Of a stretch of 64,000 nt of DNA, positions 1 through 64,000 are shown one piece after another (within the stretch, counting starts at the first letter, position 1; the number at the start of each line of letters is the position of its first letter). The stretch spans positions 2,609-66,608 of the forward strand of contig CAZXDT010000002.1 in NCBI GenBank assembly GCA_964639295.1. The letters are read 5' to 3'. This DNA comes from an uncultured Candidatus Saccharibacteria bacterium (GTDB lineage: Bacteria > Patescibacteriota > Saccharimonadia > Saccharimonadales > JALRHH01). The notes beneath the pieces were generated by a model. The model did not search any database. It saw only the letters and a list, made by a program, of their open reading frames with translations, and was not told where the DNA came from. A program made the position numbers and the translations under genes.

Positions 1-2
1 AG

Positions 3-584
3 GGTCAAGTCCTGATACTCAATGGTGACGAGGCGGAATACGTTTACCACTTAGAGACGGGAAGCGTTAAGCAATACGATGTTACGTATCGAGGTGATGA
101 GATCATCCTAAATATCTTCAAGCCACCTGCTTTTTTCCCTATGTCGCTCGTAATCAATAAAATGACGAGCCCTTATATATATGAAACAGACTCCGAAGTT
201 GAGCTACGACAGGCGCCAGCAGGTGACGTTGTGGCGTTTCTACATGCCAACCCTGATGTGGTATACAACTTGCTGAGTCGTGTATACCGTGGGACCGATG
301 GATTACTTGGCCGCATGACATACCTTATGGCAAGTAGCGCAAAGAGTCGTTTGATATATGAACTCATCATAGAAGCTCGGAGGTTTGGAAAACCCGAGGA
401 AGACGGCAGTTGTATGCTGTCAGTTAGTGAGAAGGACCTCGGAGCCAGAGCTGGATTGAGCCGTGAAACCGTTAGTAGAGAAATCGCGAAACTTAAATCG
501 GGAAATCTCGTAAAGTTGCAGGGGAAAAATATTCAAATTACAGATATGCCTGCATTAGAGAAAAAGCTCGGCCAAGAAGTCTAG
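3..584 (+). CDS. Crp/Fnr family transcriptional regulator (5' end cut by window edge)
   Basis: The frame is open from base 3. The upstream part reads GQVLILNGDEAEYVYHLETGSVKQYDVTYRGDEIILNIF, consistent with a cNMP-binding barrel. The C-terminal HTH reads RAGLSRETVSREIAKLKSGNLV. Confidence 0.85.
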   Translation, partial: GQVLILNGDEAEYVYHLETGSVKQYDVTYRGDEIILNIFKPPAFFPMSLVINKMTSPYIYETDSEVELRQAPAGDVVAFLHANPDVVYNLLSRVYRGTDGLLGRMTYLMASSAKSRLIYELIIEARRFGKPEEDGSCMLSVSEKDLGARAGLSRETVSREIAKLKSGNLVKLQGKNIQITDMPALEKKLGQEV

Positions 585-681
585 CCAATAATTGACTGTG
601 AGCACTATCACATATCCGTTTTGACGCGCATCAACACATGTTCTAGATACTAGTGATTAAATAGGGGTAGAAGGAGCACGT

Positions 682-1197
682 ATGTATGCACTACCTAAAT
701 CAAACTATTTAAAGCGAAGTTTACTCGTAAACGCCCGGGGTCAGGTGTACGACGTAAACCCTACCCTGCTTACCCATAGCCAACGGATCAAGAATGATCT
801 CCACCGGCTTGGGGTTAGCCCATACGCAATGTGGCGATCCGAGAGCAGATTCCTACCTCACATTATTCGTCCTGACGAACAGTTAGGAGGAATCGTGTAC
901 GGACACTGTAAAGAAGGCTTTGCTATGCTGATCGCTACTGATCGGAGAGTTGTGTTCTTAGACAAAAAGCCATTATTCATAAATCAAGACGAGTTCAATT
1001 ACTTTGCAATCACCGGTGTCACATTTAGCCAAGCAGGACCAGGCTGCAAAGTAACACTCCATACACGTATCAAGGACTACGAACTACAGACATTTAACGA
1101 AGTTTGTGCGAGAAACTTTGTACAATACATAGAGTCTCAGTGTCTGGATTATCAAGGAGAGACTATCCCGACCAGGCAAACTGCAGTGCGTACCTGA
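682..1197 (+). CDS. Bacterial PH-like (YokE/bPH-type) domain protein, function unknown
   Basis: AAGGAG lies upstream of the ATG. The 171-aa product has a core GGIVYGHCKEGFAMLIATDRRVVFLDKKP that resembles bacterial pleckstrin-homology-like domains. Confidence 0.6.
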   Translation: MYALPKSNYLKRSLLVNARGQVYDVNPTLLTHSQRIKNDLHRLGVSPYAMWRSESRFLPHIIRPDEQLGGIVYGHCKEGFAMLIATDRRVVFLDKKPLFINQDEFNYFAITGVTFSQAGPGCKVTLHTRIKDYELQTFNEVCARNFVQYIESQCLDYQGETIPTRQTAVRT

Positions 1198-1226
1198 CAT
1201 CAGTAACAATAAATAAGGAAGTATGT

Positions 1227-2024
1227 ATGAAAATCCGACAAATAAGTAAGTTGCTGGATCTATCCGGTAGTTCAGCCATTGTTACAGGTGGTGCCAAAGG
1301 TATAGGTTACGGTATCAGCTACCGTTTGGCTGAGGCAGGTGCATCCGTTATTATCGCTGATATTGATATTACAACCGCAGACAAAACGGCTAAGGAGTTC
1401 CAGTCAAATGGCTGGATAGCGGAGGCTCTGGAAGTTGATGTATCTAATGAGCAAAGCATCAAAACCATGATTGAAACATGCCAGCAAAAGTTTGGATCAG
1501 TTGATATTTTGGTTAACAATGCAGGTATCTATCCACCCTCACCAATTAGTGCGATGAGTGGAGAGCAGTTTGAGCGTGTCATCAATGTCAATCTACGCAG
1601 TGTGTTCCTGGCAACGAAATATGCCGCAGAAGTTATGAAGAAACAGATTGGCGGAAAAATTATTAATATCACCTCCATTGACGCGTTACATCCGTCTATG
1701 GTGGGGCTGGCACATTATGATGCTTCAAAGCATGGACTCTGGGGTTTTACTAAGAACTCTGCCCTAGAGCTAGCTGAACACCACATCTGGGTAAACGCCG
1801 TGGCGCCTGGAGGCGTTACAACGCCCGGGGTTGCTGCCATGAGCGCGGGCGCATCGGCCGAACAAATGGAGGCTGCACAGGCAACATTTAAAGCAAAAAT
1901 TCCGATGCACCGTATGGGCGAACCTGATGAGATTGGTAAAGCGGTCTTGTTCTTAGCCTCTGATATGGCTTCTTATATGACCGGCGCCCAGATTGTAGTA
2001 GACGGCGGCGCCTTACTTAACTAA
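1227..2024 (+). CDS. SDR family oxidoreductase (FabG-like)
   Basis: Motifs TGGAKGIGYG, NNAG and YDASK are present. I chose the ATG at 1227, preceded by AAGGAA, rather than the ORF-track start at 1104, which overlaps the previous gene. Confidence 0.9.
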   Translation: MKIRQISKLLDLSGSSAIVTGGAKGIGYGISYRLAEAGASVIIADIDITTADKTAKEFQSNGWIAEALEVDVSNEQSIKTMIETCQQKFGSVDILVNNAGIYPPSPISAMSGEQFERVINVNLRSVFLATKYAAEVMKKQIGGKIINITSIDALHPSMVGLAHYDASKHGLWGFTKNSALELAEHHIWVNAVAPGGVTTPGVAAMSAGASAEQMEAAQATFKAKIPMHRMGEPDEIGKAVLFLASDMASYMTGAQIVVDGGALLN

Positions 2025-2589
2025 ACGGTAAAACGCCCCTTTTCAGGAGTTTTGATAGACGGATAAGTTCTTCAATGAGATCGTCTGCTCGTTCCATAAT
2101 TTTTGGGTTCATGAGTACCAGTTTCCCGTCTTTTTCAACGTAGTCCTCGTCGGTAGTCCCTATTTGGCCCTGTGTTGAGTAGCCACCTAACGAGCGTACG
2201 ATCGGACGGAGATTATCGCATGGTATAACGCAGCTTCTGGCATTACTACTATGACTAACCATACCCACTGGCTTGTGGTGAAAAGCTTGTGGCGGAAGAT
2301 TATCAAGCGCATTCTTTAGTACACCTGAATATGACCCATGGTACAATGGCGAGCCTAGAATAAAGCCATCAACACCTTCAATGGCTTGGTTGAATTGTTT
2401 CACGGCACTGCTTGGGTTCCTAGCGGTTTGGTTGTGGTATTCAGGGATAGCAATTGGCAACGGGTTATCTCCCATATCCCACCAGACGGTTTCAACACCC
2501 CGTGCAGATAACAGCTGGTCAAGATACTTCAACATAGTACGAGTACATGATTTCTCACCTACACTACCACTGAGTATTAACACCTTCAT
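2017..2589 (-). CDS. NAD(P)H-dependent FMN reductase family protein
   Basis: The N-terminus MKVLILSGSVGEKSCTRTML and the flavodoxin-like length of 190 aa fit this family. It overlaps the convergent SDR gene by 8 nt. Confidence 0.8.
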   Translation of the reverse strand: MKVLILSGSVGEKSCTRTMLKYLDQLLSARGVETVWWDMGDNPLPIAIPEYHNQTARNPSSAVKQFNQAIEGVDGFILGSPLYHGSYSGVLKNALDNLPPQAFHHKPVGMVSHSSNARSCVIPCDNLRPIVRSLGGYSTQGQIGTTDEDYVEKDGKLVLMNPKIMERADDLIEELIRLSKLLKRGVLPFS

Positions 2590-2668
2590 CCTTTAATGGT
2601 AGCATGCATTGATTAACTCAAATCAAACTATGTAGAATTTTCTAACACTACTCTGCTATTGTTAATCC

Positions 2669-3214
2669 ATGGATGAACTTGCAGACGTTATTGGTAACTA
2701 CATACATTTTTTGGACGATATTTTAAGCCGAGTTGAAGCACAAGGCTTCGATACGGGTGACTTCAGCCAGATAGACCACATGTGCTACCGTACAACCTCC
2801 ATGGAGAATTACCTCCAGAAGAAAGACGAGCTAGCTTCTGTGGCAACATTATTGGGTGAAACTACAGTTAACCATCGGCCAATATCCACATTCCGTTTAC
2901 ATAAGCCTGTCATTCATGGTCAATGGCGAATAGATGCCATAGAACTACCCGCTCCAAAAGCTGGTAAAGATCTGCCGGAAGGGTTAGAGCACATTGAGTT
3001 TGTGCTATTTGACGACATCCCAACGTTTCTAAACAAATACGAAGGTAAGCCGTTCCAGTTGCAAGCTGCCGACCGTGGGATAAACCCTGAAGTTGGACTC
3101 AAACTAAACGAATATACAGTAAAGTTCCATTTACTGAACCTGCCGACCGTCGTGTACCTAGAGCATAAACTCGGCGTAACAGAAGTAAGCGATGAGCAAA
3201 AAAGCGTACTGTAA
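2669..3214 (+). CDS. VOC superfamily / YecM-like protein
   Basis: The 181-aa product has IDHMCYRT and LEHIEFVL segments typical of YecM-type VOC folds. The family call is from memory only. Confidence 0.6.
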   Translation: MDELADVIGNYIHFLDDILSRVEAQGFDTGDFSQIDHMCYRTTSMENYLQKKDELASVATLLGETTVNHRPISTFRLHKPVIHGQWRIDAIELPAPKAGKDLPEGLEHIEFVLFDDIPTFLNKYEGKPFQLQAADRGINPEVGLKLNEYTVKFHLLNLPTVVYLEHKLGVTEVSDEQKSVL

Positions 3215-3247
3215 GTAATGCGTAAAAACTTACTCTCAGAAGGATAC

Positions 3248-3991
3248 CTAGTTGGCGTCGCGCCGGGAGAATAGTACTGCGCTGACCGCAAGACCCACTA
3301 TAACGTATGCCATAACAACAATAATATTATGTTGCAAACTAGCAGCATTCGTTACTGTGCCTGCAGGCGTGATAAGTTGTAAGCTCATGAAAGGCATATA
3401 GTGAACTGTGCTTTTAAAAATATTGGCCAGAATATTCTCGCCAATAAGAGGAATCATAAGGTAGGTAACTATAGCTCCTACTTGGCTTCTAATAATTGCA
3501 ACGAGAATGAACGCAAACATTGCGTAGCCCCAGCCGACGAACATACAGTGCCACAGCACTTGCCAGACATCAAAGACCTGTGGACCGAGTGTGTTCCCGG
3601 CCAAATGTATACCAATAATTGAGCAAAGTGGGGAGAAGAATGCGAATAATATGCTTGTGACTAGGGCGAACATAGATACTACTAGGACTTTTGCGAGTAG
3701 GCTCTTGAGTCGGCTGTTGCTCGATGTAAGTGTGTACATAATGCTGTTGTAGCGATATTCATGTCCAAAGAGCAGCAACCCTGCAAGTGCAGAGATAAGC
3801 CCAACAAAAGTAATCGCAGAATATGATTCACGTGTTAGCCAATTTGGATCGTGCAAGCCTTCGACTGCCGCCCTATATCCGTCGCCATAGCCAGCAAACA
3901 GTACAATAATTGCTAGGCAGATAAGAAATATAAAGTAGGTTGAGCGTACTGTCAGCAACTTACGAAACTCTGACTTTAAGGTATTTATCAT
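3248..3991 (-). CDS. ABC-2 type transporter permease
   Basis: Six hydrophobic segments are present. The gene overlaps the upstream ATPase gene by 4 nt, indicating translational coupling. Confidence 0.8.
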   Translation of the reverse strand: MINTLKSEFRKLLTVRSTYFIFLICLAIIVLFAGYGDGYRAAVEGLHDPNWLTRESYSAITFVGLISALAGLLLFGHEYRYNSIMYTLTSSNSRLKSLLAKVLVVSMFALVTSILFAFFSPLCSIIGIHLAGNTLGPQVFDVWQVLWHCMFVGWGYAMFAFILVAIIRSQVGAIVTYLMIPLIGENILANIFKSTVHYMPFMSLQLITPAGTVTNAASLQHNIIVVMAYVIVGLAVSAVLFSRRDAN

Positions 3992-4899
3992 TTAGTTGCC
4001 TTATTCTTTCCTACATATTCACCAGCATTTGCTGTTAGTTCCAAGAAGACATCCTCTAATGAATCACGCTGCGGTGACAGTTCATAGATTGGCACATTAT
4101 GCTCAAAGGATAGTTTACCGATTTCGTCGCTAGTGAGGCCCGTGACGTTTAATCCCCCTGCCTTTTTACGGGTGGTGACTTTGGCTGCTTTTAATAACTT
4201 CTCTAGTTGAGATATCTTAGGTGAACGAACATTGACGCTTGCATTCGCATTGTCCGCTAGTAACTTCGAAATAGACGTGTCAGCTATCAATTTACCCCGA
4301 CCAATAACAACGACGTTATCCGCCATTTGTGACATCTCACTAAGCAAGTGAGAGGACACAAATACTGCATTGCCTTCGTCGGCATATTTCTTGAGGAAAT
4401 CACGTAACCATGCGATCCCTTCTGGATCTAGACCGTTGGCAGGCTCATCAAGTAGCAAGTATTTCGGCTGTCCGAGTATGGCTGCAGCAATACCGAGACG
4501 CTGACTCATTCCGAGCGAGAATTTACCGGGGCCTTTCTTCTCTACGTCTTCTAGGCCAACGATGTTCAGTACTTCATTAACGCGACTCATGGGGATACCA
4601 CCAGCGGCAGCGAGGATACTTAGGTGTTGTCTGGCCGAGCGAGTCGGGTGGAAGGATTTAGCTTCAAGTAATATACCCACGACTTTAGATGGCTGACTAT
4701 ACGCATGGAGAGGCTTACCATCAAAAGTCGTATGACCATCACCAGCATCCAGCCCAAGCATCAAGCGCATAGTCGTAGATTTACCGGCGCCGTTAGGGCC
4801 AAGAAAGCCAGTAACCTTGCCCGTTTCTACAGTAAAAGAGATGTCATCGACTGCAAGTTTCTTGCGGTATTTCTTAGTCAGATTCTGGGCTTGGATCAT
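3988..4899 (-). CDS. ABC transporter ATP-binding protein
   Basis: Walker A GPNGAGKST, signature FSLGMSQRL and Walker B LLLDEP are present. Confidence 0.92.
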   Translation of the reverse strand: MIQAQNLTKKYRKKLAVDDISFTVETGKVTGFLGPNGAGKSTTMRLMLGLDAGDGHTTFDGKPLHAYSQPSKVVGILLEAKSFHPTRSARQHLSILAAAGGIPMSRVNEVLNIVGLEDVEKKGPGKFSLGMSQRLGIAAAILGQPKYLLLDEPANGLDPEGIAWLRDFLKKYADEGNAVFVSSHLLSEMSQMADNVVVIGRGKLIADTSISKLLADNANASVNVRSPKISQLEKLLKAAKVTTRKKAGGLNVTGLTSDEIGKLSFEHNVPIYELSPQRDSLEDVFLELTANAGEYVGKNKATK

Positions 4900-4936
4900 T
4901 CACCCCAGTATACCGTACCGTATGGTGCTGTGCTAG

Positions 4937-5578
4937 TTATTGCTTCTGTAGCCAGCGATACAAATGAGCTGTAGCAACAGTGGTCCAAACGCTGCTAAAA
5001 GCAATTGCCCCGGCGCCAATATATGGTATTGAACCGATGATAGCCATGAGGACAGAAACCAGCACCATAACACCGATAACACCCCAAACAATACGTTTGT
5101 GGTCCTGTGTAAGGCGCTTGCTTTCCTTGAGAGCCTTGACTGGGGTCATACCCTTCTCTGCCACAGGGAAAACGACAACCGCAAACCACGCTGCCGTCCA
5201 AATAACCGGCACAATGAGAGCAAGTGCTGACAATAGAATGGCGATACTTGCGAGTAGCGATGTTGCAAGCAGCATGACTAATTTTCTAAAGTCGATCTGC
5301 ATGAACTCTGACACACTCAACTTCTTTTTATCAGCAGCAGCCAGAGCATAGGTAGTTACTGGCAGAACAAACAGTATAAACAGCGCATCTGCATAGGATA
5401 CGTAGCCCTTCTCCCCATAACTTGACTTGCCCTGAATGGACAAGCTAATGATTGATAGAACAGTGTACACCCCAACAAACAGCAATACGGGACGCAAATT
5501 AGCCGTTATTTGTTTAAACGATGTGTCAAAGACCGCGAATGCGCCGGGCCATTCTTTAGATGCTGCTTTGCCTGCCAT
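4937..5578 (-). CDS. Polytopic membrane protein, unknown function
   Basis: The 213-aa product has about five hydrophobic helices and sits upstream of the ABC pair on the same strand. Confidence 0.65.
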   Translation of the reverse strand: MAGKAASKEWPGAFAVFDTSFKQITANLRPVLLFVGVYTVLSIISLSIQGKSSYGEKGYVSYADALFILFVLPVTTYALAAADKKKLSVSEFMQIDFRKLVMLLATSLLASIAILLSALALIVPVIWTAAWFAVVVFPVAEKGMTPVKALKESKRLTQDHKRIVWGVIGVMVLVSVLMAIIGSIPYIGAGAIAFSSVWTTVATAHLYRWLQKQ

Positions 5579-5635
5579 GATATCTCCTTAGTTTAGTAGC
5601 ATAATACGCCACCACAGTGCAGTTACAAAGAGGTA

Positions 5636-6619
5636 TTAGGCAGTTGCGAGGATATCAAGCAATTTATCGGAACTGTCAGCAGCCATTAGGTGCTCACGGA
5701 GCTCTTTGGCGCCATCGAAGCCGTTAATGTAGATTTTGCAGAACTTATTCAGTACATGGATGGGGCGTTCGTTATTTTGCCACGTTGTCGCAAAAAGCGT
5801 CACATGCTTACGATACATTTCAATTCGCTCTTCCCTAGTTAACAGTTCCCATTGCGACTCTTTTGCAAAAATAAACGGATCGTGGAAAATACCACGGCCA
5901 ACCATAATGCCATCAAGACCGTACTGCTCCGCCAGCTCAAGTCCTTGTGCACGTGACTCTACGTCACCGTTACCAACGATCAATGTGTCGGGTGCTAGTT
6001 TGTCGCGGAGCTCGCGGACCTTACCAATTTCATCCCAGTGTGCGGGGACCTTACTCATTTCCTTTTTAGTACGACCATGTACTGTCAGCATATCGAGATT
6101 GTGATCGAGTAAGAATTCAGCCCACGTATGGTCGATTTCGCTCCAGCCAAGTCGTGTTTTAACGCTCACGGGGAGTTTCCCTGCTGCGCCTTCCTGAGTA
6201 GCCTTGATAATCTCACTAGCGAGTGGCCTGTTCTGCATAAGTGCGCTACAAGTACCGTTTTTGACCTCTGATTTAGCCGGACAACCCATATTGAGATCAA
6301 TCCCGACGAAGTTCACGCCTTCTGGCAGGCCAAGTTCACGGGCAAAAGTACCGTCGACGATCTGCTCGGCTGTTTTCCGGAAGTTCTCTGGGTTACTGCC
6401 CCATATCTGGGCAACTAATAAAGTCTCTGATGGAACAAACTGCAGTTTCTTGAGCAATTTAGTCCGTCCGGGACTCTGTAGCCCGTCAACATTTACGAAT
6501 TCTGTGAAATACAAATCAGGTGCAGCGGTTTGCTGCACTATTTGACGGAACACCGTGTCCGTAACATCGTCCATCGGCGCCAATACAAAAAATGGCTTTG
6601 GTAATTCTCTAAAATTCAT
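5636..6619 (-). CDS. dus: tRNA-dihydrouridine synthase
   Basis: FFVLAPMDDVTDTVFRQIV and NMGCPAK (catalytic Cys region) are typical of the Dus family. Confidence 0.9.
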   Translation of the reverse strand: MNFRELPKPFFVLAPMDDVTDTVFRQIVQQTAAPDLYFTEFVNVDGLQSPGRTKLLKKLQFVPSETLLVAQIWGSNPENFRKTAEQIVDGTFARELGLPEGVNFVGIDLNMGCPAKSEVKNGTCSALMQNRPLASEIIKATQEGAAGKLPVSVKTRLGWSEIDHTWAEFLLDHNLDMLTVHGRTKKEMSKVPAHWDEIGKVRELRDKLAPDTLIVGNGDVESRAQGLELAEQYGLDGIMVGRGIFHDPFIFAKESQWELLTREERIEMYRKHVTLFATTWQNNERPIHVLNKFCKIYINGFDGAKELREHLMAADSSDKLLDILATA

Positions 6620-6635
6620 CTTGGATTATTATACG

Positions 6636-7094
6636 TTACTTTATGGGGTGTTTCTCTTCCCATGCACGAATCATTGCCATTTGTTCCGTAACTGGCAAGT
6701 CAATGATTCTACTCAAAAAGCCCGTATAGGATGCCCTGCGGGCTATATCTCTTACTTCAGCTTTAGCCCGTAACCCTTTCTCACTCAGGGGAGCCGCTGG
6801 TTCTTGGTTCTGTGCCTCATCTTTCATGATCTGAAGGCTAATGTCAGTTCCTGAAGGAGTTCCCCGTTCAATTCGACTAGAAGCAACTCTCCGGCGTCTA
6901 TGAGCAGGAACAGTATGACCAGCCTTCACTCCCGCGGCAATAGTATCGTTATCTAGGCTTGATTTCCCTGTAGAGAGTCCAGAGATAATATCAGCTTCTG
7001 TTTGATCTATGACACCTTGGTCGAGCATTACCTCTAGACGCCGCTCTTCGTGCGGGTCTAGTTGTGGTGCTTCTGATGTCATGTTTTCTGGCAT
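6636..7094 (-). CDS. Hypothetical protein
   Basis: This 152-aa ORF has no recognisable motif. It is tightly packed between dus and the ABC-2 permease gene on the same strand. Confidence 0.55.
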   Translation of the reverse strand: MPENMTSEAPQLDPHEERRLEVMLDQGVIDQTEADIISGLSTGKSSLDNDTIAAGVKAGHTVPAHRRRRVASSRIERGTPSGTDISLQIMKDEAQNQEPAAPLSEKGLRAKAEVRDIARRASYTGFLSRIIDLPVTEQMAMIRAWEEKHPIK

Positions 7095-7135
7095 AACACA
7101 TATACTATACCACGCTTATGCTAATTTAGCAATAC

Positions 7136-8266
7136 CTATTCCCAACGGAAGACACGGAAGGCTATGGCGTAGATAACGATCATCCAAACAGCCATAAAAC
7201 CAAGCTGTGCACCAATATCAATCAGATGCTTGCCCTCGGTAGTGAGCAAACGTATGCCATCAATCACAGGCGTCAGTGGCAAGAAGGCAGATACATGCTG
7301 CAGCCACTCTGGCATCAAAAAGCGTGGGAAGAAGGTTCCAGACAAGAACATCATTGGGAAGACAATTAGGTTAGCCAGTGGTGCAGCCTGTCGTTCATTG
7401 CTCGCCCAACCACCAATTGAAAGTCCAATGCCTAAGATCATGAAGATACCCAGCACTATGAAGGCAATTATCTCTAAATAATTCCCTGTCACATGAAGGT
7501 CAAAAGCGGCTATGGCTACCAAAAACATTATCGCCAATGAGAACACACCGATAATTGCCTGCGCCAACATGGTAGACAAGAAATACTGCCAAACCCGGAT
7601 TGGCGTAGTGTGTAAACGACGCAAAATACCTTGTTTTTTGAGTTCCGGGAAGACGTTGATTGGGCCAAAAATACCCAAACCAATAATCGAGAAGCCTAAA
7701 AGCCCAGAGAATGTGTAGTCAAAGTTGCTGAGGCTATTCTCGTTCAGAGATTTGCCCTGAACAGTTAATGGTACTTCGGTACTGACGTACTTACTGTTGA
7801 TGCCCTTGAACGTACCATCGAGCACAGTAGTCAGGGTCTGGCCGGCAGATTCGTTGTTCTTGGTATAGAAAACTTCTGCAGCACCAGTAGGCTTGCTATC
7901 CTTTACGTCACCAAAGCCGGCTGGCAATACAATCGCACCGTCTAGTTGGTTGCGGCCTAATTTTTCCTTGGCTTGTTCAAAGGTAGTTACATCTTTGGCT
8001 ACTTTGAATGTCTTGCTGTCTTTGAACTGGGTTGTAAGTTCACCCGCAAACTGGCTTTGAGACTGGTTGATAACGGCAACGTTGAATGATAGGTCGTTAC
8101 TGCCTTTGTTGAAGTTACCAAAGACAAATAGGAAGATTAGGGGGAATAACACACCAAAAAAGATAGCTAAGCGATCACGGAAAAAGCGCCGAGTGGTAAG
8201 CTTGACGAATACGCGGACAGTGTAGAGTTGCTGTTTGAGAGTAAGTGAAGATTTGCTCATGACCAT
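7136..8266 (-). CDS. ABC-2 type transporter permease with large extracytoplasmic loop
   Basis: An N-terminal TM helix is followed by a ~150-aa loop and then five C-terminal TM helices, a typical ABC2_membrane_3 architecture. Its partner ATPase gene lies upstream. Confidence 0.85.
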   Translation of the reverse strand: MVMSKSSLTLKQQLYTVRVFVKLTTRRFFRDRLAIFFGVLFPLIFLFVFGNFNKGSNDLSFNVAVINQSQSQFAGELTTQFKDSKTFKVAKDVTTFEQAKEKLGRNQLDGAIVLPAGFGDVKDSKPTGAAEVFYTKNNESAGQTLTTVLDGTFKGINSKYVSTEVPLTVQGKSLNENSLSNFDYTFSGLLGFSIIGLGIFGPINVFPELKKQGILRRLHTTPIRVWQYFLSTMLAQAIIGVFSLAIMFLVAIAAFDLHVTGNYLEIIAFIVLGIFMILGIGLSIGGWASNERQAAPLANLIVFPMMFLSGTFFPRFLMPEWLQHVSAFLPLTPVIDGIRLLTTEGKHLIDIGAQLGFMAVWMIVIYAIAFRVFRWE

Positions 8267-8294
8267 GACCTTTCAGATTTTAGTGCAGATTGTT

Positions 8295-8356
8295 CAAGAA
8301 TTGAGCATCGAAGCGCAGCGTACTTAGGTACGTGAGCATCGAAGCACAAATTATTG
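8295..8356 (+). repeat. Module-1-only diverged copy (C) of the structured element
   Basis: The outer stem is caagaatt / aattattg and the apical hairpin is gcgtac-ttag-gtacgt. The 5' arm matches copy B at 16 of 23 positions. An internal direct repeat gagcatcgaagc occurs twice. The copy lies between the ABC ATPase and permease genes. Confidence 0.6.
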
Positions 8357-8385
8357 GGCGATATGTGCAAAATGTGAGATGTCAT

Positions 8386-9144
8386 TTAGTCCTTTAGTGC
8401 CTTTCCGGTGAGGTCAATAAAGACATCCTCCAGATTTGCTTGTTCAACATGTTGCTCTTTCTTGAACCCTCGGGCTAGAAGGTCCTTTATGAGCTTCTTG
8501 GGGGTCTCTAGCGCGACGATCTTGCCACGATCCATCACAGCAATACGGTCGCAGAGCATCTCGGCCTCATCCATGTAGTGTGTGGTTAGAATGACTGTAA
8601 CCCCCTTCTTCTGGATGTCACGAATGAGATCCCAGAGGTTACGACGAGCCTGAGGATCAAGACCAGTAGTTGGCTCATCCAGGAAGAAAACCTTAGGGTT
8701 GTGGACTAATGCCGTTGCGATGCTTAAACGCTGACGCTGGCCCCCAGAGAGGTTTTCTGGGTAGGCGTCTGCTTTCTCGCCTAGATTAACGTCGTCCAGG
8801 AATGCTTTCGGATTTACTCGTTCACCGTAGGTTGCAGAGAACATTTCGATGATTTCTGTCAGTTTTTGCTTATCCTGAAAGGCTGGTGACTGCGGCTGGA
8901 CACCAATGATACGACGAATCGCCCATGGGTCTTCGTGGACATTAATACCATCAATTATTGCGGTACCACCGTCGATTGGTCGCATACCCTCGATCATTTC
9001 AAGTGTAGTCGTCTTGCCTGCGCCATTAGGGCCCAGAATTCCAAATACCTCACCTTTTTTGACCTCGAATGATATACCATCAACAACATTGCGGTCGCCA
9101 TATGTTTTTACTAAATTGTGTACTTTGAGAATTGTTTCTGCCAT
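8386..9144 (-). CDS. ABC transporter ATP-binding protein
   Basis: Walker A GPNGAGKTT, signature LSGGQRQRL and Walker B FFLDEP are present. Confidence 0.92.
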   Translation of the reverse strand: MAETILKVHNLVKTYGDRNVVDGISFEVKKGEVFGILGPNGAGKTTTLEMIEGMRPIDGGTAIIDGINVHEDPWAIRRIIGVQPQSPAFQDKQKLTEIIEMFSATYGERVNPKAFLDDVNLGEKADAYPENLSGGQRQRLSIATALVHNPKVFFLDEPTTGLDPQARRNLWDLIRDIQKKGVTVILTTHYMDEAEMLCDRIAVMDRGKIVALETPKKLIKDLLARGFKKEQHVEQANLEDVFIDLTGKALKD

Positions 9145-9173
9145 CTATCCACGGTACCAGGCAACAGAGTGAA

Positions 9174-9794
9174 TTACAACCAGCGACTGGTTGCTTTGTG
9201 CCGATGATACGTGATGTATGCCATTGCTGCCGTGAGCGTAATACCGTAAAAGAACCAAACGAATCGATACCATCCAGGCAATAGTGAACAACCCAGCTGA
9301 TACGCATGCACAAGAATCAGGTACATAGCTACATCACTTGCCCGTTCAACCCAATGCCACCAGGTTTTGTCGCGATAAAATCGGTGCAGCTCAAAGGCCA
9401 AGAAGGCTAACCAAGCGACTTCCGCAATAATCACATACAACCTGAAGTCAGGTGCCACATAGTTAACTGGTAGTCCTACTCCATCGCGCCAGAGCTGCCA
9501 CGTAAGTAACCCGGGATGGAATAATATTGCTACTAGTACAATAGCCGCGGTTACCGTGAAGTAGTGCGTGACGTGCTTACGGTCAATACCGTAGTACAGT
9601 CGCCCAGCACCTACAATGTAGTGACACCACATAAGACTAAATGCTACTAGTCCAAAGACGGGGAAAATATCATAGATCGCCATCCTATCAAAGGGTACCA
9701 CTAAGCACTGCACCCAAGTCACAACGGCAAGTGTTACGGTGAGGGTACTCAGGCCCCAGGCGGCAGGCAGAAAATACTTTTTCATTGCCCTCAT
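9174..9794 (-). CDS. Polytopic membrane protein with conserved His in TM helices (possibly ferric-reductase/MsrQ-like)
   Basis: There are about six TM segments. I chose the start at MRAMKKYF (ATG 9794), preceded by GAGAAGGGTG. The functional call is weak. Confidence 0.6.
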   Translation of the reverse strand: MRAMKKYFLPAAWGLSTLTVTLAVVTWVQCLVVPFDRMAIYDIFPVFGLVAFSLMWCHYIVGAGRLYYGIDRKHVTHYFTVTAAIVLVAILFHPGLLTWQLWRDGVGLPVNYVAPDFRLYVIIAEVAWLAFLAFELHRFYRDKTWWHWVERASDVAMYLILVHAYQLGCSLLPGWYRFVWFFYGITLTAAMAYITYHRHKATSRWL

Positions 9795-9814
9795 GATACA
9801 CCCTTCTCCGGACA

Positions 9815-9845
9815 GCAAAACACCCCGGCTATAAAACCGGGGTGT
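9815..9845 (-). terminator. Stem-loop terminator after the 65-aa gene
   Basis: A 9-bp GC-rich stem (acaccccgg / ccggggtgt) is followed on the minus strand by TTTTG. Confidence 0.6.
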
Positions 9846-9871
9846 ACTCGCAAATTTGTTCCGAAGAACTA

Positions 9872-10069
9872 CTAGCCGCGCTTAACAGTCAAGAAACCGT
9901 TACGTGGGTTTTCGTTTACAACGAAGCCTGCAGGAAGGTCAGTTGCCTCTGGGCGGTCGTCCTTGCTGAAGTAGTAAATCCTCTGCTCTTTGCCACCGCG
10001 CAATACGACGAGCTTTGAGTTAAGGTGATATGTTACGCCTTTTGAGTTCTGGTGTGTGTATCCAGCCAT
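9872..10069 (-). CDS. Small hypothetical protein (65 aa)
   Basis: GAGGGAG lies 6 nt upstream of ATG 10069 (MAGYTHQNSKGVTYHLNSK...). A stem-loop follows at 9820-9845. Confidence 0.6.
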   Translation of the reverse strand: MAGYTHQNSKGVTYHLNSKLVVLRGGKEQRIYYFSKDDRPEATDLPAGFVVNENPRNGFLTVKRG

Positions 10070-10338
10070 TATAAGGTCTCCCTCTCTTACATTAACTAAT
10101 GGTACTCCTAACATACTCTTGGGTGTTTTAGCTTGTCAACAGGTTTACGCACAAATAACTTCTTAGGATACAAAATGACCCCTGTTAAATTCCAAAGTAA
10201 AAAATGTTTTTATAAACAACGTTCGAAGGGGCAAAACAGGTCTTGACGGATTCTTCCACAGTTAAAATCTCAACAGTGGTTGCGTAACACACCGCTTATG
10301 CATTACACTACCGTTACATAACGAAAGGTGGATTTTAC

Positions 10339-10992
10339 ATGGAATGGATGAATCGTGGCCAAGGCCAAGGTCAACCAGCAGGACAGCCACAAGGAGCTAG
10401 TCCAGCGCCCGCAGGTCATACTGCAAAAAGAAGTCAAGGTGTAGCTGCATTACGCGGTTTGCGCTTTGCACAAGTAGCCTTACTATTTTTGGTTACTATC
10501 TTAGTTGTTGCAACGGTGAGTTACATTGCTGTCGGCGGCCCTAAGAAAGCAGAATCAAGCTTTGTAGACAGTAAGAAGCTGCAGGCAGTCTTCCTCAACG
10601 GTGGACAGGTATACTTCGGTAACATTACCGACCTTAACGGTAAGTTCCTCAGTATGAACAACATCTACTACTTGCGCGTTAACCAGCAGGTACAACCAAA
10701 CCAGAGCAATAGCTCTACTAATGCTAACGACATTTCACTCGTGAAGCTTGGTTGTGAATTGCACGGTCCTCAGGACAGCATGGTTATCAACCGTGAGCAG
10801 ATCATCTTCTGGGAAAACCTAAAGGATGACGGTCAAGTTGCTAAGGCAGTTGCTGAGTACAAGAAGGCTAACCCAGGTGATCAGAAATGTGACACCACAA
10901 GTCAGTCTACTGGTACAAACAACACTGATACTAGTACTACAAACAACTCAACCACGACAAATAACAATACTTCTACCACCAAGAAGCCATAA
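10339..10992 (+). CDS. Membrane-anchored hypothetical protein (Gln/Gly-rich N-terminus, Thr/Asn-rich C-terminus)
   Basis: GAAAGGTGG lies upstream of the ATG. The product has a single TM helix (ALLFLVTILVVATVSYIAV). A strong terminator follows at 11013-11038. Confidence 0.7.
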   Translation: MEWMNRGQGQGQPAGQPQGASPAPAGHTAKRSQGVAALRGLRFAQVALLFLVTILVVATVSYIAVGGPKKAESSFVDSKKLQAVFLNGGQVYFGNITDLNGKFLSMNNIYYLRVNQQVQPNQSNSSTNANDISLVKLGCELHGPQDSMVINREQIIFWENLKDDGQVAKAVAEYKKANPGDQKCDTTSQSTGTNNTDTSTTNNSTTTNNNTSTTKKP

Positions 10993-11012
10993 CACACACA
11001 TCGTGAGTTCAG

Positions 11013-11038
11013 AAAAACCCCGCATCAGCGGGGTTTTT
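11013..11038 (+). terminator. Rho-independent terminator (A-tract upstream, so possibly bidirectional)
   Basis: The sequence is aaaaa-ccccgc-atca-gcgggg-ttttt, 20 nt after the stop of gene 10339-10992. Confidence 0.85.
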
Positions 11039-11063
11039 CGTTTAGTAAAGATCGCTTTTATGC

Positions 11064-11120
11064 ACCACACCAGACAGTGGGTTGCGAGCTCCGCTCGTAA
11101 GTAGGATGGTTGGTGTGGTG
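11064..11120 (+). repeat. Module-2-only copy (D) of the structured element
   Basis: A perfect 10-bp outer stem (caccacacca / tggtgtggtg) encloses gggttgcgagctccgctcgtaag, which is homologous to module 2 of copies A and B. Confidence 0.7.
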
Positions 11121-11127
11121 TGCCTGT

Positions 11128-11724
11128 TTAAGATAAACGGTGTTTAAGCCACTGCACAAAGGCCGTTCGGACAATGAGCGCAAGTGTCAGCACGGCGGTT
11201 AACAGCACACTCCAGCCAGCTAGATCTGGTGACCAAACTGGGGGCACAAAATCAAACTTATACAGTGAGTCAGGAATTGCTGCCTGAGTTGGCGCTGCGC
11301 CATGCGTCAAAATATAGTTCTGTATACAGTCAATTCGATACAATGACCTGCCTGTTGGCATTTGTGCTTCACAATAAGCCTGAGCCTCGGTAGCGAGACC
11401 AGTGTTTGACGCTGTTTTCTGGGTTGCTACAAGCCTGTCGTAGCGATATTTGAGCTGTACGGGAGGATAGGCGCCACCTGGAGAGGCGAGCCCTGTGTTC
11501 ATGTGGCTATACACATAGCCTCGTAGGTTCCGGAGCGCACCTTCTACATCCCCATTGTCTTTATCAGTTTGCAGGACAGTATCCCGCAGTTGGATGGCAC
11601 GTGTATTGTTGTGGCGCAGTGCTAATACGGATATGGAGAACGACACAACTATAGCAATCACAAAGTACCATGCTTTTACTTTACGAAGTTGGACCAGGAC
11701 ATGATGGAGATGACGTTTGTTCAT
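11128..11724 (-). CDS. Hypothetical membrane protein (N- and C-terminal TM helices)
   Basis: This 198-aa ORF starts 3 nt after the stop of the upstream MFS gene, so the two look like an operon. Confidence 0.65.
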   Translation of the reverse strand: MNKRHLHHVLVQLRKVKAWYFVIAIVVSFSISVLALRHNNTRAIQLRDTVLQTDKDNGDVEGALRNLRGYVYSHMNTGLASPGGAYPPVQLKYRYDRLVATQKTASNTGLATEAQAYCEAQMPTGRSLYRIDCIQNYILTHGAAPTQAAIPDSLYKFDFVPPVWSPDLAGWSVLLTAVLTLALIVRTAFVQWLKHRLS

Positions 11725-11726
11725 GC

Positions 11727-12944
11727 TTATGCCTTCTGCTTGGTATTATATACTGCAAACCGTTCAGTGGTGATGCCAAGCGAGGCCACACCGGCAATAG
11801 CAAATGACACGATTAAAACTACTTTTAGATCTAAGGTAGTGGCTAGGATTGCCAAAAAGAACCAAACGGTTGCCTTAGTAATACTATTGGTTGCTTCCAT
11901 ACTCGAAACATAGACAATCCGAAGACCCGGTAAGTCGTCTGCGGCCGAGTAGAAACCCTTCAGCCATGGCATACGGTACCCCGCCGTTACCGCCTCATTA
12001 ACACTGTTAACCGTAAAAACTCCCCAAATATTTGGAACAAACGGCCTAACGACATACGTCAGCATATTTGCTATGGCGCTCATCCGTAGCAACCGCCGCG
12101 CATAGCCGGTATCGGCAATATGCCCAATTAAACGTGCTGAGACGATCGATACCAGTACTGCAACAGCACTCAAGCTTCCAAGTTGTGCGTAAACTGTTCC
12201 GGACAGAACGAATACTGCCACATAAAACGACCATGTATTGATGCAAAGTGTATTTTCAACCCCTAAACAAGCATTGGAAAACAGATCCCGTTTAAGCCTT
12301 TCTACGGGTAGATCTTTGTAGCGAAGCTTTTGCCTCGTCTTGGTTGGCTCAGCTGATTGGAATAGGGGTATAAGGCTCATGAATAGCAAAATGGTCGCTA
12401 CCAAAAAGATATAACGCGGACCCAACACAGAACCAACCACGCCTCCAACAAAAGGACCAATCAGAAAACCAATTTTCTCAAAGGTCTGCATATGGCCCAG
12501 TTCCCTACCGGCCTTAGTAGTGTGTTTTATCTTGGAAAATTCAACATGGTAAGCGATAAAGAAAAAGCTAGCCGAAACTCCCCACGGTAGGCCTAAGAGC
12601 GCAATATTCCAATGGTGAGATGGTACCGATAACAGCAGCCCTGCACTCACAATTTGTAGCGCACAACTTATAATCATGGCGTGCTTAGGGCCATAACGAG
12701 CAACAAAGAAAGCCGAACCAATATCACTGAACGTCCGTGCAACAAAGAAGAACCCATACATGGCCAAGATTGCTGCAGGTGAATAATGCTGTTGGTACAA
12801 ATAGAACGGCACAAAAACCATAAACACACTTAACGCTGTGCTGCGGAGCATATTACTTATGTATAGTTCGCTTAGTTCGTCAAAGCCAACATCACGCCAA
12901 AAGTGAGTTCGTCTGAGTAGTTTTTCTATATTTTTTTTCAGCAT
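11727..12944 (-). CDS. MFS transporter
   Basis: About 12 hydrophobic segments are present. I chose the start at MLKKNIEKLL (12944), because the longer ORF-track start would overlap the divergent murC-like gene. Confidence 0.8.
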   Translation of the reverse strand: MLKKNIEKLLRRTHFWRDVGFDELSELYISNMLRSTALSVFMVFVPFYLYQQHYSPAAILAMYGFFFVARTFSDIGSAFFVARYGPKHAMIISCALQIVSAGLLLSVPSHHWNIALLGLPWGVSASFFFIAYHVEFSKIKHTTKAGRELGHMQTFEKIGFLIGPFVGGVVGSVLGPRYIFLVATILLFMSLIPLFQSAEPTKTRQKLRYKDLPVERLKRDLFSNACLGVENTLCINTWSFYVAVFVLSGTVYAQLGSLSAVAVLVSIVSARLIGHIADTGYARRLLRMSAIANMLTYVVRPFVPNIWGVFTVNSVNEAVTAGYRMPWLKGFYSAADDLPGLRIVYVSSMEATNSITKATVWFFLAILATTLDLKVVLIVSFAIAGVASLGITTERFAVYNTKQKA

Positions 12945-13017
12945 AGTGTTTATCTTTAATCTTTCCCCAAGTGTACCACTGTTAGGGCTTCGTTGCCTAG
13001 TGTCATATACTGGTGTC

Positions 13018-14313
13018 ATGCATATTTACTTTTCAGGTATCGGCGGAGCCGGCATTGGCCCGCTCGCACTCGTTGCTAAACAGGCTGGTTATGAAGTTTC
13101 CGGATCCGATAAACAGGATTCAAGCTATATTAGTTACCTCAGGGACCACGGTATTACTGACGTCCATATTGGTCAGGATTACGATGCAATCGCCGCCATT
13201 CATGACAAAAAATCTATTGATTGGTTCGTCTACACCTCTGCACTGCCCATGGAGGACCCTAATGCCCCTGAATTACGATTCTGCCATGATCAAAGCATAA
13301 AAACGAGTAAACGAGATGAGCTACTCAACCAGATCCTCACAGACAAACAGCTCAAAATGATTGCCATTGCTGGTACGCATGGCAAGACCACCACCACTGC
13401 GATCATGGTGTGGACTATGCAACAACTGGGCGTCCCAATTAGTTATCTTTTGCCTGCTAAGACCAGTTTTGCAGACATGGGTGCTTATACAGAAGATTCA
13501 GAATATTTTGTGTACGAGGCGGATGAATACGACAGAAACTTCTTGGCCTACGAGCCACATATGAGCATTATTACTGGGGTTGATTGGGATCACCCAGATA
13601 TCTACCCAACTCGTGATGATTACAATGCGGCGTTTAGAGAGTTCTTAGAACAAAGTCAGCGATCAATATTATGGCAAAGTGATATTGACCGTTTAGAGAT
13701 AAACGCTCAGGATGCTGCTCTAGTGCTTGATGAAGCTGACCCACTAATCAACAAGCTAATAACCCTCCCAGGTCTCGTAAACCGCCAAAACGCCTGGGAA
13801 GTGGCTCAGACAGTGAGTCTGCTACTGGATAAACCCATCAATGAAGTACTGTCTATCACAAATGAGTTCCCTGGCGTGGCGCGCCGTTTTGAACAAATTA
13901 TACCTGGCATATACAGCGATTATGCCCACACACCTGCTAAGATTCGTGGAGCACTGCAACTTGGCAATGAGATTGCTGGAGATAACCTAGTCGTTGTATA
14001 CGAGGGACTGCACAATACCAGACAGCACTTCATCAAGGATGAGCTTGTACATTTATTTGACGGGGCAAAACAGCTCTATATTGTTCCGAGTTACTTAGCA
14101 CGCGAGGACGAGTCACTTAAGCTTTGGAGCCCCGAAGATCTTAAGAGCATTATGAGTCCAGAAACCCAGGAAGTGACGACCGCATCCCAATTAAATAGTG
14201 ATCTACAGCAAGCCATTGAGCAACATGTGGCTGCTGGCGACACCGTCCTCTGCCTAACTGCAGGTGGCGGCAATAGCCTCGATGAATGGCTCCGCGCTAC
14301 CTTTGCGCAATAA
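13018..14313 (+). CDS. murC: Mur ligase family protein (UDP-N-acetylmuramate--L-alanine ligase MurC / Mpl-like)
   Basis: The N-terminal Rossmann segment is MHIYFSGIGGAGIGPLA and the P-loop is AIAGTHGKTTTT. I chose the start at ATG 13018. Confidence 0.8.
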   Translation: MHIYFSGIGGAGIGPLALVAKQAGYEVSGSDKQDSSYISYLRDHGITDVHIGQDYDAIAAIHDKKSIDWFVYTSALPMEDPNAPELRFCHDQSIKTSKRDELLNQILTDKQLKMIAIAGTHGKTTTTAIMVWTMQQLGVPISYLLPAKTSFADMGAYTEDSEYFVYEADEYDRNFLAYEPHMSIITGVDWDHPDIYPTRDDYNAAFREFLEQSQRSILWQSDIDRLEINAQDAALVLDEADPLINKLITLPGLVNRQNAWEVAQTVSLLLDKPINEVLSITNEFPGVARRFEQIIPGIYSDYAHTPAKIRGALQLGNEIAGDNLVVVYEGLHNTRQHFIKDELVHLFDGAKQLYIVPSYLAREDESLKLWSPEDLKSIMSPETQEVTTASQLNSDLQQAIEQHVAAGDTVLCLTAGGGNSLDEWLRATFAQ

Positions 14314-14340
14314 TTCACAAGTCGACAGCTAACAGATAGT

Positions 14341-14431
14341 GCTTGTATTTAATAAATATAAGCGGCGTTGCTCATAATTTAGGAGTAAACTCCTAATTCT
14401 TCCGCTACTTGCTTATGGTATATTTAAAGTA
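14341..14431 (+). promoter_or_regulatory. Promoter/leader module upstream of the histidine kinase gene (copy 1)
   Basis: An AT-rich hairpin (gcttgtat...ataagc) is followed by block 1 (aagcggcgttgctcataatttagg, containing a CATAAT -10-like hexamer) and block 2 (aattcttccgctacttgcttatggta). Both blocks recur upstream of gene 18281-18958. Confidence 0.6.
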
Positions 14432-15853
14432 ATGAAACTACTCCGAGTGGGGAGCTTAAAACCCGTATTCAAGCCAAAAAAGTACACGACATTTGTCGCA
14501 CTACTTATCATTGTTGCGGGGGTGGCCAGTGCCCTTTTTGCAGCCGTAACCAGTCACTTGCAGCAACGAGAATACCTTGTGGGTCGCGCTCAGACTATTT
14601 CTGACACGCTGCCAATAAATGATATCTACAAGCTAAAAGGCAACCAGACGGATCTTTCCCGTCCCGAATATGCCAAAGTCAAACAGGCGTTGCAGCAGGT
14701 GAGTAATAGTAACACCGACATATCCCGTATCCACTTATTCATTATTAGAGACAGTAAGGTTGAGGTTGCAGCAGATTCTAAGACTCCAGATAGCCCTGGG
14801 TATGTGTCACCAGGAGTAACTTTTAGCGATGCCAGCGAGGCGCTCCGGACCGCATTCAAGACTGATACGCCGCATTATGACAACTTAGTATCTGACTATG
14901 CAGGACGCTGGATCGCGGCTTATACGCCTGTGTACGACGTTCAGAGCAACAAGACAGTGGCAGTGGTTGGAGTGTTCAAGGATGCACGCACATATTACCT
15001 AGAGATACTCCTATATGCCCTAGTACCGTTACTACTTGCCGCGATTCCCTTGGCAGGCATATTACGTGATATTAAAATTCAGGCAAAAGAGCACGAAATT
15101 ATGCAGCTTAAGAATCAGTTTGTATCTATTGCCTCACACGAACTGCGTTCCCCACTTGCCGGTATGCTCTGGGGTATACACACGCTCGGACAAGAAGCCG
15201 ACAAGAAACTATCACCCAAACAACATGACCTGTTAAATGACATGTATCGCAGTACTGAATCTTCACTGACCACTGTGAATGAGATTCTTGATCTGTCTAT
15301 TTTTGAACGTGGGCAAGAACACAATTTACAGCACGACTTACTAGATCTACACAGCGTCATGAAACAGGTTGTTGCCACCCTCAAACTCGGAGCCCAAGAG
15401 AAACACATAACAATCCACTTTGGACATGATTGGCCCAAGCAGGCTTTCGCAACCGGAGACCTAGGTGCGGTAAAGCGAGCCATGATGAACATCGTGTCAA
15501 ACGCCATTAAGTACAGCCCAGAAAAGACGACCATAGCGGTTAACTATCGCAATGCGAATGGCGAGCACATTGTAAGTGTTAAGGATGAAGGTATTGGTAT
15601 CCCCAGTGGTGAGCAAGAAAAGGTTCTAGAAGGATATTACAGGGCAAGTAATGCTTCCGTTATACAAGCCCACGGTACGGGCCTGGGGCTTTGGGTTTCT
15701 AAGAAAATCGTAGAGGAAAATGGTGGCCGTTTATGGCTTAACTCCAAAGTTGGACATGGTACGACTATCTATATCGCGATGTCTGTTTCGAACCCTACTG
15801 GCCCGCTGCTTCAAGGATCTGCTGCGTCAAAGCAGTCGGGTCAAGATTCTTAG
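14432..15853 (+). CDS. Sensor histidine kinase (two TM helices, extracytoplasmic sensor domain, HisKA + HATPase_c)
   Basis: The H-box is SIASHELRSPL and the G-box is GTGLGLWVSKKIVEENGG. Confidence 0.92.
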   Translation: MKLLRVGSLKPVFKPKKYTTFVALLIIVAGVASALFAAVTSHLQQREYLVGRAQTISDTLPINDIYKLKGNQTDLSRPEYAKVKQALQQVSNSNTDISRIHLFIIRDSKVEVAADSKTPDSPGYVSPGVTFSDASEALRTAFKTDTPHYDNLVSDYAGRWIAAYTPVYDVQSNKTVAVVGVFKDARTYYLEILLYALVPLLLAAIPLAGILRDIKIQAKEHEIMQLKNQFVSIASHELRSPLAGMLWGIHTLGQEADKKLSPKQHDLLNDMYRSTESSLTTVNEILDLSIFERGQEHNLQHDLLDLHSVMKQVVATLKLGAQEKHITIHFGHDWPKQAFATGDLGAVKRAMMNIVSNAIKYSPEKTTIAVNYRNANGEHIVSVKDEGIGIPSGEQEKVLEGYYRASNASVIQAHGTGLGLWVSKKIVEENGGRLWLNSKVGHGTTIYIAMSVSNPTGPLLQGSAASKQSGQDS

Positions 15854-16163
15854 CAAGATACACTGTTACACCAGCCTGAAGCGCGTGGTTGACTGAGTCA
15901 TTGGTCTCGTCATTAGTAAGCATCACGATAGGTACATGCTTGCCCCAATCGTCTGCACGGATGGCGTCAACCATCTCGAGACCCGTCATATTTGGCATGC
16001 GTACGTCAGACACTACAAGGTCGGGGTGTTGCTCTAGAGCAACGCTCAGACCTTCTTTGCCATCAACTGCCTCGATTACGGTTTGGCCAGCGTTTTTAAG
16101 GAGAGCTGTTAAGCCCTCACGAATTAGTTTGTCGTCATCAACGACTAGAATAGTTTTGCTCAT
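15795..16163 (-). CDS. Response regulator, receiver domain only (CheY-like)
   Basis: MSKTILVVDDD, DLVVSDVRMP and a conserved Lys region are present. There is no output domain in the 122-aa product. I chose the start at ATG 16163. Confidence 0.88.
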   Translation of the reverse strand: MSKTILVVDDDKLIREGLTALLKNAGQTVIEAVDGKEGLSVALEQHPDLVVSDVRMPNMTGLEMVDAIRADDWGKHVPIVMLTNDETNDSVNHALQAGVTVYLAKNLDPTALTQQILEAAGQ

Positions 16164-16201
16164 AGCCTTAATGATACGGGGTGATCCTCTAGCGAGCAAG
16201 A

Positions 16202-16783
16202 TTATCCTGGAATAATCTCGCCTTTTTCGGTCACTGTAACCGCGCCTTGCCTCAAAACCTCGACTGCATCGTCTACTACCCGAATAACAGTTGAAGGCTT
16301 ATGGCCAGATAAATCACCTCCGTCAACATAAAAATCTACCTCACTACCAAAATATGCCTCTGCAGCTACAAGATTAACTGCCGGCTCCTGCCCTGTGTGA
16401 TTGGCGCTACTCGTTAAGAGCGGTCCTGTTTTTTCAAGTAGCTTCAGGAGATCAGGATGGTCCGGAATTCTACAAGCGAGTGATTGTTTGCCAAGATGGA
16501 GCTCCTCATGTTGTATACCAAGAGGTATGACGACACTGATTGGGTTTGGCCAGAATTGCTCCACAGCAGTCATATAGCGACGTGGGATTCCCAACTCAAC
16601 GAATTGGCCTATGTTAGCAGCGATTACCGTACCTGGCTTGTGGTGACGATGTTTAATATTGTACAAGCGAGCAACAGCTATTGGGTCACTTGCGCTAGCA
16701 ACCACGCCATATATTGTGTCTGTGGGTAACACACCGACTTTCCCATCATTTAGATATGATGCAATAGTATCGATGCTTAACAT
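16202..16783 (-). CDS. tsaC: L-threonylcarbamoyladenylate synthase (TsaC/YrdC family)
   Basis: GVLPTDTIYGVVA and SANHTGQEP motifs are present. I chose the start at MLSIDTIASYL (16783). Confidence 0.88.
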   Translation of the reverse strand: MLSIDTIASYLNDGKVGVLPTDTIYGVVASASDPIAVARLYNIKHRHHKPGTVIAANIGQFVELGIPRRYMTAVEQFWPNPISVVIPLGIQHEELHLGKQSLACRIPDHPDLLKLLEKTGPLLTSSANHTGQEPAVNLVAAEAYFGSEVDFYVDGGDLSGHKPSTVIRVVDDAVEVLRQGAVTVTEKGEIIPG

Positions 16784-16839
16784 GTTAAGTATTACTGACA
16801 CTTTTATTAGTTTCCTCTTATGGTTTATACTATAGCTAT

Positions 16840-17727
16840 ATGATACAAACACCTGTGGACGGCTTAGCCGAAAAAGTAAGCGGTCTCCTTCACCTTGCTG
16901 GCGATTGGCTCTATGATCATGGTATAGACATTCTCATTATACTTATTGGGGCATGGATTCTGCGTCATTTTAGTGCCAAAGTAATAAACAATCTACTCCG
17001 TCACACGCTTCGCTCTGATATGTTCCCTACTAAGGGTGCTCGTGAAAAGCGGCTCAAAACATTGAGCAGTATGACCAACGCCATTGTGCAGATAGGTATA
17101 TCTGGAGTAGCGATCATTTTGATTATCGGGATCATAAACCCTAACTCTGCGAACGCATTATTCGCCAGCGCTGGTCTTATAACTGTTGCACTTGGATTTG
17201 GTGCAAAAGACCTTATTAACGACTTTATTACAGGAATCTTTATCATTAGTGAAGGTCAGTACCGTGTTGGTGACTCTGTAGAGATTGCTGGTGTTAGTGG
17301 CGTTGTAGAAGCAGTAACCGTACGTACTACTGTACTCCGCGATCTTGATGGCAATGTCCATTATGTGCCAAATGGTGACATCGTAGTGGCGACTAACAAG
17401 ACCCAAGGCTACAGCTTAATCAACGAGAATATCGCTTTTGCGCCCGATACAGATATTGAACGCCTCACCCACATCATCAACCACGTCGGTGAAGAACTAG
17501 CCGCCGACCCAGATTATAAGAACAAGATCAAAGAAGCACCACGTGTGGCGCAAGTAGTCGGTTATGGGCCAACAGGAGTAATCCTAAAAGTCACAAGCAA
17601 GGTTGGAGAGAGTGATAAGTTCGCCATTAAGAGCAATATGTACCGCGAGCTACACAAGGCCTTTGCCAAGAACGACATCAAAGTTGCCTTGCAACCCGCT
17701 CCAGCGCCAGCCCCTTCTAAAAAATAG
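16840..17727 (+). CDS. Mechanosensitive ion channel (MscS family)
   Basis: Three TM helices are followed by GDSVEIAGVSGVVEAVTVRTTVLRDLDGNVHYVPNG, which matches the MscS beta domain. Confidence 0.88.
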   Translation: MIQTPVDGLAEKVSGLLHLAGDWLYDHGIDILIILIGAWILRHFSAKVINNLLRHTLRSDMFPTKGAREKRLKTLSSMTNAIVQIGISGVAIILIIGIINPNSANALFASAGLITVALGFGAKDLINDFITGIFIISEGQYRVGDSVEIAGVSGVVEAVTVRTTVLRDLDGNVHYVPNGDIVVATNKTQGYSLINENIAFAPDTDIERLTHIINHVGEELAADPDYKNKIKEAPRVAQVVGYGPTGVILKVTSKVGESDKFAIKSNMYRELHKAFAKNDIKVALQPAPAPAPSKK

Positions 17728-18279
17728 CTACAAGCTAAGTGAAGTATCGCTTAGACTGTTACTGTCAAAATCAGTAGCGTCTGGGGCACCGTTGAGGCTC
17801 TCGTCAACTGCTTTGGTCGTATCGTCAACATCTTTTGTTGTAGCAGTAGCTTGGGTAGTACTTGTAGTTGGCTTGTTGGCAGTCTTTGTTTTGTCCTGTT
17901 GTTTACTATAGGCAAGCACTGCAACAACCGCGAGTGCCACTGCAACAACTAAAGCAATGGCGATAGCGGCTACAGGAGCCCTGTGACTAGGTGCTTTGGC
18001 TGAAGGAGTCGCAATAAGTACGGCTGGTTCTGTTGGTTCAACGGTCGCTGGGTCAGGAGCATCAGCGTCTGGTGGCGCCACTGAAACCTCTGGCTCGGCT
18101 GAGTCCGAAGGAGTCGGGTCAACACTAGCGGATACTGGAGGCGCAGTCAGTGGTTCTGTTGGTGCAGTTGTCTCAACATCTGGTGCGGGTGTAGTAAGCG
18201 GAGCTGTTGGTTGGGAAGCCTGTGGTGGCTGAATATCCATTACTGGTGCAGTTGGCTTTGGTTCTTGGTTATTGTCCAT
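17728..18279 (-). CDS. Pro/Thr/Ala-rich single-TM membrane protein, hypothetical
   Basis: Low-complexity PTAP-type sequence is followed by the TM helix AAIAIALVVAVALAVVAVLAY. I chose the start at MDNNQEPK, 2 nt after the upstream stop. Confidence 0.6.
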   Translation of the reverse strand: MDNNQEPKPTAPVMDIQPPQASQPTAPLTTPAPDVETTAPTEPLTAPPVSASVDPTPSDSAEPEVSVAPPDADAPDPATVEPTEPAVLIATPSAKAPSHRAPVAAIAIALVVAVALAVVAVLAYSKQQDKTKTANKPTTSTTQATATTKDVDDTTKAVDESLNGAPDATDFDSNSLSDTSLSL

Positions 18280-18280
18280 A

Positions 18281-18958
18281 TTAGTTGCTCCCCGTTGTCG
18301 CATTAGTTTCAGCAAGGCTGGCGCGAATCTTCTTGAGCGTAGGCTTAATTGTATCGTTCACGTATGTCTTAATCGCTATCCCATCATCGTGCACTTTCTT
18401 GAGCCCACTACGTGCGTCTTCAAGTGAAGCCTTAAAGCCTGTGGGGTCAGCAACACAATCCATACCAGCAACATCGCTCACCGCCTGTTTGTAAGTAGCG
18501 AGGTCTGTTTTGAAGGTAGCTATCTTGGTCTGTAGCTCAGCGATTTCTGTCTTCAATTCCGTTGTGTTGGCACCCTTTTGATCGAGTTTTTCCTGAAGTT
18601 TTGTTAATCGATCAACGAGGTTGCCATATACCTGGGTACGGCTCGTCTCAATACCTGTTATTCTGCCCTGCAAGCTACTCACAAGTCCTTGTGCATTCTT
18701 ACATCGGGTCTGGAGACGCTTTTCTTGAACAGCTGTTAACTTAATTTTCAGTGCGTCTTTGCGCTTTTGCAAACGAGCGTTCAGCTCCGTTTTCTGAGCT
18801 TCTGTGGTTTTAGTTGTAGTGGGCGTGGTTGTTTGTTCGGTCTGAGTAGTTGTGTCCGATGGTGCGTCACCCACAGAGTCAACTGCTAGCACCGGCGTTA
18901 CAACAAACAGCGGCGTCAGTATGCTGGCGCTCAATATCATTTTTATACGAGATTTCAT
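18281..18958 (-). CDS. Secreted coiled-coil protein, hypothetical
   Basis: AAGGAG lies upstream of the ATG. The signal-peptide-like N-terminus is MKSRIKMILSASILTPLFVVTPVLA, followed by heptad-like Lys/Glu/Leu-rich sequence. Confidence 0.7.
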   Translation of the reverse strand: MKSRIKMILSASILTPLFVVTPVLAVDSVGDAPSDTTTQTEQTTTPTTTKTTEAQKTELNARLQKRKDALKIKLTAVQEKRLQTRCKNAQGLVSSLQGRITGIETSRTQVYGNLVDRLTKLQEKLDQKGANTTELKTEIAELQTKIATFKTDLATYKQAVSDVAGMDCVADPTGFKASLEDARSGLKKVHDDGIAIKTYVNDTIKPTLKKIRASLAETNATTGSN

Positions 18959-18980
18959 CAGTTTATTAGCTCCTTATTGC

Positions 18981-19068
18981 TTAAGTACATTTTACCATAA
19001 GCAAGTAACGGAGTAATTTGAAAATATATTTCCAAATTATGAGTAACGCCGCTTGTATTTTTATAAGC
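18981..19068 (-). promoter_or_regulatory. Promoter/leader module upstream of the secreted coiled-coil protein gene (copy 2)
   Basis: The minus strand reads gcttataaaaatacaagcggcgttactcataatttgg...aattactccgttacttgcttatggta. Order, orientation and spacing match the copy at 14341-14431. Confidence 0.6.
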
Positions 19069-19076
19069 GAAAACTA

Positions 19077-19880
19077 CTAAAGACTGAGTAAGTCGCCCTT
19101 CCGTTGCACTAAGCTTTCATGTACTAAATCATCGATTACGGGAACAAGTCGTTCATCTGTAATGTGTGTTTGTAGCTCTTTGAGGGACAGTGTGCCAGAA
19201 GTGAGTAAGCGTATCACCTTGCCTCTGATTTCACGTTTTGAACCTTTAAATGTGGATTGCTTAGCATAGTGCTTACTATTGCGGGCCGTGTTGCCAACAG
19301 ATGTTTTCAGAAGCACGCCGTAATCCATCAGTGCCCAATACCATTCCCGAGGTTGCTCTTGGTCAAGTGTAGCTTCGATGATCGGAATAAGTTCTTTATC
19401 ACTAACATCCGTGCGATCAGCAAAGAAATGGTGAATATAGACTGTTCGTATATTGGTTTCTACAAACACTACAGGTTTGTTGTAGGCATACACCATGATC
19501 GCCCCTGCAGTATTCACACCAATCCCAGGGAGTCTTACTAGTTGATCCGTGGCTTCTGGAAAGCCACCACTAAGCTCCTTCGCAGCTTGCCAGAGAAACT
19601 TAGCCCGTCTGTTGTATCCAAGCCCACTCCATTCCTCCAAGACATCGGCGAGCGGGGCTTTAGCTAGGACGCTCACGTTTGGAAATCGCTTAATGAAGCT
19701 CAGATATTTTGGGATAACACGTGCGGCTTGAGTTTGTTGCAACATAATCTCACTCACCATGATTTTATACGGATCAAAACTGCTGTCTGGTTCAGCGTCC
19801 CGCCACGGCAAATCCCTCCCAAAATCCAGGTAATAATCCCAAACTATCTGTCTGAAGTCCTGCTTCTGCTGCTCATCCAT
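19077..19880 (-). CDS. mutY: A/G-specific adenine glycosylase-like (MutY/HhH-GPD family), no Fe-S Cys motif seen
   Basis: MVSEIMLQQTQAARVIPKY and the HhH segment LPGIGVNTAGAIMVYAY are present. I chose the start at MDEQQKQDF (19880), which avoids overlap with the upstream gene. Confidence 0.8.
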   Translation of the reverse strand: MDEQQKQDFRQIVWDYYLDFGRDLPWRDAEPDSSFDPYKIMVSEIMLQQTQAARVIPKYLSFIKRFPNVSVLAKAPLADVLEEWSGLGYNRRAKFLWQAAKELSGGFPEATDQLVRLPGIGVNTAGAIMVYAYNKPVVFVETNIRTVYIHHFFADRTDVSDKELIPIIEATLDQEQPREWYWALMDYGVLLKTSVGNTARNSKHYAKQSTFKGSKREIRGKVIRLLTSGTLSLKELQTHITDERLVPVIDDLVHESLVQRKGDLLSL

Positions 19881-19896
19881 TCTGTCTATTGTAACG

Positions 19897-22176
19897 TTAG
19901 TACGTCCAACGATCGACACCCTTGGTATCGGTGACATCTGTGATCTTTTTAGAAGATCCGCCGTCGAGACTAGCAGCGTAGTCAGCTGACTCTTTACCGG
20001 ACACAACTCTAAACACGACTGAGCTACTGTTAAGCCACCTGACGGGGCCCTTAAGCCCTGCCTGGGCGTACAGTACCTTTTCTTCTTTTGTTGCAGTATC
20101 GTATACGACTAAAGTACCTTTTCCATCCCTGGTATCAATCCAGATGCTGTGTTTTCCATCTGGGCTATCAACATATACTCTGGTGCTAGTATTGCTGGGC
20201 TGGCCGCTCAGTTTAGTAGGCTTGCCACCAAGCTGATAGTCATACCAGTCCTGCTGCACGGCCAGGGTCAGCTTGTCATAGCCAGTACGAAAGATGTTCC
20301 AGACTTCTTGGTTAAATAAGGATTGTTTCCCACTTGAGTCCGCGAAAACCACAAACATGCCATTGTTGACCCCGTTTTGGAATGCGCTTGCTGGTGCATA
20401 GTATATTTTCCCGGCAGCAGATACTACGTCGTTAAAGTAGTTAGCAGCTGCTAGCTGGCGGTTATCTCCAGATATGTAGTCGAAGCTCATGAGCTTGCTG
20501 CGCTGTGGTTCCTCGGCACCTGCATTTGATACCATTTGCACATACACAAACCGTGTACCAATCCAATCTACGGCCTTGATCTGCGGTGATTGTATGACCG
20601 ACTTGGTTTTCCCGTCTCTGAGGTCTACAAATGTCAAGGTGCTCAGCAGATTACCCTCGCTATCTCGTTTGTTCTCACGGCTAGAGATCATGACAACGAC
20701 ATCTTCGGATGGGTGGACAGCAAGTGTAATGTTATCTTGTTCGCTACCAGTGCCTTTTAGGACCAGTTGCTCGTTTTTACCATCGGCATCTACTTTATAT
20801 AGATCGTATGCCCCAGATCTCTTAGAAATAAATGCCACCTTGTGTGCTGGTGTTAATGCGACTGAAACAACTTGTTTGGTGGAGGATGGAAGGCTCATGC
20901 TTTCCTCGCGGTACCCAGCAGCTTTGATCTGTAGTTTGGCTTTAAGGTCTGCATTCTTATCGAGTGTTAATTTAATCTCGCCCTTGCTGTCTGCATTGGC
21001 AGTTGCATCACCCATGGTGGCTTCAGCACTTGCAATAGGCTTTCCAGAGAGTACATCAGTAACCGTGAAGGTGTACTGCAGACCAGCTGGCTTCAGACTT
21101 ACGTCTGTAAGTGGGTTACTCCCCCAACCGACTGTTTCTGAACGAGTTTCCGTGGCAAAGCCACGCTTTTCTATGCGGAGCTCTGTTGGGCCAAGCCTCA
21201 ATTTCTGTAGCTGAGCGGTGCCCGTGTCATTAGTTTGAGTCGTTTGTCCGGCAAGCTTAACAGTGACATTTTTGAGTGGCTGTTGAGTGCTTTGATCTAA
21301 CACCACCACAGAGGCGCTACTTCGAACACCAAGTGCATTGAGTAGTGCGTATCGATAATTTGGTGTTGCCCCGACAGCACCACCAACAATTAAAATAATT
21401 AGAAATGTCAGCCACCTGCCAGCTGAGGTTCGGAAAGGCCATGTAAAAATGCTGTGTTTCTTAGTTTTTTTCGTTTTAGCTGGCTTAGTAGATGAAACTT
21501 TCTCGTCCTTCATGACGATGAGTTCATCACTCTCGCTTGCAATTATGTCAGCAACCGCCTGGTCCGTTATAGCGTCCTCTATAGTTGGCTCAAGTGGAGA
21601 TTCTGGGGTCTCATCGTCAGTTACTTCTGTGGGCTCCGCCGCTTCCTCTGGGGTGACTTCTGGTTCTACCTCTTCAACTTTGCTTGGTTCAGGTTCGTCT
21701 GCAACATCTGGAAGTGGTTCTTCTGGTTCATGTGTAGAATCTGGTTCATCAAAGTGAGTAATCGTTACTTTTTTACCCTTTTTTGGAACTACTGGCTCTT
21801 CTGGAATGAGCGGTGCTGTGGCAGCTGACTCTTGTTCAGCTAATTGCTTATTAGCTTCCTCGATGGCAGCAGTGAGTTCAGTATCGGGCTCTGCTGGGGC
21901 TGGTGTATTGAGTACCGGTTCTTCTGGTTCGTCAGCATCGTGGGTTATGGCAATGGAGACAGATTTTTTGACTGCTTTTTTAGGAGTGACGATTGGGGCA
22001 CTCGGCACTTCGTCGGCAGTAACTGATATCTTAGTAGATTTAGGAGAAGCTAGAGGCTCAGGAGTCATTTCTTCACCGGATTCGCCGGTTGCAGTTACAT
22101 CCAGCATATCGTGAACGTGCTTCTCCAAAGCCTCCTCATCAGGCCCACTCAGGTCTTGCTTACGTTCTTTTTCCAT
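19897..22176 (-). CDS. Large single-TM surface protein: acidic/Pro-rich N-terminal tail, Ig-like (carboxypeptidase-regulatory-like) domains, TolB-like beta-propeller
   Basis: The TM helix is WLTFLIILIVGGAVGA. PD40-like motifs include KVAFISKRSGAYDLYKVDADGKNEQ and VDSPDGKHSIWIDTRDGKGTLVVYD. It is a paralog of 23518-25422. Confidence 0.8.
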   Translation of the reverse strand: MEKERKQDLSGPDEEALEKHVHDMLDVTATGESGEEMTPEPLASPKSTKISVTADEVPSAPIVTPKKAVKKSVSIAITHDADEPEEPVLNTPAPAEPDTELTAAIEEANKQLAEQESAATAPLIPEEPVVPKKGKKVTITHFDEPDSTHEPEEPLPDVADEPEPSKVEEVEPEVTPEEAAEPTEVTDDETPESPLEPTIEDAITDQAVADIIASESDELIVMKDEKVSSTKPAKTKKTKKHSIFTWPFRTSAGRWLTFLIILIVGGAVGATPNYRYALLNALGVRSSASVVVLDQSTQQPLKNVTVKLAGQTTQTNDTGTAQLQKLRLGPTELRIEKRGFATETRSETVGWGSNPLTDVSLKPAGLQYTFTVTDVLSGKPIASAEATMGDATANADSKGEIKLTLDKNADLKAKLQIKAAGYREESMSLPSSTKQVVSVALTPAHKVAFISKRSGAYDLYKVDADGKNEQLVLKGTGSEQDNITLAVHPSEDVVVMISSRENKRDSEGNLLSTLTFVDLRDGKTKSVIQSPQIKAVDWIGTRFVYVQMVSNAGAEEPQRSKLMSFDYISGDNRQLAAANYFNDVVSAAGKIYYAPASAFQNGVNNGMFVVFADSSGKQSLFNQEVWNIFRTGYDKLTLAVQQDWYDYQLGGKPTKLSGQPSNTSTRVYVDSPDGKHSIWIDTRDGKGTLVVYDTATKEEKVLYAQAGLKGPVRWLNSSSVVFRVVSGKESADYAASLDGGSSKKITDVTDTKGVDRWTY

Positions 22177-22219
22177 ATCTAGTAATTATGCTTTGATTAA
22201 TTACTTTTAGTGTATCACG

Positions 22220-22636
22220 CTAACGCTTGGATGACTTCTTACGTTTAGTGGATTTTTTCTTGGTTTTCTTGGTCGCTTGGGTTGGTGGAGTTGACACGGG
22301 GAGTGGCTCTGGCTCATCAACTATAGGAGGTAATATTTCGGCTGCTGGTTTCTGAGGTATGAGGAGGAGCGCAAGTACTGCGAGTGGAATAATTAGTAGC
22401 CACAACCACACTACGTTACTTCCCGGGTGCACTGTAGATGGTGCAACCGTAGATGGAGTTGGGCTTGCTGCTGTGGACACTCTTAGCTGACTACTTGGTG
22501 GCGCCTCACTTAATACACTGGATGTATTACCCGCGCTTGTTGGGCTACCACTCTGCTGTAAGTTTGTGGTGTTCTGTTGTAGGTCGCTTCTTGGTTGTTG
22601 CAGCGATGATTGGCCGCCCGTTAACTGATCTTGCAT
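22220..22636 (-). CDS. Low-complexity single-TM protein with Lys-rich C-terminus, hypothetical
   Basis: This 138-aa product has a Ser/Thr/Pro/Gln-rich N-terminus, the TM helix VVWLWLLIIPLAVLALLLI and the tail KKTKKKSTKRKKSSKR. Confidence 0.55.
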   Translation of the reverse strand: MQDQLTGGQSSLQQPRSDLQQNTTNLQQSGSPTSAGNTSSVLSEAPPSSQLRVSTAASPTPSTVAPSTVHPGSNVVWLWLLIIPLAVLALLLIPQKPAAEILPPIVDEPEPLPVSTPPTQATKKTKKKSTKRKKSSKR

Positions 22637-22708
22637 ATAGCTTCAGTATTACAGGTTTTTACGAGCTAGGCTAGGTTTTGAGACAAAAAAGCGTGTACAG
22701 TTATAGAC

Positions 22709-23338
22709 ATGACTTGGGAATCACGAATACAAGAAGCACAGCAACACTTGAGCAAGAATGATCCGATTATTGGTACGCTCATAGATCGTTTTGGTGATTG
22801 TAAGCTCGTGCCCCATACCGACTACTACGGTGAATTAGTTAGTGCCATAATTGGCCAGCAGCTATCAGAAAAGGCTGGCGCGACTATTTATAAACGCTTT
22901 CTTACCCTGTTTGATGGCAAGTTACCAACGCCAGAACAAATCATCACAACCGATACTGAAGCTATCCGTGGTATTGGTTGTAGTTATAGTAAGGCTGGAT
23001 ACATGAAGGATCTGGCCCAACATATTATTGACGGCCGACTGGATCTGGCGCATATAGCAACACTGCCCAATGATGTCGTGATCGAGCAGCTAGTGGCTGT
23101 TAAGGGCATTGGTGAATGGTCAGCACATATGTTTATGATGTTCTGTCTTGGTCGCTTGGACATCTTACCAACTGGCGACTTAGGAATACGTAAAGGTATG
23201 GTCTTGAATTACGGATTGCCAGAATTACCCAAACCAGCTGCCATGCACGAAGTCGCCCTCACCCACCACTGGGCACCCTACCAAACCGTAGCATCCTGGT
23301 ACCTCTGGCAAAGCCTCGACAACCAACCCAAAGACTAA
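22709..23338 (+). CDS. DNA-3-methyladenine glycosylase II family (AlkA-like, HhH-GPD)
   Basis: The HhH segment LVAVKGIGEWSAHMF and the catalytic Asp context LPTGDLGIRKG are present. Confidence 0.85.
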   Translation: MTWESRIQEAQQHLSKNDPIIGTLIDRFGDCKLVPHTDYYGELVSAIIGQQLSEKAGATIYKRFLTLFDGKLPTPEQIITTDTEAIRGIGCSYSKAGYMKDLAQHIIDGRLDLAHIATLPNDVVIEQLVAVKGIGEWSAHMFMMFCLGRLDILPTGDLGIRKGMVLNYGLPELPKPAAMHEVALTHHWAPYQTVASWYLWQSLDNQPKD

Positions 23339-23355
23339 ACTCCAGACCTGCTTTA

Positions 23356-23518
23356 GGCCGTTGTACTTGAGTGTCAGGTGCAATTTCTCTTCGAGAAACG
23401 GACCGAGCCGTACATGTGGTACGGTGAAGGGAGTATCGCAGAAGAAAATTGTGCCTGGCACCAAGAAGTCAGCGGGTCGTGAGCTCCGCTCATGAGCAGG
23501 CTGACTGGTACAGTGGCC
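23356..23518 (+). repeat. Bipartite structured element, copy A (module 1 at 23381-23451, module 2 at 23468-23505, 11-bp closing stem with two G-U pairs)
   Basis: ggccgttgtac (23356-23366) pairs with gtacagtggcc (23508-23518). The interior is homologous to copy B, with compensatory changes in three stems. Confidence 0.8.
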
Positions 23519-25422
23519 TAAAGGCCGCCGTAGCCGCCACCATAGCCGTTGAATGTTGTATTCGGTTTGTGATAATCCGTAACCTTCAAAGGAACCCCAG
23601 TAGCCTTCTGGTTCTTAGTATCTAGAAGCCCGGAGACTCCCATAATGTAGAGCTCACTTGAATTCTTTGAAACTAGCAGGTAGTTATCAGTGAACCAGCC
23701 GTAGACTGTGTAATCACTTAATTCTGCAACTGTTTTGCCGTTATCACCCTCGTTATCACCGACAAATAATGTATTTTTGCCGTCACGTGGCTCGGCCCAG
23801 AAAGTCTGCTTGTTAGATGGATCGTAGAGATATGTTGGGTAGAAGCCATAGAACTGACCGCTCAGATCTCCCTTGGTTTGCACTGCACCATTTTCTACTT
23901 CATAGAAATCAGAGCCACCAAGATTACCATAAACTCGGTAGTAGACTTCACGTGGTTTGTAGAGCTTGGATTCAATACTTGAGACTTTGTTAGCCTCAAA
24001 GCTCTTTAATGTTTTCTTGTCCTGGCCATTTACCTTCACTGTATAAATACCTGATTGTTTGCCAGCTAGGTAGCTGCCATCTGCTGTGTAAATACCTGCG
24101 TTCCAGGTCTTGGCGTAATTAACCGTATCCCCCACAAGAATCGGGCTACTAAAGTACTCTGATTTGTAGTCGGTCCCTGTGTACGAACCAACGCCACTGC
24201 CTTCGCCGGCGGTGTTATCGAGCACGTTCAACTTGTTAGTTTCGGCATCAAAGCTCTTAATACTGTACTTGTTTGGTTGCCAGAACTGTACCTTGTCACG
24301 CTGAACCAGATAGACAAATGTATGTCCACTCCAACCAGTCATCGTAAAGCTTGCATCGCCTTCATCCATGGTGGTTAGTTTGTCGCCTTTCGTCGTGTCG
24401 ATCAGATACAACGAAGCCGGCTTAGCTGCGCTGGCACGCTTGCTCTTAAGTGCCAAATACTTCCAGTCTTGGGATGCTAGCAAAACAGTGTCGCCATCAT
24501 CCTCACTACCCGTTGCAGCGAGCACCGTTTCAGCATTAGTGCCGTCAAGATTTGACTTCATGACGTTGATTTTCCCAGTACGCTTAGACAAGAAGTAAAC
24601 TTTGCCAGCAGGAGTAATAGACAGGTTGTTTTCTGCAACAACTGTTTCTGATTCTGTAACTTTAACCTTTGCAGTTTGTTTGTTAAATCCGTCCTTGGTA
24701 ATAGTCGCATCTTGGGTGTCTTGATCTGCTGGCAACACTATGACTGCTTCACCATTATCTCCAGTCTTTACTTCTGTCCCGGCTGCGCTAACTTGTGCAT
24801 CTTTAACGCCATTGCCATCGATCTTGTTGCTTACCCTCACGGTAACCTGACGGCCTGTGGCATCCAACTTGAGCGTAGCTTGACCACCACTCAGCGATAC
24901 AAGCACTGATGAACTGGTGTCCTTATAGTATTTTTTTGTAGCCTTGAGCTGGTATTTACCAACTGATACCTTATTGAAGGTAACGCTGCCATCCTGGCCA
25001 GTTTTGGCCGTTTTCCCACCGATCACCAAATCTACACTACTAATTGGCTTGTTAGTTTTGGCATCAATGACAGTGACCGAGAAGTTCTTTTTAATAACCA
25101 GACCGAGAACTGGGTATCTAGTGGCAGGAATTGCGCCAACGATCAGTAGGAGCGCAATGATAGTTGCTGGAATACTAACTTTCTTGTGCTTAATATAAGC
25201 CGTTTTCCATTTTGCTAGCTTTTGTTTGAATCCAGATTTTGCCTGTGGTTCTGGAACTTGTTCAGGTTCCACATCACTCTGAGGCTCTTCGTAACTTGTC
25301 TCTTCTTCTGGTTCTGGGGTTGTTACTTTATCGGGTTGTTCTACTTCTTCAACACTATTCGATGGTACGAGTGGCGCGGTTTTCGCCTCGTCATCATCAC
25401 GCTTCGGGTTCTCTAAATCCAT
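23518..25422 (-). CDS. Single-TM surface protein: acidic N-terminal tail, Ig-like domains, TolB-like beta-propeller (paralog of 19897-22176)
   Basis: AAGGGAG lies upstream of the ATG. The TM helix is IPATIIALLLIVGAIPA. PD40-like motifs include KVYFLSKRTGKINVMKSNLDGTNAE and EPRDGKNTLFVGD. The C-terminus is Gly/Tyr-rich (GYGGGYGGL). Confidence 0.8.
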   Translation of the reverse strand: MDLENPKRDDDEAKTAPLVPSNSVEEVEQPDKVTTPEPEEETSYEEPQSDVEPEQVPEPQAKSGFKQKLAKWKTAYIKHKKVSIPATIIALLLIVGAIPATRYPVLGLVIKKNFSVTVIDAKTNKPISSVDLVIGGKTAKTGQDGSVTFNKVSVGKYQLKATKKYYKDTSSSVLVSLSGGQATLKLDATGRQVTVRVSNKIDGNGVKDAQVSAAGTEVKTGDNGEAVIVLPADQDTQDATITKDGFNKQTAKVKVTESETVVAENNLSITPAGKVYFLSKRTGKINVMKSNLDGTNAETVLAATGSEDDGDTVLLASQDWKYLALKSKRASAAKPASLYLIDTTKGDKLTTMDEGDASFTMTGWSGHTFVYLVQRDKVQFWQPNKYSIKSFDAETNKLNVLDNTAGEGSGVGSYTGTDYKSEYFSSPILVGDTVNYAKTWNAGIYTADGSYLAGKQSGIYTVKVNGQDKKTLKSFEANKVSSIESKLYKPREVYYRVYGNLGGSDFYEVENGAVQTKGDLSGQFYGFYPTYLYDPSNKQTFWAEPRDGKNTLFVGDNEGDNGKTVAELSDYTVYGWFTDNYLLVSKNSSELYIMGVSGLLDTKNQKATGVPLKVTDYHKPNTTFNGYGGGYGGL

Positions 25423-25623
25423 GCTACATTACTCCCTTTGCTGCTGATTATAATCCTAAACATAAGCTTGACGCCACAAAAACTGCAGAGTACAGTGAAT
25501 TTTATGATTCAGCGGCCTCGCAAGCACGTTCGAAGCAGGGAGTAATCCCGGGTGGACGTACGATATACTGAGTCTAAAACCCAACATAATAACAGCGTAA
25601 ACAAACCATAAAAACGCCCAAAT

Positions 25624-25650
25624 AACCTCCCAGCATAACGCTGGGAGGTT
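25624..25650 (+). promoter_or_regulatory. Perfect 11-bp hairpin containing the SD-like GGGAGG in the leader of the DUF1345-like gene
   Basis: The hairpin is aacctcccagc-ataac-gctgggaggtt. It ends 13 nt before ATG 25664 and is followed by only a short T run. Confidence 0.5.
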
Positions 25651-25663
25651 TTACGTTATACTT

Positions 25664-26326
25664 ATGGTTATGATTAAGGTGCACATAACTTGGAAAGAGC
25701 TGCTACTAGCTCAAATCGCACTGTACGTAGCGATAGCGCTCCAAGTATTTTCATGGTCTGTCAGTGATAGCCTTACCTACGGACCACACCCCCTTATTAT
25801 CGTGACTGAGATCGTACTGTCAGTGGTCATTGGCATCAGTGCACGACATCCAAAGCTTGTTGCTAAGTCCCTGTACAGAACGTCTTCATTCGTATTACTA
25901 GGGCTTATTTCTGCAGAGAATATCAGCTCGCTCATAGTCGTTTCCCGACTACTTATCACCCAAGGGACCCATCTATCGGGGTATGAACTATTAGCATCTG
26001 CGTTGGCCATTTTCCTGACAAACATTATTGTGTTTGCGCTATGGTACTGGGAGATCGACAGTCCCGGGCTCAGTGGCAAAAAATGGTCCAGACATGAAAA
26101 GGATTTCCAGTTTACACAACAAGACATGTCTCAGGATTTCAAAAATTGGAATCCGAGCTTCTCTGACTACCTATATATGTCGGTTACTAACGCAATTAAC
26201 TTTGCGCCAGCAGATACCAGACCACTTACCTCCCAGGCGAAAGCTTTAATGGGCACCCAGGCGCTAGTATCAGTATTTACACTCGCACTTGTACTAGCCC
26301 GCTCTGTTAGTATCCTTGGCCAATAG
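25664..26326 (+). CDS. DUF1345-like membrane protein
   Basis: Four or five TM helices are followed by WYWEID...FSDYLYMSVTNAINFAPADTRP, which resembles the DUF1345 signature. The family call is from memory. Confidence 0.65.
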   Translation: MVMIKVHITWKELLLAQIALYVAIALQVFSWSVSDSLTYGPHPLIIVTEIVLSVVIGISARHPKLVAKSLYRTSSFVLLGLISAENISSLIVVSRLLITQGTHLSGYELLASALAIFLTNIIVFALWYWEIDSPGLSGKKWSRHEKDFQFTQQDMSQDFKNWNPSFSDYLYMSVTNAINFAPADTRPLTSQAKALMGTQALVSVFTLALVLARSVSILGQ

Positions 26327-26453
26327 CCATTTCTATGGTTCAATACCAGTAACGTAGGTCAATTCCGATATGCGCTTACCGTTTAGCGAACAACATATCT
26401 AGACAACAACTGCGGGCAAACGGCTCTTTACAAATCTAAGTAGGAGTCATCTT

Positions 26454-26633
26454 ATGTCAAAAATGACAAAAGAAGAAATTCAGGACCAATACGGCTGGAA
26501 CCAGGAAGATCACTACAAGCACTGGCGTGCCTGGGGTTCATGGTTCAGCTGGGGTTCCCCAGTTGGGCTAGGATTGTTCTTTCTCGCTTGTGCGGGAGCA
26601 GTCTGGGTCCTCGGCCAAACCTTCAACTGGTAA
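26454..26633 (+). CDS. Small Trp-rich membrane protein (59 aa), absent from the ORF track
   Basis: AGGAG at 26442-26446 lies 7 nt upstream of the ATG. The translation is MSKMTKEEIQDQYGWNQEDHYKHWRAWGSWFSWGSPVGLGLFFLACAGAVWVLGQTFNW. A bidirectional terminator lies 17 nt downstream. Confidence 0.7.
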   Translation: MSKMTKEEIQDQYGWNQEDHYKHWRAWGSWFSWGSPVGLGLFFLACAGAVWVLGQTFNW

Positions 26634-26640
26634 ACCTGTT

Positions 26641-26678
26641 GAAATAAAATAACCCGGACTTCCGGGTTATTTTATTTG
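26641..26678. terminator. Bidirectional rho-independent terminator between the 59-aa ORF and the helicase gene
   Basis: The stem aacccgga / tccgggtt is flanked by aaataaaat upstream and attttattt downstream. Confidence 0.8.
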
Positions 26679-28216
26679 GTAACTTCTACGTCTTCACCGA
26701 AGTGTTTTTCTAGGCGTTTTTTAATGCTGCCGGGGTGGCGACCAAACTCTTTGGTTAACATGTTAAGTGTTTTCTTATCTTCAAACATTTTCTTAAGCTT
26801 AGCGTCATCTTCGTCTTTCCAGGGCATATAGGCATTGGGGTATTCTTCACGCATTTTTGCTAGCTTTTCAGACCAGTTACTGGCGGGCTTTTCGTCGTCC
26901 TCTTCTGGTTCTGGTTCGTTTTTGCGTTTTTCTTCCGACGCCAGCCAAGTTGCAATGTGGTCGGAATGTTCTTGAAGCGCCTTTTCACTACGACTACGAA
27001 GCTCTGTGTCGATTTCGCGGGCAAGTGGGCTTGTCTTCAGCGCCATGCCATTGAGCCCATCAAGCGCAAGTTGGTTCATGCTCTTAACACGAGACAACGC
27101 AACATAACCCATGCCTTCTACGAATGCCCGACGAAGATCGATATGTGCACCATCCAAAGTCATTCCTTGACTCTTATGCACCGTAATAGCCCAGGCTAGG
27201 CGCAGTGGTAGTTGCTTGAGTGTAGCGCGTCGTTTGTCACCATCTATAAGCTCCCAGGTATCAGGCAGCATTGTAATGGTTTTACCGTTATTTAGTTTAA
27301 GGATTGGGTGTTCGTCCTCGTCAAAGCCAGTCACAATTCCGAGTGTGCCGTTGGCGTATCTGCCGTTCTGGCTGTTCTTGATACACATAACGTGGGCACC
27401 CTTTTTCAATTGCAAAACTTCTGGCGCTAGACACGAACGAGTCAGTTGCTCGATAAATTTCTTACCACCGGTTGTTTCCATTTCGTATTCGTATGTGTCA
27501 CCGTCTAGACGATCAAGTTCCGCATCGTTGATACGATCAACATCTGCATTGGTTGTCAGTAATCGGGTGCGGGCAACAAACGGGTCTAAAGTTACATCAA
27601 TACGATTTTGCAGTGTGGTTAATTGGTTGCGGGTTAAGACCCCAGCACGGATACCATTAAGTATCTGTGCATAGGCATCGTCATCACTCTGACGATACTG
27701 TTTTTCAAGATAACAAACGGTGAAGTTACCCGATTGCCATGTGTCGGATGACAGTACAAAACTTCCAGCGCGTGATTCATGTCGGTTAACGGGGGGCAAC
27801 TGGAAGAAATCACCAACCAGCACAACCTGAAGCCCGCCGAATGGCTTGTCATTGCCACGAACTGTACGTGCTACTTCCTCGACCATGTCCAGACGGTAGT
27901 CGTGCAACATGCTAATTTCATCAATGATTAAGATGTCCGCTTTGGCGATCAAACCCTGTCGTTGTTTGCCTACTTTTTGGAAAAAGCGATCTGGCAACGT
28001 ATCATGTACGCCGATCCCTGCCCAAGCGTGGATGGTTGTGCCGTTCAAATGAGTAGCAGCAAGCCCGGTAGTAGCAGTAACGGCAATGCTTTTGCGTCGC
28101 TTCTTGGCACGACGAATAAACTCATTAATGAGATAGGTTTTACCGGTTCCGGCCGCTCCGGTTAACAGAACAGACTGCCCTGATTCCAAAATTGCCAATG
28201 CTTCTTGCTGTGTCAT
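26672..28216 (-). CDS. ATP-dependent DNA helicase, Pif1/RecD-like (SF1B) with ~120-aa charged C-terminal extension
   Basis: Walker A LLTGAAGTGKTYLI, Walker B ILIIDEISML, and the motifs VLVGDFFQLPPV and ITVHKSQGMTLD are present. Confidence 0.88.
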   Translation of the reverse strand: MTQQEALAILESGQSVLLTGAAGTGKTYLINEFIRRAKKRRKSIAVTATTGLAATHLNGTTIHAWAGIGVHDTLPDRFFQKVGKQRQGLIAKADILIIDEISMLHDYRLDMVEEVARTVRGNDKPFGGLQVVLVGDFFQLPPVNRHESRAGSFVLSSDTWQSGNFTVCYLEKQYRQSDDDAYAQILNGIRAGVLTRNQLTTLQNRIDVTLDPFVARTRLLTTNADVDRINDAELDRLDGDTYEYEMETTGGKKFIEQLTRSCLAPEVLQLKKGAHVMCIKNSQNGRYANGTLGIVTGFDEDEHPILKLNNGKTITMLPDTWELIDGDKRRATLKQLPLRLAWAITVHKSQGMTLDGAHIDLRRAFVEGMGYVALSRVKSMNQLALDGLNGMALKTSPLAREIDTELRSRSEKALQEHSDHIATWLASEEKRKNEPEPEEDDEKPASNWSEKLAKMREEYPNAYMPWKDEDDAKLKKMFEDKKTLNMLTKEFGRHPGSIKKRLEKHFGEDVEVTK

Positions 28217-28280
28217 GTCACTTTATTTTACATGCCCAATCTATGCACGCCTACGTAATAACGTAGTGTAAAATACCGAT

Positions 28281-28895
28281 ATGAAGACAGCACAAACAAT
28301 TGGGCTCTACCGTTTAGTAACAAGTATCGTGGTTATCACTGCAGTCATCACGCAGCTGGTATATGGAATGCAGACAATTTATGCGTATTCTGTCGTCAAT
28401 TTCTTTAGCTTTTTTACAATTGAATCAAACGTATTTGGCGCAGCCGTATTCGCTGTAGCTGGCTGGGCCGCATACAAGAACAGATCTATTGCACATCTTG
28501 CAGCAATACGTGGAGCAAGCACTCTATACATGGCCATTACAGGCATTGTTTACAGCTTACTCCTTGCCAATGCTGACGTTCAGACACCTATCCCTTGGAT
28601 TAACGCAGTACTCCACTACATTTTCCCTGTGTTAATCGTTGCTGATTGGCTTATTGACCCGCCCAAGAAAACCATCACTTTCAAGAAAGCACTAATATGG
28701 CTGACTTTCCCTGTTGTATACGCCATTTACAGTCTGGTTCGAGGAGCATCAACGCATTGGTACCCTTACCCATTTCTCAATGTAGATACGCTAGGCTATG
28801 GGCAAGTACTGGCTAACTGCATAGTTGTTGCAATCGGTGGCCTGGCTATCCTAGCAGCCGTCGTCGGCCTACCAAAACTTACAAATAAAAACTAA
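28281..28895 (+). CDS. Pr6Pr-family (FAR-17a/AIG1-like) integral membrane protein
   Basis: Six TM segments and the FSFFTIESNVF motif are present. It overlaps the convergent aspS gene by 4 nt. Confidence 0.65.
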   Translation: MKTAQTIGLYRLVTSIVVITAVITQLVYGMQTIYAYSVVNFFSFFTIESNVFGAAVFAVAGWAAYKNRSIAHLAAIRGASTLYMAITGIVYSLLLANADVQTPIPWINAVLHYIFPVLIVADWLIDPPKKTITFKKALIWLTFPVVYAIYSLVRGASTHWYPYPFLNVDTLGYGQVLANCIVVAIGGLAILAAVVGLPKLTNKN

Positions 28896-30655
28896 GCTTC
28901 TTCCACTGTTGTTTGGATACTGAGTTCAGTGAGCTGATTGTCTTCGACGAGGCTTGGGGAGGACATCATGACGTCTACACCGGAGCCATTTTTAGGGAAG
29001 GCGACGATTTCACGAATGTTTTCTTCGTTCATGAGCACCATAAACATACGGTCTAGGCCAAAGGCACAGCCGGCGTGTGGTGGAGCACCATATTTGAAAG
29101 CATTAATCATAGCGCCAAAGCGACTCTCTACGTATTCTTTGTCGTAATCGAGTGCACCAAAGACTGCATAAAGTACGTCTGGATTGTGGTTACGTACACC
29201 GCCAGAACAGATTTCATAGCCGTTCATAACCATGTCGTATTGATCAGCAAGAATACTTAACTTATCTTCAGTATTAAGTGCCTCAAGCCCGCCTTTTGGC
29301 ATGCTGAATGGGTTGTGACCAAAGTCTGGCTTGCCGGTCTTTTCGTCCTGTTCGTAGAATGGGAAGTCAACAACCCAGGCAAGGGCAATAAGGTCAGGGT
29401 CCTTGAGGTCAAAATGCGTAGCAAACTCGTTGCGCAGGCGTCCAAGGACTTTGTTCACGGTCGTCTTTTTATCTGCACCAAAGAACACAGTATCGCCGTC
29501 TTCTGCACCAGTTTTAGTCTTGATAGCATCAAGTTCTTCGGCAGTCATAAACTTAGCAATTGGTGATTTAACCTCACCGTTCTCCCAGGAAATATATGCC
29601 AATCCGCCAGCACCCTCTTGTTTTGCGATCTCTGTAAAGGAATCAATTTGCGAACGGCTCAATGAGGTACCGTTTTTTACGCAGATAGCTTTCACTGCTC
29701 CGCCGGCTGCAATTGGGTTCTTAAACACGCCAAACTCGCTGCCTTTAAGTTCTTCCGATAGATCAACCAACTCCATACCAAATCGGAGATCGGGTTTGTC
29801 GGTGCCAAATCGGTCCATTGATTCTTGGTATGGGATACGTGGGATGTCTTCTGAAAGTAACTTTTTGCCCGCAAAGTCAGTCACCAGGTTCTTGATAAGT
29901 GGGTCCATCGTGCTGCGAACTTCTTCGCCGTCTTCTACGAATGCCATTTCGAGGTCCAGTTGGTAGAACTCGCCGTACAAACGGTCAGCGCGGGGATCTT
30001 CATCACGGAAACACGCTGCAATCTGGTAGTAACGCGGTACGCCACCAACCATCAACAGTTGCTTGAACTGCTGTGGTGCCTGAGGCAATGCGTAAAATTT
30101 ACCCGGGTGTACACGTGATGGAATCAAGAAGTCACGGGCTCCTTCAGGACTACTGTTGGCCAAAATTGGTGTTGCTACCTCTGTAAATTCAAGATTTTCC
30201 ATGTAGGCACGCATAACTTTGTAGTAGTCAGCGCGTTTTTTGAGCATAGTTTGCATCTTTTCACGACGCAGGTCCAAGAAGCGGTATTTAAGGCGCAACT
30301 CTTCACTCGATTGGTTCTCGCTGTGAATTTGAATTGGCAAAGTCTCTGCCCTGTTTAAAATACTTAACGTGTTAAGTATTACTTCAATTCCACCTGTTGG
30401 GATATTAGGGTTCTTTAACCCTTCGCCTCTTTCTACTACCGAACCTGTTGCTGATATCACAAACTCGTCACGCAACTGCTCTGCTATCACAAATGCCTCA
30501 GCATTATCTGGACGAATAGTAAGCTGGACAAGGCCTGTATGGTCACGAAGGTCAATAAAAATAAGCCCGCCGTGGTCACGACGTGACTGGACCCAGCCTT
30601 TAAGCTCGACCTTTTCACCAACTTTGTTGGCAGAATCAATAGCCAATGTTCTCAT
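28892..30655 (-). CDS. aspS: Aspartate--tRNA ligase
   Basis: The OB-fold N-terminus (FIDLRDHTGLVQL), class II motifs (ACFRDEDPRADR, GLDRMFMVL) and the 587-aa length fit AspRS. Confidence 0.95.
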   Translation of the reverse strand: MRTLAIDSANKVGEKVELKGWVQSRRDHGGLIFIDLRDHTGLVQLTIRPDNAEAFVIAEQLRDEFVISATGSVVERGEGLKNPNIPTGGIEVILNTLSILNRAETLPIQIHSENQSSEELRLKYRFLDLRREKMQTMLKKRADYYKVMRAYMENLEFTEVATPILANSSPEGARDFLIPSRVHPGKFYALPQAPQQFKQLLMVGGVPRYYQIAACFRDEDPRADRLYGEFYQLDLEMAFVEDGEEVRSTMDPLIKNLVTDFAGKKLLSEDIPRIPYQESMDRFGTDKPDLRFGMELVDLSEELKGSEFGVFKNPIAAGGAVKAICVKNGTSLSRSQIDSFTEIAKQEGAGGLAYISWENGEVKSPIAKFMTAEELDAIKTKTGAEDGDTVFFGADKKTTVNKVLGRLRNEFATHFDLKDPDLIALAWVVDFPFYEQDEKTGKPDFGHNPFSMPKGGLEALNTEDKLSILADQYDMVMNGYEICSGGVRNHNPDVLYAVFGALDYDKEYVESRFGAMINAFKYGAPPHAGCAFGLDRMFMVLMNEENIREIVAFPKNGSGVDVMMSSPSLVEDNQLTELSIQTTVEEA

Positions 30656-30701
30656 TGGAACTATTCTATCACCTCTGTTAGTGATCTCATAATAGATATT
30701 A

Positions 30702-31757
30702 CTACTCTTCGGTTACTGTCTCTATGTTGTCGTGAGGAGAATCGTTCACTACGTGTTCTTTGTGTTCTTTGGCGGCCATCTTGGCAGCTACGGCGCGGAG
30801 GTCTTCGTATTGGTCAAACTCATCGACAATTTGCTTGCCGACAATCTCTTCCATGATATCTTCTATAGTCACAATGCCGACGTATTCTTCAAAGCTATTT
30901 ACGACGATGAATAGTTGCTGATGTGTCTTAAGAATTGCGTCAAGCGCCTCCGTTAACGGCTGATCCTCGTGTACATAGCAAACTTGTTTGCTCATGACCT
31001 TAGCAACTGTGCCGCCTGTCTTGGCTCGCACTAGATCCTTAAGATACAGAACGCCAACAATGTTGTCCTGCTTCCCTTCATATGTAGGGAACCTGGAAAA
31101 ACCGCTCTTATGGAGGTCGGTCATTAGAACAGGGCCGATTGTATCGTCAGCGGATACAGCCTTTACAACTCGACGTGGAGTCAGAATATCTGACACCTTC
31201 TTATCAGCGAACTGGAGTGTGTGCTCGACGATCTCTAGTGTCTGACGATCGACTTGATTATCTGATTGAACTTTTTGACGCTCGAATAAGGCCAGTAAAT
31301 CATCCTTGTCGTAGAGGCCGGTATGTACATTTACGGGTCGATGGCGACGAACAAAGCTCACTAGTCGATCAATAACCGGGTGGATATACTGCAAGATCTT
31401 TTCTAACGCTGGGGCAGTTTTGCTTGCTACCCACACACCCATACGCGTGGCATCCTGGGCTGGTAGCCAGATAAATCCGAACCAGAGTACGATCCCGCTC
31501 AAAAGAACCGCAAACCATCCCTCTGTGGCCCCTGCCACGGTCGTGAAGAATATCGAACCAACTAATACGATAAGAACCCATAAGAGTGTTCTTAGACTCG
31601 ATCCGTAAGAAGCAGCCCTAAGGAGTGCGGAGGCAACTTGGTCACCAGTTCGCGCACGACGTTTCAGCTCTTTTACAGGCACACTGCCGTATGTTCTCTG
31701 TAGGCTTATGGAAAACAAGGTTAGCGCTGCCAGGACGAGGATGTAGATGAAACTCAT
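30702..31757 (-). CDS. CNNM/DUF21 + tandem CBS domain membrane protein (hemolysin-family, no CorC_HlyC domain seen)
   Basis: Four N-terminal TM helices are followed by CBS-like repeats (TPRRVVKAVSADDTIGPVL..., VCYVHEDQPLTEALDAI...). The protein ends after the second CBS repeat. Confidence 0.82.
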   Translation of the reverse strand: MSFIYILVLAALTLFSISLQRTYGSVPVKELKRRARTGDQVASALLRAASYGSSLRTLLWVLIVLVGSIFFTTVAGATEGWFAVLLSGIVLWFGFIWLPAQDATRMGVWVASKTAPALEKILQYIHPVIDRLVSFVRRHRPVNVHTGLYDKDDLLALFERQKVQSDNQVDRQTLEIVEHTLQFADKKVSDILTPRRVVKAVSADDTIGPVLMTDLHKSGFSRFPTYEGKQDNIVGVLYLKDLVRAKTGGTVAKVMSKQVCYVHEDQPLTEALDAILKTHQQLFIVVNSFEEYVGIVTIEDIMEEIVGKQIVDEFDQYEDLRAVAAKMAAKEHKEHVVNDSPHDNIETVTEE

Positions 31758-31837
31758 GACTCAATACTAGTCGAGTGTGCCAAGTTTTGAAAGAGGTTGG
31801 GAATCCTTTACAATGGACAAGATAAAAGAGAGGGAAT

Positions 31838-32482
31838 ATGAAATCACGTTTTAGTCTTATTTTAATCGCCTGTGCAGTATTGTTTTTCGGCATTTTATTC
31901 GTTACCAAAAAAGATGCTAAGTCACCATCAGGTGGCAGTAATTCTAGTCAACCAAGTAACCATGTCAGGGGTGAAGGTAAAAGTGGCGTAACACTCACTG
32001 AGTACGGGGACTTCCAATGCCCGGCTTGTGGCGCTTACTATCCGGTTGTTGAGCAAGTCTACGAGAAGTATCACGACCAGATCACCTTCCAATTCCGTAA
32101 CTTCCCACTTCGTCAGATTCACCAGCATGCCATGGTTGCCCACCGTGCAGCTGCTGCTGCAGACAAGCAAGGTAAATTCTGGGATATGTACAACATGCTC
32201 TACAAGAATCAAGATAGCTGGACTAACCAAAGTGACCCAACAACAATCTTCCGTGGTTTTGCGGAGAGCTTAGGGCTTAACATGACTCAGTATGATACTG
32301 ATTTCAAGAGCGAAGCAGTCAACGACATCATCAATGCAGATATTGCCGAGGGTCAGAAGCTCGGTATTAGCGGTACTCCAACATTTGTCATCGATGGCAA
32401 GAAGATCGAGAACCCCAAAGATGCAGATGCCTTCAATAAAATCATTGAGGACGCCATCAAGGCCAAAACCCAAAACAACTAA
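31838..32482 (+). CDS. DsbA-family thiol:disulfide oxidoreductase (membrane-anchored/secreted)
   Basis: The N-terminus is hydrophobic. The active site reads EYGDFQCPACGAY (CPAC). Confidence 0.88.
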   Translation: MKSRFSLILIACAVLFFGILFVTKKDAKSPSGGSNSSQPSNHVRGEGKSGVTLTEYGDFQCPACGAYYPVVEQVYEKYHDQITFQFRNFPLRQIHQHAMVAHRAAAAADKQGKFWDMYNMLYKNQDSWTNQSDPTTIFRGFAESLGLNMTQYDTDFKSEAVNDIINADIAEGQKLGISGTPTFVIDGKKIENPKDADAFNKIIEDAIKAKTQNN

Positions 32483-32492
32483 TAGTTAGCTA

Positions 32493-32662
32493 CTAATCGT
32501 TTCGCACTTAAGCTCCAGATTCAATTTCTCCTTGAGAAACGGACCGAGCCGTACCTAAGTACGGTGAAGGGAGTATCGGAGAGGAAAATTGGATATGGAG
32601 CCAAGAGGCCAGCGGGTCGCGAGCTCCGCTCGTGAGCAGGCTGGCTGGTGCGAAACGATTAG
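32493..32662 (+). repeat. Bipartite structured element, copy B (module 1 at 32522-32591, module 2 at 32608-32645, perfect 15-bp closing stem)
   Basis: ctaatcgtttcgcac (32493-32507) is the exact reverse complement of gtgcgaaacgattag (32648-32662). The interior aligns base-for-base with 23381-23510 at roughly 85% identity by eye. Confidence 0.8.
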
Positions 32663-32670
32663 AAAGTAAA

Positions 32671-32706
32671 AGGCCAGTCTGATGACTGGTCTTTCTTTTT
32701 GTTTTT
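32671..32706 (+). terminator. Rho-independent terminator directly after structured element copy B
   Basis: The hairpin aggccagtc-tgat-gactggtct is followed by ttctttttgttttt. Confidence 0.8.
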
Positions 32707-32971
32707 GACCCTTTAGGGCAGTTCTTAATAAGATAGGAACTGTTGCCAAGAAGGGCGGCGTACTCTAACTTCCACGCGGGTACCTCGTGAATTCATTACT
32801 TTAATTTTAACAGGCATACCCCTGTAACCTCCACATGACCACACGCCTCTCACAGGACATATGATCCACTCATTTTTTGTTGATAGTTGTTTTTGTGTTT
32901 CGTTTAGCCAATTTAAAAGCAGGCTACTCGAACTGATCCCATATTCTCATAAACATAAGGGGATTGTCAAA

Positions 32972-33535
32972 CTATTTCGAATGGTCGTGTTGCGGATCAA
33001 GCTCTTGCTCGAGCCGACGCTCAAGTTCCGCGCTATCAACTGGCCGCAGCATCTTGCGTAGCTCGGGATCATTAGTAATATTGACCCCCTCTTTTTCGAG
33101 TAAGAGTGCAGTCAAATTAATAAGTTTTGTCAGTTCGCCTTCTGCAATAGTGCTCAGCTGTAGTTCAATCTCTTCGCGTAGCTCACTAACACGTGCCTCG
33201 CGGTTCTGGGATATCAACACAATAATAGCCAGGCCAATCGCCTCTAGTGACACAATCATGGTCAGTAGGCCGAATGGGAACGGATCAAAAATCTCTACAG
33301 CCGGGACATGTCCAGTGTTGATGAGAATCCAGACTGTAAACCAAATGAAGTTGAGTGCTAGGAAGGTTACTGTACCGAATTTGGCGGTTAGTAAGTCAGC
33401 GAACTTCTCTGTTGCGGATCGTTTGGCATCAGCTTTGGCCTTGAAGCTCTTAATGACCTTGCGGCGCTTTTGCACACTGTCCTGATGTGACAGAAGTGGT
33501 GCGAGTACGTTTAACGGGTTAAGTGGATTTTGCAT
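32972..33535 (-). CDS. DUF1003 domain membrane protein
   Basis: Two TM helices contain FDPFPFGLLTMIVSLEAIGLAIIVLISQNR, which matches the DUF1003 signature from memory. Confidence 0.75.
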   Translation of the reverse strand: MQNPLNPLNVLAPLLSHQDSVQKRRKVIKSFKAKADAKRSATEKFADLLTAKFGTVTFLALNFIWFTVWILINTGHVPAVEIFDPFPFGLLTMIVSLEAIGLAIIVLISQNREARVSELREEIELQLSTIAEGELTKLINLTALLLEKEGVNITNDPELRKMLRPVDSAELERRLEQELDPQHDHSK

Positions 33536-33586
33536 AATTGCTTATCCTTACGATACAATATTATAGAAGGAATTTAAAACGAAAAC

Positions 33587-35290
33587 ATGCACGGCGACAT
33601 TTTTACCGAACTGAGCCTTACCATAGCTATCGCTGCTGGTATGGCTTTTATCATGCGACTCATCCGTCAGCCATTGATTTTAGGCTACATTCTAGCCGGA
33701 CTTATTGTTGGTCCGTCTTTCCTCGGGATCATTAGTCAGACGAACCAGGAGATGTTCGATACGTTCTCTCACATTGGTATCGCCCTACTATTATTCATTA
33801 TCGGCCTCGGCATGAACGTTTCCGAACTGCGGAAACAGGGTCGATCGGTACTTATAGCAGCTGTCTCGGCCTTCGTTGCCGTTGGCTCACTTGGGTTTAC
33901 CGCTGGTGCACTGCTCGGTTACACCAACACAGAGGCACTCATCATTGGGCTCTCCCTGTTCTTCAGTAGCACCATTATTATCGTTAAGATTCTTAGTGAT
34001 AAAAAGGAGACCAACCGACTTCATGGCCAGCTTGCTATCGGTATTATCTTGTTTGATGACTTGGTCGCCACTCTTGCCCTACTGTTTATTGCCGCCGGTA
34101 AAAGCGGTGGACTTGAACTGGATCAGCTCCTACTTCTGCTGATTAAGGGCTCGTTGTTGATGGCATTCTTGATCATTGCCAACTTGCACATACTTGGTAA
34201 AGTAACCCGATTCATGGCAACTTCACAGGAGCTATTATTCCTTTTTGCTATAAGCTGGGGATTTGGCATCGGCACGCTGTTCGAGCACGCTGGATTCTCA
34301 TTGGAAGTCGGTGCCCTATTTGCAGGTGTTGCGCTAGGCTCACTGCCCTACTCGCAGGAAATTACCGCACGACTTAAACCACTGCGTGATTTCTTTGTCC
34401 TACTATTCTTCATCACCCTGGGCGAGAGCTTAGATATACAAAGTTTAGGTTCAGCAGTGGTGCCGGCCGTTGCATTGGCAGCGCTTGTGATGATTGCTAA
34501 GCCAGGCATTATTACGTTAACACTTGGGCTCCTAGGTTATACCAAACGTGTTAGCTTCAAGGCAGGTATTAACTTATCCCAGATCAGTGAGTTCTCCATT
34601 ATCATATCGGTTCTGGCAGCATCTACTAACATGATCAGGCCAGAGGTAAGTGCCGTCATAACTCTGGTAGCCATGATCACTATCGCCATCTCAACCTACC
34701 TGATGCACTATGACGAACAGCTATTTACGATATTTGATAAGATCAACTTCCGTTTGTTTGAGCGCGAGGCTTCTTACAAAGAACACATCAAGCGAAGAAA
34801 TTATCCGTTTATCCTCTTTGGTTACCACAAGGGTGGTCACGAATTCATTAATACCTTCCAGCAAATGGGCAAACGGTTTGTAGTTGTCGATTACGACCCA
34901 GCAGTTATAGATACACTGGAACAACACGACGTAGCGTTCATGTACGGTGATGCGACTGACCCAGAACTTATGGATGAAATTGGCGTTGAGCATGCCAAGC
35001 TTATTGTCTGTACGTTTACTGACTACGCTATTACTACGCAGCTTGTGTCAGCAATTGTTAAGCTCAACGATAAAGCCGTCATTATATGTCACGCCACCAA
35101 CCAGGAAGAAGCCATCCAGTTATACGAAATGGGTGCTACGTACGTCATGATTCCACACTACATTGGCAGTGAAAAAGTCAGTGCCTTCCTAAAGCGCAAT
35201 GGTATAGACAAGGAACAGTTTGAACAGTTCAAGGCTAAGCACCTGGCTTATCTTGAGTCACATTTCACTCACGTCGCACCAGATATGTAG
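33587..35290 (+). CDS. Cation:proton antiporter (Kef/CPA2-type) with C-terminal TrkA-N (RCK) domain
   Basis: A ~380-aa polytopic Na_H_Exchanger-like region is followed by a Rossmann-like PFILFGYHKGGHEFI segment. Confidence 0.88.
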   Translation: MHGDIFTELSLTIAIAAGMAFIMRLIRQPLILGYILAGLIVGPSFLGIISQTNQEMFDTFSHIGIALLLFIIGLGMNVSELRKQGRSVLIAAVSAFVAVGSLGFTAGALLGYTNTEALIIGLSLFFSSTIIIVKILSDKKETNRLHGQLAIGIILFDDLVATLALLFIAAGKSGGLELDQLLLLLIKGSLLMAFLIIANLHILGKVTRFMATSQELLFLFAISWGFGIGTLFEHAGFSLEVGALFAGVALGSLPYSQEITARLKPLRDFFVLLFFITLGESLDIQSLGSAVVPAVALAALVMIAKPGIITLTLGLLGYTKRVSFKAGINLSQISEFSIIISVLAASTNMIRPEVSAVITLVAMITIAISTYLMHYDEQLFTIFDKINFRLFEREASYKEHIKRRNYPFILFGYHKGGHEFINTFQQMGKRFVVVDYDPAVIDTLEQHDVAFMYGDATDPELMDEIGVEHAKLIVCTFTDYAITTQLVSAIVKLNDKAVIICHATNQEEAIQLYEMGATYVMIPHYIGSEKVSAFLKRNGIDKEQFEQFKAKHLAYLESHFTHVAPDM

Positions 35291-35297
35291 CCACAAC

Positions 35298-35900
35298 TCA
35301 AATGCGAGGATCATGGTAGAGACCGTTGGCTGCTATATACGCGGCCGTAGCACTTGGGATTACTTCTGGCGTCTCTTGCCTCTTGAGCTTTGCTCTCATC
35401 GATCGTGACGTTAGCTTTGGCAAGGGCTGGTCAATCAAGTGATACACGAATGGGAACGCCTTGGTATGCTGCAGAGCATATAGTTTCTCTTGTAAGTCTT
35501 GCTTACCAGCATCGTCCTGTACGCCAATAATAAAGTCGGGCGCTATATCTACTAATTCATCAATCTGCGGCCACGTTGCAATGTGACCCAAGTTCTCTTC
35601 ACCCATTAACATAAATATATCTGCATCACTAAAACGAGCTGTAATCTTGGGCCAAGTGCTATCAACTGAGAACCGGGCCTCCTCCAGCACGATGACGCCC
35701 AAATGAGCATCATTCTGTATACCCGCCTGAGTCATAGCGATCCGATGCTCGAGTGCCCGTACGCCTTGTTTGCGATGTGGCCGAGGCTCTACCAAGAAAA
35801 ATATCTTATCTAACTTGAACCGCTTACCAGCAGCGCACGCAAAGGCAATATGACCCTCATGTATCGGGTCAAAAGCCCCAGGATATATACCAACTCTCAT
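35298..35900 (-). CDS. nadD: Nicotinate-nucleotide adenylyltransferase-like cytidylyltransferase
   Basis: GIYPGAFDPIHEGHIAFA (the HxGH motif) and a C-terminal TSRSMR (ISSTxxR-like) are present. Confidence 0.8.
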   Translation of the reverse strand: MRVGIYPGAFDPIHEGHIAFACAAGKRFKLDKIFFLVEPRPHRKQGVRALEHRIAMTQAGIQNDAHLGVIVLEEARFSVDSTWPKITARFSDADIFMLMGEENLGHIATWPQIDELVDIAPDFIIGVQDDAGKQDLQEKLYALQHTKAFPFVYHLIDQPLPKLTSRSMRAKLKRQETPEVIPSATAAYIAANGLYHDPRI

Positions 35901-35909
35901 GCATCCATT

Positions 35910-37382
35910 CTACTTGGTTTTCTTCAGGTTTTCTTTTTTACAATTCATGCACTTGGTTCTGACTTCTTTATCATTGAATACGTAGACGAGGCCCTTTGTA
36001 TCGCACTCCGGGCAACTACGTTTAACGTCTTTGAGTACTTTATCGCCTTCTTTGCCGCCGAGTTCCTTGATTAATGCTGCAGCTGCTTTGTCTTCTACAC
36101 TCTCGAGCCCACAGACACCACCAGTACAGCCACCACCAAGCTCTACGTTTTCTTTCACAATTGACTGCTCAAGCTGCCGTGTAAGTACATCATCATTGGC
36201 GTACCCAGAAGAACTGCCCGTGCTGTCATTCTGTATCGTCTTCACCAACGCAGCATCAACTTGCTCAATAACATGTTCGTTACCTGTCTTGATAGCAGCC
36301 TTAGTGGCAATAATATTTCGTTTGGCCTTCTCTGCAATGGCGGCAAGTTCCCTGGTCATGAAGAGGCCGTCTTCCGTCACGTGGTTACTCACAAATTCAC
36401 GTACATCTTTTGCCCACAGAGGTGTCACATTATCGATAAACTGATATACCGCCGGTGTTGCTAGCCCGTTTTGCAAACTACGTGCCAGCTCAAGTTCAAA
36501 GTCATACCATTCACTGCCATACTGTTTTGCTTGCTGATTATAGAGCTCTTGATCACTACGGAATTTCTCAAGCTGCAAAAGTACGTTCAGGCGATGTGCG
36601 TCATCCTGGATATATGGCACGACCGCTTCCACGAGTGTTACCGGACCTTCAGCAGCAAGGTCACTTGATAATTCCAGCTCTTTAAATGTCTCCATTACAG
36701 AAAGTGCTGAGACCTGATCATCTACTGTAATTGAGCTGCCGAATATATTATTTTCGTCGGCGAGCATCGTCACCCACGCTTCAAGCGGGACATCCGTTAT
36801 AAGTAACGATTCCATGACGCGGTATGTTTCGTTCCCCGCACTATCAGTAACAATGTATGAGGCACGTATGGAGTCCTGATCGTGCAAATGCTCGGCCTTG
36901 GCAATATATGCTGGTGCATCATGTTCTGACATGCGTGGAGAAAGGAAGAACTGTACCTTACCAGCTTTGAGTGTTTCCTGAGCATGTGCTGCCTCTGCAA
37001 CCTCCACGTCAACACGCTGGATGGCCGCGTCAGAAGAATGGAAATCATAGCCGCTTTTCGCAACTCCTACCGCACACCTGCCAAGCCATCTAAATGTCCG
37101 GTGAGACCTCTGCGCTTCAGCATCCCATACCGTCTCTACCTTATGTGCTGTTCTCGTAACCGCAAAGGGCATTGACACCTCTGCAAGTGCGGTCTCAAGA
37201 TTAGTGGTAACGTCGGCCTTAACCGCTTCGGAAACAGTTCCGGACGATTCGGATGCACTGAGCAAGTGATCTACTTCTGTGAGCAACCTATTGATATCTT
37301 GCTCAAATAGGATTTCCGGTCCTGATTCAGTCATGCCTACTTGCTCGGTAGGATCATGTAATACTTCTTGTAGTATGCTCAT
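35910..37382 (-). CDS. Hypothetical 490-aa protein with C-terminal zinc ribbon
   Basis: The ORF is long and uninterrupted. The C-terminus is CPECDTKG...CMNCKK (CxxC...CxxC). I recognise no other motif. It starts 10 nt upstream of the nadD-like gene. Confidence 0.7.
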   Translation of the reverse strand: MSILQEVLHDPTEQVGMTESGPEILFEQDINRLLTEVDHLLSASESSGTVSEAVKADVTTNLETALAEVSMPFAVTRTAHKVETVWDAEAQRSHRTFRWLGRCAVGVAKSGYDFHSSDAAIQRVDVEVAEAAHAQETLKAGKVQFFLSPRMSEHDAPAYIAKAEHLHDQDSIRASYIVTDSAGNETYRVMESLLITDVPLEAWVTMLADENNIFGSSITVDDQVSALSVMETFKELELSSDLAAEGPVTLVEAVVPYIQDDAHRLNVLLQLEKFRSDQELYNQQAKQYGSEWYDFELELARSLQNGLATPAVYQFIDNVTPLWAKDVREFVSNHVTEDGLFMTRELAAIAEKAKRNIIATKAAIKTGNEHVIEQVDAALVKTIQNDSTGSSSGYANDDVLTRQLEQSIVKENVELGGGCTGGVCGLESVEDKAAAALIKELGGKEGDKVLKDVKRSCPECDTKGLVYVFNDKEVRTKCMNCKKENLKKTK

Positions 37383-37383
37383 T

Positions 37384-37428
37384 GTTTTTGTATAAAAATA
37401 CCCTCATTCTCGAGATAGAAAATGAGGG
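37384..37428 (-). terminator. Rho-independent terminator-like hairpin abutting the start codon of the 490-aa gene
   Basis: The minus strand reads ccctcatt-ttctatctcgag-aatgaggg followed by tatttttatacaaaaaca and then ATG (37382). Confidence 0.65.
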
Positions 37429-37629
37429 TGTAGAAACATACACACGCACTCTTGCTCGAGAGATTTTACAGCTGTATCGGACTTCTGGTTACCCAGTTTA
37501 CCGTTGCGGCACAGTACAGGATTTTCACCTGTTTCCAGCATTGTTTTGTTAACTGTTCGTAGTGTATCACGTGCACGGCACGCTAGCTGTAGTAGTATAC
37601 GCTACATTTAGTACGCTAGAGGTAGCGGA

Positions 37630-38274
37630 CTAAGGAGTGGCTGTTGGGCCAACAATAACTAACAAATCAGCGTCGGTTGGCTTGTCCTCACCGGCTGGGA
37701 GGGTACCAACAGTACCCTTTACGATTTCAGCTAATTTCTTAGCCTGTTCGCCGTTAGTGCCCTTAAGGTCCACGACGATGACGCCACTTACGACTGTCTT
37801 AGGATCTGCTTTTGTAAAGGTCAACTTGTTATCAGTAAGGAGCTTTTGAACTGCTGCCGTATCGGCTTCCTTACCAAGAACTTTGATAGAGAGGCCATTC
37901 TCGATGTTAACCGGCCCGGCTTTAATCACCTTATGGGTACTTGGTCGGTAGAGGATAGCTAGCTTAGCGTCCTTGTAGATCAATACAACGTCATTGTTTT
38001 CTGCTTGGTCAAAGAATGGATACTGTTTCTTTAGAGCTTCTTTGTCTTTGACTGTAGCTACATCTGGTTTTTCGTTCTTAGGAAGTGAGTAGACCTTACC
38101 AACTTCTTTAACGTACTGGTCAGTTTGTGCCTGTTGAATTTTCTCTGGGGTTGAGTTCTTAAGGTCGTCATACTTTTTGAAGTAATACCCAGCCGCACCT
38201 GCAAGTGCCAAGATTACTACGATGTTTACGAGTCGAAATGTTGTTTTAGCGCTTAAAAATGTTCTTTTTGCCAT
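37630..38274 (-). CDS. Membrane-anchored protein with LytR_C-like C-terminal domain
   Basis: The N-terminal TM helix is LVNIVVILALAGAAGYYF. The C-terminal part IKVLGKEADTAAVQKLL...VIVVDLKGTNGEQAKKLAEIV resembles LytR C-terminal domains. Confidence 0.65.
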   Translation of the reverse strand: MAKRTFLSAKTTFRLVNIVVILALAGAAGYYFKKYDDLKNSTPEKIQQAQTDQYVKEVGKVYSLPKNEKPDVATVKDKEALKKQYPFFDQAENNDVVLIYKDAKLAILYRPSTHKVIKAGPVNIENGLSIKVLGKEADTAAVQKLLTDNKLTFTKADPKTVVSGVIVVDLKGTNGEQAKKLAEIVKGTVGTLPAGEDKPTDADLLVIVGPTATP

Positions 38275-38298
38275 ATTCCCTCTTAGCTATATTTACGC

Positions 38299-39126
38299 TT
38301 ATGATATCACACCGGTTGCAAGCAAGGCCATGAGGACCAGACCCAGCCCCACGCGGTAAACGATGAAACTCTTATACGAATGGGTAGCGATAAACTTGAG
38401 CAACCAGGCGACGGCAACATATGCCACGATAAAGGAAACTACGGTAGCAACAATTGTTGGCCGCCAGCCTATACGTTCACTGATGTCACTAGCTTTTGTG
38501 ACGGCCTCTAGGATGCCAGCAGCAATCAATGCAGGTATAGAGAGGAAGAATGACAGTCGCGTGGCTGTCATACGGTCAAAACCGCGCAGGAAGCCTGCAG
38601 AGATGGTTGCGCCACTTCTTGAAACACCTGGTATCAAGGCAATACACTGGGCTACGCCCACGAATAGGGTGTCTTTCCAGGTTGTGCTCTTTTCGTGCCG
38701 TTTCTGGCTAGCGTGCTTCTCTGCCCAATACATAACTAAGCTCCATGCAATCAGTGCCCAGGCTACAAACCATAGGCTACGCAATCCTGTTTCTATCTGA
38801 TCCTTAAAAGCCAGTCCAATAATTGCGATTGGGATGGAACCAACAATAATCCCCCAACCCATTCGGTAATCTGGGGTGTCTTTATTGCCGCCAGTTATTC
38901 CCTTGAACCAAGCAGCCAATACTCGTGCTATGTCTTTGCGAAAGTACAGTACTGTTGCCAATGTTGCACCAACTTGAATAAATGCCGTAAAGGCGGTTAG
39001 TGCTGGATCGTCAATCTGGTAGCCAAGTAATTTCTCAGCAATTGTAAGGTGTCCTGTGCTGGAAATAGGTAGGAACTCAGTAATTCCCTCAATAATCCCT
39101 AAAATAATCGCGTGAAGAATGCTCAT
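38299..39126 (-). CDS. uppP: Undecaprenyl-diphosphate phosphatase
   Basis: IEGITEFLPISSTGHL and PGVSRSGATI motifs are present in a 275-aa polytopic protein. Confidence 0.93.
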   Translation of the reverse strand: MSILHAIILGIIEGITEFLPISSTGHLTIAEKLLGYQIDDPALTAFTAFIQVGATLATVLYFRKDIARVLAAWFKGITGGNKDTPDYRMGWGIIVGSIPIAIIGLAFKDQIETGLRSLWFVAWALIAWSLVMYWAEKHASQKRHEKSTTWKDTLFVGVAQCIALIPGVSRSGATISAGFLRGFDRMTATRLSFFLSIPALIAAGILEAVTKASDISERIGWRPTIVATVVSFIVAYVAVAWLLKFIATHSYKSFIVYRVGLGLVLMALLATGVIS

Positions 39127-39133
39127 TTAAAGC

Positions 39134-39595
39134 TTATTTTACAGTAGATTTGTCTTTTAGCGCAGTGAGTCTCGGTATGAATGAGTGCGCTGCACCATCA
39201 AGACCTAGTACCTTGAGGGCACCGATTAGTACATATAGCTCGTCGATTTGTTCTTGTGGCAGTGCGCTTGATTCTGCCTGGGCAAAAAAGTGTTCTACCT
39301 TCTCTACTAACCATTTTTCCTCTGCGGGCTTAACTTCGTTTGTTCGGAGGGGCTGTTCTGTCTGCTCAACAAGTTCAATCGATCGGGCCGAGTGGTCACG
39401 CTTCCGTAAATGTCCCCGTTTAATCAGGCTATTAACATGTAAAGCAACTGTGGCTACAGAGTTGTAACTCAGGCCATTCATAATTTCACGGTAGCTTGGA
39501 CTGTAGCCGTGTTCACCGATGAACTGCTCAATATATGTCAGTAACTCTCGTTGCTTCTTGGTCGGTCTAACAGATACTGTTTTTTCTTCGGGCAT
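39134..39595 (-). CDS. LexA-N-terminal-type winged-helix DNA-binding protein lacking an S24 peptidase domain
   Basis: LTYIEQFIGEHGYSPSYREIMNGLSYNSVATVALHVNSLIKRGHL matches the LexA DNA-binding domain. At 153 aa the protein is too short for a LexA catalytic domain. Confidence 0.75.
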   Translation of the reverse strand: MPEEKTVSVRPTKKQRELLTYIEQFIGEHGYSPSYREIMNGLSYNSVATVALHVNSLIKRGHLRKRDHSARSIELVEQTEQPLRTNEVKPAEEKWLVEKVEHFFAQAESSALPQEQIDELYVLIGALKVLGLDGAAHSFIPRLTALKDKSTVK

Positions 39596-39606
39596 ATACT
39601 TCTCCC

Positions 39607-40047
39607 CTACGGCGTGTGGTGTTTAATGTGTCGTGGTTTTTCTTTGGCTTTAAACACGTACACTTTGTACCAGTAATAATTCCAGACTGTGAAGAAAGCC
39701 GATGCAATAAACTGACCTATGGCAGGATCTATTCCTACGCTCCTTAAGCCAAGCAGAATCAGGTAGTTCAGACCGAATGCGTTGAGCGCGGTGTATACAA
39801 TGTACCGTTTTGTGGCAACCAATAGCCCTGCTGGCCGTTTGGTTTTGAATGCCCAGTATCGCTCAATGATAAAGTTTAGTGACAACCCGACTGTCTGGCC
39901 CAAAACGTTAGCCCAAAATAGGCCAATATGGTCATCTAGGACCACAATTATTACATAGCCGCTCCAGAACCAGACCCCACCACCAACCATATATTCGGCG
40001 AATCGAGTTAATTCCTTGCGTTGCTTTTTGGTAATCTTTTTTGCCAT
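39607..40047 (-). CDS. GtrA family protein (polyprenol-phosphate-sugar flippase-like)
   Basis: The 146-aa product has four TM helices. The segment NFIIERYWAFK is typical of GtrA. Confidence 0.82.
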   Translation of the reverse strand: MAKKITKKQRKELTRFAEYMVGGGVWFWSGYVIIVVLDDHIGLFWANVLGQTVGLSLNFIIERYWAFKTKRPAGLLVATKRYIVYTALNAFGLNYLILLGLRSVGIDPAIGQFIASAFFTVWNYYWYKVYVFKAKEKPRHIKHHTP

Positions 40048-40115
40048 GTTATGAATGTTTCTCTTTTGTTCAGATTACTCAGAGTATATCACCTTTGATA
40101 CAATGTAGAGAAGAT

Positions 40116-41540
40116 ATGAAAAACAACGCCTCCCTTATTTACTCTCTCATCTTGGTGGCAGGTGATTTCTTAGCGTTAATCGCAGCATTTGCGGCCGCAT
40201 ATATCCTCCGTTTCCGACTACTAGAAGACGGAAAGACAGCAACAGTTGGGGGCGAGAACTTCATTTTTGCCATCCTCAGTATTTTGCCAATCTGGTTGCT
40301 TATCCATGCATTCATCGGCCTATACCGTCAGGAAGTCTACGAAAAACGCTTCTCAGAAATCGGCAGAATACTCATTGGATCACTTCTCGGGACAATGGCA
40401 GTCATAAGCTACAGCTTCTTTATTGACGATACCTTCCTACCTGGCCGATTGGTGCCCCTATACGCGCTTGGACTAGGCTTTGTATTCTTAGTAATTTTCC
40501 GTACTTTAGCCAGGGTAGTTCGCCACACACTGTATCGTTTTGGCAGTGGTGTCAGCAACATCCTTATTATTGGTGATACTACTGTGAGTGAAAGCATGGC
40601 TCTTGTAGCCAGTGATACTCGTCATACAGGCTTGCGCGTACTCGGTATTGTGGGACGTCAACACCCCCGTATCAAATCGTTTGAGTCATTTGAGATAGCA
40701 CTCGCCAAACTCAAGGACACAGCGATTCACGGCATTATTCAAACAGAACTGTACCGCGACCAGCTCAAAAACGATGAGATTTTACGCTACGCTCAGACTC
40801 ACCATATCTCTTACCGATTTGTTCCAGGTAACGGCGACCTGTTTGTTGGTAATATTGCTGTTGAACTCTTCGCGGGCTTGCCAGTTATTGCCGTACACCA
40901 AACTGCGCTTATCGGCTGGGGGCGTGTTATCAAACGATTGTTCGACGTCTTCGTGACCCTTATTGGTATGGTTATAGCTTTACCTGTTATGGCCGTCACC
41001 GGTCTGTGTATCCTCATTAGCGATCCAAAAGGTGGTATTGTGTTCCGTCAGACTCGACTCACCAGATTTAATCGTGAATTCACCGTCTATAAGTTCCGTA
41101 CTATGAAGCAAAAATACAGTGGTATGTCGCCCGAAAAAGCTTTTGAGCTCATGGGTAAACCTGCGCTTATTAAGAAGTACCGGGATAACGGTGACTACCT
41201 CCCAAATGACCCACGTATTTCCAAAATTGGACGTATTTTGCGTGCTTCTAGCATGGATGAAATACCACAATTATTTAACGTTCTAAAAGGCGATATTAGC
41301 CTCGTCGGGCCCCGGGCACTTGTTCCTGAAGAGCTCAACGCTCACGAAAAGAAGCACTCTATTCTCAGTGTTAAGTCTGGTTTAACAGGCCTAGCGCAAA
41401 TCTCCGGACGTAAAGATATAGGCTTTGAAGAACGCCGTAAACTTGATGTCTATTACGTTCAAAACTGGAGCTTCTGGTTTGATCTGTCTATTCTGATTCG
41501 TACTGTACGTGCCGTCCTTACCGGCTCCGGAGCAAAATGA
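40116..41540 (+). CDS. Polyprenyl-phosphate glycosyl-1-phosphate transferase (WbaP/exopolysaccharide sugar transferase family)
   Basis: N-terminal TM helices are followed by a Bac_transf domain (IKRLFDVFVTLIGMVIALP, DEIPQLFNVLKGDISLVGPRA). I chose the start at ATG 40116. Confidence 0.9.
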   Translation: MKNNASLIYSLILVAGDFLALIAAFAAAYILRFRLLEDGKTATVGGENFIFAILSILPIWLLIHAFIGLYRQEVYEKRFSEIGRILIGSLLGTMAVISYSFFIDDTFLPGRLVPLYALGLGFVFLVIFRTLARVVRHTLYRFGSGVSNILIIGDTTVSESMALVASDTRHTGLRVLGIVGRQHPRIKSFESFEIALAKLKDTAIHGIIQTELYRDQLKNDEILRYAQTHHISYRFVPGNGDLFVGNIAVELFAGLPVIAVHQTALIGWGRVIKRLFDVFVTLIGMVIALPVMAVTGLCILISDPKGGIVFRQTRLTRFNREFTVYKFRTMKQKYSGMSPEKAFELMGKPALIKKYRDNGDYLPNDPRISKIGRILRASSMDEIPQLFNVLKGDISLVGPRALVPEELNAHEKKHSILSVKSGLTGLAQISGRKDIGFEERRKLDVYYVQNWSFWFDLSILIRTVRAVLTGSGAK

Positions 41541-42637
41541 AAGATCTTGGCTCCTTGCGTGTCGCGATCACCCATGATTGGTTAATAGGCGGCGGCGCAG
41601 AAAAGGTCGTCTTGGAACTACATAAAATATTCCCCGATGCGCCCATTTACACCTCGTATTCGACCGATGAGTGGCGCAAAAAGTTAGATGGTAAAGTTGT
41701 GACCGGCTGGCTGCAACACTTTGGTAAGTTCCGTAAATTCATGGTCCTGCCACGAATTTGGTGGTTTGGCAGCCTCAAGTTTGATGACTTTGATCTGGTG
41801 ATCAGCAGCTCTGGTAATGGTGAGGCGTTTGGAATCAAAACCGGGCCAAATACCGTACATGTTAACTACTGCCACACACCAACTCACTACTACTGGCGTC
41901 ACTACGATCTCTATATGAAACAGCCGGGATTTGGAGCGTTCAATCCCCTTGTCCGTCTTGCACTTAAAGTACTCGTCGGACTTTTGCGCAAATGGGATTA
42001 TAAGGCAGCTCAACGCCCAGATCTCATGGTCGCAAACTCCACACACATCCAATCAGATATAGAAACCTTCTACGGACGCGATTCTGTCGTTGTTTTCCCC
42101 CCTATTGATACAGAGCGCTTTAAGGACATCCCCTCCAAGGATCGAACTGGCTTTCTCGTCCTTGGACGACAAGTCCCCCAGAAACGTCAGCAGTTGGCTG
42201 TACAAGCCTGCACAGAGCTTAACCTACCCCTCGTAGTTGCCGGTAACGGTCCAGAGAATGGTCACCTGCAGAAAATTGCCGGGCCAACCGTAACTTTTGA
42301 TACAAATGTGTCAGACAAATCTGTAGAGAATTACATGGCCAGTAGTACAGCATTTATCTTCACCGGCGAGGACGACTTTGGCATAGCCCCTGTCGAGGCA
42401 ATGGCCTCTGGCACACCCGTTATCGCCTACAAGGCTGGTGGAGCACTTGATTACGTAATCCCTGGCAAAACTGGCGAGTTCTTCAATGAACAAACTGTAG
42501 AATCCCTCAAAACCGCCCTACAGGCCTTTGACACTACCAAATATAACTCCGATGATATAAAAACCACAGCCCAGAAGTTCTCTATAGACGAATTCCATAA
42601 AAAGTTTCTTACATTGATCAAATCTGTTCTAAAATAA
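41537..42637 (+). CDS. Glycosyltransferase family 4
   Basis: The EX7E region is FGIAPVEAMASGTPVIA. It overlaps the upstream gene by 4 nt. Confidence 0.88.
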   Translation: MKDLGSLRVAITHDWLIGGGAEKVVLELHKIFPDAPIYTSYSTDEWRKKLDGKVVTGWLQHFGKFRKFMVLPRIWWFGSLKFDDFDLVISSSGNGEAFGIKTGPNTVHVNYCHTPTHYYWRHYDLYMKQPGFGAFNPLVRLALKVLVGLLRKWDYKAAQRPDLMVANSTHIQSDIETFYGRDSVVVFPPIDTERFKDIPSKDRTGFLVLGRQVPQKRQQLAVQACTELNLPLVVAGNGPENGHLQKIAGPTVTFDTNVSDKSVENYMASSTAFIFTGEDDFGIAPVEAMASGTPVIAYKAGGALDYVIPGKTGEFFNEQTVESLKTALQAFDTTKYNSDDIKTTAQKFSIDEFHKKFLTLIKSVLK

Positions 42638-42645
42638 ACTCTCGT

Positions 42646-43656
42646 ATGAGTTTAGAAACACGTATAGCGCTACCCCAACCAGTACAAGAAGCATATGAAA
42701 TAGGTGAGCAAGATGCTATATCTCAACTAAGCGGGGGGCAAGTTAACGAAACCTTTTTAGTTGAAGGTCCGGAACGAATATTTATATTGCGGAAACTCGC
42801 GCCGGTGCTTGGTGCTAGCACAATACACACAACTTGCGTGGTAGGGAATCACCTCGCCGCAGCAGGCTGGGAAGCACCCGAGATTTTACCAACAGTTGGG
42901 GGTGATACGTATGCTCAAGACGAATTTGGTTTGCTCTGGCACTCTATGGCACATATCCCTTCTGACGGAGTTCCTTCCTCAAACTATGATGGCAATCTTG
43001 CTCTGAAAGCTGGCGAGATCCTTGCTCGTTGGCACAATACTGTTAAAACGCTCGATTATACACCTGATAGCCTGCCCCACTTTCACGACACTGATTACAT
43101 CGCAAAGAAACTACAATCCGAATCACCATTACTACACCCTGAGATACGTTACCTCGCTGAATCATTCTTGGCTGACTACCGTAGACAGGTGGAGCAGCCA
43201 TATGATGAGGCTCAGATTATCCATGGGGACCCCAAGCTAGACAATATGTTGTACCGCAAAGGCGAGCCATTCACATTCATTGATTTTGACTGTATTATGC
43301 GTGGGTCCGCGTGGACAGATGTAGGTGACTTCTTGCGTTCCCTTAGTGGTAAACTAATTGGCGTCGGCAAAAACTCAGAGAGTGTTATAAGTAGCTTTAC
43401 GCAGGGCTATCTAGAAGTAAGTGATAGCAAACTCGATCCCGACGAAGCTACTTTCTATGCCCTTCAAGCAACACGAAGAATCGCCTGCGAACTTGGCATG
43501 CGTTATCTCAGCGATAGTGTAGACGGCCAATACTACTTTACATGGGACAAGACGTCGTATGCCTCGCGTGACGAGGCGCTTCACGATAAAGCTCGTATGC
43601 AATACAAAATATTACAGACGGTACATAGATACCTAAATACTCGAGGAGGAGAATAA
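42646..43656 (+). CDS. Aminoglycoside-phosphotransferase-fold kinase (APH/choline-kinase-like), substrate unknown
   Basis: The Brenner-type catalytic loop IIHGDPKLDNMLY and the metal-binding FIDFD are present. Confidence 0.8.
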   Translation: MSLETRIALPQPVQEAYEIGEQDAISQLSGGQVNETFLVEGPERIFILRKLAPVLGASTIHTTCVVGNHLAAAGWEAPEILPTVGGDTYAQDEFGLLWHSMAHIPSDGVPSSNYDGNLALKAGEILARWHNTVKTLDYTPDSLPHFHDTDYIAKKLQSESPLLHPEIRYLAESFLADYRRQVEQPYDEAQIIHGDPKLDNMLYRKGEPFTFIDFDCIMRGSAWTDVGDFLRSLSGKLIGVGKNSESVISSFTQGYLEVSDSKLDPDEATFYALQATRRIACELGMRYLSDSVDGQYYFTWDKTSYASRDEALHDKARMQYKILQTVHRYLNTRGGE

Positions 43657-43657
43657 C

Positions 43658-45493
43658 ATGTGTGGAATTGTTGGATGTATTGGTAAAAATAATGCCGTTC
43701 AACCAGTTATTGATGGACTCAAAGCTCTAGAATATCGAGGCTATGACTCTGCAGGTGTCGCGTTTGTGACAAGCGAAAAGCTGCCCACACTTGTAAAGCA
43801 AGCTGGTCGTGTAGACGTACTAGAGTCTGCTCTGTTAGAGCACCAAGACTCAGACCAAGCCTCGGCAGCAATCGGCCACACGCGTTGGGCTACACACGGA
43901 TCGCCTACCACCACTAACGCTCACCCACACAGCAACACAGACGGCACCATTTTCGTCGTCCACAATGGTATTATCGAAAATTACGCTTCCCTCAAATCTC
44001 AGTTGGAAGCAGATGGTTATACCTTTGTTTCACAAACAGATACTGAAGTTATCCCCCACCTAATTGACCACTATTATAATAAGTCCAAAGACCTCACTAA
44101 AGCCTTCGAGCAAACACTCGAGGAGTTGACTGGCGCTTATGCTATCGCTATGGTTAGTAGCCACGAACCAGGCAAACTTTTTGCAGCCAAACTGAGCAGC
44201 CCCCTCATCATTGGTATCGGCGAAGATGCGCTCTACCTTGCCTCTGACCCAACAGCTGTCATGGACAAGACTAAAAACGTCATTTTTGTTGATGATTACG
44301 AGATGGTTGTTTTGGACGGCGATACCTACCACATTACTGATTTAGAAAAAGCCATTAAAGTCGATAAAGTTGCCCAGACGCTCGACTTTGATGTTGAGCA
44401 AGCGCAACTTGGCGACTTCGAGCATTACATGCTAAAGGAGATTTACGAAGGCCCTCAGACTATTCAGTCTGCAATTCGTGGCCGGGTGCGACTTGAGGAA
44501 AATATCGTAAACCTGGGTGGTCTGGCAGAGGTCCGACAACAACTACAATTCGTGGATCGTATTGTGATAGTGGCCTGTGGAACATCATATTACGCCAGTC
44601 TTGTTGGTGAGTACTTAATTGAAGAGATCGCCGGTATTCCTGTTGAAGTTCAACTAGCTTCAGAGTTCAAATATCGTAAAGAACCTTTTTCCCGCAGTAC
44701 GGCACTTATTGCAGTCTCACAATCTGGCGAGACCGCAGATACGATCGCTGCGCTAAAAAAAGTCAAAGATTATGGCGTGTTAACACTTGGTGTTGTAAAC
44801 GCAATCGGCTCAACCATATCTCGTATGACCGATGCTGGAGTATATTGTCATGCCGGTCCAGAACAAGCAGTTGCCAGTACAAAGGCATTTATGGCGCAGG
44901 TTACCGTTCTAGCACTGATTGCCTTGGAACTGAGCAAAGGCAACACCGCACTATACAAGCCCATGCTCGAAGAACTTACTGCTCTACCAGATAAGGTACA
45001 AAAAATTCTAGATCAAGCACCAGAGATTGAAAAAATTGCTAAAAAGTACGCTCACTACAAAGACTTCTTATACATTGGCCGCAATTACGCTTTCCCTTGT
45101 GCGCTAGAAGGCGCGCTTAAGCTCAAAGAAGTCAGCTATATCCACGCCGAAGGTTATTCTGCCGGTGAGATGAAGCATGGTCCGCTCGCTATGATAAGTA
45201 AGGATTTTCCAACTTTTGCTTTAATTAACAATTCTGAATTAGCCGAGAAAACCTACTCTAATATGGAAGAAATAAAGGCACGTAAAGGCCCTCTTGTAGC
45301 TGTAGCCCCAGAAGGTGACAAACACGCTGCAAAGCTCGCAGATGACGTCATATTCATTCCTAAGACTCTAGAGCAAACTGAACCACTGCTCATGGCAGTA
45401 GTTATGCAACTATTTTCTTATTACATTGCTGTAGAGCTCGGCCACAACGTAGACCGTCCCCGCAACCTTGCTAAATCTGTCACTGTCGAATAG
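43658..45493 (+). CDS. glmS: Glutamine--fructose-6-phosphate aminotransferase (isomerizing)
   Basis: The N-terminal nucleophile sequence is MCGIVG. Two SIS domains are present and the C-terminus is KSVTVE. The product is 611 aa. Confidence 0.95.
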   Translation: MCGIVGCIGKNNAVQPVIDGLKALEYRGYDSAGVAFVTSEKLPTLVKQAGRVDVLESALLEHQDSDQASAAIGHTRWATHGSPTTTNAHPHSNTDGTIFVVHNGIIENYASLKSQLEADGYTFVSQTDTEVIPHLIDHYYNKSKDLTKAFEQTLEELTGAYAIAMVSSHEPGKLFAAKLSSPLIIGIGEDALYLASDPTAVMDKTKNVIFVDDYEMVVLDGDTYHITDLEKAIKVDKVAQTLDFDVEQAQLGDFEHYMLKEIYEGPQTIQSAIRGRVRLEENIVNLGGLAEVRQQLQFVDRIVIVACGTSYYASLVGEYLIEEIAGIPVEVQLASEFKYRKEPFSRSTALIAVSQSGETADTIAALKKVKDYGVLTLGVVNAIGSTISRMTDAGVYCHAGPEQAVASTKAFMAQVTVLALIALELSKGNTALYKPMLEELTALPDKVQKILDQAPEIEKIAKKYAHYKDFLYIGRNYAFPCALEGALKLKEVSYIHAEGYSAGEMKHGPLAMISKDFPTFALINNSELAEKTYSNMEEIKARKGPLVAVAPEGDKHAAKLADDVIFIPKTLEQTEPLLMAVVMQLFSYYIAVELGHNVDRPRNLAKSVTVE

Positions 45494-45495
45494 CG

Positions 45496-46269
45496 CTAAA
45501 GTATGTGTAGAACGCCATTCAATATCTGATTGGTGTTGCGCCAATCAGATACCTCGATTGAGTCAATACCATACTCTAGCACCGGATAATCGTTGCCCCC
45601 GGGCTGTAATCGGTCACCCATGAATAAAATTTGGTCCTTAGATAGGCCGAGTATGTCCATAAGCCTCCTCATGCCGTAAGCCTTATCAATACCCGGCTTA
45701 GTAATATCAATTGAGGTTCCCCCGCCTACACGTACTTCAAACTCTGGGATCAAATTTGCTACATAATCCCTGAGTTTGTTTTTCTTTTTACTCTCTGGGT
45801 CCCAAGCCTCCTTTAACTCCACACCTTTGTCTCCAAGATGTGCGACAATGTCCTGCCCAAGTGCAGAAAAAGTAATCTGACTACCCCTGTCTTCAATAAT
45901 CTCACCATAAACTTCTTTTTCACGCAGTCCTAGCTCATCAATACCCTTCTCAAGAGCGTCAATAATGCTTTTCTTCTCTGCTTCGGTAAAGTTCTCTGCG
46001 TATACTTGATCCCATTTTTGACCAACTATGTCATAGGTGTAGTATTGTGTTCCACACGTTGGCATAAGGTGTAGTTTCTGTAGTTTTTCAGGGCTAGTCT
46101 TCAAATCTTTCAGAAGCTGTGTTTCAAATTGGCCTAACTTCCCGCCAGATATAACACACACCTCAAAGTGGTCTAGCAACCTATCAAGCGTCACTGCCAT
46201 TTCGTCATGGAGAAATGATTTACTTGGTGCTAAAGTACCATCCAAGTCAAAAGCTATCAATTTCTTCAT
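45496..46269 (-). CDS. HAD-IIB hydrolase / eukaryotic-type phosphomannomutase-like
   Basis: LIAFDLDGTLAPS (the DxD motif) and GDRLQPGGNDYP are present. I chose the start at MKKLIAF (46269), 2 nt after the upstream stop. Confidence 0.8.
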   Translation of the reverse strand: MKKLIAFDLDGTLAPSKSFLHDEMAVTLDRLLDHFEVCVISGGKLGQFETQLLKDLKTSPEKLQKLHLMPTCGTQYYTYDIVGQKWDQVYAENFTEAEKKSIIDALEKGIDELGLREKEVYGEIIEDRGSQITFSALGQDIVAHLGDKGVELKEAWDPESKKKNKLRDYVANLIPEFEVRVGGGTSIDITKPGIDKAYGMRRLMDILGLSKDQILFMGDRLQPGGNDYPVLEYGIDSIEVSDWRNTNQILNGVLHIL

Positions 46270-46270
46270 G

Positions 46271-47314
46271 TTACCCGTTACCACCAAGCTGCGCTACTGC
46301 GTCCTTTACCTTCTGGCTAATGTCTTTTCGGGTCACCAGTATGCCGTTAGGCGTGTTTATAACAGCAACGTTATCTAGCCCTATAACGGCCAATGGCTTG
46401 TCACAGTAGTTCTGGACAAGTGAATTCTCTACGTCTATTAGCGCAACTTTGTCACCATGCACGCTATTGCCAGCTTCGTCACTCTCTACTGCCTTGTGTA
46501 TATCAGCAAATGACCCAAGGTCCATCCAGTCAAAGGCTGCAGGCACTACGAGCAGATCTGGTACTTTTTCAATTAGTGCATAGTCAATCGCATCGTTTTC
46601 AAACCCAAGATATACATTCTTATAGTCGTCTTCGTTTACTGTAGTTACAAGATTCTCATAGTTTTCGAGTAACTTCGGGGAGTGCTTTTGCATGTTTGTC
46701 TTGAAGGTATTGAGTGAGCCCACAAAGTAGCCACAGTTCCATAGGTAGTTGCCACTCCGTACATATTCTTGAGCTACATCATGGGCTGGCTTCTCTTTGA
46801 ATGAATGCACGTTATATACGAATAGTTCTTCATCGAAGATCCCGTCCTTCTGAATGTATCCAAACCCGGTTGCTGGATGATCAGGTTCAACACCAACGAG
46901 CACTACTCGGCCCGAACGTGCCGAAGCTTCAGACGCTACCTTAAAGCTATGTGCAAAACCTTCCCCGTCACGAATAAAATGGTCAGCAGATAGTACTACG
47001 ATCGGTTCATCGGCATCATGCTTGCCATTGATATGTGCCAGTGCAGCAACAATGCAACTTGCGGTCCCGCGCCTTGCGGGTTCGATCACAAAGTTTTCAT
47101 CAGTTAAATCTGGTAGCTGCTCTTTTATGTGGTGAGCGTGGCTTACCTCAGTAATAACATAAGTAGCATCGCTGATTCGCTTCGCACGCTCATAAGTGTT
47201 TTGTAATAACGACTTACTGTCACCGTTGATTTTCAGAAGGTGTTTTGGGTAGTCTGGGGTGGAAAGTGGCCATAAACGGGTACCTGATCCCCCAGCAATT
47301 ATCACTGTTATCAT
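46271..47314 (-). CDS. Mannose-1-phosphate guanylyltransferase-like sugar nucleotidyltransferase
   Basis: VIIAGGSGTRLWPLS is the NTP_transferase signature. The product is 347 aa. Confidence 0.85.
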   Translation of the reverse strand: MITVIIAGGSGTRLWPLSTPDYPKHLLKINGDSKSLLQNTYERAKRISDATYVITEVSHAHHIKEQLPDLTDENFVIEPARRGTASCIVAALAHINGKHDADEPIVVLSADHFIRDGEGFAHSFKVASEASARSGRVVLVGVEPDHPATGFGYIQKDGIFDEELFVYNVHSFKEKPAHDVAQEYVRSGNYLWNCGYFVGSLNTFKTNMQKHSPKLLENYENLVTTVNEDDYKNVYLGFENDAIDYALIEKVPDLLVVPAAFDWMDLGSFADIHKAVESDEAGNSVHGDKVALIDVENSLVQNYCDKPLAVIGLDNVAVINTPNGILVTRKDISQKVKDAVAQLGGNG

Positions 47315-47447
47315 GCGTCTATTCTACCAAGCTCCCCCTCATAAGCCCAACTGTAGATTTAATTGCACAACACACATAGGCATACATTTTACGAACATCT
47401 ATTGCCCACCCCTACAGTCATTTGGTATACTTATGTCAGGATAAGTC

Positions 47448-48008
47448 ATGAAAAAACAAAAAAAATCCACATACGATAGTAAAAAGATACTGGTAGTCAT
47501 TGTAGTCGCCACTCTAGTAGTCGCAATTGCATGGTTCTTTATTACAAGAAACTCCCAGCCCCCAAGTGGGCAGGCTACTAATGGCCAGAACCAACCCGGT
47601 ACAGAAAAGCTTGATATGTCACCTGCTACCGATAAAGACAAAAAAGATGCCGAGAGCACTAAAGATACAATTATTAAGAAGGATGAACAAACAGCGCAAC
47701 CACAAACCGGGAGTAAAACAGTTACACCGACAATTATTGATGCTGGACAGTATGATCAAAGTATTGAGGTAAGAGCTTTCATAGGTAGCGTGTACGAGGA
47801 TGGCGGAACATGTGTATTTACCTTTAAGTCCAGCAGTCAAACCATTACAAAGAGCAGCCCAGGGCTCAAAGATGCAACAACGACCAGATGTACTAATATC
47901 AGCGTCCCCAAAAGTGAGTTTTCTAATGGCTCTTGGTCCGTCGTAGTCTCATACTCATCTACAACCGCCAGTGGTAGCTCTACAGCAAAGGTATTTGAAG
48001 TTAAATGA
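47448..48008 (+). CDS. Membrane-anchored hypothetical protein
   Basis: A Lys-rich N-terminus is followed by the TM helix ILVVIVVATLVVAIAWFFI. It overlaps the next gene by 4 nt (ATGA). Confidence 0.65.
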   Translation: MKKQKKSTYDSKKILVVIVVATLVVAIAWFFITRNSQPPSGQATNGQNQPGTEKLDMSPATDKDKKDAESTKDTIIKKDEQTAQPQTGSKTVTPTIIDAGQYDQSIEVRAFIGSVYEDGGTCVFTFKSSSQTITKSSPGLKDATTTRCTNISVPKSEFSNGSWSVVVSYSSTTASGSSTAKVFEVK

Positions 48009-50008
48009 TCCTTACTAACAATGTCAAAAGGGTAACTCTCGGGACTATGATAATAGTCTCTTGTTTGGTATTCATCTCCTCTACTCTGGCATCAGCACTG
48101 TCGGGGGCAGATTTCCAAGCCGGCCGCATTACTGATGATGGAGTATTTTTTAATGCAGGGTCGTTAACAACTTCAGATATCCAGGCTTTCCTAAGTGCAA
48201 AAGTTCCGGTATGTGACACGAATGGGACACAGCCGTATGGTGGCACCACACGTGCTGCATATGGTACCAGTAAGGGGTATCCCCCTCCTTACATTTGCCT
48301 GAAGGATTATCGGCAAGATACCCCGGCAAAAGCAGCAGAGGTGGGCTTATGTAATGGAATAGTTGCAGGTAGCAATAAATCTGCGGCACAAATAATCTTT
48401 GAGGTCGCACAAAGCTGTAGTGTTAGCCCTAGAGCACTCATTGTATTACTCCAAAAAGAGCAAGCTTTGGTTACAGACGATTGGCCATGGAGCTCACAGT
48501 ATCGAAGCGCAACCGGATATGGTTGCCCCGACACAGCTGCTTGCGACAGTGCATATTATGGGTTTTTCAACCAGGTATACTCTGCCGCTAGGCAGTTCAA
48601 GAACTACGCAAGAGTTCCAAGCTCATTCAACTACATTGCTGGGCGAAACAACTACATACAGTACAACCCAAATGCCTCGTGTGGTGGCTCAACAGTATTC
48701 ATCCAGAATCAAGCTACTGCTGGTTTGTATAACTACACCCCTTACCAGCCTAATGCATCTGCTCTAAATAACCTCTACGGCACTGGAGACGGATGCGGGG
48801 CTTATGGTAACCGTAACTATTGGCGCCTTTACAACGACTGGTTCGGTTCAACATTTTCTCCCGAGTACGCTTGGGATGTAGTAAGTCAGCAATATACTAA
48901 TAATACCGCTGATATTGTGGCGGGTAGCACCACGCAAGTTACGTTAGTTGCTCGCAATACAGGCTTACAAACCTGGTATAGAGATGGCGCAAATGCAACA
49001 CACCTCGCTACATCAAATCCCAATGACAGAGCAAGCGGTTTCAACGATAGTAGTTGGTTCGGATACAACCGGCCAGCAATCTTGCAAGAGGCAAGCGTCG
49101 CACCTGGGCAGACAGGAACATTCACTTTTATCGCTAAAGCCCCGGCCTCACCAGGGCAATATAGAGAATACGTGAACCTGGTTGCCGAAGGTAGGGCATG
49201 GTTCGCCGGTCCAGCAGTTAACTTCTACTTCAATGTTCTGCCTCGAGTATTCAGCTGGCAAGTTGAATCACAATCGTACTCACCGTCAACGGCTTACCCA
49301 TTAGCTGGGAGTGAGTCGGTACTCACCTTAAAAGCAAAGAATACAGGCAATGTAACTTGGAAAAACTCTGGTCCAGGCGTGGTTAACCTAGGGACGATTA
49401 ACGAGACACTGAGCCAGTATTACCACCCTACATGGATTGGTAAGACAAGACCTGCAGCCCTACAGGAAGCAAGCGTCGCACCTGGGCAGACAGGAACATT
49501 CACCTTCCGTATTAACGTGCCCAAGAATCCGGGAGAATACCGGGAATACTTTAATCTAGTATCAGAAAATGTCGCTTGGATGCAAAATCCAAATATGAAT
49601 TTTTACCTTGGTGTTCAGGCTCGTAATTACAGTTGGAGAATAGTATCTCAGCAGTATTCCCCAAACACTGTCAACGTCAAAGCTGGTACAACGGCACAGA
49701 TCACTCTTATTGCACAAAATACCGGCAATGTTGCATGGAGCAATACGGGACCGTACCCCATACTACTTGGTACCTCAAACTTACAAGACCGTACAAGCAT
49801 ATTCCAAAATTCCAGCTGGATAGGCTATAACCGTCCGACTATATTGCAAGAGCCAAGTGTCGCCCCAGGTTCAAACGGAACATTCACATTTACCGTTAAG
49901 GCTCCTCAGGCAACTGGACAATACCGAGAATATTTTAATCTTGTAGCTGAAAACTTCACTTGGATGCCAAATCCAAACATGAACTTCTTCTTTAATGTAA
50001 CTCCCTAG
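48005..50008 (+). CDS. Secreted protein: Cys-containing N-terminal domain plus three tandem ~126-aa Ig-like (NBR1-like) repeats
   Basis: The signal-like N-terminus is MIIVSCLVFISSTLASA. Three repeats each end in SVAPGQTGTFTF...PGxYREYFNLV. The family call is from memory. Confidence 0.8.
   Translation: MILTNNVKRVTLGTMIIVSCLVFISSTLASALSGADFQAGRITDDGVFFNAGSLTTSDIQAFLSAKVPVCDTNGTQPYGGTTRAAYGTSKGYPPPYICLKDYRQDTPAKAAEVGLCNGIVAGSNKSAAQIIFEVAQSCSVSPRALIVLLQKEQALVTDDWPWSSQYRSATGYGCPDTAACDSAYYGFFNQVYSAARQFKNYARVPSSFNYIAGRNNYIQYNPNASCGGSTVFIQNQATAGLYNYTPYQPNASALNNLYGTGDGCGAYGNRNYWRLYNDWFGSTFSPEYAWDVVSQQYTNNTADIVAGSTTQVTLVARNTGLQTWYRDGANATHLATSNPNDRASGFNDSSWFGYNRPAILQEASVAPGQTGTFTFIAKAPASPGQYREYVNLVAEGRAWFAGPAVNFYFNVLPRVFSWQVESQSYSPSTAYPLAGSESVLTLKAKNTGNVTWKNSGPGVVNLGTINETLSQYYHPTWIGKTRPAALQEASVAPGQTGTFTFRINVPKNPGEYREYFNLVSENVAWMQNPNMNFYLGVQARNYSWRIVSQQYSPNTVNVKAGTTAQITLIAQNTGNVAWSNTGPYPILLGTSNLQDRTSIFQNSSWIGYNRPTILQEPSVAPGSNGTFTFTVKAPQATGQYREYFNLVAENFTWMPNPNMNFFFNVTP
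48866..50005 (+). repeat. Three tandem ~378-nt intragenic domain repeats
   Basis: The repeat units start near 48866, 49244 and 49622. Units 1 and 2 share an exact 35-nt block, gcaagcgtcgcacctgggcagacaggaacattcac (49091-49125 and 49469-49503). Confidence 0.85.
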
Positions 50009-51321
50009 ATACTTTTATCTATGGCGTTATGAATCTGTAGGTAGGTACTGTGCCATGTTTGACTCTTATACATGGCTTTGATTTGAGATTGTTTCGTAAG
50101 TAACTCTTTATCACTAGAGTACTTCACTATCTGATCGAGACAGGTTTGCGCGTCGAAAGGAGCGAAGTAGTCAATCAGATCACCAGCAATTTCAGGCATT
50201 GAAGAGGTGTTTGAAGAAATACATACTTTACCGTAAACAAGACTTTCTGCAATCGGCATACCCCATCCCTCGTATACAGAAGGGTAGACTGTAAACCTAC
50301 AGTTCTCGTATAACCAAACGAGCTGTGCATCAGTCACTCCATTAAGGATTACGATATCACCTTCTATATCAGGATCAGTTGCTACTTCAAAAAGGAGATC
50401 ATCTACAAGCCAACCCGGACGACCTACAATGACGAGTCTTGGCAGTTTAATAGACTGGAGTTTAGCTAGTTTGTATGTTTGGTACAGAAGACGGTGGTTC
50501 TTTCTCACCTCAATCGTACCGATACAGAGTATAAAGTCACCGTCTGGAAGAATAGGGGGCCTTTTTGGTGAAACTCTTGATTCTAGTACATCACTTAAGC
50601 GGACGACCGTTACTGGTTTTTTGGACAGACTTGTTTCTTGAAGGAATTTTAGAATATCCTTCTTGCTTGCTTCAGAGTTAGTCAATACAACGTCCGAAAC
50701 GGATAACGCGTCAAACATGTATTCGGTATACGCTCTCGGAAACCCTGGACCAAAAAATTGTGGGTGGTACACAGGAATCATATCGTGGACAAAGTGAGCA
50801 ATCCTGATTGCAGTATGCTTTTTTATTGCTGATAAGTCGTTAATAATTGTAGGCTTGCCCCAACCAGCACCAATAATTATAACGGTGTCACCTGCTAGGA
50901 AGTGTATCAAACGATCTCGGGAGCCACCCTTAGTCCTTGTAAAACTCTCTTTCAAGGCCTTTGCACCGTAGAAACTTTTTCTAAGGATAGGTCGTGCGAC
51001 GGGAGTTATTCTTTTCCTCAGCTCTGTTGGCACATATCCCGCGTAAATATTTTTTGCACTAACGACAACTTTTAAATACTTTTCCAGGAAGGACTTCTCC
51101 ACCTCCACCGGGTCGTCGTCAGTAGTCGCTACGGGGATAACTGTAGAAAAATCAACTTCATAAAAACTATGTGAGCGTTCGTCATACCAAAAGAAACCAG
51201 CATCGTCACGTTGGCTGTACTCTTTAGCAACACTAAATATTGTTCTCGGTATACCAGTGTAGTTTCCTGTCCAGGTTATAAGATCAGTTAGATCAACCCA
51301 GTATTTCTTGTTCGCGCTCAT
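50005..51321 (-). CDS. Glycosyltransferase family 4
   Basis: YPSVYEGWGMPIAESLVYGKV is the EX7E motif. It overlaps the convergent gene by 4 nt. Confidence 0.85.
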   Translation of the reverse strand: MSANKKYWVDLTDLITWTGNYTGIPRTIFSVAKEYSQRDDAGFFWYDERSHSFYEVDFSTVIPVATTDDDPVEVEKSFLEKYLKVVVSAKNIYAGYVPTELRKRITPVARPILRKSFYGAKALKESFTRTKGGSRDRLIHFLAGDTVIIIGAGWGKPTIINDLSAIKKHTAIRIAHFVHDMIPVYHPQFFGPGFPRAYTEYMFDALSVSDVVLTNSEASKKDILKFLQETSLSKKPVTVVRLSDVLESRVSPKRPPILPDGDFILCIGTIEVRKNHRLLYQTYKLAKLQSIKLPRLVIVGRPGWLVDDLLFEVATDPDIEGDIVILNGVTDAQLVWLYENCRFTVYPSVYEGWGMPIAESLVYGKVCISSNTSSMPEIAGDLIDYFAPFDAQTCLDQIVKYSSDKELLTKQSQIKAMYKSQTWHSTYLQIHNAIDKSI

Positions 51322-52517
51322 ATTGATTCTAGCTCCTCTTTTAGTGGCCTCAACGCTTCATTCCATAAAACATCTTCAACTCTGTCTGCCGGCTTGCCCT
51401 CTGTAGCCGTGCTCCTGATGCTGCGCATTTGCTCATGGAAATCAGACTTACTTTTCGCCAGTCGGACAACCGGTAGCCCCATAAAACTCTCATAGGCCCT
51501 AAATGCATACGGTGTTGCAATGATATTTTTTCCCGACAGTAGAGCCTCCGCGGTTTTAAGGTTGGAGCCCCCGCCTTCAGTAATTGGTAGTAAAATGGCA
51601 TCGCAAACACTAATTAGAGCCGCCAAGCTAGCTTCACTGAGACGGCCCGCAACTTCTGCCCTTTTCCAAAACGTTACTTGATCTGGGCTAAGCCCCCCAT
51701 ACATCCTCTCGGCAAGATCACATACGCTTCCCGCAAGAACAACTCGCTCATCAGCCTCAAGGAAACCCAAACTAGGACCAACCATAGCCTCAAAGCCAAG
51801 CCAGTTTGGAACATGCGCACTACTAACAAAAAGGTATGTTCTGTTAATGCCTCTTTTTTTGAAATATTTTTTCCAATATCTGACCCAGTAACCAGACAGT
51901 GGTACAGATGCAATACCGTTTGGTGCTGTGACTACTTTTTTAGCACCTAAATCCATAAGAGTACTTGCATCTTGGGCACTAACAGCTATCGATAAATCTG
52001 CGTCAGTCGCGAGTAACTTCTCGTAGTTGATAATTGTCTCCACCATTCTTGTTGCCTGGTCAACAGGGATGCCAACGTTAGCGTAAATCTCTTTTTTCAT
52101 CTCATGTTCAATATTATGAGAACTGTAAATAATTCTTGGGGTCAGATTAAGTTCCTTTAGTAGCTCTTTAAGCCCTATATAAGGATAGACCTGTTCAAGT
52201 TGTATAATTTCCGGCCTAAACTTGAGAAGGACTTTTGTGAGTTTCCTCTTAACAATTAAATCTTCGCTGATTGCCTCACCACAAAGAATGTCTTCAGAGT
52301 GTGGGCTTTGCTCTATTTTTTTCAACGTGCCCTGAGATACGGCAATATCGTCAGAGCCATGTGCTGGATGTGCAACTTTATTGTATACGGCAACATACTT
52401 GACCTGGCTAAACATGGACCTGTAGAGCTGGATTATGGCGGCTACCCTCTTAGGACCACCCTGGACCGAACGTGATATGGGATATGTACCGATAACAAGG
52501 ACTTTTGAGCTCAGCAT
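51318..52517 (-). CDS. Glycosyltransferase (GT-B fold, GT4-like)
   Basis: The C-terminal part ITEGGGSNLKTAEALLSGKNIIAT resembles a GT1/GT4 nucleotide-sugar binding site. It overlaps the downstream gene by 4 nt. Confidence 0.72.
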   Translation of the reverse strand: MLSSKVLVIGTYPISRSVQGGPKRVAAIIQLYRSMFSQVKYVAVYNKVAHPAHGSDDIAVSQGTLKKIEQSPHSEDILCGEAISEDLIVKRKLTKVLLKFRPEIIQLEQVYPYIGLKELLKELNLTPRIIYSSHNIEHEMKKEIYANVGIPVDQATRMVETIINYEKLLATDADLSIAVSAQDASTLMDLGAKKVVTAPNGIASVPLSGYWVRYWKKYFKKRGINRTYLFVSSAHVPNWLGFEAMVGPSLGFLEADERVVLAGSVCDLAERMYGGLSPDQVTFWKRAEVAGRLSEASLAALISVCDAILLPITEGGGSNLKTAEALLSGKNIIATPYAFRAYESFMGLPVVRLAKSKSDFHEQMRSIRSTATEGKPADRVEDVLWNEALRPLKEELESI

Positions 52518-52528
52518 GTATTTACCTA

Positions 52529-53734
52529 TTACTTTACTAAACTTTTAACTTTTACGTCCGGTGCAATATCAAACGGTGTAGGCCTGAGCTTATGGACAGA
52601 GAATGTCGTGGCTTCATTCCACCAGTCACAAACGCGTATGTCATCACTGTGTGATGCAGCTACTGACACAAAGTATGTGCCTGTTGCAAAGATGTCCTCG
52701 AATTCCCAATCGACATCTATCTCTTGCCCGGCTTTAACTAGACCAAGTTTATGCCCTTCAATTTTCATGTTTGTGCCAATAAGCGGTGTATTGTCGCCTG
52801 TTTTCACCTGAAAACCTAGGCTAGGATCTTCAAGGTCTGCATTTGCTACGGCTGACACTTTGAGGTGGACCATGCCACTATCGTCGTCGACTTTTGCAGA
52901 AGCTGTTTTGATTGTGATCTGACCATCACCCCACCTATCACCAGCCACTTTCTTTGGGTCAGTGCCTGGCTTGACTTGCCCATCGTCAATAAATAGCTGT
53001 AAGTAGTTTTGGGCTATTTTTTCAGGGTCGCCTTGATGAGTTATTTTACCCTTTTCAATAAGTATAGCTCTATCACAATACTCTCTTATAGCACTCATAT
53101 CATGACTGACGAGAATGACAGTGGTGTTTTCTTTTTTAAGTTTCTTAAAGTAGTCGAAACATTTTCTCTGAAAGTCAGCATCTCCAACCGCAAGTACCTC
53201 ATCAATAAGCAAGATATCTGCCTTTGCCTGTATAGCAAGAGAGAAAGATAGACGGACCTGCATTCCTGACGAGTAATTTTTCAGTTTTTGATCCATAAAC
53301 CTTTCGAGTTCTGCAAAATCAACAATATCTTGATATAGCTCATCGATTTCCTTTTTTGAGAAGTTCAGCAGTGCGCCGTTTAAATAAACATTCTCGCGTC
53401 CTGTTAATTCTGGGTTAAATCCAACTCCAAGTTCAATAAAAGGGACGAGCTTTCCTTCGATCTCGACGTGGCCATCCGTAGATTGATATATGCCTGCAAG
53501 GATTTTAAGCAGGGTGCTCTTACCACTACCGTTCCTTCCAACAATCCCGACAAACTCACCTTCTTTAATGTCAAAAGAGACATCATCAAGTACTTGTTGG
53601 ACCTCGTAAGACCGAACTAATCGTTTTTTTCCGAGCACATTTACAAAGAAGCTTTTTGCGGTATTTACCTTCTCGTGTGGCAGCTTAAAACGTTTTGAAA
53701 CACTGTCAACTTTTATAACTATCTTGTTAGCCAT
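52529..53734 (-). CDS. wzt: Polysaccharide ABC exporter ATP-binding protein (Wzt/TagH-type) with C-terminal glycan-binding-like domain
   Basis: Walker A GIVGRNGSGKSTLLK, signature YSSGMQVRLSFS and Walker B LLIDEVLAVGD are present. An extra ~150-aa beta-rich C-terminal domain (DRWGDGQITI...) follows. Confidence 0.88.
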   Translation of the reverse strand: MANKIVIKVDSVSKRFKLPHEKVNTAKSFFVNVLGKKRLVRSYEVQQVLDDVSFDIKEGEFVGIVGRNGSGKSTLLKILAGIYQSTDGHVEIEGKLVPFIELGVGFNPELTGRENVYLNGALLNFSKKEIDELYQDIVDFAELERFMDQKLKNYSSGMQVRLSFSLAIQAKADILLIDEVLAVGDADFQRKCFDYFKKLKKENTTVILVSHDMSAIREYCDRAILIEKGKITHQGDPEKIAQNYLQLFIDDGQVKPGTDPKKVAGDRWGDGQITIKTASAKVDDDSGMVHLKVSAVANADLEDPSLGFQVKTGDNTPLIGTNMKIEGHKLGLVKAGQEIDVDWEFEDIFATGTYFVSVAASHSDDIRVCDWWNEATTFSVHKLRPTPFDIAPDVKVKSLVK

Positions 53735-54549
53735 TACACATCCTCCGCGAAACTACCCGAATGCTTACGGAAGTACATGAATGAAAGAACTACCGATATG
53801 GCTGCAATACCCACGGGTATGAGTCGTACCCACCAATTACCATATAAGGTTGAGATCGTGTCGGTTTTACTGGTTATCAAACAGTATCTCAGGTCTTGTA
53901 TGATCTGAGCGACTGGGCTTGCTACAAGAATTTTTGCAGCCTTATCAGGCACAAGCGAGAGCGGGTATAGAATCGGGGTGGCATAAAAAGCACCTTGCAT
54001 GATCACCTCCCATATATATCCTACATCTCTCAGCCTGACATAGAGCGCACTCAAGAAAAATGCGATAGCTAGAGAGAACATGAACAACTCAAGCACTAAA
54101 AATGGCGCCAGCAAGCCAGACAGCCGGAAGTCAACGCCATTTATAAACATAAAGAAGAGGACTATTAGAAGATTGATTGCTAAGTTTATCAATGCGGAGA
54201 AAGATCCCGCTAGTACGATTACATACTTCGGGAAGTTCAATTTACGAATTAAATCCCCCCTAGAGACAATGGACGTTACACTTCCAGTCGTGATCTCTAC
54301 AAAGAAGTTCCAAAGAACAATGCCAAGCAGTAAATAAACTGGATAATGTGGTACATCTGCGCCAATTTTCAAGAACTTAACGAAAACAATATAGAGAATC
54401 AAGAATATCGCCAAGGGCCTCAGCAACGACCATAAATACCCTAAAAAGGAACCTTGGTAGCGAAGCTTGAAGTCTGTTTTGACAAGCTGCTTTAATAAGA
54501 TTAACGAGTAGCGGTAACGCTCAGACTGTTTACGTAATATATTTGTCAC
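53734..54549 (-). CDS. wzm: Polysaccharide ABC exporter permease (Wzm/TagG, ABC-2 type)
   Basis: Six TM helices are present. It overlaps wzt by 1 nt. Confidence 0.85.
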   Translation of the reverse strand: MTNILRKQSERYRYSLILLKQLVKTDFKLRYQGSFLGYLWSLLRPLAIFLILYIVFVKFLKIGADVPHYPVYLLLGIVLWNFFVEITTGSVTSIVSRGDLIRKLNFPKYVIVLAGSFSALINLAINLLIVLFFMFINGVDFRLSGLLAPFLVLELFMFSLAIAFFLSALYVRLRDVGYIWEVIMQGAFYATPILYPLSLVPDKAAKILVASPVAQIIQDLRYCLITSKTDTISTLYGNWWVRLIPVGIAAISVVLSFMYFRKHSGSFAEDV

Positions 54550-54591
54550 TTCAGGTGTTATTATACTTGTTTCTTTATTTAGCCACTAGTC

Positions 54592-56703
54592 TTACTTGCA
54601 ACCTAAGTTATCTATTAGAAGTGTTGTTTTCTTGCTTTCGGCTTTTAGGGCTATTGTGTTTGATTTAGTGATGAACTTCACCTCTTGATTCTGTGAAGAA
54701 ACACTAAGTCTAAGGTTAACTTTATCGCCGTCAGTAATCGTAACAGTATCCGCTCCATATTCGGCTCGTAGATCTAGGCACACTGATGAACCACTCGCAC
54801 TATCGTATCCAGGCAAACCCCTAATTGACAGCGTCGTACTATCTGACGCTCTATAGGAGAGACTAACTGGATTGGTGTACAACGGATCCAAGAAGCCAAG
54901 CGAGGGCATCAATACATACCCAACTTTGGGACCAGGAAGTACTTCATAGACAAATATTGGAGTCCACTTTGGGTTGTCACTAATATTAGTATCGGAGTAG
55001 ATTAACTTAAGGCCAGGGTTGTCTATTAGTTGTGGTGCACCATGTGTAACTACCGTATCAATCCCAAGCTGTCTAAGAACCGGCAACGTTTGTGGGTCAT
55101 TAAGATCTCTTATTGAATTTCTCAGAAGTGCTTCTTTGCTATTTGGTAAATAGGCATTCAGTAGGTTCTTACGATGAACAGTCTGCACCGTCGCGTAACC
55201 ACTTGGTAGCGTAGTTTGGGCTGGCTCATCTAGCGGGTATTCAGCAATATTCCGAATACTCTGATTTGCTTTAATATCAAAATAGATAGGGGGTACATCA
55301 CGTTTATAGTTCCATGTAGGTCGAGTTATCCCAAAGGTTTGATAGCTCAAGAATACCGTGAAGAAGATCAGCAAATATGCTACATATTTAATCCATCTTA
55401 GTGCTATTGCCCGTGTGATATAGGTGATACCAATAGAGCTAAAGATAACTAGTGCAATATTAATAGCCACGTATTGTCTCGAAAAAACTCGCCATATTGT
55501 GACATAATCCGTCAGATAGTATGTGGGTGTTTTATGCCCTAGGTACATAGGGGGGAGACTGAGTAAAAATGCCAGAAGCCCTATCGTCAGAGCAACAACA
55601 ATGACAGTACGTGGGTTAATGGCAAACCCGTGGTTCGACTTCCAGACCTTACCTCGTGTCAATTTCTCCCATAGTATGATTACTATGAAACAAAATGATA
55701 TAAACAATAGAGTCCAGCTCAAATAGACAGTAAATTCTGCTGTATTTGAACCGTGATGTTGATAGTTCTGAATAAAGTGCTTACCGGGGAGATGTTCTAC
55801 TAAAGGGCTCGATGCAGGGGGTAGTAGGTACTCAATCGGCCTACTGCTATATATATTTGCATCATACTTTATGTCATTTCTCGAATTAGACACAAACGAG
55901 TTTATAGAGGCGGCGTAGTGCACCCTTACAAACAGAAGAGGTATAAGCAACGTCATTGAGACCAAAGCAGCCAAGCAAACTCTTTGAGTGCGTTGACGTA
56001 AAAGTGGTCGCTCGGATTTTTCTAGAACATTAATTACAAAAAGACTACTTAGGCTTCCGATCAGAATAATGCCAACAAGAAGGATGAAGTAAGGGTCAAT
56101 GTAACCTGATGCTGCAGTTAAAACACCGAGTGATATCGGCCAAAGTCGTTTCTTGGAGCTCCACAGTAACAGCGTTATCCATAACACACCTACCAGTAAC
56201 ATCTGATAGCCATAACTTGGGTGAACACTCACTTTCGTTTGAAAATAAGGTGCAAAACTTAATGCAAAACCAGCCAATAAGGCAACCCAATTATTTCTAG
56301 TTAGCCACTTGATAAAAGCAAACATAACAACTGCAGAGCCCACAAAACCCACAAAGTTCAGTATGTTATATGAACATATCGAACCGAACACATGTGAAAG
56401 TACCCAGTAAAATGTATACAGGAGTATGCTACTCCAGTGAACGGGCTGCCATAAGTTCTCACCAATCGGGAAGTTTGTTGCGTTTGTAAAGCCCCATATA
56501 AGTGAGTGATTGGTTACCGAATTTAACCATATAGGCCCCGCTGTACTATCGCCCATTGACAGAACCGTGTTCGAGCAACTAGTTAATGCTGGACGCATAT
56601 ACCAGAATGCCGCTATAGCATAGAAGACTGTAGCTAGTAACCATGGGGAACTCAATTTTGTTATGAGAGGAGGTTTCTTCAGGATAGCTACTTTGCGCTT
56701 CAT
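54592..56703 (-). CDS. Large polytopic membrane protein, GT-C/YfhO-like putative extracytoplasmic glycosyltransferase
   Basis: The 703-aa product has at least 12 hydrophobic helices in the first ~465 aa, then a ~240-aa soluble C-terminal domain. It sits in the glycan locus. The functional call is inference. Confidence 0.6.
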   Translation of the reverse strand: MKRKVAILKKPPLITKLSSPWLLATVFYAIAAFWYMRPALTSCSNTVLSMGDSTAGPIWLNSVTNHSLIWGFTNATNFPIGENLWQPVHWSSILLYTFYWVLSHVFGSICSYNILNFVGFVGSAVVMFAFIKWLTRNNWVALLAGFALSFAPYFQTKVSVHPSYGYQMLLVGVLWITLLLWSSKKRLWPISLGVLTAASGYIDPYFILLVGIILIGSLSSLFVINVLEKSERPLLRQRTQRVCLAALVSMTLLIPLLFVRVHYAASINSFVSNSRNDIKYDANIYSSRPIEYLLPPASSPLVEHLPGKHFIQNYQHHGSNTAEFTVYLSWTLLFISFCFIVIILWEKLTRGKVWKSNHGFAINPRTVIVVALTIGLLAFLLSLPPMYLGHKTPTYYLTDYVTIWRVFSRQYVAINIALVIFSSIGITYITRAIALRWIKYVAYLLIFFTVFLSYQTFGITRPTWNYKRDVPPIYFDIKANQSIRNIAEYPLDEPAQTTLPSGYATVQTVHRKNLLNAYLPNSKEALLRNSIRDLNDPQTLPVLRQLGIDTVVTHGAPQLIDNPGLKLIYSDTNISDNPKWTPIFVYEVLPGPKVGYVLMPSLGFLDPLYTNPVSLSYRASDSTTLSIRGLPGYDSASGSSVCLDLRAEYGADTVTITDGDKVNLRLSVSSQNQEVKFITKSNTIALKAESKKTTLLIDNLGCK

Positions 56704-57593
56704 TAAAAAAGCTTTTTCTTGGATGTAAATATAAGATTTTCGTTGCTATAGACCGGCATGTCGTCTAGTTGTTTCTTGGTAACAGTCTCTAGTTTGTTGT
56801 TGATCTCATCTACCCTGAAACAAGTTGTATAGTTTGCAAATAGTAGCCTGGTAAATTCTCTTCTATCAAATCCGCATTCCTTCATTGCCCCAGGACTGAA
56901 CTCTATGAATACAACCGGCTTGTGTTTCTTGATCGTTGCGAGCGCACCTCTCAGGGCGAATCCATCATAGCCTTCAATGTCTATCTTCAAAAGATCAACA
57001 TTATTCACATTATTCTTCTTTACATAGTTATCGATTGTAATCTGCTGCACCTCAACTGGCCTGGAACCTTTGCCAGCATTACTCTGTGCAGCAGAATGAT
57101 TGCCAATATTTACATCCGACTGATAAATCACTATCTTCTTGGGCGTGTCACCTACTGCTACATTATTAACCACTATCCTTGACGTCAACTTATTTAAAGC
57201 TGCATTCTTTTTCAGCATAATCACGTTTGCGACTATGGGCTCAAAAGTTATTATTTTTGCTGTCTTAGGAGCAAACTTTGCCCCAAGTACCGCGTAGAGT
57301 CCTATATTCCCACCAACATCCAGGGTGACCTTAGAATTTGCTACAATTTTCTTGTACACATCTAACTCATAAGACTCGTAGTACCCCCCTACGAGTCCGG
57401 GTACCAAAGCCCTGTCAGAGGTTGGAGCTATAAGCTTGATCCCTTTGTAGCTGATTTCAATCTCTTCACCCTTATGACCGGCTTGAAAGATAGCACCTTT
57501 GATCTTACTTGTAATTGTCCAGCTATTTATAGGAGTGTGTACAAAGATTCTTCTAAAGAACTTAATAATACCAAGGGACAAAGAACTCAACAT
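56703..57593 (-). CDS. FkbM family methyltransferase
   Basis: The SAM-binding motif is LDVGGNIGLYAV. FIEFSP and IDIEGYD segments are typical of Methyltransf_21. Confidence 0.85.
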   Translation of the reverse strand: MLSSLSLGIIKFFRRIFVHTPINSWTITSKIKGAIFQAGHKGEEIEISYKGIKLIAPTSDRALVPGLVGGYYESYELDVYKKIVANSKVTLDVGGNIGLYAVLGAKFAPKTAKIITFEPIVANVIMLKKNAALNKLTSRIVVNNVAVGDTPKKIVIYQSDVNIGNHSAAQSNAGKGSRPVEVQQITIDNYVKKNNVNNVDLLKIDIEGYDGFALRGALATIKKHKPVVFIEFSPGAMKECGFDRREFTRLLFANYTTCFRVDEINNKLETVTKKQLDDMPVYSNENLIFTSKKKLF

Positions 57594-57606
57594 GTAGACT
57601 CCATTT

Positions 57607-58437
57607 TTATCTATCTTTAAACCTTAATAGTATATCAAACGTACTACCTTTAACGGATATGGGCGAGGCGTACGTGATATCAAAATCACCAAACTTCTTA
57701 CGAAGAATATCCAGCATTTCACTGTGTTGATAGTCGCGCTCTCGATCAACAGACATTTCCATAAACAGATAATCAAAGTATATATCGTCTAGAGTCTTAA
57801 CAACTGTTTTCTCGAATCCCTCAACATCAATCTTGACGAGGTCATACTTCTTCCTATTGGTTAGTGGTTGGATTGAATCCGTCATTCGTACATCTACCCC
57901 TTCAATTCTCGACAGGTTCTCGGATGCATTTGACTTCAAAAGTGATCCTGTAGCAGAACGTCCAGGTTCATAGTACATTTTTGCCTTTTTATCTGCTGGA
58001 CCAATAGCATATTCGTAAGCTTTCACGTTTGGTAAGCCTGCAATATTTTGCCTAAGCAAAGGAAATACTTCACCGTTAGGTTCAAACACATCAATCTTTG
58101 CCTTCCCATCAAGTGCATAATTCATAGTTACACTGAACTGTCCAAGGTTGCCACCGATATCAAGTACGGTCTTGGGATGTATATGCATATTCGCTAGGAT
58201 CTTTTTATTAATCTCGTAAGGGTAATTCTGAAGGTTCAACGGTGTTGCGATATTATCGAAAACAAAGTCTGTACCCAAGTATGAGATCGTCCTACTTCGT
58301 CCAAACAGTACACCCAATATTGTAAAAGCTATCGACGGATAATAGGTTAGTTTATGACGAAGACGTATGCCTCCGGTGAGCCATTCTCTATTTCTTTCAA
58401 TTGGCATCAAATTCTTAATATAGTGCGTGACTCTCAT
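57607..58437 (-). CDS. FkbM family methyltransferase
   Basis: The SAM-binding motif LDIGGNLGQFSV and the KIDVEGFE segment are present. Confidence 0.85.
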   Translation of the reverse strand: MRVTHYIKNLMPIERNREWLTGGIRLRHKLTYYPSIAFTILGVLFGRSRTISYLGTDFVFDNIATPLNLQNYPYEINKKILANMHIHPKTVLDIGGNLGQFSVTMNYALDGKAKIDVFEPNGEVFPLLRQNIAGLPNVKAYEYAIGPADKKAKMYYEPGRSATGSLLKSNASENLSRIEGVDVRMTDSIQPLTNRKKYDLVKIDVEGFEKTVVKTLDDIYFDYLFMEMSVDRERDYQHSEMLDILRKKFGDFDITYASPISVKGSTFDILLRFKDR

Positions 58438-59468
58438 TACTTTACCTTAGCCTTAACTGATGTGATCAATTTTATTATTGTTGCCTTCCAGATACCAAGT
58501 GCGTAAATAATTGCGAAGATTGGCGAAAGCAAAAATAAAGACAAAGCATCCTTAAATGCCACCCCGAGGGCTATGGCAGTTAATAGTTCAAGCACCCACA
58601 GTATCACTAAAACTACGGTTACAGGTAGTAGTATTGAGGAATTCAGAATTACTGATATAAGGACGGCTGCTGAGCCAATCAAAAAAGCCGTAAGTGGGAG
58701 GAAGAAGCGATTGCCTGGGCTCAAGAATCCCGCAACAAAAGACTGCCCCCTGAACATTGTGTGTCGGACAAATTGTAAGAGATTGGTTCTAGCATGATAC
58801 GTACAGGCAAAATCAGGTGATATATTGATGCGATGTCGTTCTGCTATTAGCCTTATAAGGTGTGTGTCGTCACTAGAGTTACGAATATCAAACGTTTCTT
58901 TCTCAAAGCGCTTGGTGGCTTCAAGGATTATTTTCTTTGGTACAAAAAAGCACGTTGTACCCTTTGGAAAGTAGTCAAATTCCTTGAGGCCATAGGAGGT
59001 AAGCCGAGGGTCAGAAAAGTACCTTCGCCATCCAATAAAAGTTATTGCGTCGCCGAAACGAGCAATAATATTTCCTTCTTTTTTAACATTAACGTGGGAA
59101 TTCCATACTTCTCTCTCGGGGTGCTCTTTAAACTGTGTAGTTAAGAATTTCAACGCGTTCTTATCTAAGAAAACACGACTGTCAATAAATAAGATACTGT
59201 CGAAGCTTGAAGCCATAACGCCAGCCTTTCTAGCCAAATACCTACCTGAGTTCTTTTGGTCAATCACACGCACCTTGACTGATGCTTTCAGTTTGTGCGC
59301 TACGATAGACGTATCGTCCGAAGATCCATCATTGACAATAACTACCTCTGCACGCTTGATTCCAGCCTCAATGAGAGCGATATCAAGCTTTCCTACAGTT
59401 GGCTCAAGCCAAGCTGCAGAATTATAAGCAGGGATTATTATGCTAACTCCAAAAGACATTGCATTCAT
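58437..59468 (-). CDS. Glycosyltransferase family 2 with C-terminal TM helices
   Basis: SIIIPAYNSAAWL and VNDGSSDDT are present, followed by three or four C-terminal hydrophobic helices. Confidence 0.85.
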   Translation of the reverse strand: MNAMSFGVSIIIPAYNSAAWLEPTVGKLDIALIEAGIKRAEVVIVNDGSSDDTSIVAHKLKASVKVRVIDQKNSGRYLARKAGVMASSFDSILFIDSRVFLDKNALKFLTTQFKEHPEREVWNSHVNVKKEGNIIARFGDAITFIGWRRYFSDPRLTSYGLKEFDYFPKGTTCFFVPKKIILEATKRFEKETFDIRNSSDDTHLIRLIAERHRINISPDFACTYHARTNLLQFVRHTMFRGQSFVAGFLSPGNRFFLPLTAFLIGSAAVLISVILNSSILLPVTVVLVILWVLELLTAIALGVAFKDALSLFLLSPIFAIIYALGIWKATIIKLITSVKAKVK

Positions 59469-59528
59469 AATATCATCTGATCGAGATTTGTGCCCTAAGA
59501 TAGGCTTGAGATATCATGTATAGAAGCT

Positions 59529-60788
59529 ATGAGATCAAAGTTTTCAAATTTTTACTTCACATCTGGACTTTTTGCGGTGATTTCTTGTGTTGCCGCCGTA
59601 CTAAACTATCTACTCTACCCGTCAATTAGCCATCTTCTGGATACTGCCAGCTTTGGTAGTTTCACGGTATTGAATGCAATAACAAATCAGTTTTTTGGTA
59701 TTTTACTAGCTTTTAACTTAACAAGTATCTACATCGTGAAGACTTTCCCGGAAAAAGAAGCCAAGGAGAACGCTCAGACTGTGCAAAAGTCCTTGATATG
59801 GATGTTCTGTGTGTTGTGTATTGTTCTGTTATTCTGTTCCCCGATACTAAATCAGAAGCTAAAGATAGAGGAGCCTTTTGCCTTCTTGGTGATTGCGTTT
59901 ACACTTCTCGTGTCTGTACCAGCCGTTGTATGGACAGGTTATCTCCAGGGTCATAAGAAAATACTCCACGTTGGGGTCTTTGGCGTTGTGTCTGCCTTGT
60001 CTAAGTTAATAGCCGCACTTGTCGCAGCAAGTCTGTTTGGTGTAGTTGGAGGTCTCGTTGGCGTCCTGGCTGGATCCCTTGTTGGTCTGGCTATACTAAA
60101 ACTCACTAGCCCAGTGGAGTTACCACGCATTAGCTCAATATTTTCAAGGTTCTCCAAACCACAGCGAGCATTCTTAAAGTCGTCAAGATCTTACCTTATG
60201 GGCTCAGTCGTTATAGTTGGGGTATTGGGTGTCTTGCAAAATATAGATATCACCTACGCAAAGTACCTTTTTAGCCCAGAAGTTGCTGGAGCATACTCTG
60301 GTATTAGCATTCTAAGTTATGCGGTCTTTTTTGGATTCTTTGTACTTTTTTGGATAGTCCTACCAGAAATTGACTTAAACAAACCCCTTCACAACAAACA
60401 GCTTTTAAAGACTACGTATAAAATAGTTGCAACACTTGGAACCACCGCAATACTACTGACACTTGCAGCACAACACCTGATCGTCAGACTATTATTAAAC
60501 GATGACTTTTCGCACCTAAGTAACATGTTGGTATTTGCTGTAACATACCAAATATTTCTGGTATCAGTAACGCTTTATACGTACTATTTATTAGTAATCC
60601 GTAGTAAGTTTAGCTTATTGCTAGCTGCTTGCGTGGCAATACCTTCGTTGTCGCTCCCTTTGACAGCAGACAGTCCTATGCAGCTAATCGTACTATTGAA
60701 CGTAGGTATTCTTACTGGGTTTAGTATTTTTCAGACGATTAAGCTAGTATTAGCTATCAGGAGTAAGTATGTCAAAACAACTCATTAG
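59529..60788 (+). CDS. Oligosaccharide/polysaccharide flippase (Wzx-like, MOP superfamily)
   Basis: The 419-aa product is almost entirely hydrophobic, with about 12 TM helices, and sits in the glycan locus. Confidence 0.72.
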   Translation: MRSKFSNFYFTSGLFAVISCVAAVLNYLLYPSISHLLDTASFGSFTVLNAITNQFFGILLAFNLTSIYIVKTFPEKEAKENAQTVQKSLIWMFCVLCIVLLFCSPILNQKLKIEEPFAFLVIAFTLLVSVPAVVWTGYLQGHKKILHVGVFGVVSALSKLIAALVAASLFGVVGGLVGVLAGSLVGLAILKLTSPVELPRISSIFSRFSKPQRAFLKSSRSYLMGSVVIVGVLGVLQNIDITYAKYLFSPEVAGAYSGISILSYAVFFGFFVLFWIVLPEIDLNKPLHNKQLLKTTYKIVATLGTTAILLTLAAQHLIVRLLLNDDFSHLSNMLVFAVTYQIFLVSVTLYTYYLLVIRSKFSLLLAACVAIPSLSLPLTADSPMQLIVLLNVGILTGFSIFQTIKLVLAIRSKYVKTTH

Positions 60789-61713
60789 TGTTATCGTCCC
60801 CGTTCATAACGAAGCAAGTAACCTAGCGTGGCACCATAAGAAGATCGTCAAGGTCTTGGAGAAGATTCCATTTAGAGCAGAGGTAATATACGTGAACGAT
60901 GGCAGTTCAGACTCATCTCTTGATATCTTGAAAACGCTAAAAGCTAAAGAGATAGACGTTAGATACATAAGTTTCTCGCGAAACTTTGGTAAAGAAGCCG
61001 CCACCTCAGCTGGCCTGCAAAACTGTAAGGGGGATGCGGCTATTATGATTGATGCAGACGGACAGCATCCAATTGACATGTTGCCTCAGTTCATTAAGGA
61101 ATGGCTTGCTGGCAACCATGTAGTTATTGGAGTAAGGACCCAGAACACAAACGAAGGTTTAGTAAAAAAATACGGGTCTCTTGCTTTTAATAAGGTATTG
61201 AACTCCTTCACGGGAGGTAATACTAAGCCGGGTTCGACCGACTTCAGACTCTTGGATCGACGAGTCATTAACCAATTTAATACCCTAACCGAACACAATC
61301 GCATTACACGGGGTTTAATTGACTGGCTCGGATTTAAACGTAGTTTTGTTGAGTTTATAGCCCCCGCACGGCACAGTGGTGAGGCGTCCTATGGTGTTGG
61401 CAAACTTATTAAGCTTGCTTTTCACGCACTTGTTTCACAAACAACAAAGCCCCTACAGGTAACAGGTCTTCTGGGTGTCTTAGTGATGGCCCTTTCTGCT
61501 ATTGTAGGAATCGCTATAATTTTCGAGAAGTATGCCCTAGGGGATCCACTGGAACTTGCGATCACCGGGACGGCTCTTTTGGCCTTGTTTATCAGCTTCT
61601 TGGTTGGCCTTGTTATGATAAGCAATTGGTTACTAGCTTTGTACATTGAGAGTATTCACAGCGAGACACAGAATCGACCACTGTATATCGTAGAAGAGTC
61701 GTCTGACGAATAG
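60769..61713 (+). CDS. Polyprenol-phosphate glycosyltransferase (GT2; GtrB/ArnC/Dpm1-like)
   Basis: AGGAG lies upstream of the ATG. ISVIVPVHNEASNL, YVNDGSSDSS and MIDADGQHP are present, plus two C-terminal TM helices. It overlaps the flippase gene by 20 nt. Confidence 0.88.
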   Translation: MSKQLISVIVPVHNEASNLAWHHKKIVKVLEKIPFRAEVIYVNDGSSDSSLDILKTLKAKEIDVRYISFSRNFGKEAATSAGLQNCKGDAAIMIDADGQHPIDMLPQFIKEWLAGNHVVIGVRTQNTNEGLVKKYGSLAFNKVLNSFTGGNTKPGSTDFRLLDRRVINQFNTLTEHNRITRGLIDWLGFKRSFVEFIAPARHSGEASYGVGKLIKLAFHALVSQTTKPLQVTGLLGVLVMALSAIVGIAIIFEKYALGDPLELAITGTALLALFISFLVGLVMISNWLLALYIESIHSETQNRPLYIVEESSDE

Positions 61714-61714
61714 G

Positions 61715-62842
61715 CTAGGAGTTAATGTATCCTTCTTTCATAAAGTAGTTGATAACCACTTTTGATGGTGAAGTCTTATTACTCATCTTTGCAAAATCTG
61801 CCTTATTGCTGTGGTTTTCCAGAAAGTTTGCTACCTTCTTAACATCCATGCGTGAGATGTCGGCATTTAAGCCCAAGCCCTCGCTTCTCTCAGTCCTTCC
61901 GCGATGCACCATAGTAGGAATACCCAAGAAAAATGCATCTTCTTGTAAGCCACCGCCGTCAGTCACAATGTAGTCTGCGCCGTTCACGATCGCCATAAAG
62001 TCAAAGTAGGGTTGTTTGGGAATGGTCAGGAAGCCCTCTTTATTGAAGTAATGCTCAAAGCCGTATGCTGCAATTTTTGCTTTGGTTGTAGTATGTTCAG
62101 TAAACACGACTGGGGTTTTAGCACTAGCGTGCTTATTAAGAACCTTCAGAATAGCCTCAAGATCAGTCTTATTCTCTAATAACTCCGTTCTGTGAAGCAA
62201 AACAAGGCAATAGCTTTTTGGGAGGTTCAGTTTCTTAAGTTCATCACTTTTGTACTTATCTGCTCTCTCTATCGCATCTTTTGCGGTGTTGTAAGTTGTA
62301 TTCACAATTATACCCTTAACCTTTTCGCCCCTAAGGTTTGCCTCCGCATCTTCATTCGGTGCAAAGTGTATGCGTGCAAACTTGGCAGCAATTCTTCTGT
62401 CAATCTCCTCTGGGAATGGGCTCTTCCAGTGTCCGCTTCGTAGTCCTGCCTCAACGTGAGCAACAGGTAGCCCCAGTGCCTTTCCTAAGTAACAGCCCAC
62501 AACGGTAGTAAGAGTATCTCCGTGTACAACGGCAACACTCTTCGTGTTGTGAGCCTTATCATAACTCTTGATTTTTTTCTTTATTGACCTGAATTGTCTG
62601 GCAAATGACGAGTGTGATTGGACCATCATCAAAAGCATCTGCTTCATGTTTGCCACGTCTTTTCCACGCCAGCCCCTAGAGAGGTAAACATCCGGTTCTA
62701 TCCCTAGTTGCTTATGTACCTTCTGTAAGCCGGCATGCTGCTGTGCATTACATATCAACAGCTGTTCTTCTCTGGGGATACCTTTAATAATACCTAGTAT
62801 TTTGATAAGCTCTGCGCTTGTCCCGTAAAATACAACTACCAT
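61715..62842 (-). CDS. wecB: UDP-N-acetylglucosamine 2-epimerase (non-hydrolysing, WecB-like)
   Basis: HVEAGLRSG and VTDGGGLQEDAFFLGIPT...GRTERSEGL motifs are present. Confidence 0.85.
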   Translation of the reverse strand: MVVVFYGTSAELIKILGIIKGIPREEQLLICNAQQHAGLQKVHKQLGIEPDVYLSRGWRGKDVANMKQMLLMMVQSHSSFARQFRSIKKKIKSYDKAHNTKSVAVVHGDTLTTVVGCYLGKALGLPVAHVEAGLRSGHWKSPFPEEIDRRIAAKFARIHFAPNEDAEANLRGEKVKGIIVNTTYNTAKDAIERADKYKSDELKKLNLPKSYCLVLLHRTELLENKTDLEAILKVLNKHASAKTPVVFTEHTTTKAKIAAYGFEHYFNKEGFLTIPKQPYFDFMAIVNGADYIVTDGGGLQEDAFFLGIPTMVHRGRTERSEGLGLNADISRMDVKKVANFLENHSNKADFAKMSNKTSPSKVVINYFMKEGYINS

Positions 62843-62907
62843 ACTAATTCACTGCTTTCGACTATTCTGATTAGAATTTTCTTACCACTATAGAATATTA
62901 TTAATTC

Positions 62908-64000
62908 ATGTCATCTCCAAAGATTAAGTTACTATTCGATGTCAGCCCACTTACAAACAGCAGGAAGTCTGGTGTTGGATTCTATACAGAAAGACTCCTG
63001 CACGCCCTAGCGACCCGGTATCCGAATGAACTTCACATAGTTGGCCACTACTTTAACTTTCTTGACAGAAAGGACGTAGCTCTTCCTGGCTACCCAAATG
63101 TAGAATATCGCCGTACTAAATACTTTCCTTCTAAATTGATCAACATCATGCGTCGTTTTGGCATAGAACCCCCTATTGAGCTATTCTTACGCTATAAGGG
63201 TAACTTTATTATCTACCCTAACTTCACGAGCTACCCATCTCTTAGACACACCCCATCTGCAGCTGTCATCCATGACCTTGGTTACCTGGATTGTCCGGAA
63301 TACCTACAAGCACCTAACCGAAGATTCCTGGAACGATACGTACCAAGATCCCTCAAGCGCACACGTTTCACCATTACGATATCGAAGGTAACTCAGAACG
63401 CCCTGGTAAAACACTACGGTATTGCCAATGATGATTTTCTAATTACACCCATTCCAGTCCCGGCCACTAATGTACAGCCTACCCAGCCAAAAGTTGTAAC
63501 TGGCAAATTCATACTATTCATCGGCACCCTTGAGCCAAGAAAGAATTTTATAAACCTTGTGCGAGCATACATGTTGTTACCAGAAAATGTACGCAATGAG
63601 TACGGTCTCGTACTTGCAGGAGGTACTGGTTGGCACGTGAAGCAAGAAATGGACGAAATAGAGCAACTCCAAAATGACGGTGCAAATATTACGACCACGG
63701 GGTACTTCTCTGATAGCGAGAAGGAATGGATGCTCAAAAACGCAGCCCTATTTGTCCAGCCATCTCACTACGAAGGCTTTGGTATGCCTATTCTTGAGGC
63801 TATGGATGCGGGCCTACCTACTTTAGTAAGTGATATAGAGATTTTTCACGAAGTAAGCGATGACGCAAGCCTGTTTTTTGACCAAGACGAACCACAATCT
63901 ATTGCTGATGCAATTTCCAAAGTTATAAATGATCCTGAGTTGCAACAAAAACTCCGTAAGTTAGGTCACGAACAAACAAAGAAACATGATTGGAATACTA
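62908..64000 (+). CDS. Glycosyltransferase family 4 (3' end cut by window edge)
   Basis: This gene is not in the ORF track because no stop occurs before the window end. I read the frame through by eye without a stop: MSSPKIKLLFDVSPLTNSRKSGVGFYTERLL...FVQPSHYEGFGMPILEAMDAGLPTLVS (EX7E). Confidence 0.85.
   Translation, partial: MSSPKIKLLFDVSPLTNSRKSGVGFYTERLLHALATRYPNELHIVGHYFNFLDRKDVALPGYPNVEYRRTKYFPSKLINIMRRFGIEPPIELFLRYKGNFIIYPNFTSYPSLRHTPSAAVIHDLGYLDCPEYLQAPNRRFLERYVPRSLKRTRFTITISKVTQNALVKHYGIANDDFLITPIPVPATNVQPTQPKVVTGKFILFIGTLEPRKNFINLVRAYMLLPENVRNEYGLVLAGGTGWHVKQEMDEIEQLQNDGANITTTGYFSDSEKEWMLKNAALFVQPSHYEGFGMPILEAMDAGLPTLVSDIEIFHEVSDDASLFFDQDEPQSIADAISKVINDPELQQKLRKLGHEQTKKHDWNT

Follow-up and report, generated by a model that had tools for sequence, protein, structure and literature searches.

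A probable palindromic insertion beside two ordinary promoters accounts for a shared upstream module in a Saccharimonadales genome

Two copies of one upstream module

A histidine kinase gene and a coiled-coil-like protein gene of an uncultured Saccharibacteria bacterium carry similar sequences upstream of their start codons, which raises the question of whether the two genes share a dedicated regulatory leader. A sequence-only reading of this DNA had proposed such a leader, with a CATAAT hexamer as the promoter, a five-codon mini-ORF coupling translation to the kinase start, and a regulator-binding site joining the two-component system to a surface protein. We analyzed the locus within the whole 64-kb stretch of DNA (hereafter, the window) and at orthologous sites of relatives, designated by L numbers. 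The features are as follows, with strand in parentheses.

14341..14346 (+): left 6-bp direct repeat GCTTGT, the original -16 region of the kinase promoter
14347..14410 (+): inserted imperfect palindrome of 64 nt, kinase copy, which folds as a long imperfect hairpin and is delimited by filled versus empty orthologous sites; it runs from an AT-rich left end through block 1 and the central hairpin (14379-14396) into block 2, of which it includes the first 16 nt
14360-14380 (+) and 19054-19034 (-): block 1, AAGCGGCGTTRCTCATAATTT, in the kinase and coiled-coil copies, respectively
14395-14420 (+) and 19018-18993 (-): block 2, AATTMYTCCGYTACTTGCTTATGGTA, in the kinase and coiled-coil copies, respectively
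14411..14416 (+): right direct repeat GCTTAT, which restores the -16 region beside the -10 box, from the filled/empty comparison
14415..14432 (+): "mini-ORF" ATGGTATATTTAAAGTAA, a by-product of the promoter sequence and not a real feature
14416..14424 (+): TGG-TATATT, the kinase gene's extended -10 promoter element, found equally far from the ATG in every ortholog
14432..15853 (+): histidine kinase gene (Pfam HisKA and HATPase_c), predicted to be leaderless, its transcript beginning at A14432 or an adjacent base
15795..16199 (-): stand-alone receiver-domain response regulator gene, convergent with the kinase gene (Pfam Response_reg as sole match, at most 134 aa)
18281..18958 (-): coiled-coil-like protein gene, 225 aa, with weak coiled-coil-type Pfam matches only
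18989..18997 (-): extended -10 promoter TGG-TAAAAT of the coiled-coil gene, followed by a leader of ~24 nt with the Shine-Dalgarno sequence AAGGAG (18975-18970)
18997..19002 (-): right direct repeat GCTTAT of the coiled-coil gene
19003..19062 (-): inserted imperfect palindrome of 60 nt, coiled-coil copy, absent at orthologous sites of relatives; it includes block 1, the central hairpin (19038-19015), and 16 nt from the start of block 2
19063..19068 (-): left direct repeat GCTTAT of the coiled-coil gene; the empty allele in L003 reads TTTTCGCTTAT joined to GCTAAAAT

The resemblance between the two upstream regions is real. A module of block 1, hairpin, and block 2 lies at 14341-14434 (+) and at 19069-18985 (-), with the blocks in the same order, interblock gaps of 14 and 15 nt, and 23 of 26 positions of block 2 identical, all as the sequence-only reading had described. 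The 64 kb contain exactly two occurrences of each block, and two matches appeared in 0 of 100 shuffles; two module copies in the window are thus far beyond chance. A global alignment of the two window inserts likewise scores well above shuffled sequences (z = 9.25). The segments between the blocks differ in sequence between the copies, yet each forms a hairpin, TTAGGAG-TAAA-CTCCTAA in the kinase copy and AATTTGGAAA-TATA-TTTTCAAATT in the coiled-coil copy, and both are stabler than shuffled counterparts (p < 0.001 and p = 0.002). The blocks are ~90% identical between the copies, whereas the central hairpins and left ends are entirely different. The conserved cores of the inserts (CGTTRCT) are direct repeats ~38 nt apart that flank the hairpin. 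What stands of the proposed promoter/leader module is a nonrandom module overlapping a promoter; the evidence that follows speaks against a dedicated leader.

Extended -10 promoters and a predicted leaderless kinase gene

The 3' end of the module belongs to a promoter of a general type. The last 10 nt of block 2 (GCTTATGGTA) are part of a generic extended -10 promoter, TRTGnTAnnnT, which stands upstream of orthologous kinase and coiled-coil genes of relatives even where the module is absent. At the kinase gene the -10 hexamer TATATT (14419-14424) ends 7 nt upstream of the ATG. Across orthologs the element takes the forms TGGTATATT (that of the window), TGCTATATT, TGCTATGAT, TGCTATAGT, and TGGTATAGT, and the insert-free kinase promoters of L033, L005, L006, L007, and L034 conform to TAACAGATAG(Y)GCTTGTGGTATATT-N7/8-ATG. 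The start codon itself can be considered fixed because the N-terminus MKLLRVGxLKPVFKPK is conserved in 20 orthologs. Insert-free orthologs of the coiled-coil gene have the same -10 element (TGCTAAAAT, TGGTAGAAT, TGATAGAAT, TGATAAAAT) and the same Shine-Dalgarno sequence. The N-terminus of the coiled-coil-like protein, judged by eye alone, resembles a signal peptide.

The spacing seen at the kinase gene is common in this genome segment. TAnnnT boxes ending 6 to 7 nt before the start codon precede 15 of the 61 window genes, against ~4.4 expected (p = 6e-5). Counting boxes that end 5 to 10 nt upstream, 21 window genes have a box, 19 have a Shine-Dalgarno sequence, and only 1 has both, so that the two are nearly mutually exclusive. 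No -35 consensus emerged among the window promoters when they were aligned on the -10 box. The kinase ATG has no Shine-Dalgarno sequence of its own, as had been noted earlier and attributed to translational coupling. We consider a leaderless mRNA the better explanation because the 7-nt geometry is strongly enriched in the window: the kinase -10 box ends within the range of 5 to 9 nt before the start, the gene has no Shine-Dalgarno sequence, and its geometry is the one enriched among window genes. The Shine-Dalgarno sequence is thus most likely missing because the mRNA is predicted to start at the ATG; from promoter position, transcription is predicted to start at 14431-14433 for the kinase gene and near 18982 for the coiled-coil gene.

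This pattern resembles what is known from other phyla. Leaderless genes with -10-only or extended -10 promoters have been described in Actinobacteria and Deinococcus-Thermus, and the window genes resemble them in having TAnnnT 6 to 7 nt before the start, no Shine-Dalgarno sequence, and no -35 consensus, with many genes of the same genome sharing this geometry. They differ in that the transcription start is here a predicted one. Our literature searches, which addressed leaderless genes, promoters, and transcription starts, returned nothing relevant for Saccharibacteria or Patescibacteria.

The model in which a CATAAT promoter in block 1 drives a leader with hairpin and mini-ORF, and the kinase is translated by reinitiation at TAATG, has some literal basis. 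Five-codon ORFs are present at both genes, the mini-ORF stop overlaps the kinase start as in known uORF termination-reinitiation systems, and a weak TTAATA-18-CATAAT match (9/12) spans 14349-14378. However, CATAAT has no upstream TG and is not conserved, reading CATGAT in L003. The kinase mini-ORF has no Shine-Dalgarno sequence upstream of it, and its ATG, within ATGGTA, is the TRTG of the conserved extended -10 promoter (TATGGTATATT, TATGGTAAAAT). Unlike the short ORF of a reinitiation system, then, this one has no ribosome-binding site, coincides with promoter consensus bases, and is not conserved: in module-free orthologs the equivalent frame ends after 2 to 3 codons within the -10 box (TGA/TAG), and in some orthologs it opens with CTG, GTG, or TTG. 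Its ATG also lies upstream of the predicted transcription start; because the kinase gene is predicted to be leaderless, the mini-ORF would fall upstream of the transcript. At the coiled-coil gene, the mini-ORF stop is 22 nt upstream of a start codon that has a good Shine-Dalgarno sequence. With leaderless geometry common in the window as well, we regard the reinitiation model as hardly credible.

Filled and empty sites in relatives

The remainder of the module is present or absent as a unit at orthologous loci. In L033, a close relative with 88% kinase identity, and in L005, the kinase promoter is uninterrupted, with GCTTGT joined directly to GGTATATT. Six genomes (L033, L005, L006, L007, L034, and L010) have an empty kinase site by sequence, and two more contigs have one by intergenic length, their gaps of 41 and 45 nt between the Mur ligase and kinase genes being too short to hold the insert. 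The kinase site is filled in the window and in L003/L004, whose copy is 95% identical to that of the window throughout. The coiled-coil site is filled in the window only; it is empty by sequence in L003, L005, L007/L008, L010, and L011 and by length in one more relative, and L006 has a possible remnant of the right half there, TCCGTTAACTGCTTATGG (nhmmer E = 0.026). The filled and empty states at the two loci vary independently, as L003/L004 illustrate: the kinase copy is present, and the coiled-coil promoter is uninterrupted (TTTTCGCTTAT joined to GCTAAAAT). Filled/empty polymorphism is therefore seen at both sites.

Comparable inserts occur at promoters of the same gene cluster in other relatives. 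In L011 a 67-nt insert lies within the kinase -10 region, between TGCTA and TGGTA; this position is empty in L034, the closest relative of L011. The MscS promoter of L010 carries a 69-nt insert of opposite orientation within its -10 box, with TTATAC on either side; the corresponding position is empty in L033. The relationship between these two inserts is clear (nhmmer E = 1.9e-5, z = 8.9). Homology between the window type and the L010/L011 type is not significant (z = 0.5 to 2.1), and what the two types have in common is limited to their size, layout, and position plus the short cores CGGCGT and TCCGT.AC. The four inserts (two in the window, one each in L010 and L011) measure 66 to 70 nt including one repeat copy, and all are long imperfect hairpins. 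Their flanking repeats are GCTTGT/GCTTAT, GCTTAT/GCTTAT, TGCTA/TGGTA, and TTATAC/TTATAC, two of the four being imperfect by one base. The outer pairing of the hairpin uses the duplicated target (e.g., ATAAGC...GCTTAT), while the extreme ends of the insert proper, with their 5- to 6-bp duplication, are not inverted repeats. All five known inserts stand at promoters of one gene cluster (kinase, receiver, MscS, and coiled-coil genes), and none was found in a further ~120 kb of related flanking DNA; this clustering could reflect selection for function rather than random transposition.

Searches for additional copies gave little. In public collections, none of which includes the window's own genome, an exact two-block scan returned chance matches only from 185,579 species genomes; among metagenome_contigs it returned only the known L003 kinase copy, with no other in the metagenome of L003, and among viral_contigs one unrelated GC-rich match. 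Neither nhmmer profiles of both insert types nor a loose two-core regular expression revealed further members in ~190 kb of Saccharimonadales DNA. Among the ~57 window ORFs scanned, none had a Pfam domain of a transposase or recombinase, the window has no Y1-transposase match, and copy number is low in all DNA searched. At the module, Rfam gave no match at gathering score and two noise-level matches at a permissive E value (up to 10), a tRNA scan was negative, and an intrinsic terminator scan did not flag the hairpins.

Several candidate identities did not fit the inserts. By inspection, the window copies have no RYYYAAC motif of an integron attC site, and L011 carries GTTGTAC...GTACAAC in the reverse order; for dif and IS200/IS605-type ends, the motif order is wrong and the flanking targets vary. 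An ECF-sigma promoter in the right half (AAC-N16/17-CGT) fits L011 (TGAAAC-N16-CGTA), the L006 remnant, and L010. It does not fit the window copies, which have AGGAGT and GGAAAT at the ECF -35 position, within the variable hairpin arm. A -35 contribution from the insert was rejected on the grounds that window promoters have no -35 consensus. Nor do the inverted copies appear to bound an invertible 4.6-kb segment; no relative is inverted, and no recombinase gene lies nearby.

Origin and possible role of the insert

Based on these observations, we consider it probable that the module is a low-copy, MITE/REPIN-like palindromic insertion that landed beside two ordinary promoters in a single Saccharibacteria lineage and rebuilt them, the kinase gene being leaderless. 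The module would then be a composite of two unrelated things, a generic promoter and an insertion. Its 3' end (GCTTATGG plus TAnAnT) would be the extended -10 promoter of these Saccharimonadales, already in place at both genes; the kinase gene would be transcribed from TGGTATATT into a leaderless mRNA starting at the ATG, and the coiled-coil gene from TGGTAAAAT with a short leader carrying AAGGAG. The rest, an imperfect palindrome of 60 to 64 nt made up of an AT-rich end and block 1, followed by a variable hairpin and the 5' portion of block 2, would have entered between the -16 region and the -10 hexamer, leaving the 6-bp target direct repeat GCTTRT on both sides. The promoter should survive such an event because the right-hand repeat re-creates TRTG beside the -10 box and there is no -35 consensus. 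The two copies would be paralogous members of one repeat, alike through the common descent of the insert and the shared generic promoter rather than through a dedicated leader. The coiled-coil copy appears not to be a recent copy of the kinase copy, because the hairpins differ entirely while the L003 kinase copy is 95% identical throughout; a third, source copy of the insert is implied. We infer that the insert arrived by transposition rather than another copying process.

Small palindromic intergenic repeats of bacteria include MITEs, such as the Correia elements of Neisseria, and REP/REPIN elements, and the ends of Correia elements are reported to help form a -10 region. The inserts resemble MITEs and REPINs in being short, noncoding, imperfect hairpins with filled/empty polymorphism and a short target duplication, and they resemble MITEs of the Correia type in sitting at or in promoters, with an element end helping to form the -10 region. 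They differ in measuring only ~60 to 64 nt, in the one or two copies seen as opposed to tens to hundreds, in the absence of clear terminal inverted repeats (the conserved cores being direct repeats), and in a target duplication of 5 to 6 bp instead of TA. No partner transposase or RAYT was identified in the window, and the host is a reduced-genome member of the Saccharimonadales.

The two copies could instead have arisen by local ectopic copying over 4.6 kb, with template switching or gene conversion primed by GCTTATGG microhomology in place of transposition. The existence of only two copies near each other, the position of both junctions within shared GCTTRT/GCTTATGG promoter sequence, and the lack of another copy in the metagenome containing L003 are consistent with this. 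A recent copy would be uniformly similar, however, and here the hairpins and left ends are entirely different while the blocks are ~90% identical; moreover, comparable inserts with other flanking repeats, one of them inverted, occur at other promoters in other genomes. Local copying thus appears distinctly unlikely. We also considered an RNA-level element of the upstream gene, a 3'-UTR stabilizer or weak terminator that shields the leaderless promoter from read-through. The insert directly follows a codirectional gene in the window and in L011 (a Mur ligase gene, or an HhH-GPD gene whose stop is 8 nt away), the hairpins are significantly stable, and in two hairpins, the central one of the coiled-coil copy and the left one of the kinase copy, G-U pairs favor the sense strand. 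Against this, the antisense strand gives the better left hairpin in the coiled-coil copy, the hairpins have no following U-tract and gave a negative terminator scan, no Rfam family matches, and the L010 insert has nothing to terminate because the genes on either side of it diverge. An RNA-level role of this kind is very unlikely.

What survives of the regulator-binding idea is the proposal that the insert has been exapted as a cis-regulatory module, in which CGTTRCT repeats around a hairpin or cruciform bind a putative protein that coregulates the kinase and coiled-coil genes in this lineage. Between the paralogous copies, blocks 1 and 2 are conserved and the hairpin varies freely in sequence, and the known inserts all stand at promoters of one conserved cluster. 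Between the window and L003, the kinase copies share 95% identity even though silent sites are near saturation: 5 of 91 positions differ in the copy, compared with 5 of 22 third codon positions in the adjacent codons and 266 of 451 in the rest of the gene. The copy is more conserved than the adjacent third positions (p = 0.023), which suggests some constraint. However, this high identity falls in a patch that disagrees with the remainder of the gene: in the first 72 nt the window is closest to L003, and elsewhere it is closest to L033, a conflict that points to recombination rather than constraint alone. Most relatives also lack the module at both promoters, L003 lacks it at the coiled-coil promoter, and the L010 insert is inverted relative to its adjacent promoter. 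The response regulator, found in the same arrangement with the kinase gene in relatives, is a bare receiver with no output or DNA-binding domain, and there is no third site in the window and no further copy in the public collections searched. A conserved regulon that joins the two-component system with a surface protein is therefore not borne out, because the module is missing from the promoters of most relatives, and we regard the exapted module as a rather doubtful, if conceivable, reading. A broader form of the idea is unlikely: that a family of ~62-nt palindromes specifically targets extended -10 promoters of Saccharimonadales at their -16/-10 region, uses its own end to rebuild the promoter, and has been recruited repeatedly at one envelope-related cluster (kinase, receiver, MscS, coiled-coil), where it would act as a cis-regulatory cassette under purifying selection and spread by recombination. 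The insert might now modulate expression.

Returning to the palindromic insertion beside ordinary promoters, this reading removes a false lead, leaving neither a uORF-coupled kinase nor a conserved two-component/surface-protein regulon, and it illustrates how a repeat next to a generic promoter can mimic a dedicated regulatory leader. About one-third of the window genes look leaderless, with -10-only promoters, which aids gene-start calling and promoter design in the hard-to-study Saccharimonadales. Small palindromic insertions appear to be tolerated within promoters of very compact genomes if the TG beside the -10 box is restored. Should the inserts alter expression, a sensor kinase would have natural promoter variants in the form of its filled and empty alleles.

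Two copies of the module and their promoters

The window carries two copies of a module of about 90 nt, in which two conserved blocks enclose a hairpin:

14341-14434 (+), kinase copy, upstream of the histidine kinase gene 14432-15853 (+)
19069-18985 (-), coiled-coil copy, upstream of gene 18281-18958 (-) for a 225-aa coiled-coil-like protein

The sequence-only reading had described both upstream regions correctly. The 64 kb hold exactly two occurrences of block 1 (AAGCGGCGTTRCTCATAATTT) and two of block 2 (AATTMYTCCGYTACTTGCTTATGGTA), two matches for the blocks arose in 0 of 100 shuffles, and an alignment of the kinase insert with the coiled-coil insert scores z = 9.25 relative to shuffles. 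The blocks are separated by 14-15 nt that are unlike in sequence, yet form a significant hairpin in either copy. The 5-codon ORFs and the TAATG overlap can also be read literally in the sequence, and the Shine-Dalgarno sequence is indeed missing.

Orthologous kinase genes without the module carry TAACAGATAG-GCTTGTGGTATATT-N7/8-ATG (variants TGCTATATT, TGCTATGAT and TGCTATAGT), and orthologous coiled-coil genes carry GCTTATG(G/C/A)TA(A/G)AAT, then a leader with AAGGAG. Because module-free orthologs share this promoter sequence, we read the 3' end of block 2 as a generic promoter and assign GCTTATGGTA to the -16/-10 part (TRTGnTAnnnT) of a predicted extended -10 promoter; the CATAAT hexamer proposed as a promoter element is rejected. 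All orthologs have TAACAGATAG conserved directly before the kinase promoter (e.g., 1110-1125 of the relative's contig L033); in the window and the related contig L003, it stands some 70 nt farther from the promoter, displaced upstream by the insert (window 14331-14340).

The proposal that the kinase is translated by reinitiation after a mini-ORF does not survive this comparison. The mini-ORF ATG (14415) is the ATG within TATGG and precedes the predicted transcription start. The equivalent frame of orthologs stops after 2-3 codons within the -10 box (TGA/TAG) or begins with CTG, GTG or TTG, and conservation extends neither to the peptide nor to the overlap of stop and start.

Instead, a leaderless mRNA is the best explanation for the lack of a Shine-Dalgarno sequence, and the kinase probably has such an mRNA, given the -10 geometry, the fixed start codon, the enrichment of this geometry and the lack of a -35 consensus. 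Only 7 nt separate the end of the -10 box TATATT (14419-14424) from the ATG at 14432, and 20 orthologs share the conserved N-terminus that fixes this start. A TAnnnT box ends 6-7 nt before the start in 15 of 61 window ORFs, compared with about 4.4 expected (p = 6e-5), and aligning the window promoters on the -10 box reveals no -35 consensus. Among window ORFs, 21 genes have a box ending 5-10 nt upstream and 19 have a Shine-Dalgarno motif, with only 1 having both; about one-third of the 61 combine such a box with no Shine-Dalgarno motif, with a peak at 6-7 nt. By this geometry, many genes of this Saccharimonadales genome appear to be transcribed without a leader; a literature search found no report of such an arrangement in Saccharibacteria or Patescibacteria.

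Filled and empty insertion sites in relatives

The kinase site is empty (GCTTGT|GGTATATT) in contigs L033 (88% kinase identity), L005, L006, L007 and L034, and the insert is absent from L010 as well. Two contigs known from gene tables without DNA have Mur ligase-to-kinase gaps of only 41 and 45 nt, which leave no room for the insert. The only filled kinase alleles are those of the window and L003/L004. The coiled-coil site is uninterrupted in L003 (TTTTCGCTTAT|GCTAAAAT), though the kinase copy is present there, and is also empty in L005, L007/L008, L010 and L011. Filled sites read GCTTRT, 64 or 60 nt, GCTTAT and the -10 hexamer. By this layout, the part of the module outside the promoter is an insert between two copies of a 6-bp direct repeat, the right-hand one of which restores TRTG beside the -10 box. 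At its extreme ends the insert has no inverted repeats.

Comparable inserts occur at promoters of the cluster in other genomes. L011 has a 67-nt insert within the kinase -10 region (flanks TGCTA/TGGTA), and its closest relative, L034, is empty at that position. L010 has a 69-nt insert within the MscS promoter -10 box (flanks TTATAC/TTATAC), reversed with respect to that promoter, where L033 is empty. These two are clearly related (nhmmer E = 1.9e-5; z = 8.9). They share with the window type a length of 66-70 nt including one repeat, the short cores CGGCGT and TCCGT.AC, and a layout in which a variable hairpin separates two conserved blocks; sequence homology between the types is not significant (z = 0.5-2.1). 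All four inserts fold into long imperfect hairpins, and the L006 coiled-coil promoter holds a possible right-half remnant (E = 0.026). The blocks of the two window copies are about 90% identical with unrelated hairpins and left ends, whereas the orthologous L003 kinase copy is 95% identical to the window kinase copy throughout. The coiled-coil copy is therefore not a recent derivative of the kinase copy, which implies a further source copy.

Another repeat family, about 150 nt long (23365-23510 and 32506-32650; partial copy 11075-11115), has a conserved 3' core, CAGCGGGTCGCGAGCTCCGCTCGTGAGCAGGCTGGCTGGTG, and no Rfam match. L003 lacks the whole of intergenic 23339-23517 (gaps in 176 of 179 alignment columns), so this repeat looks insertion-type too.

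Mobility, recombination and constraint

Copy number is low. Exact two-block scans, with the source genome not among the sequences covered, gave no real match among 185,579 species genomes, and from metagenomes they recovered just the L003 contig already known. About 57 window ORFs were scanned for domains, and none showed a transposase or recombinase. The known inserts are all at promoters of a single gene cluster, on which sampling was centred, and about 120 kb of other DNA from the same genomes contained no further inserts.

Window and L003 agree at 95% of positions in the kinase copy, compared with 41% at kinase third codon positions. Recombination explains part of this conservation: the window is closest to L003 over the gene's first 72 nt (0.89) and nearer L033 (0.77-0.82) than L003 (0.72-0.75) over the rest, so an insert-bearing promoter with a 5' patch probably moved between lineages. 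Even so, the insert is the better conserved part of that patch, differing at 5 of 91 positions where third codon positions differ at 5 of 22 (p = 0.023); other core promoter segments are likewise 89-95% conserved between the window and L003. Low copy number, the lack of a transposase or recombinase domain in the ORFs scanned, insert ends without inverted repeats, the clustering of inserts and this residual conservation all speak against reading the insert simply as a junk mobile element, and it may have a secondary regulatory role. The filled alleles (window, L003) also share the 5' coding sequence ACTCCGAGTGGGGAG (window 14439-14454), a CUCC/GGAG hairpin at codons 3-8 with 4-nt arms as in the insert's central hairpin (GGAG-TAAA-CTCC), likely through shared ancestry of the patch; the empty alleles L033 and L010 have one codon fewer there. 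Elsewhere, a patch of about 1.1 kb (window 9811-10906) is 93-99% identical to L003 against a background mean of 73.5%. It spans two ORFs without Pfam matches and the divergent promoter region between them, and either recent between-lineage exchange or extreme constraint would explain it.

The gene cluster and its regulation

Kinase homologs are assigned to Candidatus Saccharimonadales in their source records. All relatives compared keep the order Mur ligase, histidine kinase, convergent stand-alone receiver, (MazG), Sua5, divergent MscS channel, small protein, coiled-coil protein and HhH-GPD. In L010 an Exo_endo_phos gene (4242-4964) is inserted between Mur ligase and kinase, and Sua5 is missing from the receiver-MscS interval in L010 and L033; the cluster has thus been rearranged in some close relatives. 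Since the receiver consists of a Response_reg domain alone, it is not obvious how the two-component system would act on transcription. Three sites, 16773-16796, 26751-26774 and 30360-30383, carry a perfect palindrome of 14 bp (CTTAACATGTTAAG) or a near copy of it. The first of them falls between Sua5 and MscS, in their divergent promoter region, is conserved at that position in L003, L005, L010, L011 and L033, and is a better operator candidate for the cluster than the module. The window also contains an AdoCbl-II (cobalamin) riboswitch at 37465-37552 (-) (38.9 bits; Rfam gathering score, 36.5), upstream of ORF 35910-37382, a gene without Pfam matches.

A conserved regulon linking the two genes is not supported. 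The module is best explained as a low-copy MITE/REPIN-like palindromic insertion beside putative generic extended -10 promoters, the kinase being probably leaderless; the transcription starts, the insertion mechanism and any effect of the insert on expression are matters of inference. The chief value of the analysis is that a false lead is removed. Two side observations come with it: in a Saccharimonadales genome the leaderless geometry is widespread, and palindromic inserts are embedded in promoters.

Follow-up and report, generated by a model that had tools for sequence, protein, structure and literature searches.

A structured, uncatalogued insertional repeat of Saccharibacteria found between genes and, in frame, within them

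The window analysed in this study (the whole stretch of 64,000 nucleotides of Saccharibacteria DNA, an origin to which the proteins encoded nearby and all related loci also point) carries a HhH-GPD DNA glycosylase gene and a gene for a 634-aa protein that converge on each other. The spacer between them is entirely taken up by one copy, here called A, of a structured element, which begins 12 nt past the stop codon of the glycosylase gene. The features of the locus are as follows (L023 is one of the related loci described below):

22709–23338, + strand: HhH-GPD DNA glycosylase gene, on the same strand as copy A
23351–23523, + strand: copy A, full element and the subject of this study (covariance model (CM) R1, 159.7 bits, E 5e-37)
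23351–23367, + strand: 5′ arm of the closing stem P1, CTTTAGGCCGTTGTACT, within the inserted DNA and missing at the empty site L023
23368–23463, + strand: arm P2 ('module 1'), with a basal helix, variable helices and the apical hairpin 23407–23425
23467–23506, + strand: hairpin P3 ('module 2'), whose GCUNNGC tip is conserved
23507–23523, + strand: 3′ arm of P1, GGTACAGTGGCCTAAAG
23518–25422, − strand: gene for the 634-aa protein with a CarboxypepD_reg domain, convergent, its stop and last codon inside P1 of copy A

The architecture of copy A is a three-way junction made up of the closing stem P1, a long arm, P2, whose internal loops are rich in GA, and the hairpin P3. The conserved loops GAGAAACGGACCGAG and GAAGGGAGUAUC are carried by P2. 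At its full length the closing helix has 17 bp (23351–23367 with 23507–23523), of which the outer 7–8 bp involve host sequence: CTAAAG(GC) at the outer end of the 3′ arm belongs to the gene 23518–25422 on the − strand, where it makes up the final codons together with the stop. Folding of the + strand of 23350–23525 gave a minimum free energy of −94.9 kcal/mol (z = −10.3; none of 200 shuffles was as stable), compared with −65.5 kcal/mol (z = −5.6) for the − strand.

One further complete member (copy B) and two reduced members (copies C and D) were identified in the window:

31787–31814: promoter-like site
31838–32482, + strand: DsbA-like thioredoxin gene; copy B begins 10 nt past its stop codon
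32493–32662, + strand: copy B, full element (CM 165.1 bits)
32493–32508/32647–32662 (P1, 16 bp), 32512–32601 (P2) and 32607–32646 (P3), + strand: helices of copy B
32669–32694, + strand: terminator-like hairpin with a T-run, immediately 3′ of copy B
8261–8391, + strand: copy C, reduced to the long hairpin resembling module 1
11062–11121, + strand: copy D, reduced to its own 11-bp closing stem and P3, with P2 deleted

Copy B is 85% identical to A across 129 nt and folds with −93.4 kcal/mol (z = −10.5). Since it lies between the stop codon of the dsbA-like gene and the terminator, it is inside the dsbA-like transcript and should be transcribed. Copy C is located between two minus-strand ABC-transporter genes, with arms that reach into their start and stop codons; with filters off, the CM gave a weak match at 8263–8427 (12.1 bits, E 0.42), and the fold is −51.0 kcal/mol (z −6.3) on the + strand vs. 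−33.4 kcal/mol on the − strand. Copy D shares 86% identity with B over 37 nt, was matched by the CM with filters off at 11010–11127 (18.8 bits, E 0.0097) and folds with −34.2 kcal/mol (z −3.7). All four members have the + orientation. Just 5′ of copy D, at 11014–11040 (+), there is a hairpin of canonical terminator type, AAAAACCCCGCATCAGCGGGGTTTTTC, which places D outside the transcript of the upstream gene unless there is read-through. A further stretch of the window, 18973–19135, scored 14.5 bits with the CM, but its fold has z = −1.7 and it was taken as a chance match.

The first-pass annotation of this DNA had proposed, from the stem differences between copies, that the + strand is under selection at the RNA level. 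The differences cited could be confirmed in the sequence. One pair of the outer stem of module 1 is U-A in A and C-G in B; the lower stem of module 2 reads gTcagc/gctgAc in A and gCcagc/gctgGc in B, and its upper stem tcgTgagc/gctcAtga in A, tcgCgagc/gctcGtga in B and, as a third state, tTgcgagc/gctcgtAa in D (11082–11100). The third pair of this upper stem is G·U in all three copies (A, B, and D), the apical stem of module 1 (GCCGTAC/GTACGGT) is the same in A and B with loops of atgtg vs. ctaa, and the closing stem of A (ggccgttgtac/gtacagtggcc) contains two G·U pairs. The A/B changes are double-sided, or lead from G-C to G·U. The covariation test that had been put forward was strongly positive over many copies: in a 38-copy alignment from different genomes, fitted to the CM, 93.6% of paired cells form standard pairs (68.0% in shuffles, 32–42% with partners slid), and double-sided changes were seen in 38 of the 44 pairs, a count reached by 0 of 500 shuffles. 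Independent MAFFT/RNAalifold runs detected compensatory changes in 37 of 48 and 35 of 44 pairs. The totals of G·U and A·C are 150 and 20 (about 7:1), with an excess of G·U in all three helices (P1 22/6, P2 102/10, P3 26/4); the + strand is therefore the folding strand. These results support the view that structure rather than sequence is under selection, on the + strand and at the level of a single strand. To this extent the proposal held; its RNA-level part is not separable, from sequence alone, from folding as single-stranded DNA, and the folded species is probably RNA.

The distribution of the element was studied by scanning one degenerate pattern, derived from the P2 loops, against genome and metagenome collections. 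True copies accounted for 18 of 20 pattern matches in genomes and 13 of 20 in metagenomes, and the named matches all came from Saccharibacteria/Patescibacteria, those in the genome collection being MAGs. Each true copy, folded singly, gives the same three-way-junction architecture. Related loci with their flanking DNA, about 45 in all, are designated by L-numbers (L001, L017, and so on). A search of about 340 kb of this flanking DNA with the CM, built from 31 copies, revealed 9–11 additional copies, with up to three per 8 kb; the flanking DNA suggests a density of about one copy per 30 kb. Half-elements like C and D also occur elsewhere (e.g., L046:8263). The element proper comprises about 155 nt (the repeat about 170 bases). 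The short inner arms of its closing stem have the consensus TTCGCAC...GTGCGAA, and its core adopts the three-way junction on one strand. Apart from an AdoCbl-II (cobalamin) riboswitch aptamer at 37465–37552 (−; 38.9 bits vs. a gathering score of 36.5), no gathering-score match to Rfam 15 was obtained in the window, and at E ≤ 10 there was nothing for 23300–23560, the models of group I/II introns, of small ribozymes (hammerhead, twister, pistol, hatchet, HDV-like), and of 5S, 6S, and Y RNA-like RNAs included. The element had no match in phages or plasmids (blastn) or in viral contigs (pattern), and a phage or plasmid origin was ruled out on these grounds. No description of it was found in the literature searched for structured RNAs, MITEs, and palindromic repeats of Saccharibacteria/CPR. 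It is strongly supported that A and B are members of an uncatalogued, non-autonomous insertional repeat family of Saccharibacteria.

Several resemblances were considered and set aside. Those to 5S rRNA, the SRL, and domain 5 of group II introns are backed by no model match. A hammerhead or twister was judged by eye: the junction strands CUUGAG / GCCAAGA / UGG differ from the CUGANGA/GAA core, and CUUG pairs with CAAG at the base of P2, with covariation. The element is also represented in public protein clusters (P0241–P0259) of 45–85-aa 'hypothetical proteins' called on it, which appear to be its translations; one of these reads on into the 3′ part of udg and has for that reason been given the label uracil-DNA glycosylase. 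A peptide-profile search for further in-frame hosts returned 19 short ORFs only, and those examined were called on the element itself, plus two leading to the udg case.

Comparison of orthologous loci demonstrated that the element is an insertion rather than a gene resident at these sites. In L023 the HhH-GPD orthologue is followed by convergent stop codons only 2 nt apart, and the element is absent; L022 has a divergent copy at the same site. The junction of the SecA and M16 peptidase genes is occupied in L007 and empty in L048. The copies in L011 and L036 differ at 4 of about 140 nt in their cores, sit at different loci, and have outer arms that are different yet complementary. Landing sites are gene spacers, typically just past stop codons, and also protein genes, in sense orientation. 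No direct target duplication is visible in three empty/occupied pairs of diverged species (L023 vs. copy A; L048 vs. L017 at msrA; L048 vs. L007 at SecA–M16), in which short duplications could have been erased.

The closing stem is always long, with a median of 19 and a minimum of 11 long-range pairs (range 11 to about 20 bp). Only the inner 5–7 bp (TTCGCAC/GTGCGAA, semi-conserved) are common to the copies, and the outer 6–13 bp are locus-specific. In many copies the host DNA that follows the insertion supplies the 3′ arm, and the 5′ arm, inside the insert, is its reverse complement. In msrA the 3′ arm consists of the host codons TTT CGT ATC CTC CTG (F-R-I-L-L), homologous to SYEVLL of uninserted genes; in udg it consists of host codons for T-S-W-V-I-L, and in yjbR it is partly host sequence (G-D-W). 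The outer 3′ arm sequence of copy A is present at the empty site L023, from which the complementary CTTTAG is absent. It had been suggested in the first-pass annotation that the core might have inserted into pre-existing hairpins. There is no hairpin at the empty orthologous site L023, and in msrA, udg, and yjbR host coding sequence forms the 3′ arm while the 5′ arm is within the insertion; based on empty sites and protein alignments, a pre-existing hairpin as target is rejected. A host-derived 3′ arm is not universal, since in xth (L015) and in L022 this arm is apparently almost wholly within the insert.

The msrA copies of L017, L045, L046, and L047 have P1 arms CAGGAGGTACGAA/TTCGTATCCTCCTG, TACAAGGACTCAA/TTGAGTACCTTGTA, and so on. 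Nearly all of the stem has changed among them, by double substitutions, and the geometry (7 bp, a one-base bulge, and 6 bp) has been kept. Host residues have shifted with the stem (FRILL, FQVLL, LQVLL, and FEYLV vs. YEVLL in the uninserted L048). The conserved bulge speaks for a single old insertion with compensatory changes after it. In L011 and L036 locus-specific complementary arms are found on near-identical cores, which suggests that an inverted flank copy can arise quickly. We infer an origin of the 5′ arm by snap-back or template switching: at insertion or soon after it, an inverted copy of the 3′ flank would be synthesized on the folded element, and strand-specific selection on the transcript would then maintain P1, tolerating G·U but not A·C. 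In quasipalindrome template switching (Ripley model) one arm of an inverted repeat is copied onto the other and the palindrome is extended into the flank. This model would yield a 5′ arm identical to the reverse complement of the sequence flanking the element on its 3′ side; however, template switching is a mutational process rather than an element and gives perfect Watson-Crick arms on both strands, and thus it leaves the 7:1 excess of G·U over A·C unexplained. In two spacers the 3′ arm of P1 holds a likely Shine-Dalgarno sequence and start codon, that of the M16 peptidase (GGAGGCGGGTGTG, L007:6470–6490) and that of uppP (GTGATG, L011:7705–7722); P1 could mask translation initiation of the downstream gene at these loci.

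Six independent host genes contain the element in sense and in frame: msrA, fpg, xth, udg (family 4), yjbR, and a methylase gene. In MsrA, query residues 3–64 correspond to residues 44–105 of the mouse enzyme and 117–209 to 106–202, the insert being exactly 52 aa. In xth (L015), ExoA residues 136 and 137 are contiguous around a 70-aa insert. At least 14 inserted MsrA orthologues were found, with more among the matches listed; in the 14 that were aligned (209–219 aa, down to about 60% identity) the frame is kept and indels are of whole codons, and orthologues without the insert have about 160 aa. Internally deleted MsrA inserts are still in frame (P0135, 181 aa; P0139, 198 aa). Stops in intragenic copies number 0 in the used frame and 1–8 in the other sense frames. 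Antisense frames are open more often than sense frames, yet all six independent intragenic copies are sense. Two frames are used (EKRTEPY...TVKGV or SNGPSRT...GEGS), which means that no particular peptide is conserved. In the AlphaFold model of MsrA, insert residues 71–106 have a pLDDT below 50, and the core has values of 80–96; the peptide EKRTEPYLNTVKGV lies in the inserted MsrA. Judging from the conservation of frame, the intragenic inserts are probably translated, as a disordered surface loop. Only in-frame, stop-free copies would persist within genes. Genes with an in-frame or adjacent copy (L002, L015, L049, L018, and 22709–23338 of the window) are often concerned with DNA repair or modification (fpg, xth, udg, HhH-GPD glycosylase, methylase); in this small sample the excess could be due to chance, to the tolerance of non-essential genes, or to a real bias.

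The reading that best fits these data, to which we assign a rough probability of 0.55, is a mobile, transcribed, structured element similar to the Rickettsia palindromic elements (RPEs) and translated when in frame. It takes in the family with its fold and covariation, the strand asymmetry, the insertion polymorphism, the in-frame occupancy and the 3′ arm of host origin; an enzyme that moves the element is presumed, as is any benefit to the host. A point against it is that a purely selfish passenger should not show selection on structure in a vertically inherited copy, as is seen in msrA. RPEs were reportedly described by Ogata et al. in 2000. As far as two accounts of them extend, they are non-autonomous repeats of 105–150 bp, present in multiple copies in a bacterium with a reduced genome, with a transcript that forms a stable long stem and no known associated transposase; they occur between genes or fused in frame to conserved proteins, at sites that the protein fold can accommodate, and have conserved terminal inverted repeats of about 12 bp and one conserved encoded peptide (PMC10969869; PMC2229807). 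The Saccharibacteria element is likewise small and multi-copy, is found between genes and in frame at tolerant sites of conserved genes (where the insert is predicted to be disordered), and has no linked transposase. It differs from RPEs in its outer closing arms, which are copy-specific and partly host-derived, in the use of two frames, and in its fold, a three-way junction with strong covariation and G·U asymmetry. As RPEs belong to a different phylum, no sequence relationship is expected, and the comparison is one of behaviour. To behaviour of the RPE type it adds two unusual traits, the conserved three-way junction under strand-specific selection and the closing stem that is partly host sequence. 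Correia/NEMIS, ERIC, BOX, and RUP repeats are also multi-copy, of 100–200 bp, co-transcribed, strongly folded as RNA and sometimes carry ORFs (PMC2229807). The element resembles a MITE in being small, non-coding, multi-copy, and insertion-polymorphic. Bacterial MITEs have family-wide terminal inverted repeats and TA or other direct target duplications. Such repeats were not found across the copies of the element, which is therefore not a classical MITE.

The intergenic copies follow no simple rule of transcription or of replication. At least five of them (copy C of the window, L001, L006, L046:8263, and L047:5238) fold antisense to both flanking co-directional genes, which is awkward for a purely RNA-level role, and neighbouring copies lie on opposite strands within 0.3–5 kb in L011, L037, L012, L046, and L047, which contradicts a simple replication-strand rule. 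A different reading, which we consider unlikely, is that the element acts as single-stranded DNA. It would fold in the lagging-strand template or the non-template strand and there be acted on in trans by a DNA enzyme, of the HUH/Y1 or another type, by analogy with IS200/IS605 ends, REPINs, and integron attC sites, and G·T wobbles would explain the strand asymmetry. The operon-antisense copies still fold well, as is seen for copy C (−51 vs. −33 kcal/mol) and from the scores of L001, L006, and L047:5238 (103–150 bits), and the 3′ host junction is precise, with no direct target duplication seen. No transposase, reverse transcriptase, or other enzyme linked to the copies was found in the approximately 45 loci, and there were no split or ORF-containing copies among the CM matches that could represent a parent autonomous IS. 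One 204-aa Y1 (IS200/RAYT-like, HUH) transposase gene was detected on a Saccharibacteria contig (L047:12489–13103, −). It fits the single-stranded DNA reading, but it adjoins no copy and has no homologue in the window or the other loci; being confined to one locus, it was rejected as the mobilising enzyme. Against this reading are also the neighbours on opposite strands and the sense orientation of the intragenic copies, despite the more frequently open antisense frames. REPs, moreover, are extragenic and only 20–40 nt long (PMC3733652). The element shares strand-specific folds and precise junctions with REP/REPIN sequences and IS200/IS605 ends, which have no direct target duplication, and none is visible for the element in the three pairs of diverged species; unlike REP/REPIN sequences it is about 170 nt long, is found in frame in genes as well, has no linked RAYT (the lone Y1_Tnp gene is not beside a copy), and has ends that pair with each other and with the flank, so that it is not a member of the REP/REPIN-RAYT group. 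Integron attC sites possess R″/R′ core sites and a cassette context, and have no long conserved core. The element, with a conserved core of 130 nt, housekeeping neighbours (secA, valS, msrA), and intragenic copies, is not an attC site.

Many copies abut the stop codons of an upstream same-strand or convergent gene, copy B precedes a terminator, and P1 is always a long duplex of the kind cut by RNase III. Together with the maintenance of structure in vertically inherited copies, this could point to a cis-acting RNA of benefit to the host, such as a 3′-UTR stabiliser, a terminator or insulator of convergent genes, or an RNase III site, which would have spread owing to its usefulness, the intragenic copies being accidental. 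We regard such a function as improbable: a role at mRNA ends leaves the conserved GA-rich internal loops and junction sequences unexplained, as well as the six in-frame enzyme copies and the antisense copies, and the orthologous loci L023 and L048 manage well in its absence.

With modest probability, the pairing of the stem with the flank is the mark of a new mechanism of insertion. We give a rather small probability to a new RNA-based mobile element, in which the transcript would be copied back or reverse-spliced at sites paired with the 5′ arm, or in which insertion would inversely duplicate the target by snap-back. If this were true, the host-derived, co-varying P1 would take part in mobility or homing, and the GA-rich loops and junction would serve as the core of a ribozyme or as the binding site of an enzyme. 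If the inverted flank copy is made during insertion, integration would proceed in a way that is not known from bacterial repeats.

If the folded RNA were removed from the transcript, by self-splicing or by host enzymes, with P1 as the guide pairing that defines the site, both the host-level selection on the fold and the exclusive sense orientation in genes (6/6) would be accounted for. The exon-insert pairing co-varies in msrA, and in group I/II guide pairings (IGS-exon, EBS-IBS), too, the 5′ side of the insert pairs and co-varies with the adjacent exon. The apical hairpin GAGCCGUAY...RUACGGU, with its conserved G·U after 'AG', is presumably reminiscent of group II domain 5 and was counted on the same side. 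An intron-like nature is nevertheless very doubtful. Open frames were found in all hosts, with whole-codon indels in the 14 aligned MsrA orthologues, and an excised intron needs neither; the insert boundaries are at opposite ends of the 13-bp P1 and not side by side; and internally deleted in-frame inserts persist (P0135 and P0139). Unlike group I/II introns, the element has no Rfam match at E ≤ 10, is about 170 nt long, and pairs with the 3′ flank only, over up to 13 bp. With frame and absence of stops conserved in six host genes, it does not fit a self-splicing intron. Very doubtful, too, is a family of dispersed genes whose product, a small RNA or RNP scaffold acting in trans, would be cut from host transcripts at P1: the conserved internal loops, junction, and P3 tip do suggest protein binding or a tertiary fold, and in its length P1 is like the processing stems on either side of rRNAs, but processing would destroy the mRNAs of genes with internal copies, the 'conserved' loops vary in older copies (msrA, L022, L037:855), half-elements persist (C, D, L046:8263), and presence/absence polymorphism is typical of insertions and not of genes.

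The genomes of Saccharibacteria, like those of other Patescibacteria, are very small and densely packed. To our knowledge, almost no non-coding RNA or repeat biology has been described for the Patescibacteria. The element is abundant and uncatalogued, and its covariation signal is among the clearest obtainable. Conserved repair and redox enzymes (MsrA, Fpg, ExoIII, UDG) have been entered repeatedly without being broken. In public databases the element leads to spurious 'hypothetical proteins', and real proteins are 50–70 residues longer. P1 recruits host coding sequence, co-evolves with it and changes host amino acids, a case of nucleic-acid structure constraining protein sequence.

Two of the landing sites contain other sequences in related genomes. 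In two close relatives (L021:3631–3800 and L024:3640–3800) the convergent 634-aa gene is absent, and another non-coding sequence that is conserved, GCTTGACG...GGAGTACAGTGRATTTCATGATTCRGTG..., comes after the HhH-GPD gene; it ends in a terminator-like hairpin and may be another non-coding RNA. The SecA–M16 spacers of L046 (20105–20230) and L047 (17144–17278) hold other strongly folded sequences with no CM match; these may be very divergent copies or unrelated structured inserts at the same site.

Follow-up and report, generated by a model that had tools for sequence, protein, structure and literature searches.

REP sequences and the REPINs that they form are mobilised by RAYT transposases (Bertels & Rainey 2011, PMC3116915; PMC3337134). 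A REPIN consists of two inverted REPs of 20-40 nt that fold into one hairpin, and it has a conserved tagged end, either GTAG or CGTC (PMC3733652). Like the element described in this study, REPINs are short, non-autonomous, mostly intergenic and multi-copy; they form a long hairpin in a single strand, the pairing of which is kept by compensatory changes, and their mobilisation is thought to occur in trans through an enzyme that is encoded once per genome. The present element, however, is a three-way junction of ~170 nt with a conserved interior, variable ends, and no tag. Rickettsia palindromic elements (RPE) are mentioned in PMC1779305. They were reportedly described by Ogata et al. in 2000, and are said to be 100-150 nt long. 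They are palindromic repeats of a reduced genome, found both between genes and as in-frame coding insertions that become protein, without an associated transposase or an obvious target duplication. The element likewise is a palindromic repeat with intergenic and in-frame coding insertions and no associated transposase seen, but the likeness is in behaviour only: sequences and hosts are unrelated, and RPE are not described with a three-way junction, an invariant hairpin, or a strict strand bias.

The bacterial MITEs that fold as RNA, namely Correia/NEMIS, ERIC, BOX, and RUP (reviewed in PMC10969869), are of similar size, co-transcribed with adjacent genes and, in the case of BOX, modular, and they too have promoter-affecting insertions and copies placed between a stop codon and a terminator. 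Their terminal inverted repeats are conserved and, like their target-site duplications, come from a parent IS; the element has neither feature, and it is oriented according to the chromosome strand. Integron attC sites (PMC2727003, PMC5371416) are also imperfect palindromes with structure conserved more than sequence in the stems, and they are recognised as one active, folded strand; in sedentary chromosomal integrons this strand lies on the leading-strand template, which is the same bias as inferred here (PMC5371416). In contrast to the element, which is single, scattered among housekeeping genes, and conserved inside, they carry conserved outer R/L boxes and extrahelical bases and flank gene cassettes that are arrayed next to intI. 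The retron msr-msd, of ~150-200 nt, resembles the element in having a copy-specific outer stem (a1/a2) around two modules. It is, however, a single locus immediately followed by a reverse transcriptase, while the element is multi-copy and has no reverse transcriptase near the copies found.

Saccharibacteria and other CPR bacteria have tiny, gene-dense genomes of about 1 Mb. In the window, i.e. the whole stretch of 64,000 nt analysed from a Saccharibacteria genome, a DsbA-like thioredoxin-fold gene (31838-32482, + strand; Pfam Thioredoxin_4, 2e-30, and DSBA, 1e-20; orthologues found) ends in a TAA at 32480-32482, and the element begins 10 nt downstream. From 32493 to 32662 it folds as a three-way junction with a closing stem, P1, and two hairpins, P2 and P3. 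The two + strand arms of P1 (32493-32508 and 32647-32662) pair over 15-16 bp, with 15 Watson-Crick pairs and one T·G. The perfect 15-bp stem noticed in an earlier, sequence-only reading is exact, since CTAATCGTTTCGCAC (32493-32507) is the reverse complement of GTGCGAAACGATTAG (32648-32662), and the two modules described there read as stated. P2 ('module 1', a long hairpin at 32509-32606 on the + strand, delimited by folds, alignment, and covariation) holds the junction CTTRAG...CCAAGAG, the internal loop GACCGAG/AAGGGAG, and the apex hairpin CCGTAC-CTAA-GTACGG at 32549-32564. P3 ('module 2', 32607-32646, + strand) reads GGCCAGC-GGG-TCGCGAGC-TCC-GCTCGTGA-GCAG-GCTGGCT and is the best conserved part of the family. 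The + strand folds better than the - strand both as RNA (32485-32710: -110.1 kcal/mol, z = -9.15, with 0 of 200 shuffles as good, against -85.1 kcal/mol) and as DNA (32490-32665: -50.9, z = -11, against -38.7).

The same reading had assigned the element a terminator of its own. A hairpin with a T-run does follow on the + strand at 32669-32706, its hairpin appearing usable from the - strand too, but it lies outside the element and is the ancestral terminator of the DsbA gene, because relatives with an empty site (L008, L011) have the same terminator hairpin directly after the DsbA stop. No T-run was seen past P1 in the other copies read, and the sequence upstream of the window copy showed no + strand promoter. 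The window copy sits inside a transcription unit, in the order DsbA stop codon, copy, terminator, and its insertion ahead of the old terminator appears to be specific to this lineage. Because of this position, it is presumably co-transcribed as a passenger in the DsbA 3' UTR; any influence on mRNA stability would be secondary.

Overall, the window contains two full copies, one short copy made of P1 and P3, and one weak hairpin, all in the + orientation as had been noted. The second full-length copy (23351-23523, + strand) scores 176 bits in cmsearch over 23354-23522, next to 175 bits for 32495-32662, in agreement with the recurrence of both modules claimed at 23356-23518. Its P1 differs, its P2 and P3 show compensatory changes, and it lies between a convergent HhH-GPD gene and a 634-aa gene, with its 3' end overlapping the stop codon of the latter. 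The short copy (11058-11127, + strand; 31 bits, E = 1.7e-5), in which P2 is missing, is found past the terminator of a + gene, with the stop codon of a - gene 5 nt away, and the same short form is present in L016 at 9902-9971; P2 deletion seems to be the trimming that produces this form. It includes the recurrence of module 2 proposed at 11064-11120: the 27-mer of module 2 repeats at 11079 with 3 mismatches and at 23474 with 2, and the 21-mer of module 1 repeats exactly at 23393, with 0 expected by chance for each. The further copy of module 1 that had been placed at 8295-8356 corresponds only to a weak match, at 8266-8418 (+ strand; 33 bits, E = 5.6e-6, without P3). This is a weakly related long hairpin with the apex GCGTAC-TTAG-GTACG, which occupies the spacer of two - strand ABC-transporter genes and may be a relic or may belong to a related family of single-hairpin palindromes; a comparable single hairpin of 169 nt is found in L011 (2477-2645).

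A covariance model was built, as the earlier reading had proposed, and searched against 183 kb of non-redundant window and locus DNA from 11 sources. It returned, in one orientation, 15 strong matches (E <= 1e-12), which include orthologous sites and two copies truncated by contig ends, together with 2 short copies. The named source records are Candidatus Saccharibacteria MAGs in every case; a genome scan for the element gave 4 contigs, every one a Saccharibacteria MAG, and a metagenome scan gave one partial copy. In the DNA sampled, the copy density is ~ one per 10-20 kb, and L005 has 3 copies in 8 kb. Each copy is a self-contained unit from one P1 strand to the other, with a length of ~165-175 nt (~70 nt in the short form). 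The copies are 60-85% identical to one another and look old; no near-identical copies at new sites, a sign of recent transposition, were seen among the copies sampled.

The conserved core consists of the junction CTTGAG / CCAAGAAG / TGG, the P2 apex GAGCCGTAC...GTACGG, and P3 with the consensus GGG-U-N6-GC-UCC-GC-N6'-A-GCAGG, while the outer half of P1 (outer 5-7 bp) is copy-specific and its inner part, NTYCRCRC, is semi-conserved. The 27-mer core of P3 is identical in the window copy (w1) and in the copies L004, L005a, L006, and L016a, the hosts of which have a DsbA only about 65-70% identical to that of the window. Such identity of the P3 core between genomes that have otherwise diverged widely speaks for strong functional constraint, which could be host-side, and counts against a mobile element. 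A search for additional solitary P3 hairpins found 15, all of them parts of known copies.

In the alignment of copies, pairing is kept in 95.7% of cells, compared with 33-42% when the partners are slid. In 45 of 62 pairs both partners have changed in a compensatory way, and none of 500 shuffles matched these values. All 12 model P1 pairs covary among copies, and P1 has undergone 2 double and 2 wobble-compatible changes between the orthologues L016a and L004. Among copies there are 59 G·U pairs and 9 A·C pairs, and therefore the fold is optimised on one strand. From these patterns, the structure appears to be under selection. By eye, no consistent covariation was seen in the alignment between the P3 loop (UCC/UCU) and the internal loop of P2 (GGGAG, GUGAG, AUGAG), and for none of 15 copies does either P1 strand match other parts of the sampled DNA better than chance would allow, as would be looked for in a guide.

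The element had been read in the first place as a 3'-UTR RNA, or an sRNA derived from the 3' UTR, of the DsbA-like gene. The spacer between DsbA and DUF1003 is empty in five related lineages (L008/9, L011-13, L014/15, L019/20, L022/23) and is likewise without a copy in L021, while in L016-18 and L004 it holds a copy past the terminator, unlike the window, where the copy precedes it. A conserved 3'-UTR element of DsbA was accordingly rejected, being absent in five related lineages and elsewhere in two, and a DsbA-dedicated RNA is not supported by the loci compared here. The copy in L016a/L004 occupies the loop of a pre-existing hairpin, so that the suggested targeting of hairpins holds for this insertion; it is not general among insertions.

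Other copies also go against a role in the 3' UTR, as they lie within the spacer of a promoter, in a 5' leader, at the start of a coding region, or antisense in operons. In L014 (full copy) and L016 (short copy), the element splits the DsbA promoter between the -35 hexamer with 16-17 nt and the -10 hexamer TACAAT, both hexamers being kept; L014 reads -35, 16 nt, P1...P1, TACAAT, and the empty site of the window reads -35, 16 nt, TACAAT. In both loci, a TGN extended -10 also arises from the element's own 3' end. L021a is a sense copy in a 5' leader and adjoins the start codon. Antisense copies lie between ftsI and mraY (L006), after atpC (L003), between two - strand genes (L009, L005c), and between co-oriented genes (L008b). 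The neighbours of copies are DsbA, DUF1003, HhH-GPD, glycosyltransferases, ftsI/mraY, and atpC. Stops are present in all three frames of all copies except the exapted L005b/L021b, in keeping with the claim that no reading frame is conserved.

No flanking direct repeat, target-site duplication, or conserved flank or target motif is consistent among copies. The insertion in L014 is exact and without duplication, and only L021a has a possible repeat, ATGAA. L008 and L009 are 97.8% identical over 6.8 kb, but both of the sites at which they differ are in or at the edge of an 88% block, so that the insertion boundaries are fuzzy. There is no transposase, reverse transcriptase, or integrase among the 40 window proteins scanned, no reverse transcriptase, integrase, or TnpA/TnpB adjoins the copies at the loci sampled, and neither a mobilising enzyme nor an autonomous parent element was found in the window or among the neighbours at the loci. 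Overall, it appears that copies were inserted as whole units at many unrelated chromosomal places and were sometimes lost or trimmed.

All of the roughly 11 independent sites of a syntenic ~60 kb region have the copy on the same strand, although the orientation rule rests on few independent regions, since most sites come from this single one. Flanking genes there are oriented (+,-) four times, (-,+) three times, (-,-) three times, and (+,+) once. The copy-bearing strand is C-rich at third codon positions and carries 36% of the coding DNA. In L006 the relation to the C-rich strand is the same, and L003, with an overall GC skew of ~zero, fits by gene orientation only. It appears, then, that the shared orientation follows the C-rich chromosome strand and not the neighbouring genes. 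This uniformity may be linked to replication. The better-folding strand would always be on the C-rich strand, which would correspond to the leading-strand template and rarely be single-stranded there; the assignment to leading and lagging strands comes only from short stretches, through their GC skew and gene-strand bias.

Known families were searched for the element. Rfam 15, with its riboswitches, 6S, SRP, tmRNA, RNase P, Intron_gpII, IS605-type/HEARO RNAs, and ribozymes, at the gathering threshold, has AdoCbl-II at 37465-37552 as its sole match in the whole window and none on the element; at E <= 10, Rfam gives just three chance-level matches of 11-16 bits in 32440-32760, and neither Intron_gpII nor IS605-type motifs match the element. 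ARAGORN found 0 tRNA or tmRNA genes in the window, so that the earlier statement that no known RNA family is recognised stands. BLASTN against plasmid and phage collections gave no match, and an exact-pattern scan of viral contigs gave 0. Several classes were considered and rejected individually. A MITE does not fit, as terminal inverted repeats are not conserved (the outermost 5-7 bp of P1 vary from copy to copy) and there is no target-site duplication (L014 is exact). For a REP or REPIN, the three-way junction with two different hairpins and the lack of a conserved tetranucleotide at the foot are at odds with the class, and no RAYT was seen in the ~300 kb of DNA sampled. The proposed REP/MITE-like nature fits the evidence better than a 3'-UTR RNA does, but not as regards terminal repeats and target duplications. 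A group II intron was rejected as well, the P2 apex resembling the base of domain V but without Rfam support, and the element being far too small. An integron attC would not have variable ends and solitary insertions by housekeeping genes, with no integrase seen, and a retron msr-msd would have a reverse transcriptase among its neighbours and would not be multi-copy.

It is nevertheless conceivable, though highly improbable, that the family is a renamed known class: a retron msr-msd, an attC site, an IS200/IS605-type end or omega RNA, or a group II intron fragment. The outer stem around two modules recalls a1/a2 of retrons, and the P2 apex GAGCCGUAC...GUACGGU resembles the base of group II intron domain V. 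Recognition of a folded strand and the leading-strand-template bias recall attC sites of sedentary integrons (PMC5371416). However, Rfam has no match, including Intron_gpII and IS605-type motifs even at E <= 10, and no reverse transcriptase, integrase, or TnpA/TnpB stands beside any copy found. The elements insert alone and not as gene cassettes, their interior is conserved, unlike the R/L boxes at attC ends, and there are many copies per genome, unlike retrons. The main rival, which we consider rather unlikely, is a family of functional structured RNA, in which the three-way junction is the active fold of a multi-copy trans-acting sRNA or of a cis-acting mRNA module. A cis module would affect mRNA stability, processing, or protein binding, and the genes of such a family would undergo rapid duplication and turnover, or else spread by way of RNA. 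Covariation is very strong in all three helices, G·U exceeds A·C by 59 to 9 on one strand, the nucleotides of the junction and internal loops are conserved, and P3 is nearly invariant. In the subtype of L003, L006, and L007, moreover, the internal-loop motif GACCGAG/AAGGGAG appears strand-swapped, which simple DNA inversion cannot produce; together with purine-rich conserved internal loops this is typical of functional RNA and argues against a mobile element. The window copy within a transcription unit, between stop codon and terminator, and the sense copy in the 5' leader of L021a are also in its favour. Against it, no copy has its own promoter or terminator and the flanks are unrelated, intact copies are found where + sense transcription is unexpected (the L014 promoter; antisense in L006, L009/L005c, and L008b), orthologous sites of close relatives are without the element, orientation tracks the chromosome strand and not the adjacent genes, and Rfam has no match.

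A DNA device of benefit to the host, whose cruciform or ssDNA fold acts on replication, supercoiling, or a promoter and is kept by selection without being selfish, is less probable still. Looping out of the element in L014 and L016 would restore a promoter spacer of 16-18 nt between the retained hexamers, and in L011 the DsbA promoter is likewise divided exactly, by a different palindrome; the strand bias is strict when set against GC skew, and structure is kept in non-transcribed positions. Most copies, however, are outside promoters, presence is sporadic and relatives evidently manage without the element, and the TGN extended -10 could alone keep the promoters of L014 and L016 working. To our knowledge, no DNA device of this kind uses a 170-nt three-way junction. 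On balance, the element is probably a copy of a non-autonomous, structure-dependent mobile palindromic repeat of Saccharibacteria. The repeat family is previously undescribed and is gained and lost between related genomes; the literature searched gave no account, for Saccharibacteria or CPR, of interspersed repeats or of family-specific structured non-coding elements. Such a repeat would be propagated, maintained, or both in the form of a folded single strand, most likely ssDNA or an extruded cruciform, with the invariant P3 and the junction as a putative recognition site for a trans-acting enzyme encoded elsewhere in the genome. After insertion, compensatory change keeps the pairing on one particular strand.

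More tentatively, the element may be the substrate and footprint of an undescribed structure-guided mobilisation system, or else a new class of multi-copy structured RNA in CPR; if so, it is in either case a kind of element not yet catalogued. The mobilisation system would recognise the three-way-junction core (P3 and the junction) in a folded single strand and insert a self-closing unit, with neither terminal repeats nor duplication of the target, the copy-specific outer stem possibly being made anew through fold-back synthesis. The conserved interior, copy-specific stem, one-strand optimisation, and strict orientation provide a handle for a new single-strand-specific recombinase or an RNA partner protein. 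With one copy per ~10-20 kb, it follows that these genomes tolerate selfish or semi-domesticated DNA. Short-read assemblies are broken by the element (the short-read contigs L001 and L002 end within P3), which also splits promoters, alters UTRs, and adds N-terminal extensions to proteins, and MAG annotation pipelines should not label its copies as sRNA genes or terminators.

Such an extension is seen in L005b and L021b, the sole coding insertion observed, where the element lies at the extreme N-terminus, within the opening codons of a glycosyltransferase gene. The P2 loop supplies an ATG that opens a conserved in-frame extension of 32-43 aa. The idea suggested by this site, that P1 is copied from the target, does not fit L014, L016a, and L021a. 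In L005b and L021b, the 3' strand encodes the ancestral ..SQLK.. residues.

The element lies behind the DsbA-like open reading frame (31838-32482, + strand, last base 32482; Thioredoxin_4/DSBA match). Its closing stem, P1 (32493-32507 with 32648-32662, +), is the perfect 15-bp helix read earlier from the sequence alone, with CTAATCGTTTCGCAC from 32493 fully complementary to GTGCGAAACGATTAG at 32648-32662. The two modules described inside it are present as hairpins in the predicted fold, a three-way junction of P1, P2 ('module 1', +), a long interrupted hairpin with the apex CCGTAC-CTAA-GTACGG at 32549-32564, and P3 ('module 2', 32607-32646, +). As + strand RNA, 32485-32710 folds at -110.1 kcal/mol (z = -9.15; 0/200 dinucleotide shuffles did as well) and its complement at -85.1 kcal/mol; with DNA parameters, 32490-32665 gives -50.9 (z = -11.0) versus -38.7 for the opposite strand. 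Both modules recur, as had been noted, in a second full copy at 23354-23522, and module 2 in a copy with P1 and P3 only at 11058-11127; zero chance matches are expected for these recurring sequences. The proposed module 1 copy at 8295-8356 does show similarity, but a weak one (33 bits for 8266-8418). All window copies are + oriented and share no conserved reading frame, in agreement with the sequence-only reading.

All related loci keep the arrangement CBS(-), DsbA(+), DUF1003(-), Na-H exchanger(+). In L008/9, L011-13, L014/15, L019/20 and L022/23 the terminator directly follows the DsbA stop codon and the DsbA-DUF1003 spacer is without the element. In the window, the element stands between the stop and the terminator shared with relatives, while in L016-18 and L004 it is downstream of the terminator, within the loop of a pre-existing hairpin and exactly behind the stop of a conserved opposite-strand 30-codon ORF. 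The spacer has received at least two independent insertions. The terminator downstream of the window element, a hairpin and T-run at 32669-32706, is ancestral; the sequence-only reading had recognized it correctly but was mistaken in calling it the element's own, since it directly follows the DsbA stop in relatives without the element. A new structured RNA belonging to the 3' UTR of the DsbA gene is not supported, given the absence from the spacers of these relatives and the differing positions. The suggestion of a REP/MITE-like element that targets hairpins fits better: the L016-18/L004 insertion is in a hairpin loop, although such targeting is not general. The copies have no conserved flanks or consistent direct repeat, nor a promoter or T-run of their own. 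The 30-codon ORF itself (MPVKIKVMNSRGTRVEVRVRRPSWQQFLSY; window 32725-32817, -) has the ribosome-binding site GGAGG, a leader to ~32935 that is long and conserved, and a promoter-like TTGACA-16-GAGAAT at 32970-32943 (-). Every orthologous spacer contains it, the differences being synonymous and conservative; Pfam and NCBIfam give no match, and it is shorter than usual ORF length cut-offs.

A degenerate P3 pattern was scanned by exact matching over 185,579 species genomes, a metagenome collection and viral contigs. It matched four contigs from three of the genomes, every one an 'uncultured Candidatus Saccharibacteria' MAG, and, in the metagenome collection, a single partial copy; this exact degenerate-pattern scan found none in the viral contigs. 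The window is a chromosome segment of Saccharibacteria (TM7, candidate phyla radiation) with ordinary housekeeping genes, since loci L004 and L005 are syntenic with it at 50-75% translated identity. Among the 40 window proteins scanned there is no transposase, integrase or reverse transcriptase. Syntenic loci obtained via DsbA homologues were searched with R1, a covariance model built from eight copies. Over 183 kb of non-redundant sequence it yielded 15 matches at E <= 1e-12, short forms and relics being additional. The density reaches three copies in 8 kb (L005), and no copy was found in L011-13, L019/20 and L022/23 within up to 20 kb searched per relative. Short-read contigs encoding the window's exact DsbA protein break off inside P3, as expected of a repeat.

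The DsbA promoter is itself an insertion site. In L014 (9803-9972, full form) and L016 (about 9901-9971, short form) the element is preceded by the -35 hexamer and 16-17 nt and followed by the -10 TACAAT. Comparison with the empty promoter of the window (TTGAAA-16 nt-TACAAT) shows that the inserted DNA therefore extends exactly from P1 strand to P1 strand, with no duplication and no loss. Both hexamers are kept, looping out the palindrome would give back a spacing of 16-18 nt, and the last bases of the inserted element form a TGN extended -10. A distinct 169-nt palindrome (L011 2477-2645; one long hairpin, closed by a 12-bp outer stem, with GGTCGTACCTGTAGGTACGAACC as its apex) has entered the same promoter within its 16-17 nt spacer; it also folds better on the + strand (-82 vs -72 kcal/mol), is not detected by R1, and may belong to a related family including window 8266-8418.

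Other copies occupy very different positions. L021a lies in a 5' leader, adjoining the start codon of a sugar-transferase gene, and L005a ~30 nt from that position, upstream of a -10; these are two separate events. L005b (L005 2766-2934, -) and L021b (L021 20074-20225, +) have inserted into a glycosyltransferase gene within its first codons; in the window (empty site 41537), L009 and L022 this gene overlaps its upstream neighbour. Both genomes have preserved the frame that starts at an ATG in the P2 loop (MSRI.NT..ERQTPAD..VRQE.Q.VASSAR.Q.DL..LK.AIVHDW). It adds a conserved 32-43 residues in frame to the N-terminus, and gene callers accordingly predict a glycosyltransferase 32 residues longer; the ancestral ..DLSQLKVAIVHDW motif is still encoded by the bases behind the element. 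Copies antisense to their neighbours are found between ftsI and mraY (L006), behind atpC (L003), upstream of bacA (L008b), and between two - strand genes beside a cobalamin riboswitch (L009, L005c). The short forms (window 11058-11127; L016 about 9901-9971), in which P2 is gone, are decay products, and that of L016 shares one site with the full form of L014.

Several of these regions show further features. In the window an AdoCbl-II riboswitch (37465-37552, -; 38.9 bits, gathering threshold 36.5) precedes a 490-aa protein without Pfam match, a region adjoined by an element copy in L009 and L005. Between L008 and L009, which encode an identical DsbA protein, identity is 97.8% over 6.8 kb and 88% to the right of L009 8794; the L009 copy is exactly at this switch, which suggests that lineages have recombined at the repeat or close to it. 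At window 23518-25422 (-) an extra 634-aa CarboxypepD_reg-domain paralogue, missing from the corresponding place in L008, L014, L016, L021 and L022, stands between an HhH-GPD gene and a 220-aa gene, and the second full copy is at this rearrangement junction.

The structure is strongly supported by evolution. In a 15-sequence alignment, standard pairs fill 95.7% of cells, versus 33-42% after shifting the partners by 1-3 columns. Both-sided changes occur in 45 of the 62 pairs (35 of 63 in a separate MAFFT/RNAalifold run), and 0/500 column shuffles attain the observed values; the alignment was fitted to the model and kinship among the sequences inflates these shuffle tests, while the slid-partner controls and the pair L016a/L004 are independent of both effects. 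L016a and L004, copies at the same site in two genomes, differ in P1 by two double compensatory and two wobble-compatible changes; therefore, pairing was kept up after insertion. All 12 modelled pairs of P1 covary. The 8-bp stem of P3 varies (UCGCGAGC/GCUCGUGA, UCGUGAGC/GCUCAUGA, UGGACGGC/GCCGUUCA, UUUCUGGC/GCCAGAAA) around fixed parts, namely the GGG...AGCAGG internal loop, the U-A closing pair and the GC-UCC-GC apex. Pairing is optimised on one strand (59 G·U vs 9 A·C).

Once the loci are turned to match the window, copies in the window, L004, L005, L008, L009, L014, L016 and L021 all have the same orientation. They amount to ~11 independent sites, all within a single syntenic region of ~60 kb, and the probability of such agreement is ~2^-10, the first site being given. 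The flanking genes are (+,-) at four sites, (-,+) at three, (-,-) at three and (+,+) at one, and the orientation is therefore independent of transcription. The better-folding strand is C-rich. Third-codon-position GC skew in gene orientation is -0.18 in + genes and -0.035 in - genes, therefore the + strand component is ~-0.075; the - strand carries 64% of coding DNA. In L006, another genome part, the element is opposite the dcw operon strand, which is G-rich; in L003 it is opposite the atp operon, where the skew is ~zero. By the usual rules of GC skew and gene strand, the better-folding strand would be the lagging-strand sequence, that is, the leading-strand template, because it is C-rich and opposite to the majority gene strand. 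IS200/IS605 elements have a bias opposite to that of the element. A precedent for the element's bias is provided by attC sites of sedentary chromosomal integrons: their recombinogenic bottom strands belong to the leading-strand template, which limits their folding and thereby their excision (PMC5371416).

Overall, the element is a multi-copy, self-contained unit, gained whole at new sites and lost or trimmed, bound to no gene or transcript type, with its single-strand fold under selection on one strand. It is probably a palindromic element that is mobile and non-autonomous and is handled in the form of a folded single strand. An enzyme encoded elsewhere would recognize the near-invariant P3 hairpin with its internal loop and the junction; the copy-specific outer P1 would drift through compensatory change, new synthesis at insertion being less likely; and copies turned the other way would be lost by excision, or would do harm by forming stable hairpins on the lagging-strand template. 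The window copy is presumably part of the DsbA transcript, and a change in 3'-end stability may be a side effect. A functional RNA family would account for the conserved purine-rich loops, the G·U bias in pairing and the GACCGAG/AAGGGAG internal loop on opposite P2 strands in the L003/L006/L007 subtype; however, it is unlikely given intact copies in a promoter spacer and antisense positions, copies without their own signals, and sporadic presence. The promoter insertions of L014, L016 and L011 could point to a DNA device of benefit to the host, such as a supercoiling-dependent cruciform re-joining split promoter hexamers, but this leaves most copies unexplained and seems improbable.

Rfam 15 gave no match at gathering threshold, nor even at E <= 10, and no tRNA or tmRNA was found, which bears out the earlier impression of an element unlike any known RNA family; it also has no similarity in plasmid and phage sequences. 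Membership of the retron, attC, IS605-type or group II families is very improbable, as the element lacks the defining features of each. Closest in behaviour to the mobile palindromic element proposed here are REPINs (PMC3116915) and the Rickettsia palindromic elements, the latter sharing a reduced genome, possible coding-sequence insertion and no known transposase. In contrast to both, the element forms a three-way junction, is conserved inside and variable at its ends, lacks a terminal tag and a target duplication, and obeys a strict strand rule. A full-text literature search turned up no account of repeats or RNAs of this kind from Saccharibacteria or CPR; the family is well supported and apparently undescribed so far, in a poorly known phylum.

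Two other repeats were seen in the window. A 24-mer at 16773-16796, 26751-26774 and 30360-30383 contains the palindrome TTAACATGTTAA / TTAACGTGTTAA and could be a regulator binding site. Three tandem diverged 152-nt repeats (49085-49998; 63-70% identity, period ~380 nt) are located within a 667-aa ORF (48005-50008), which looks like a repeat-domain protein.
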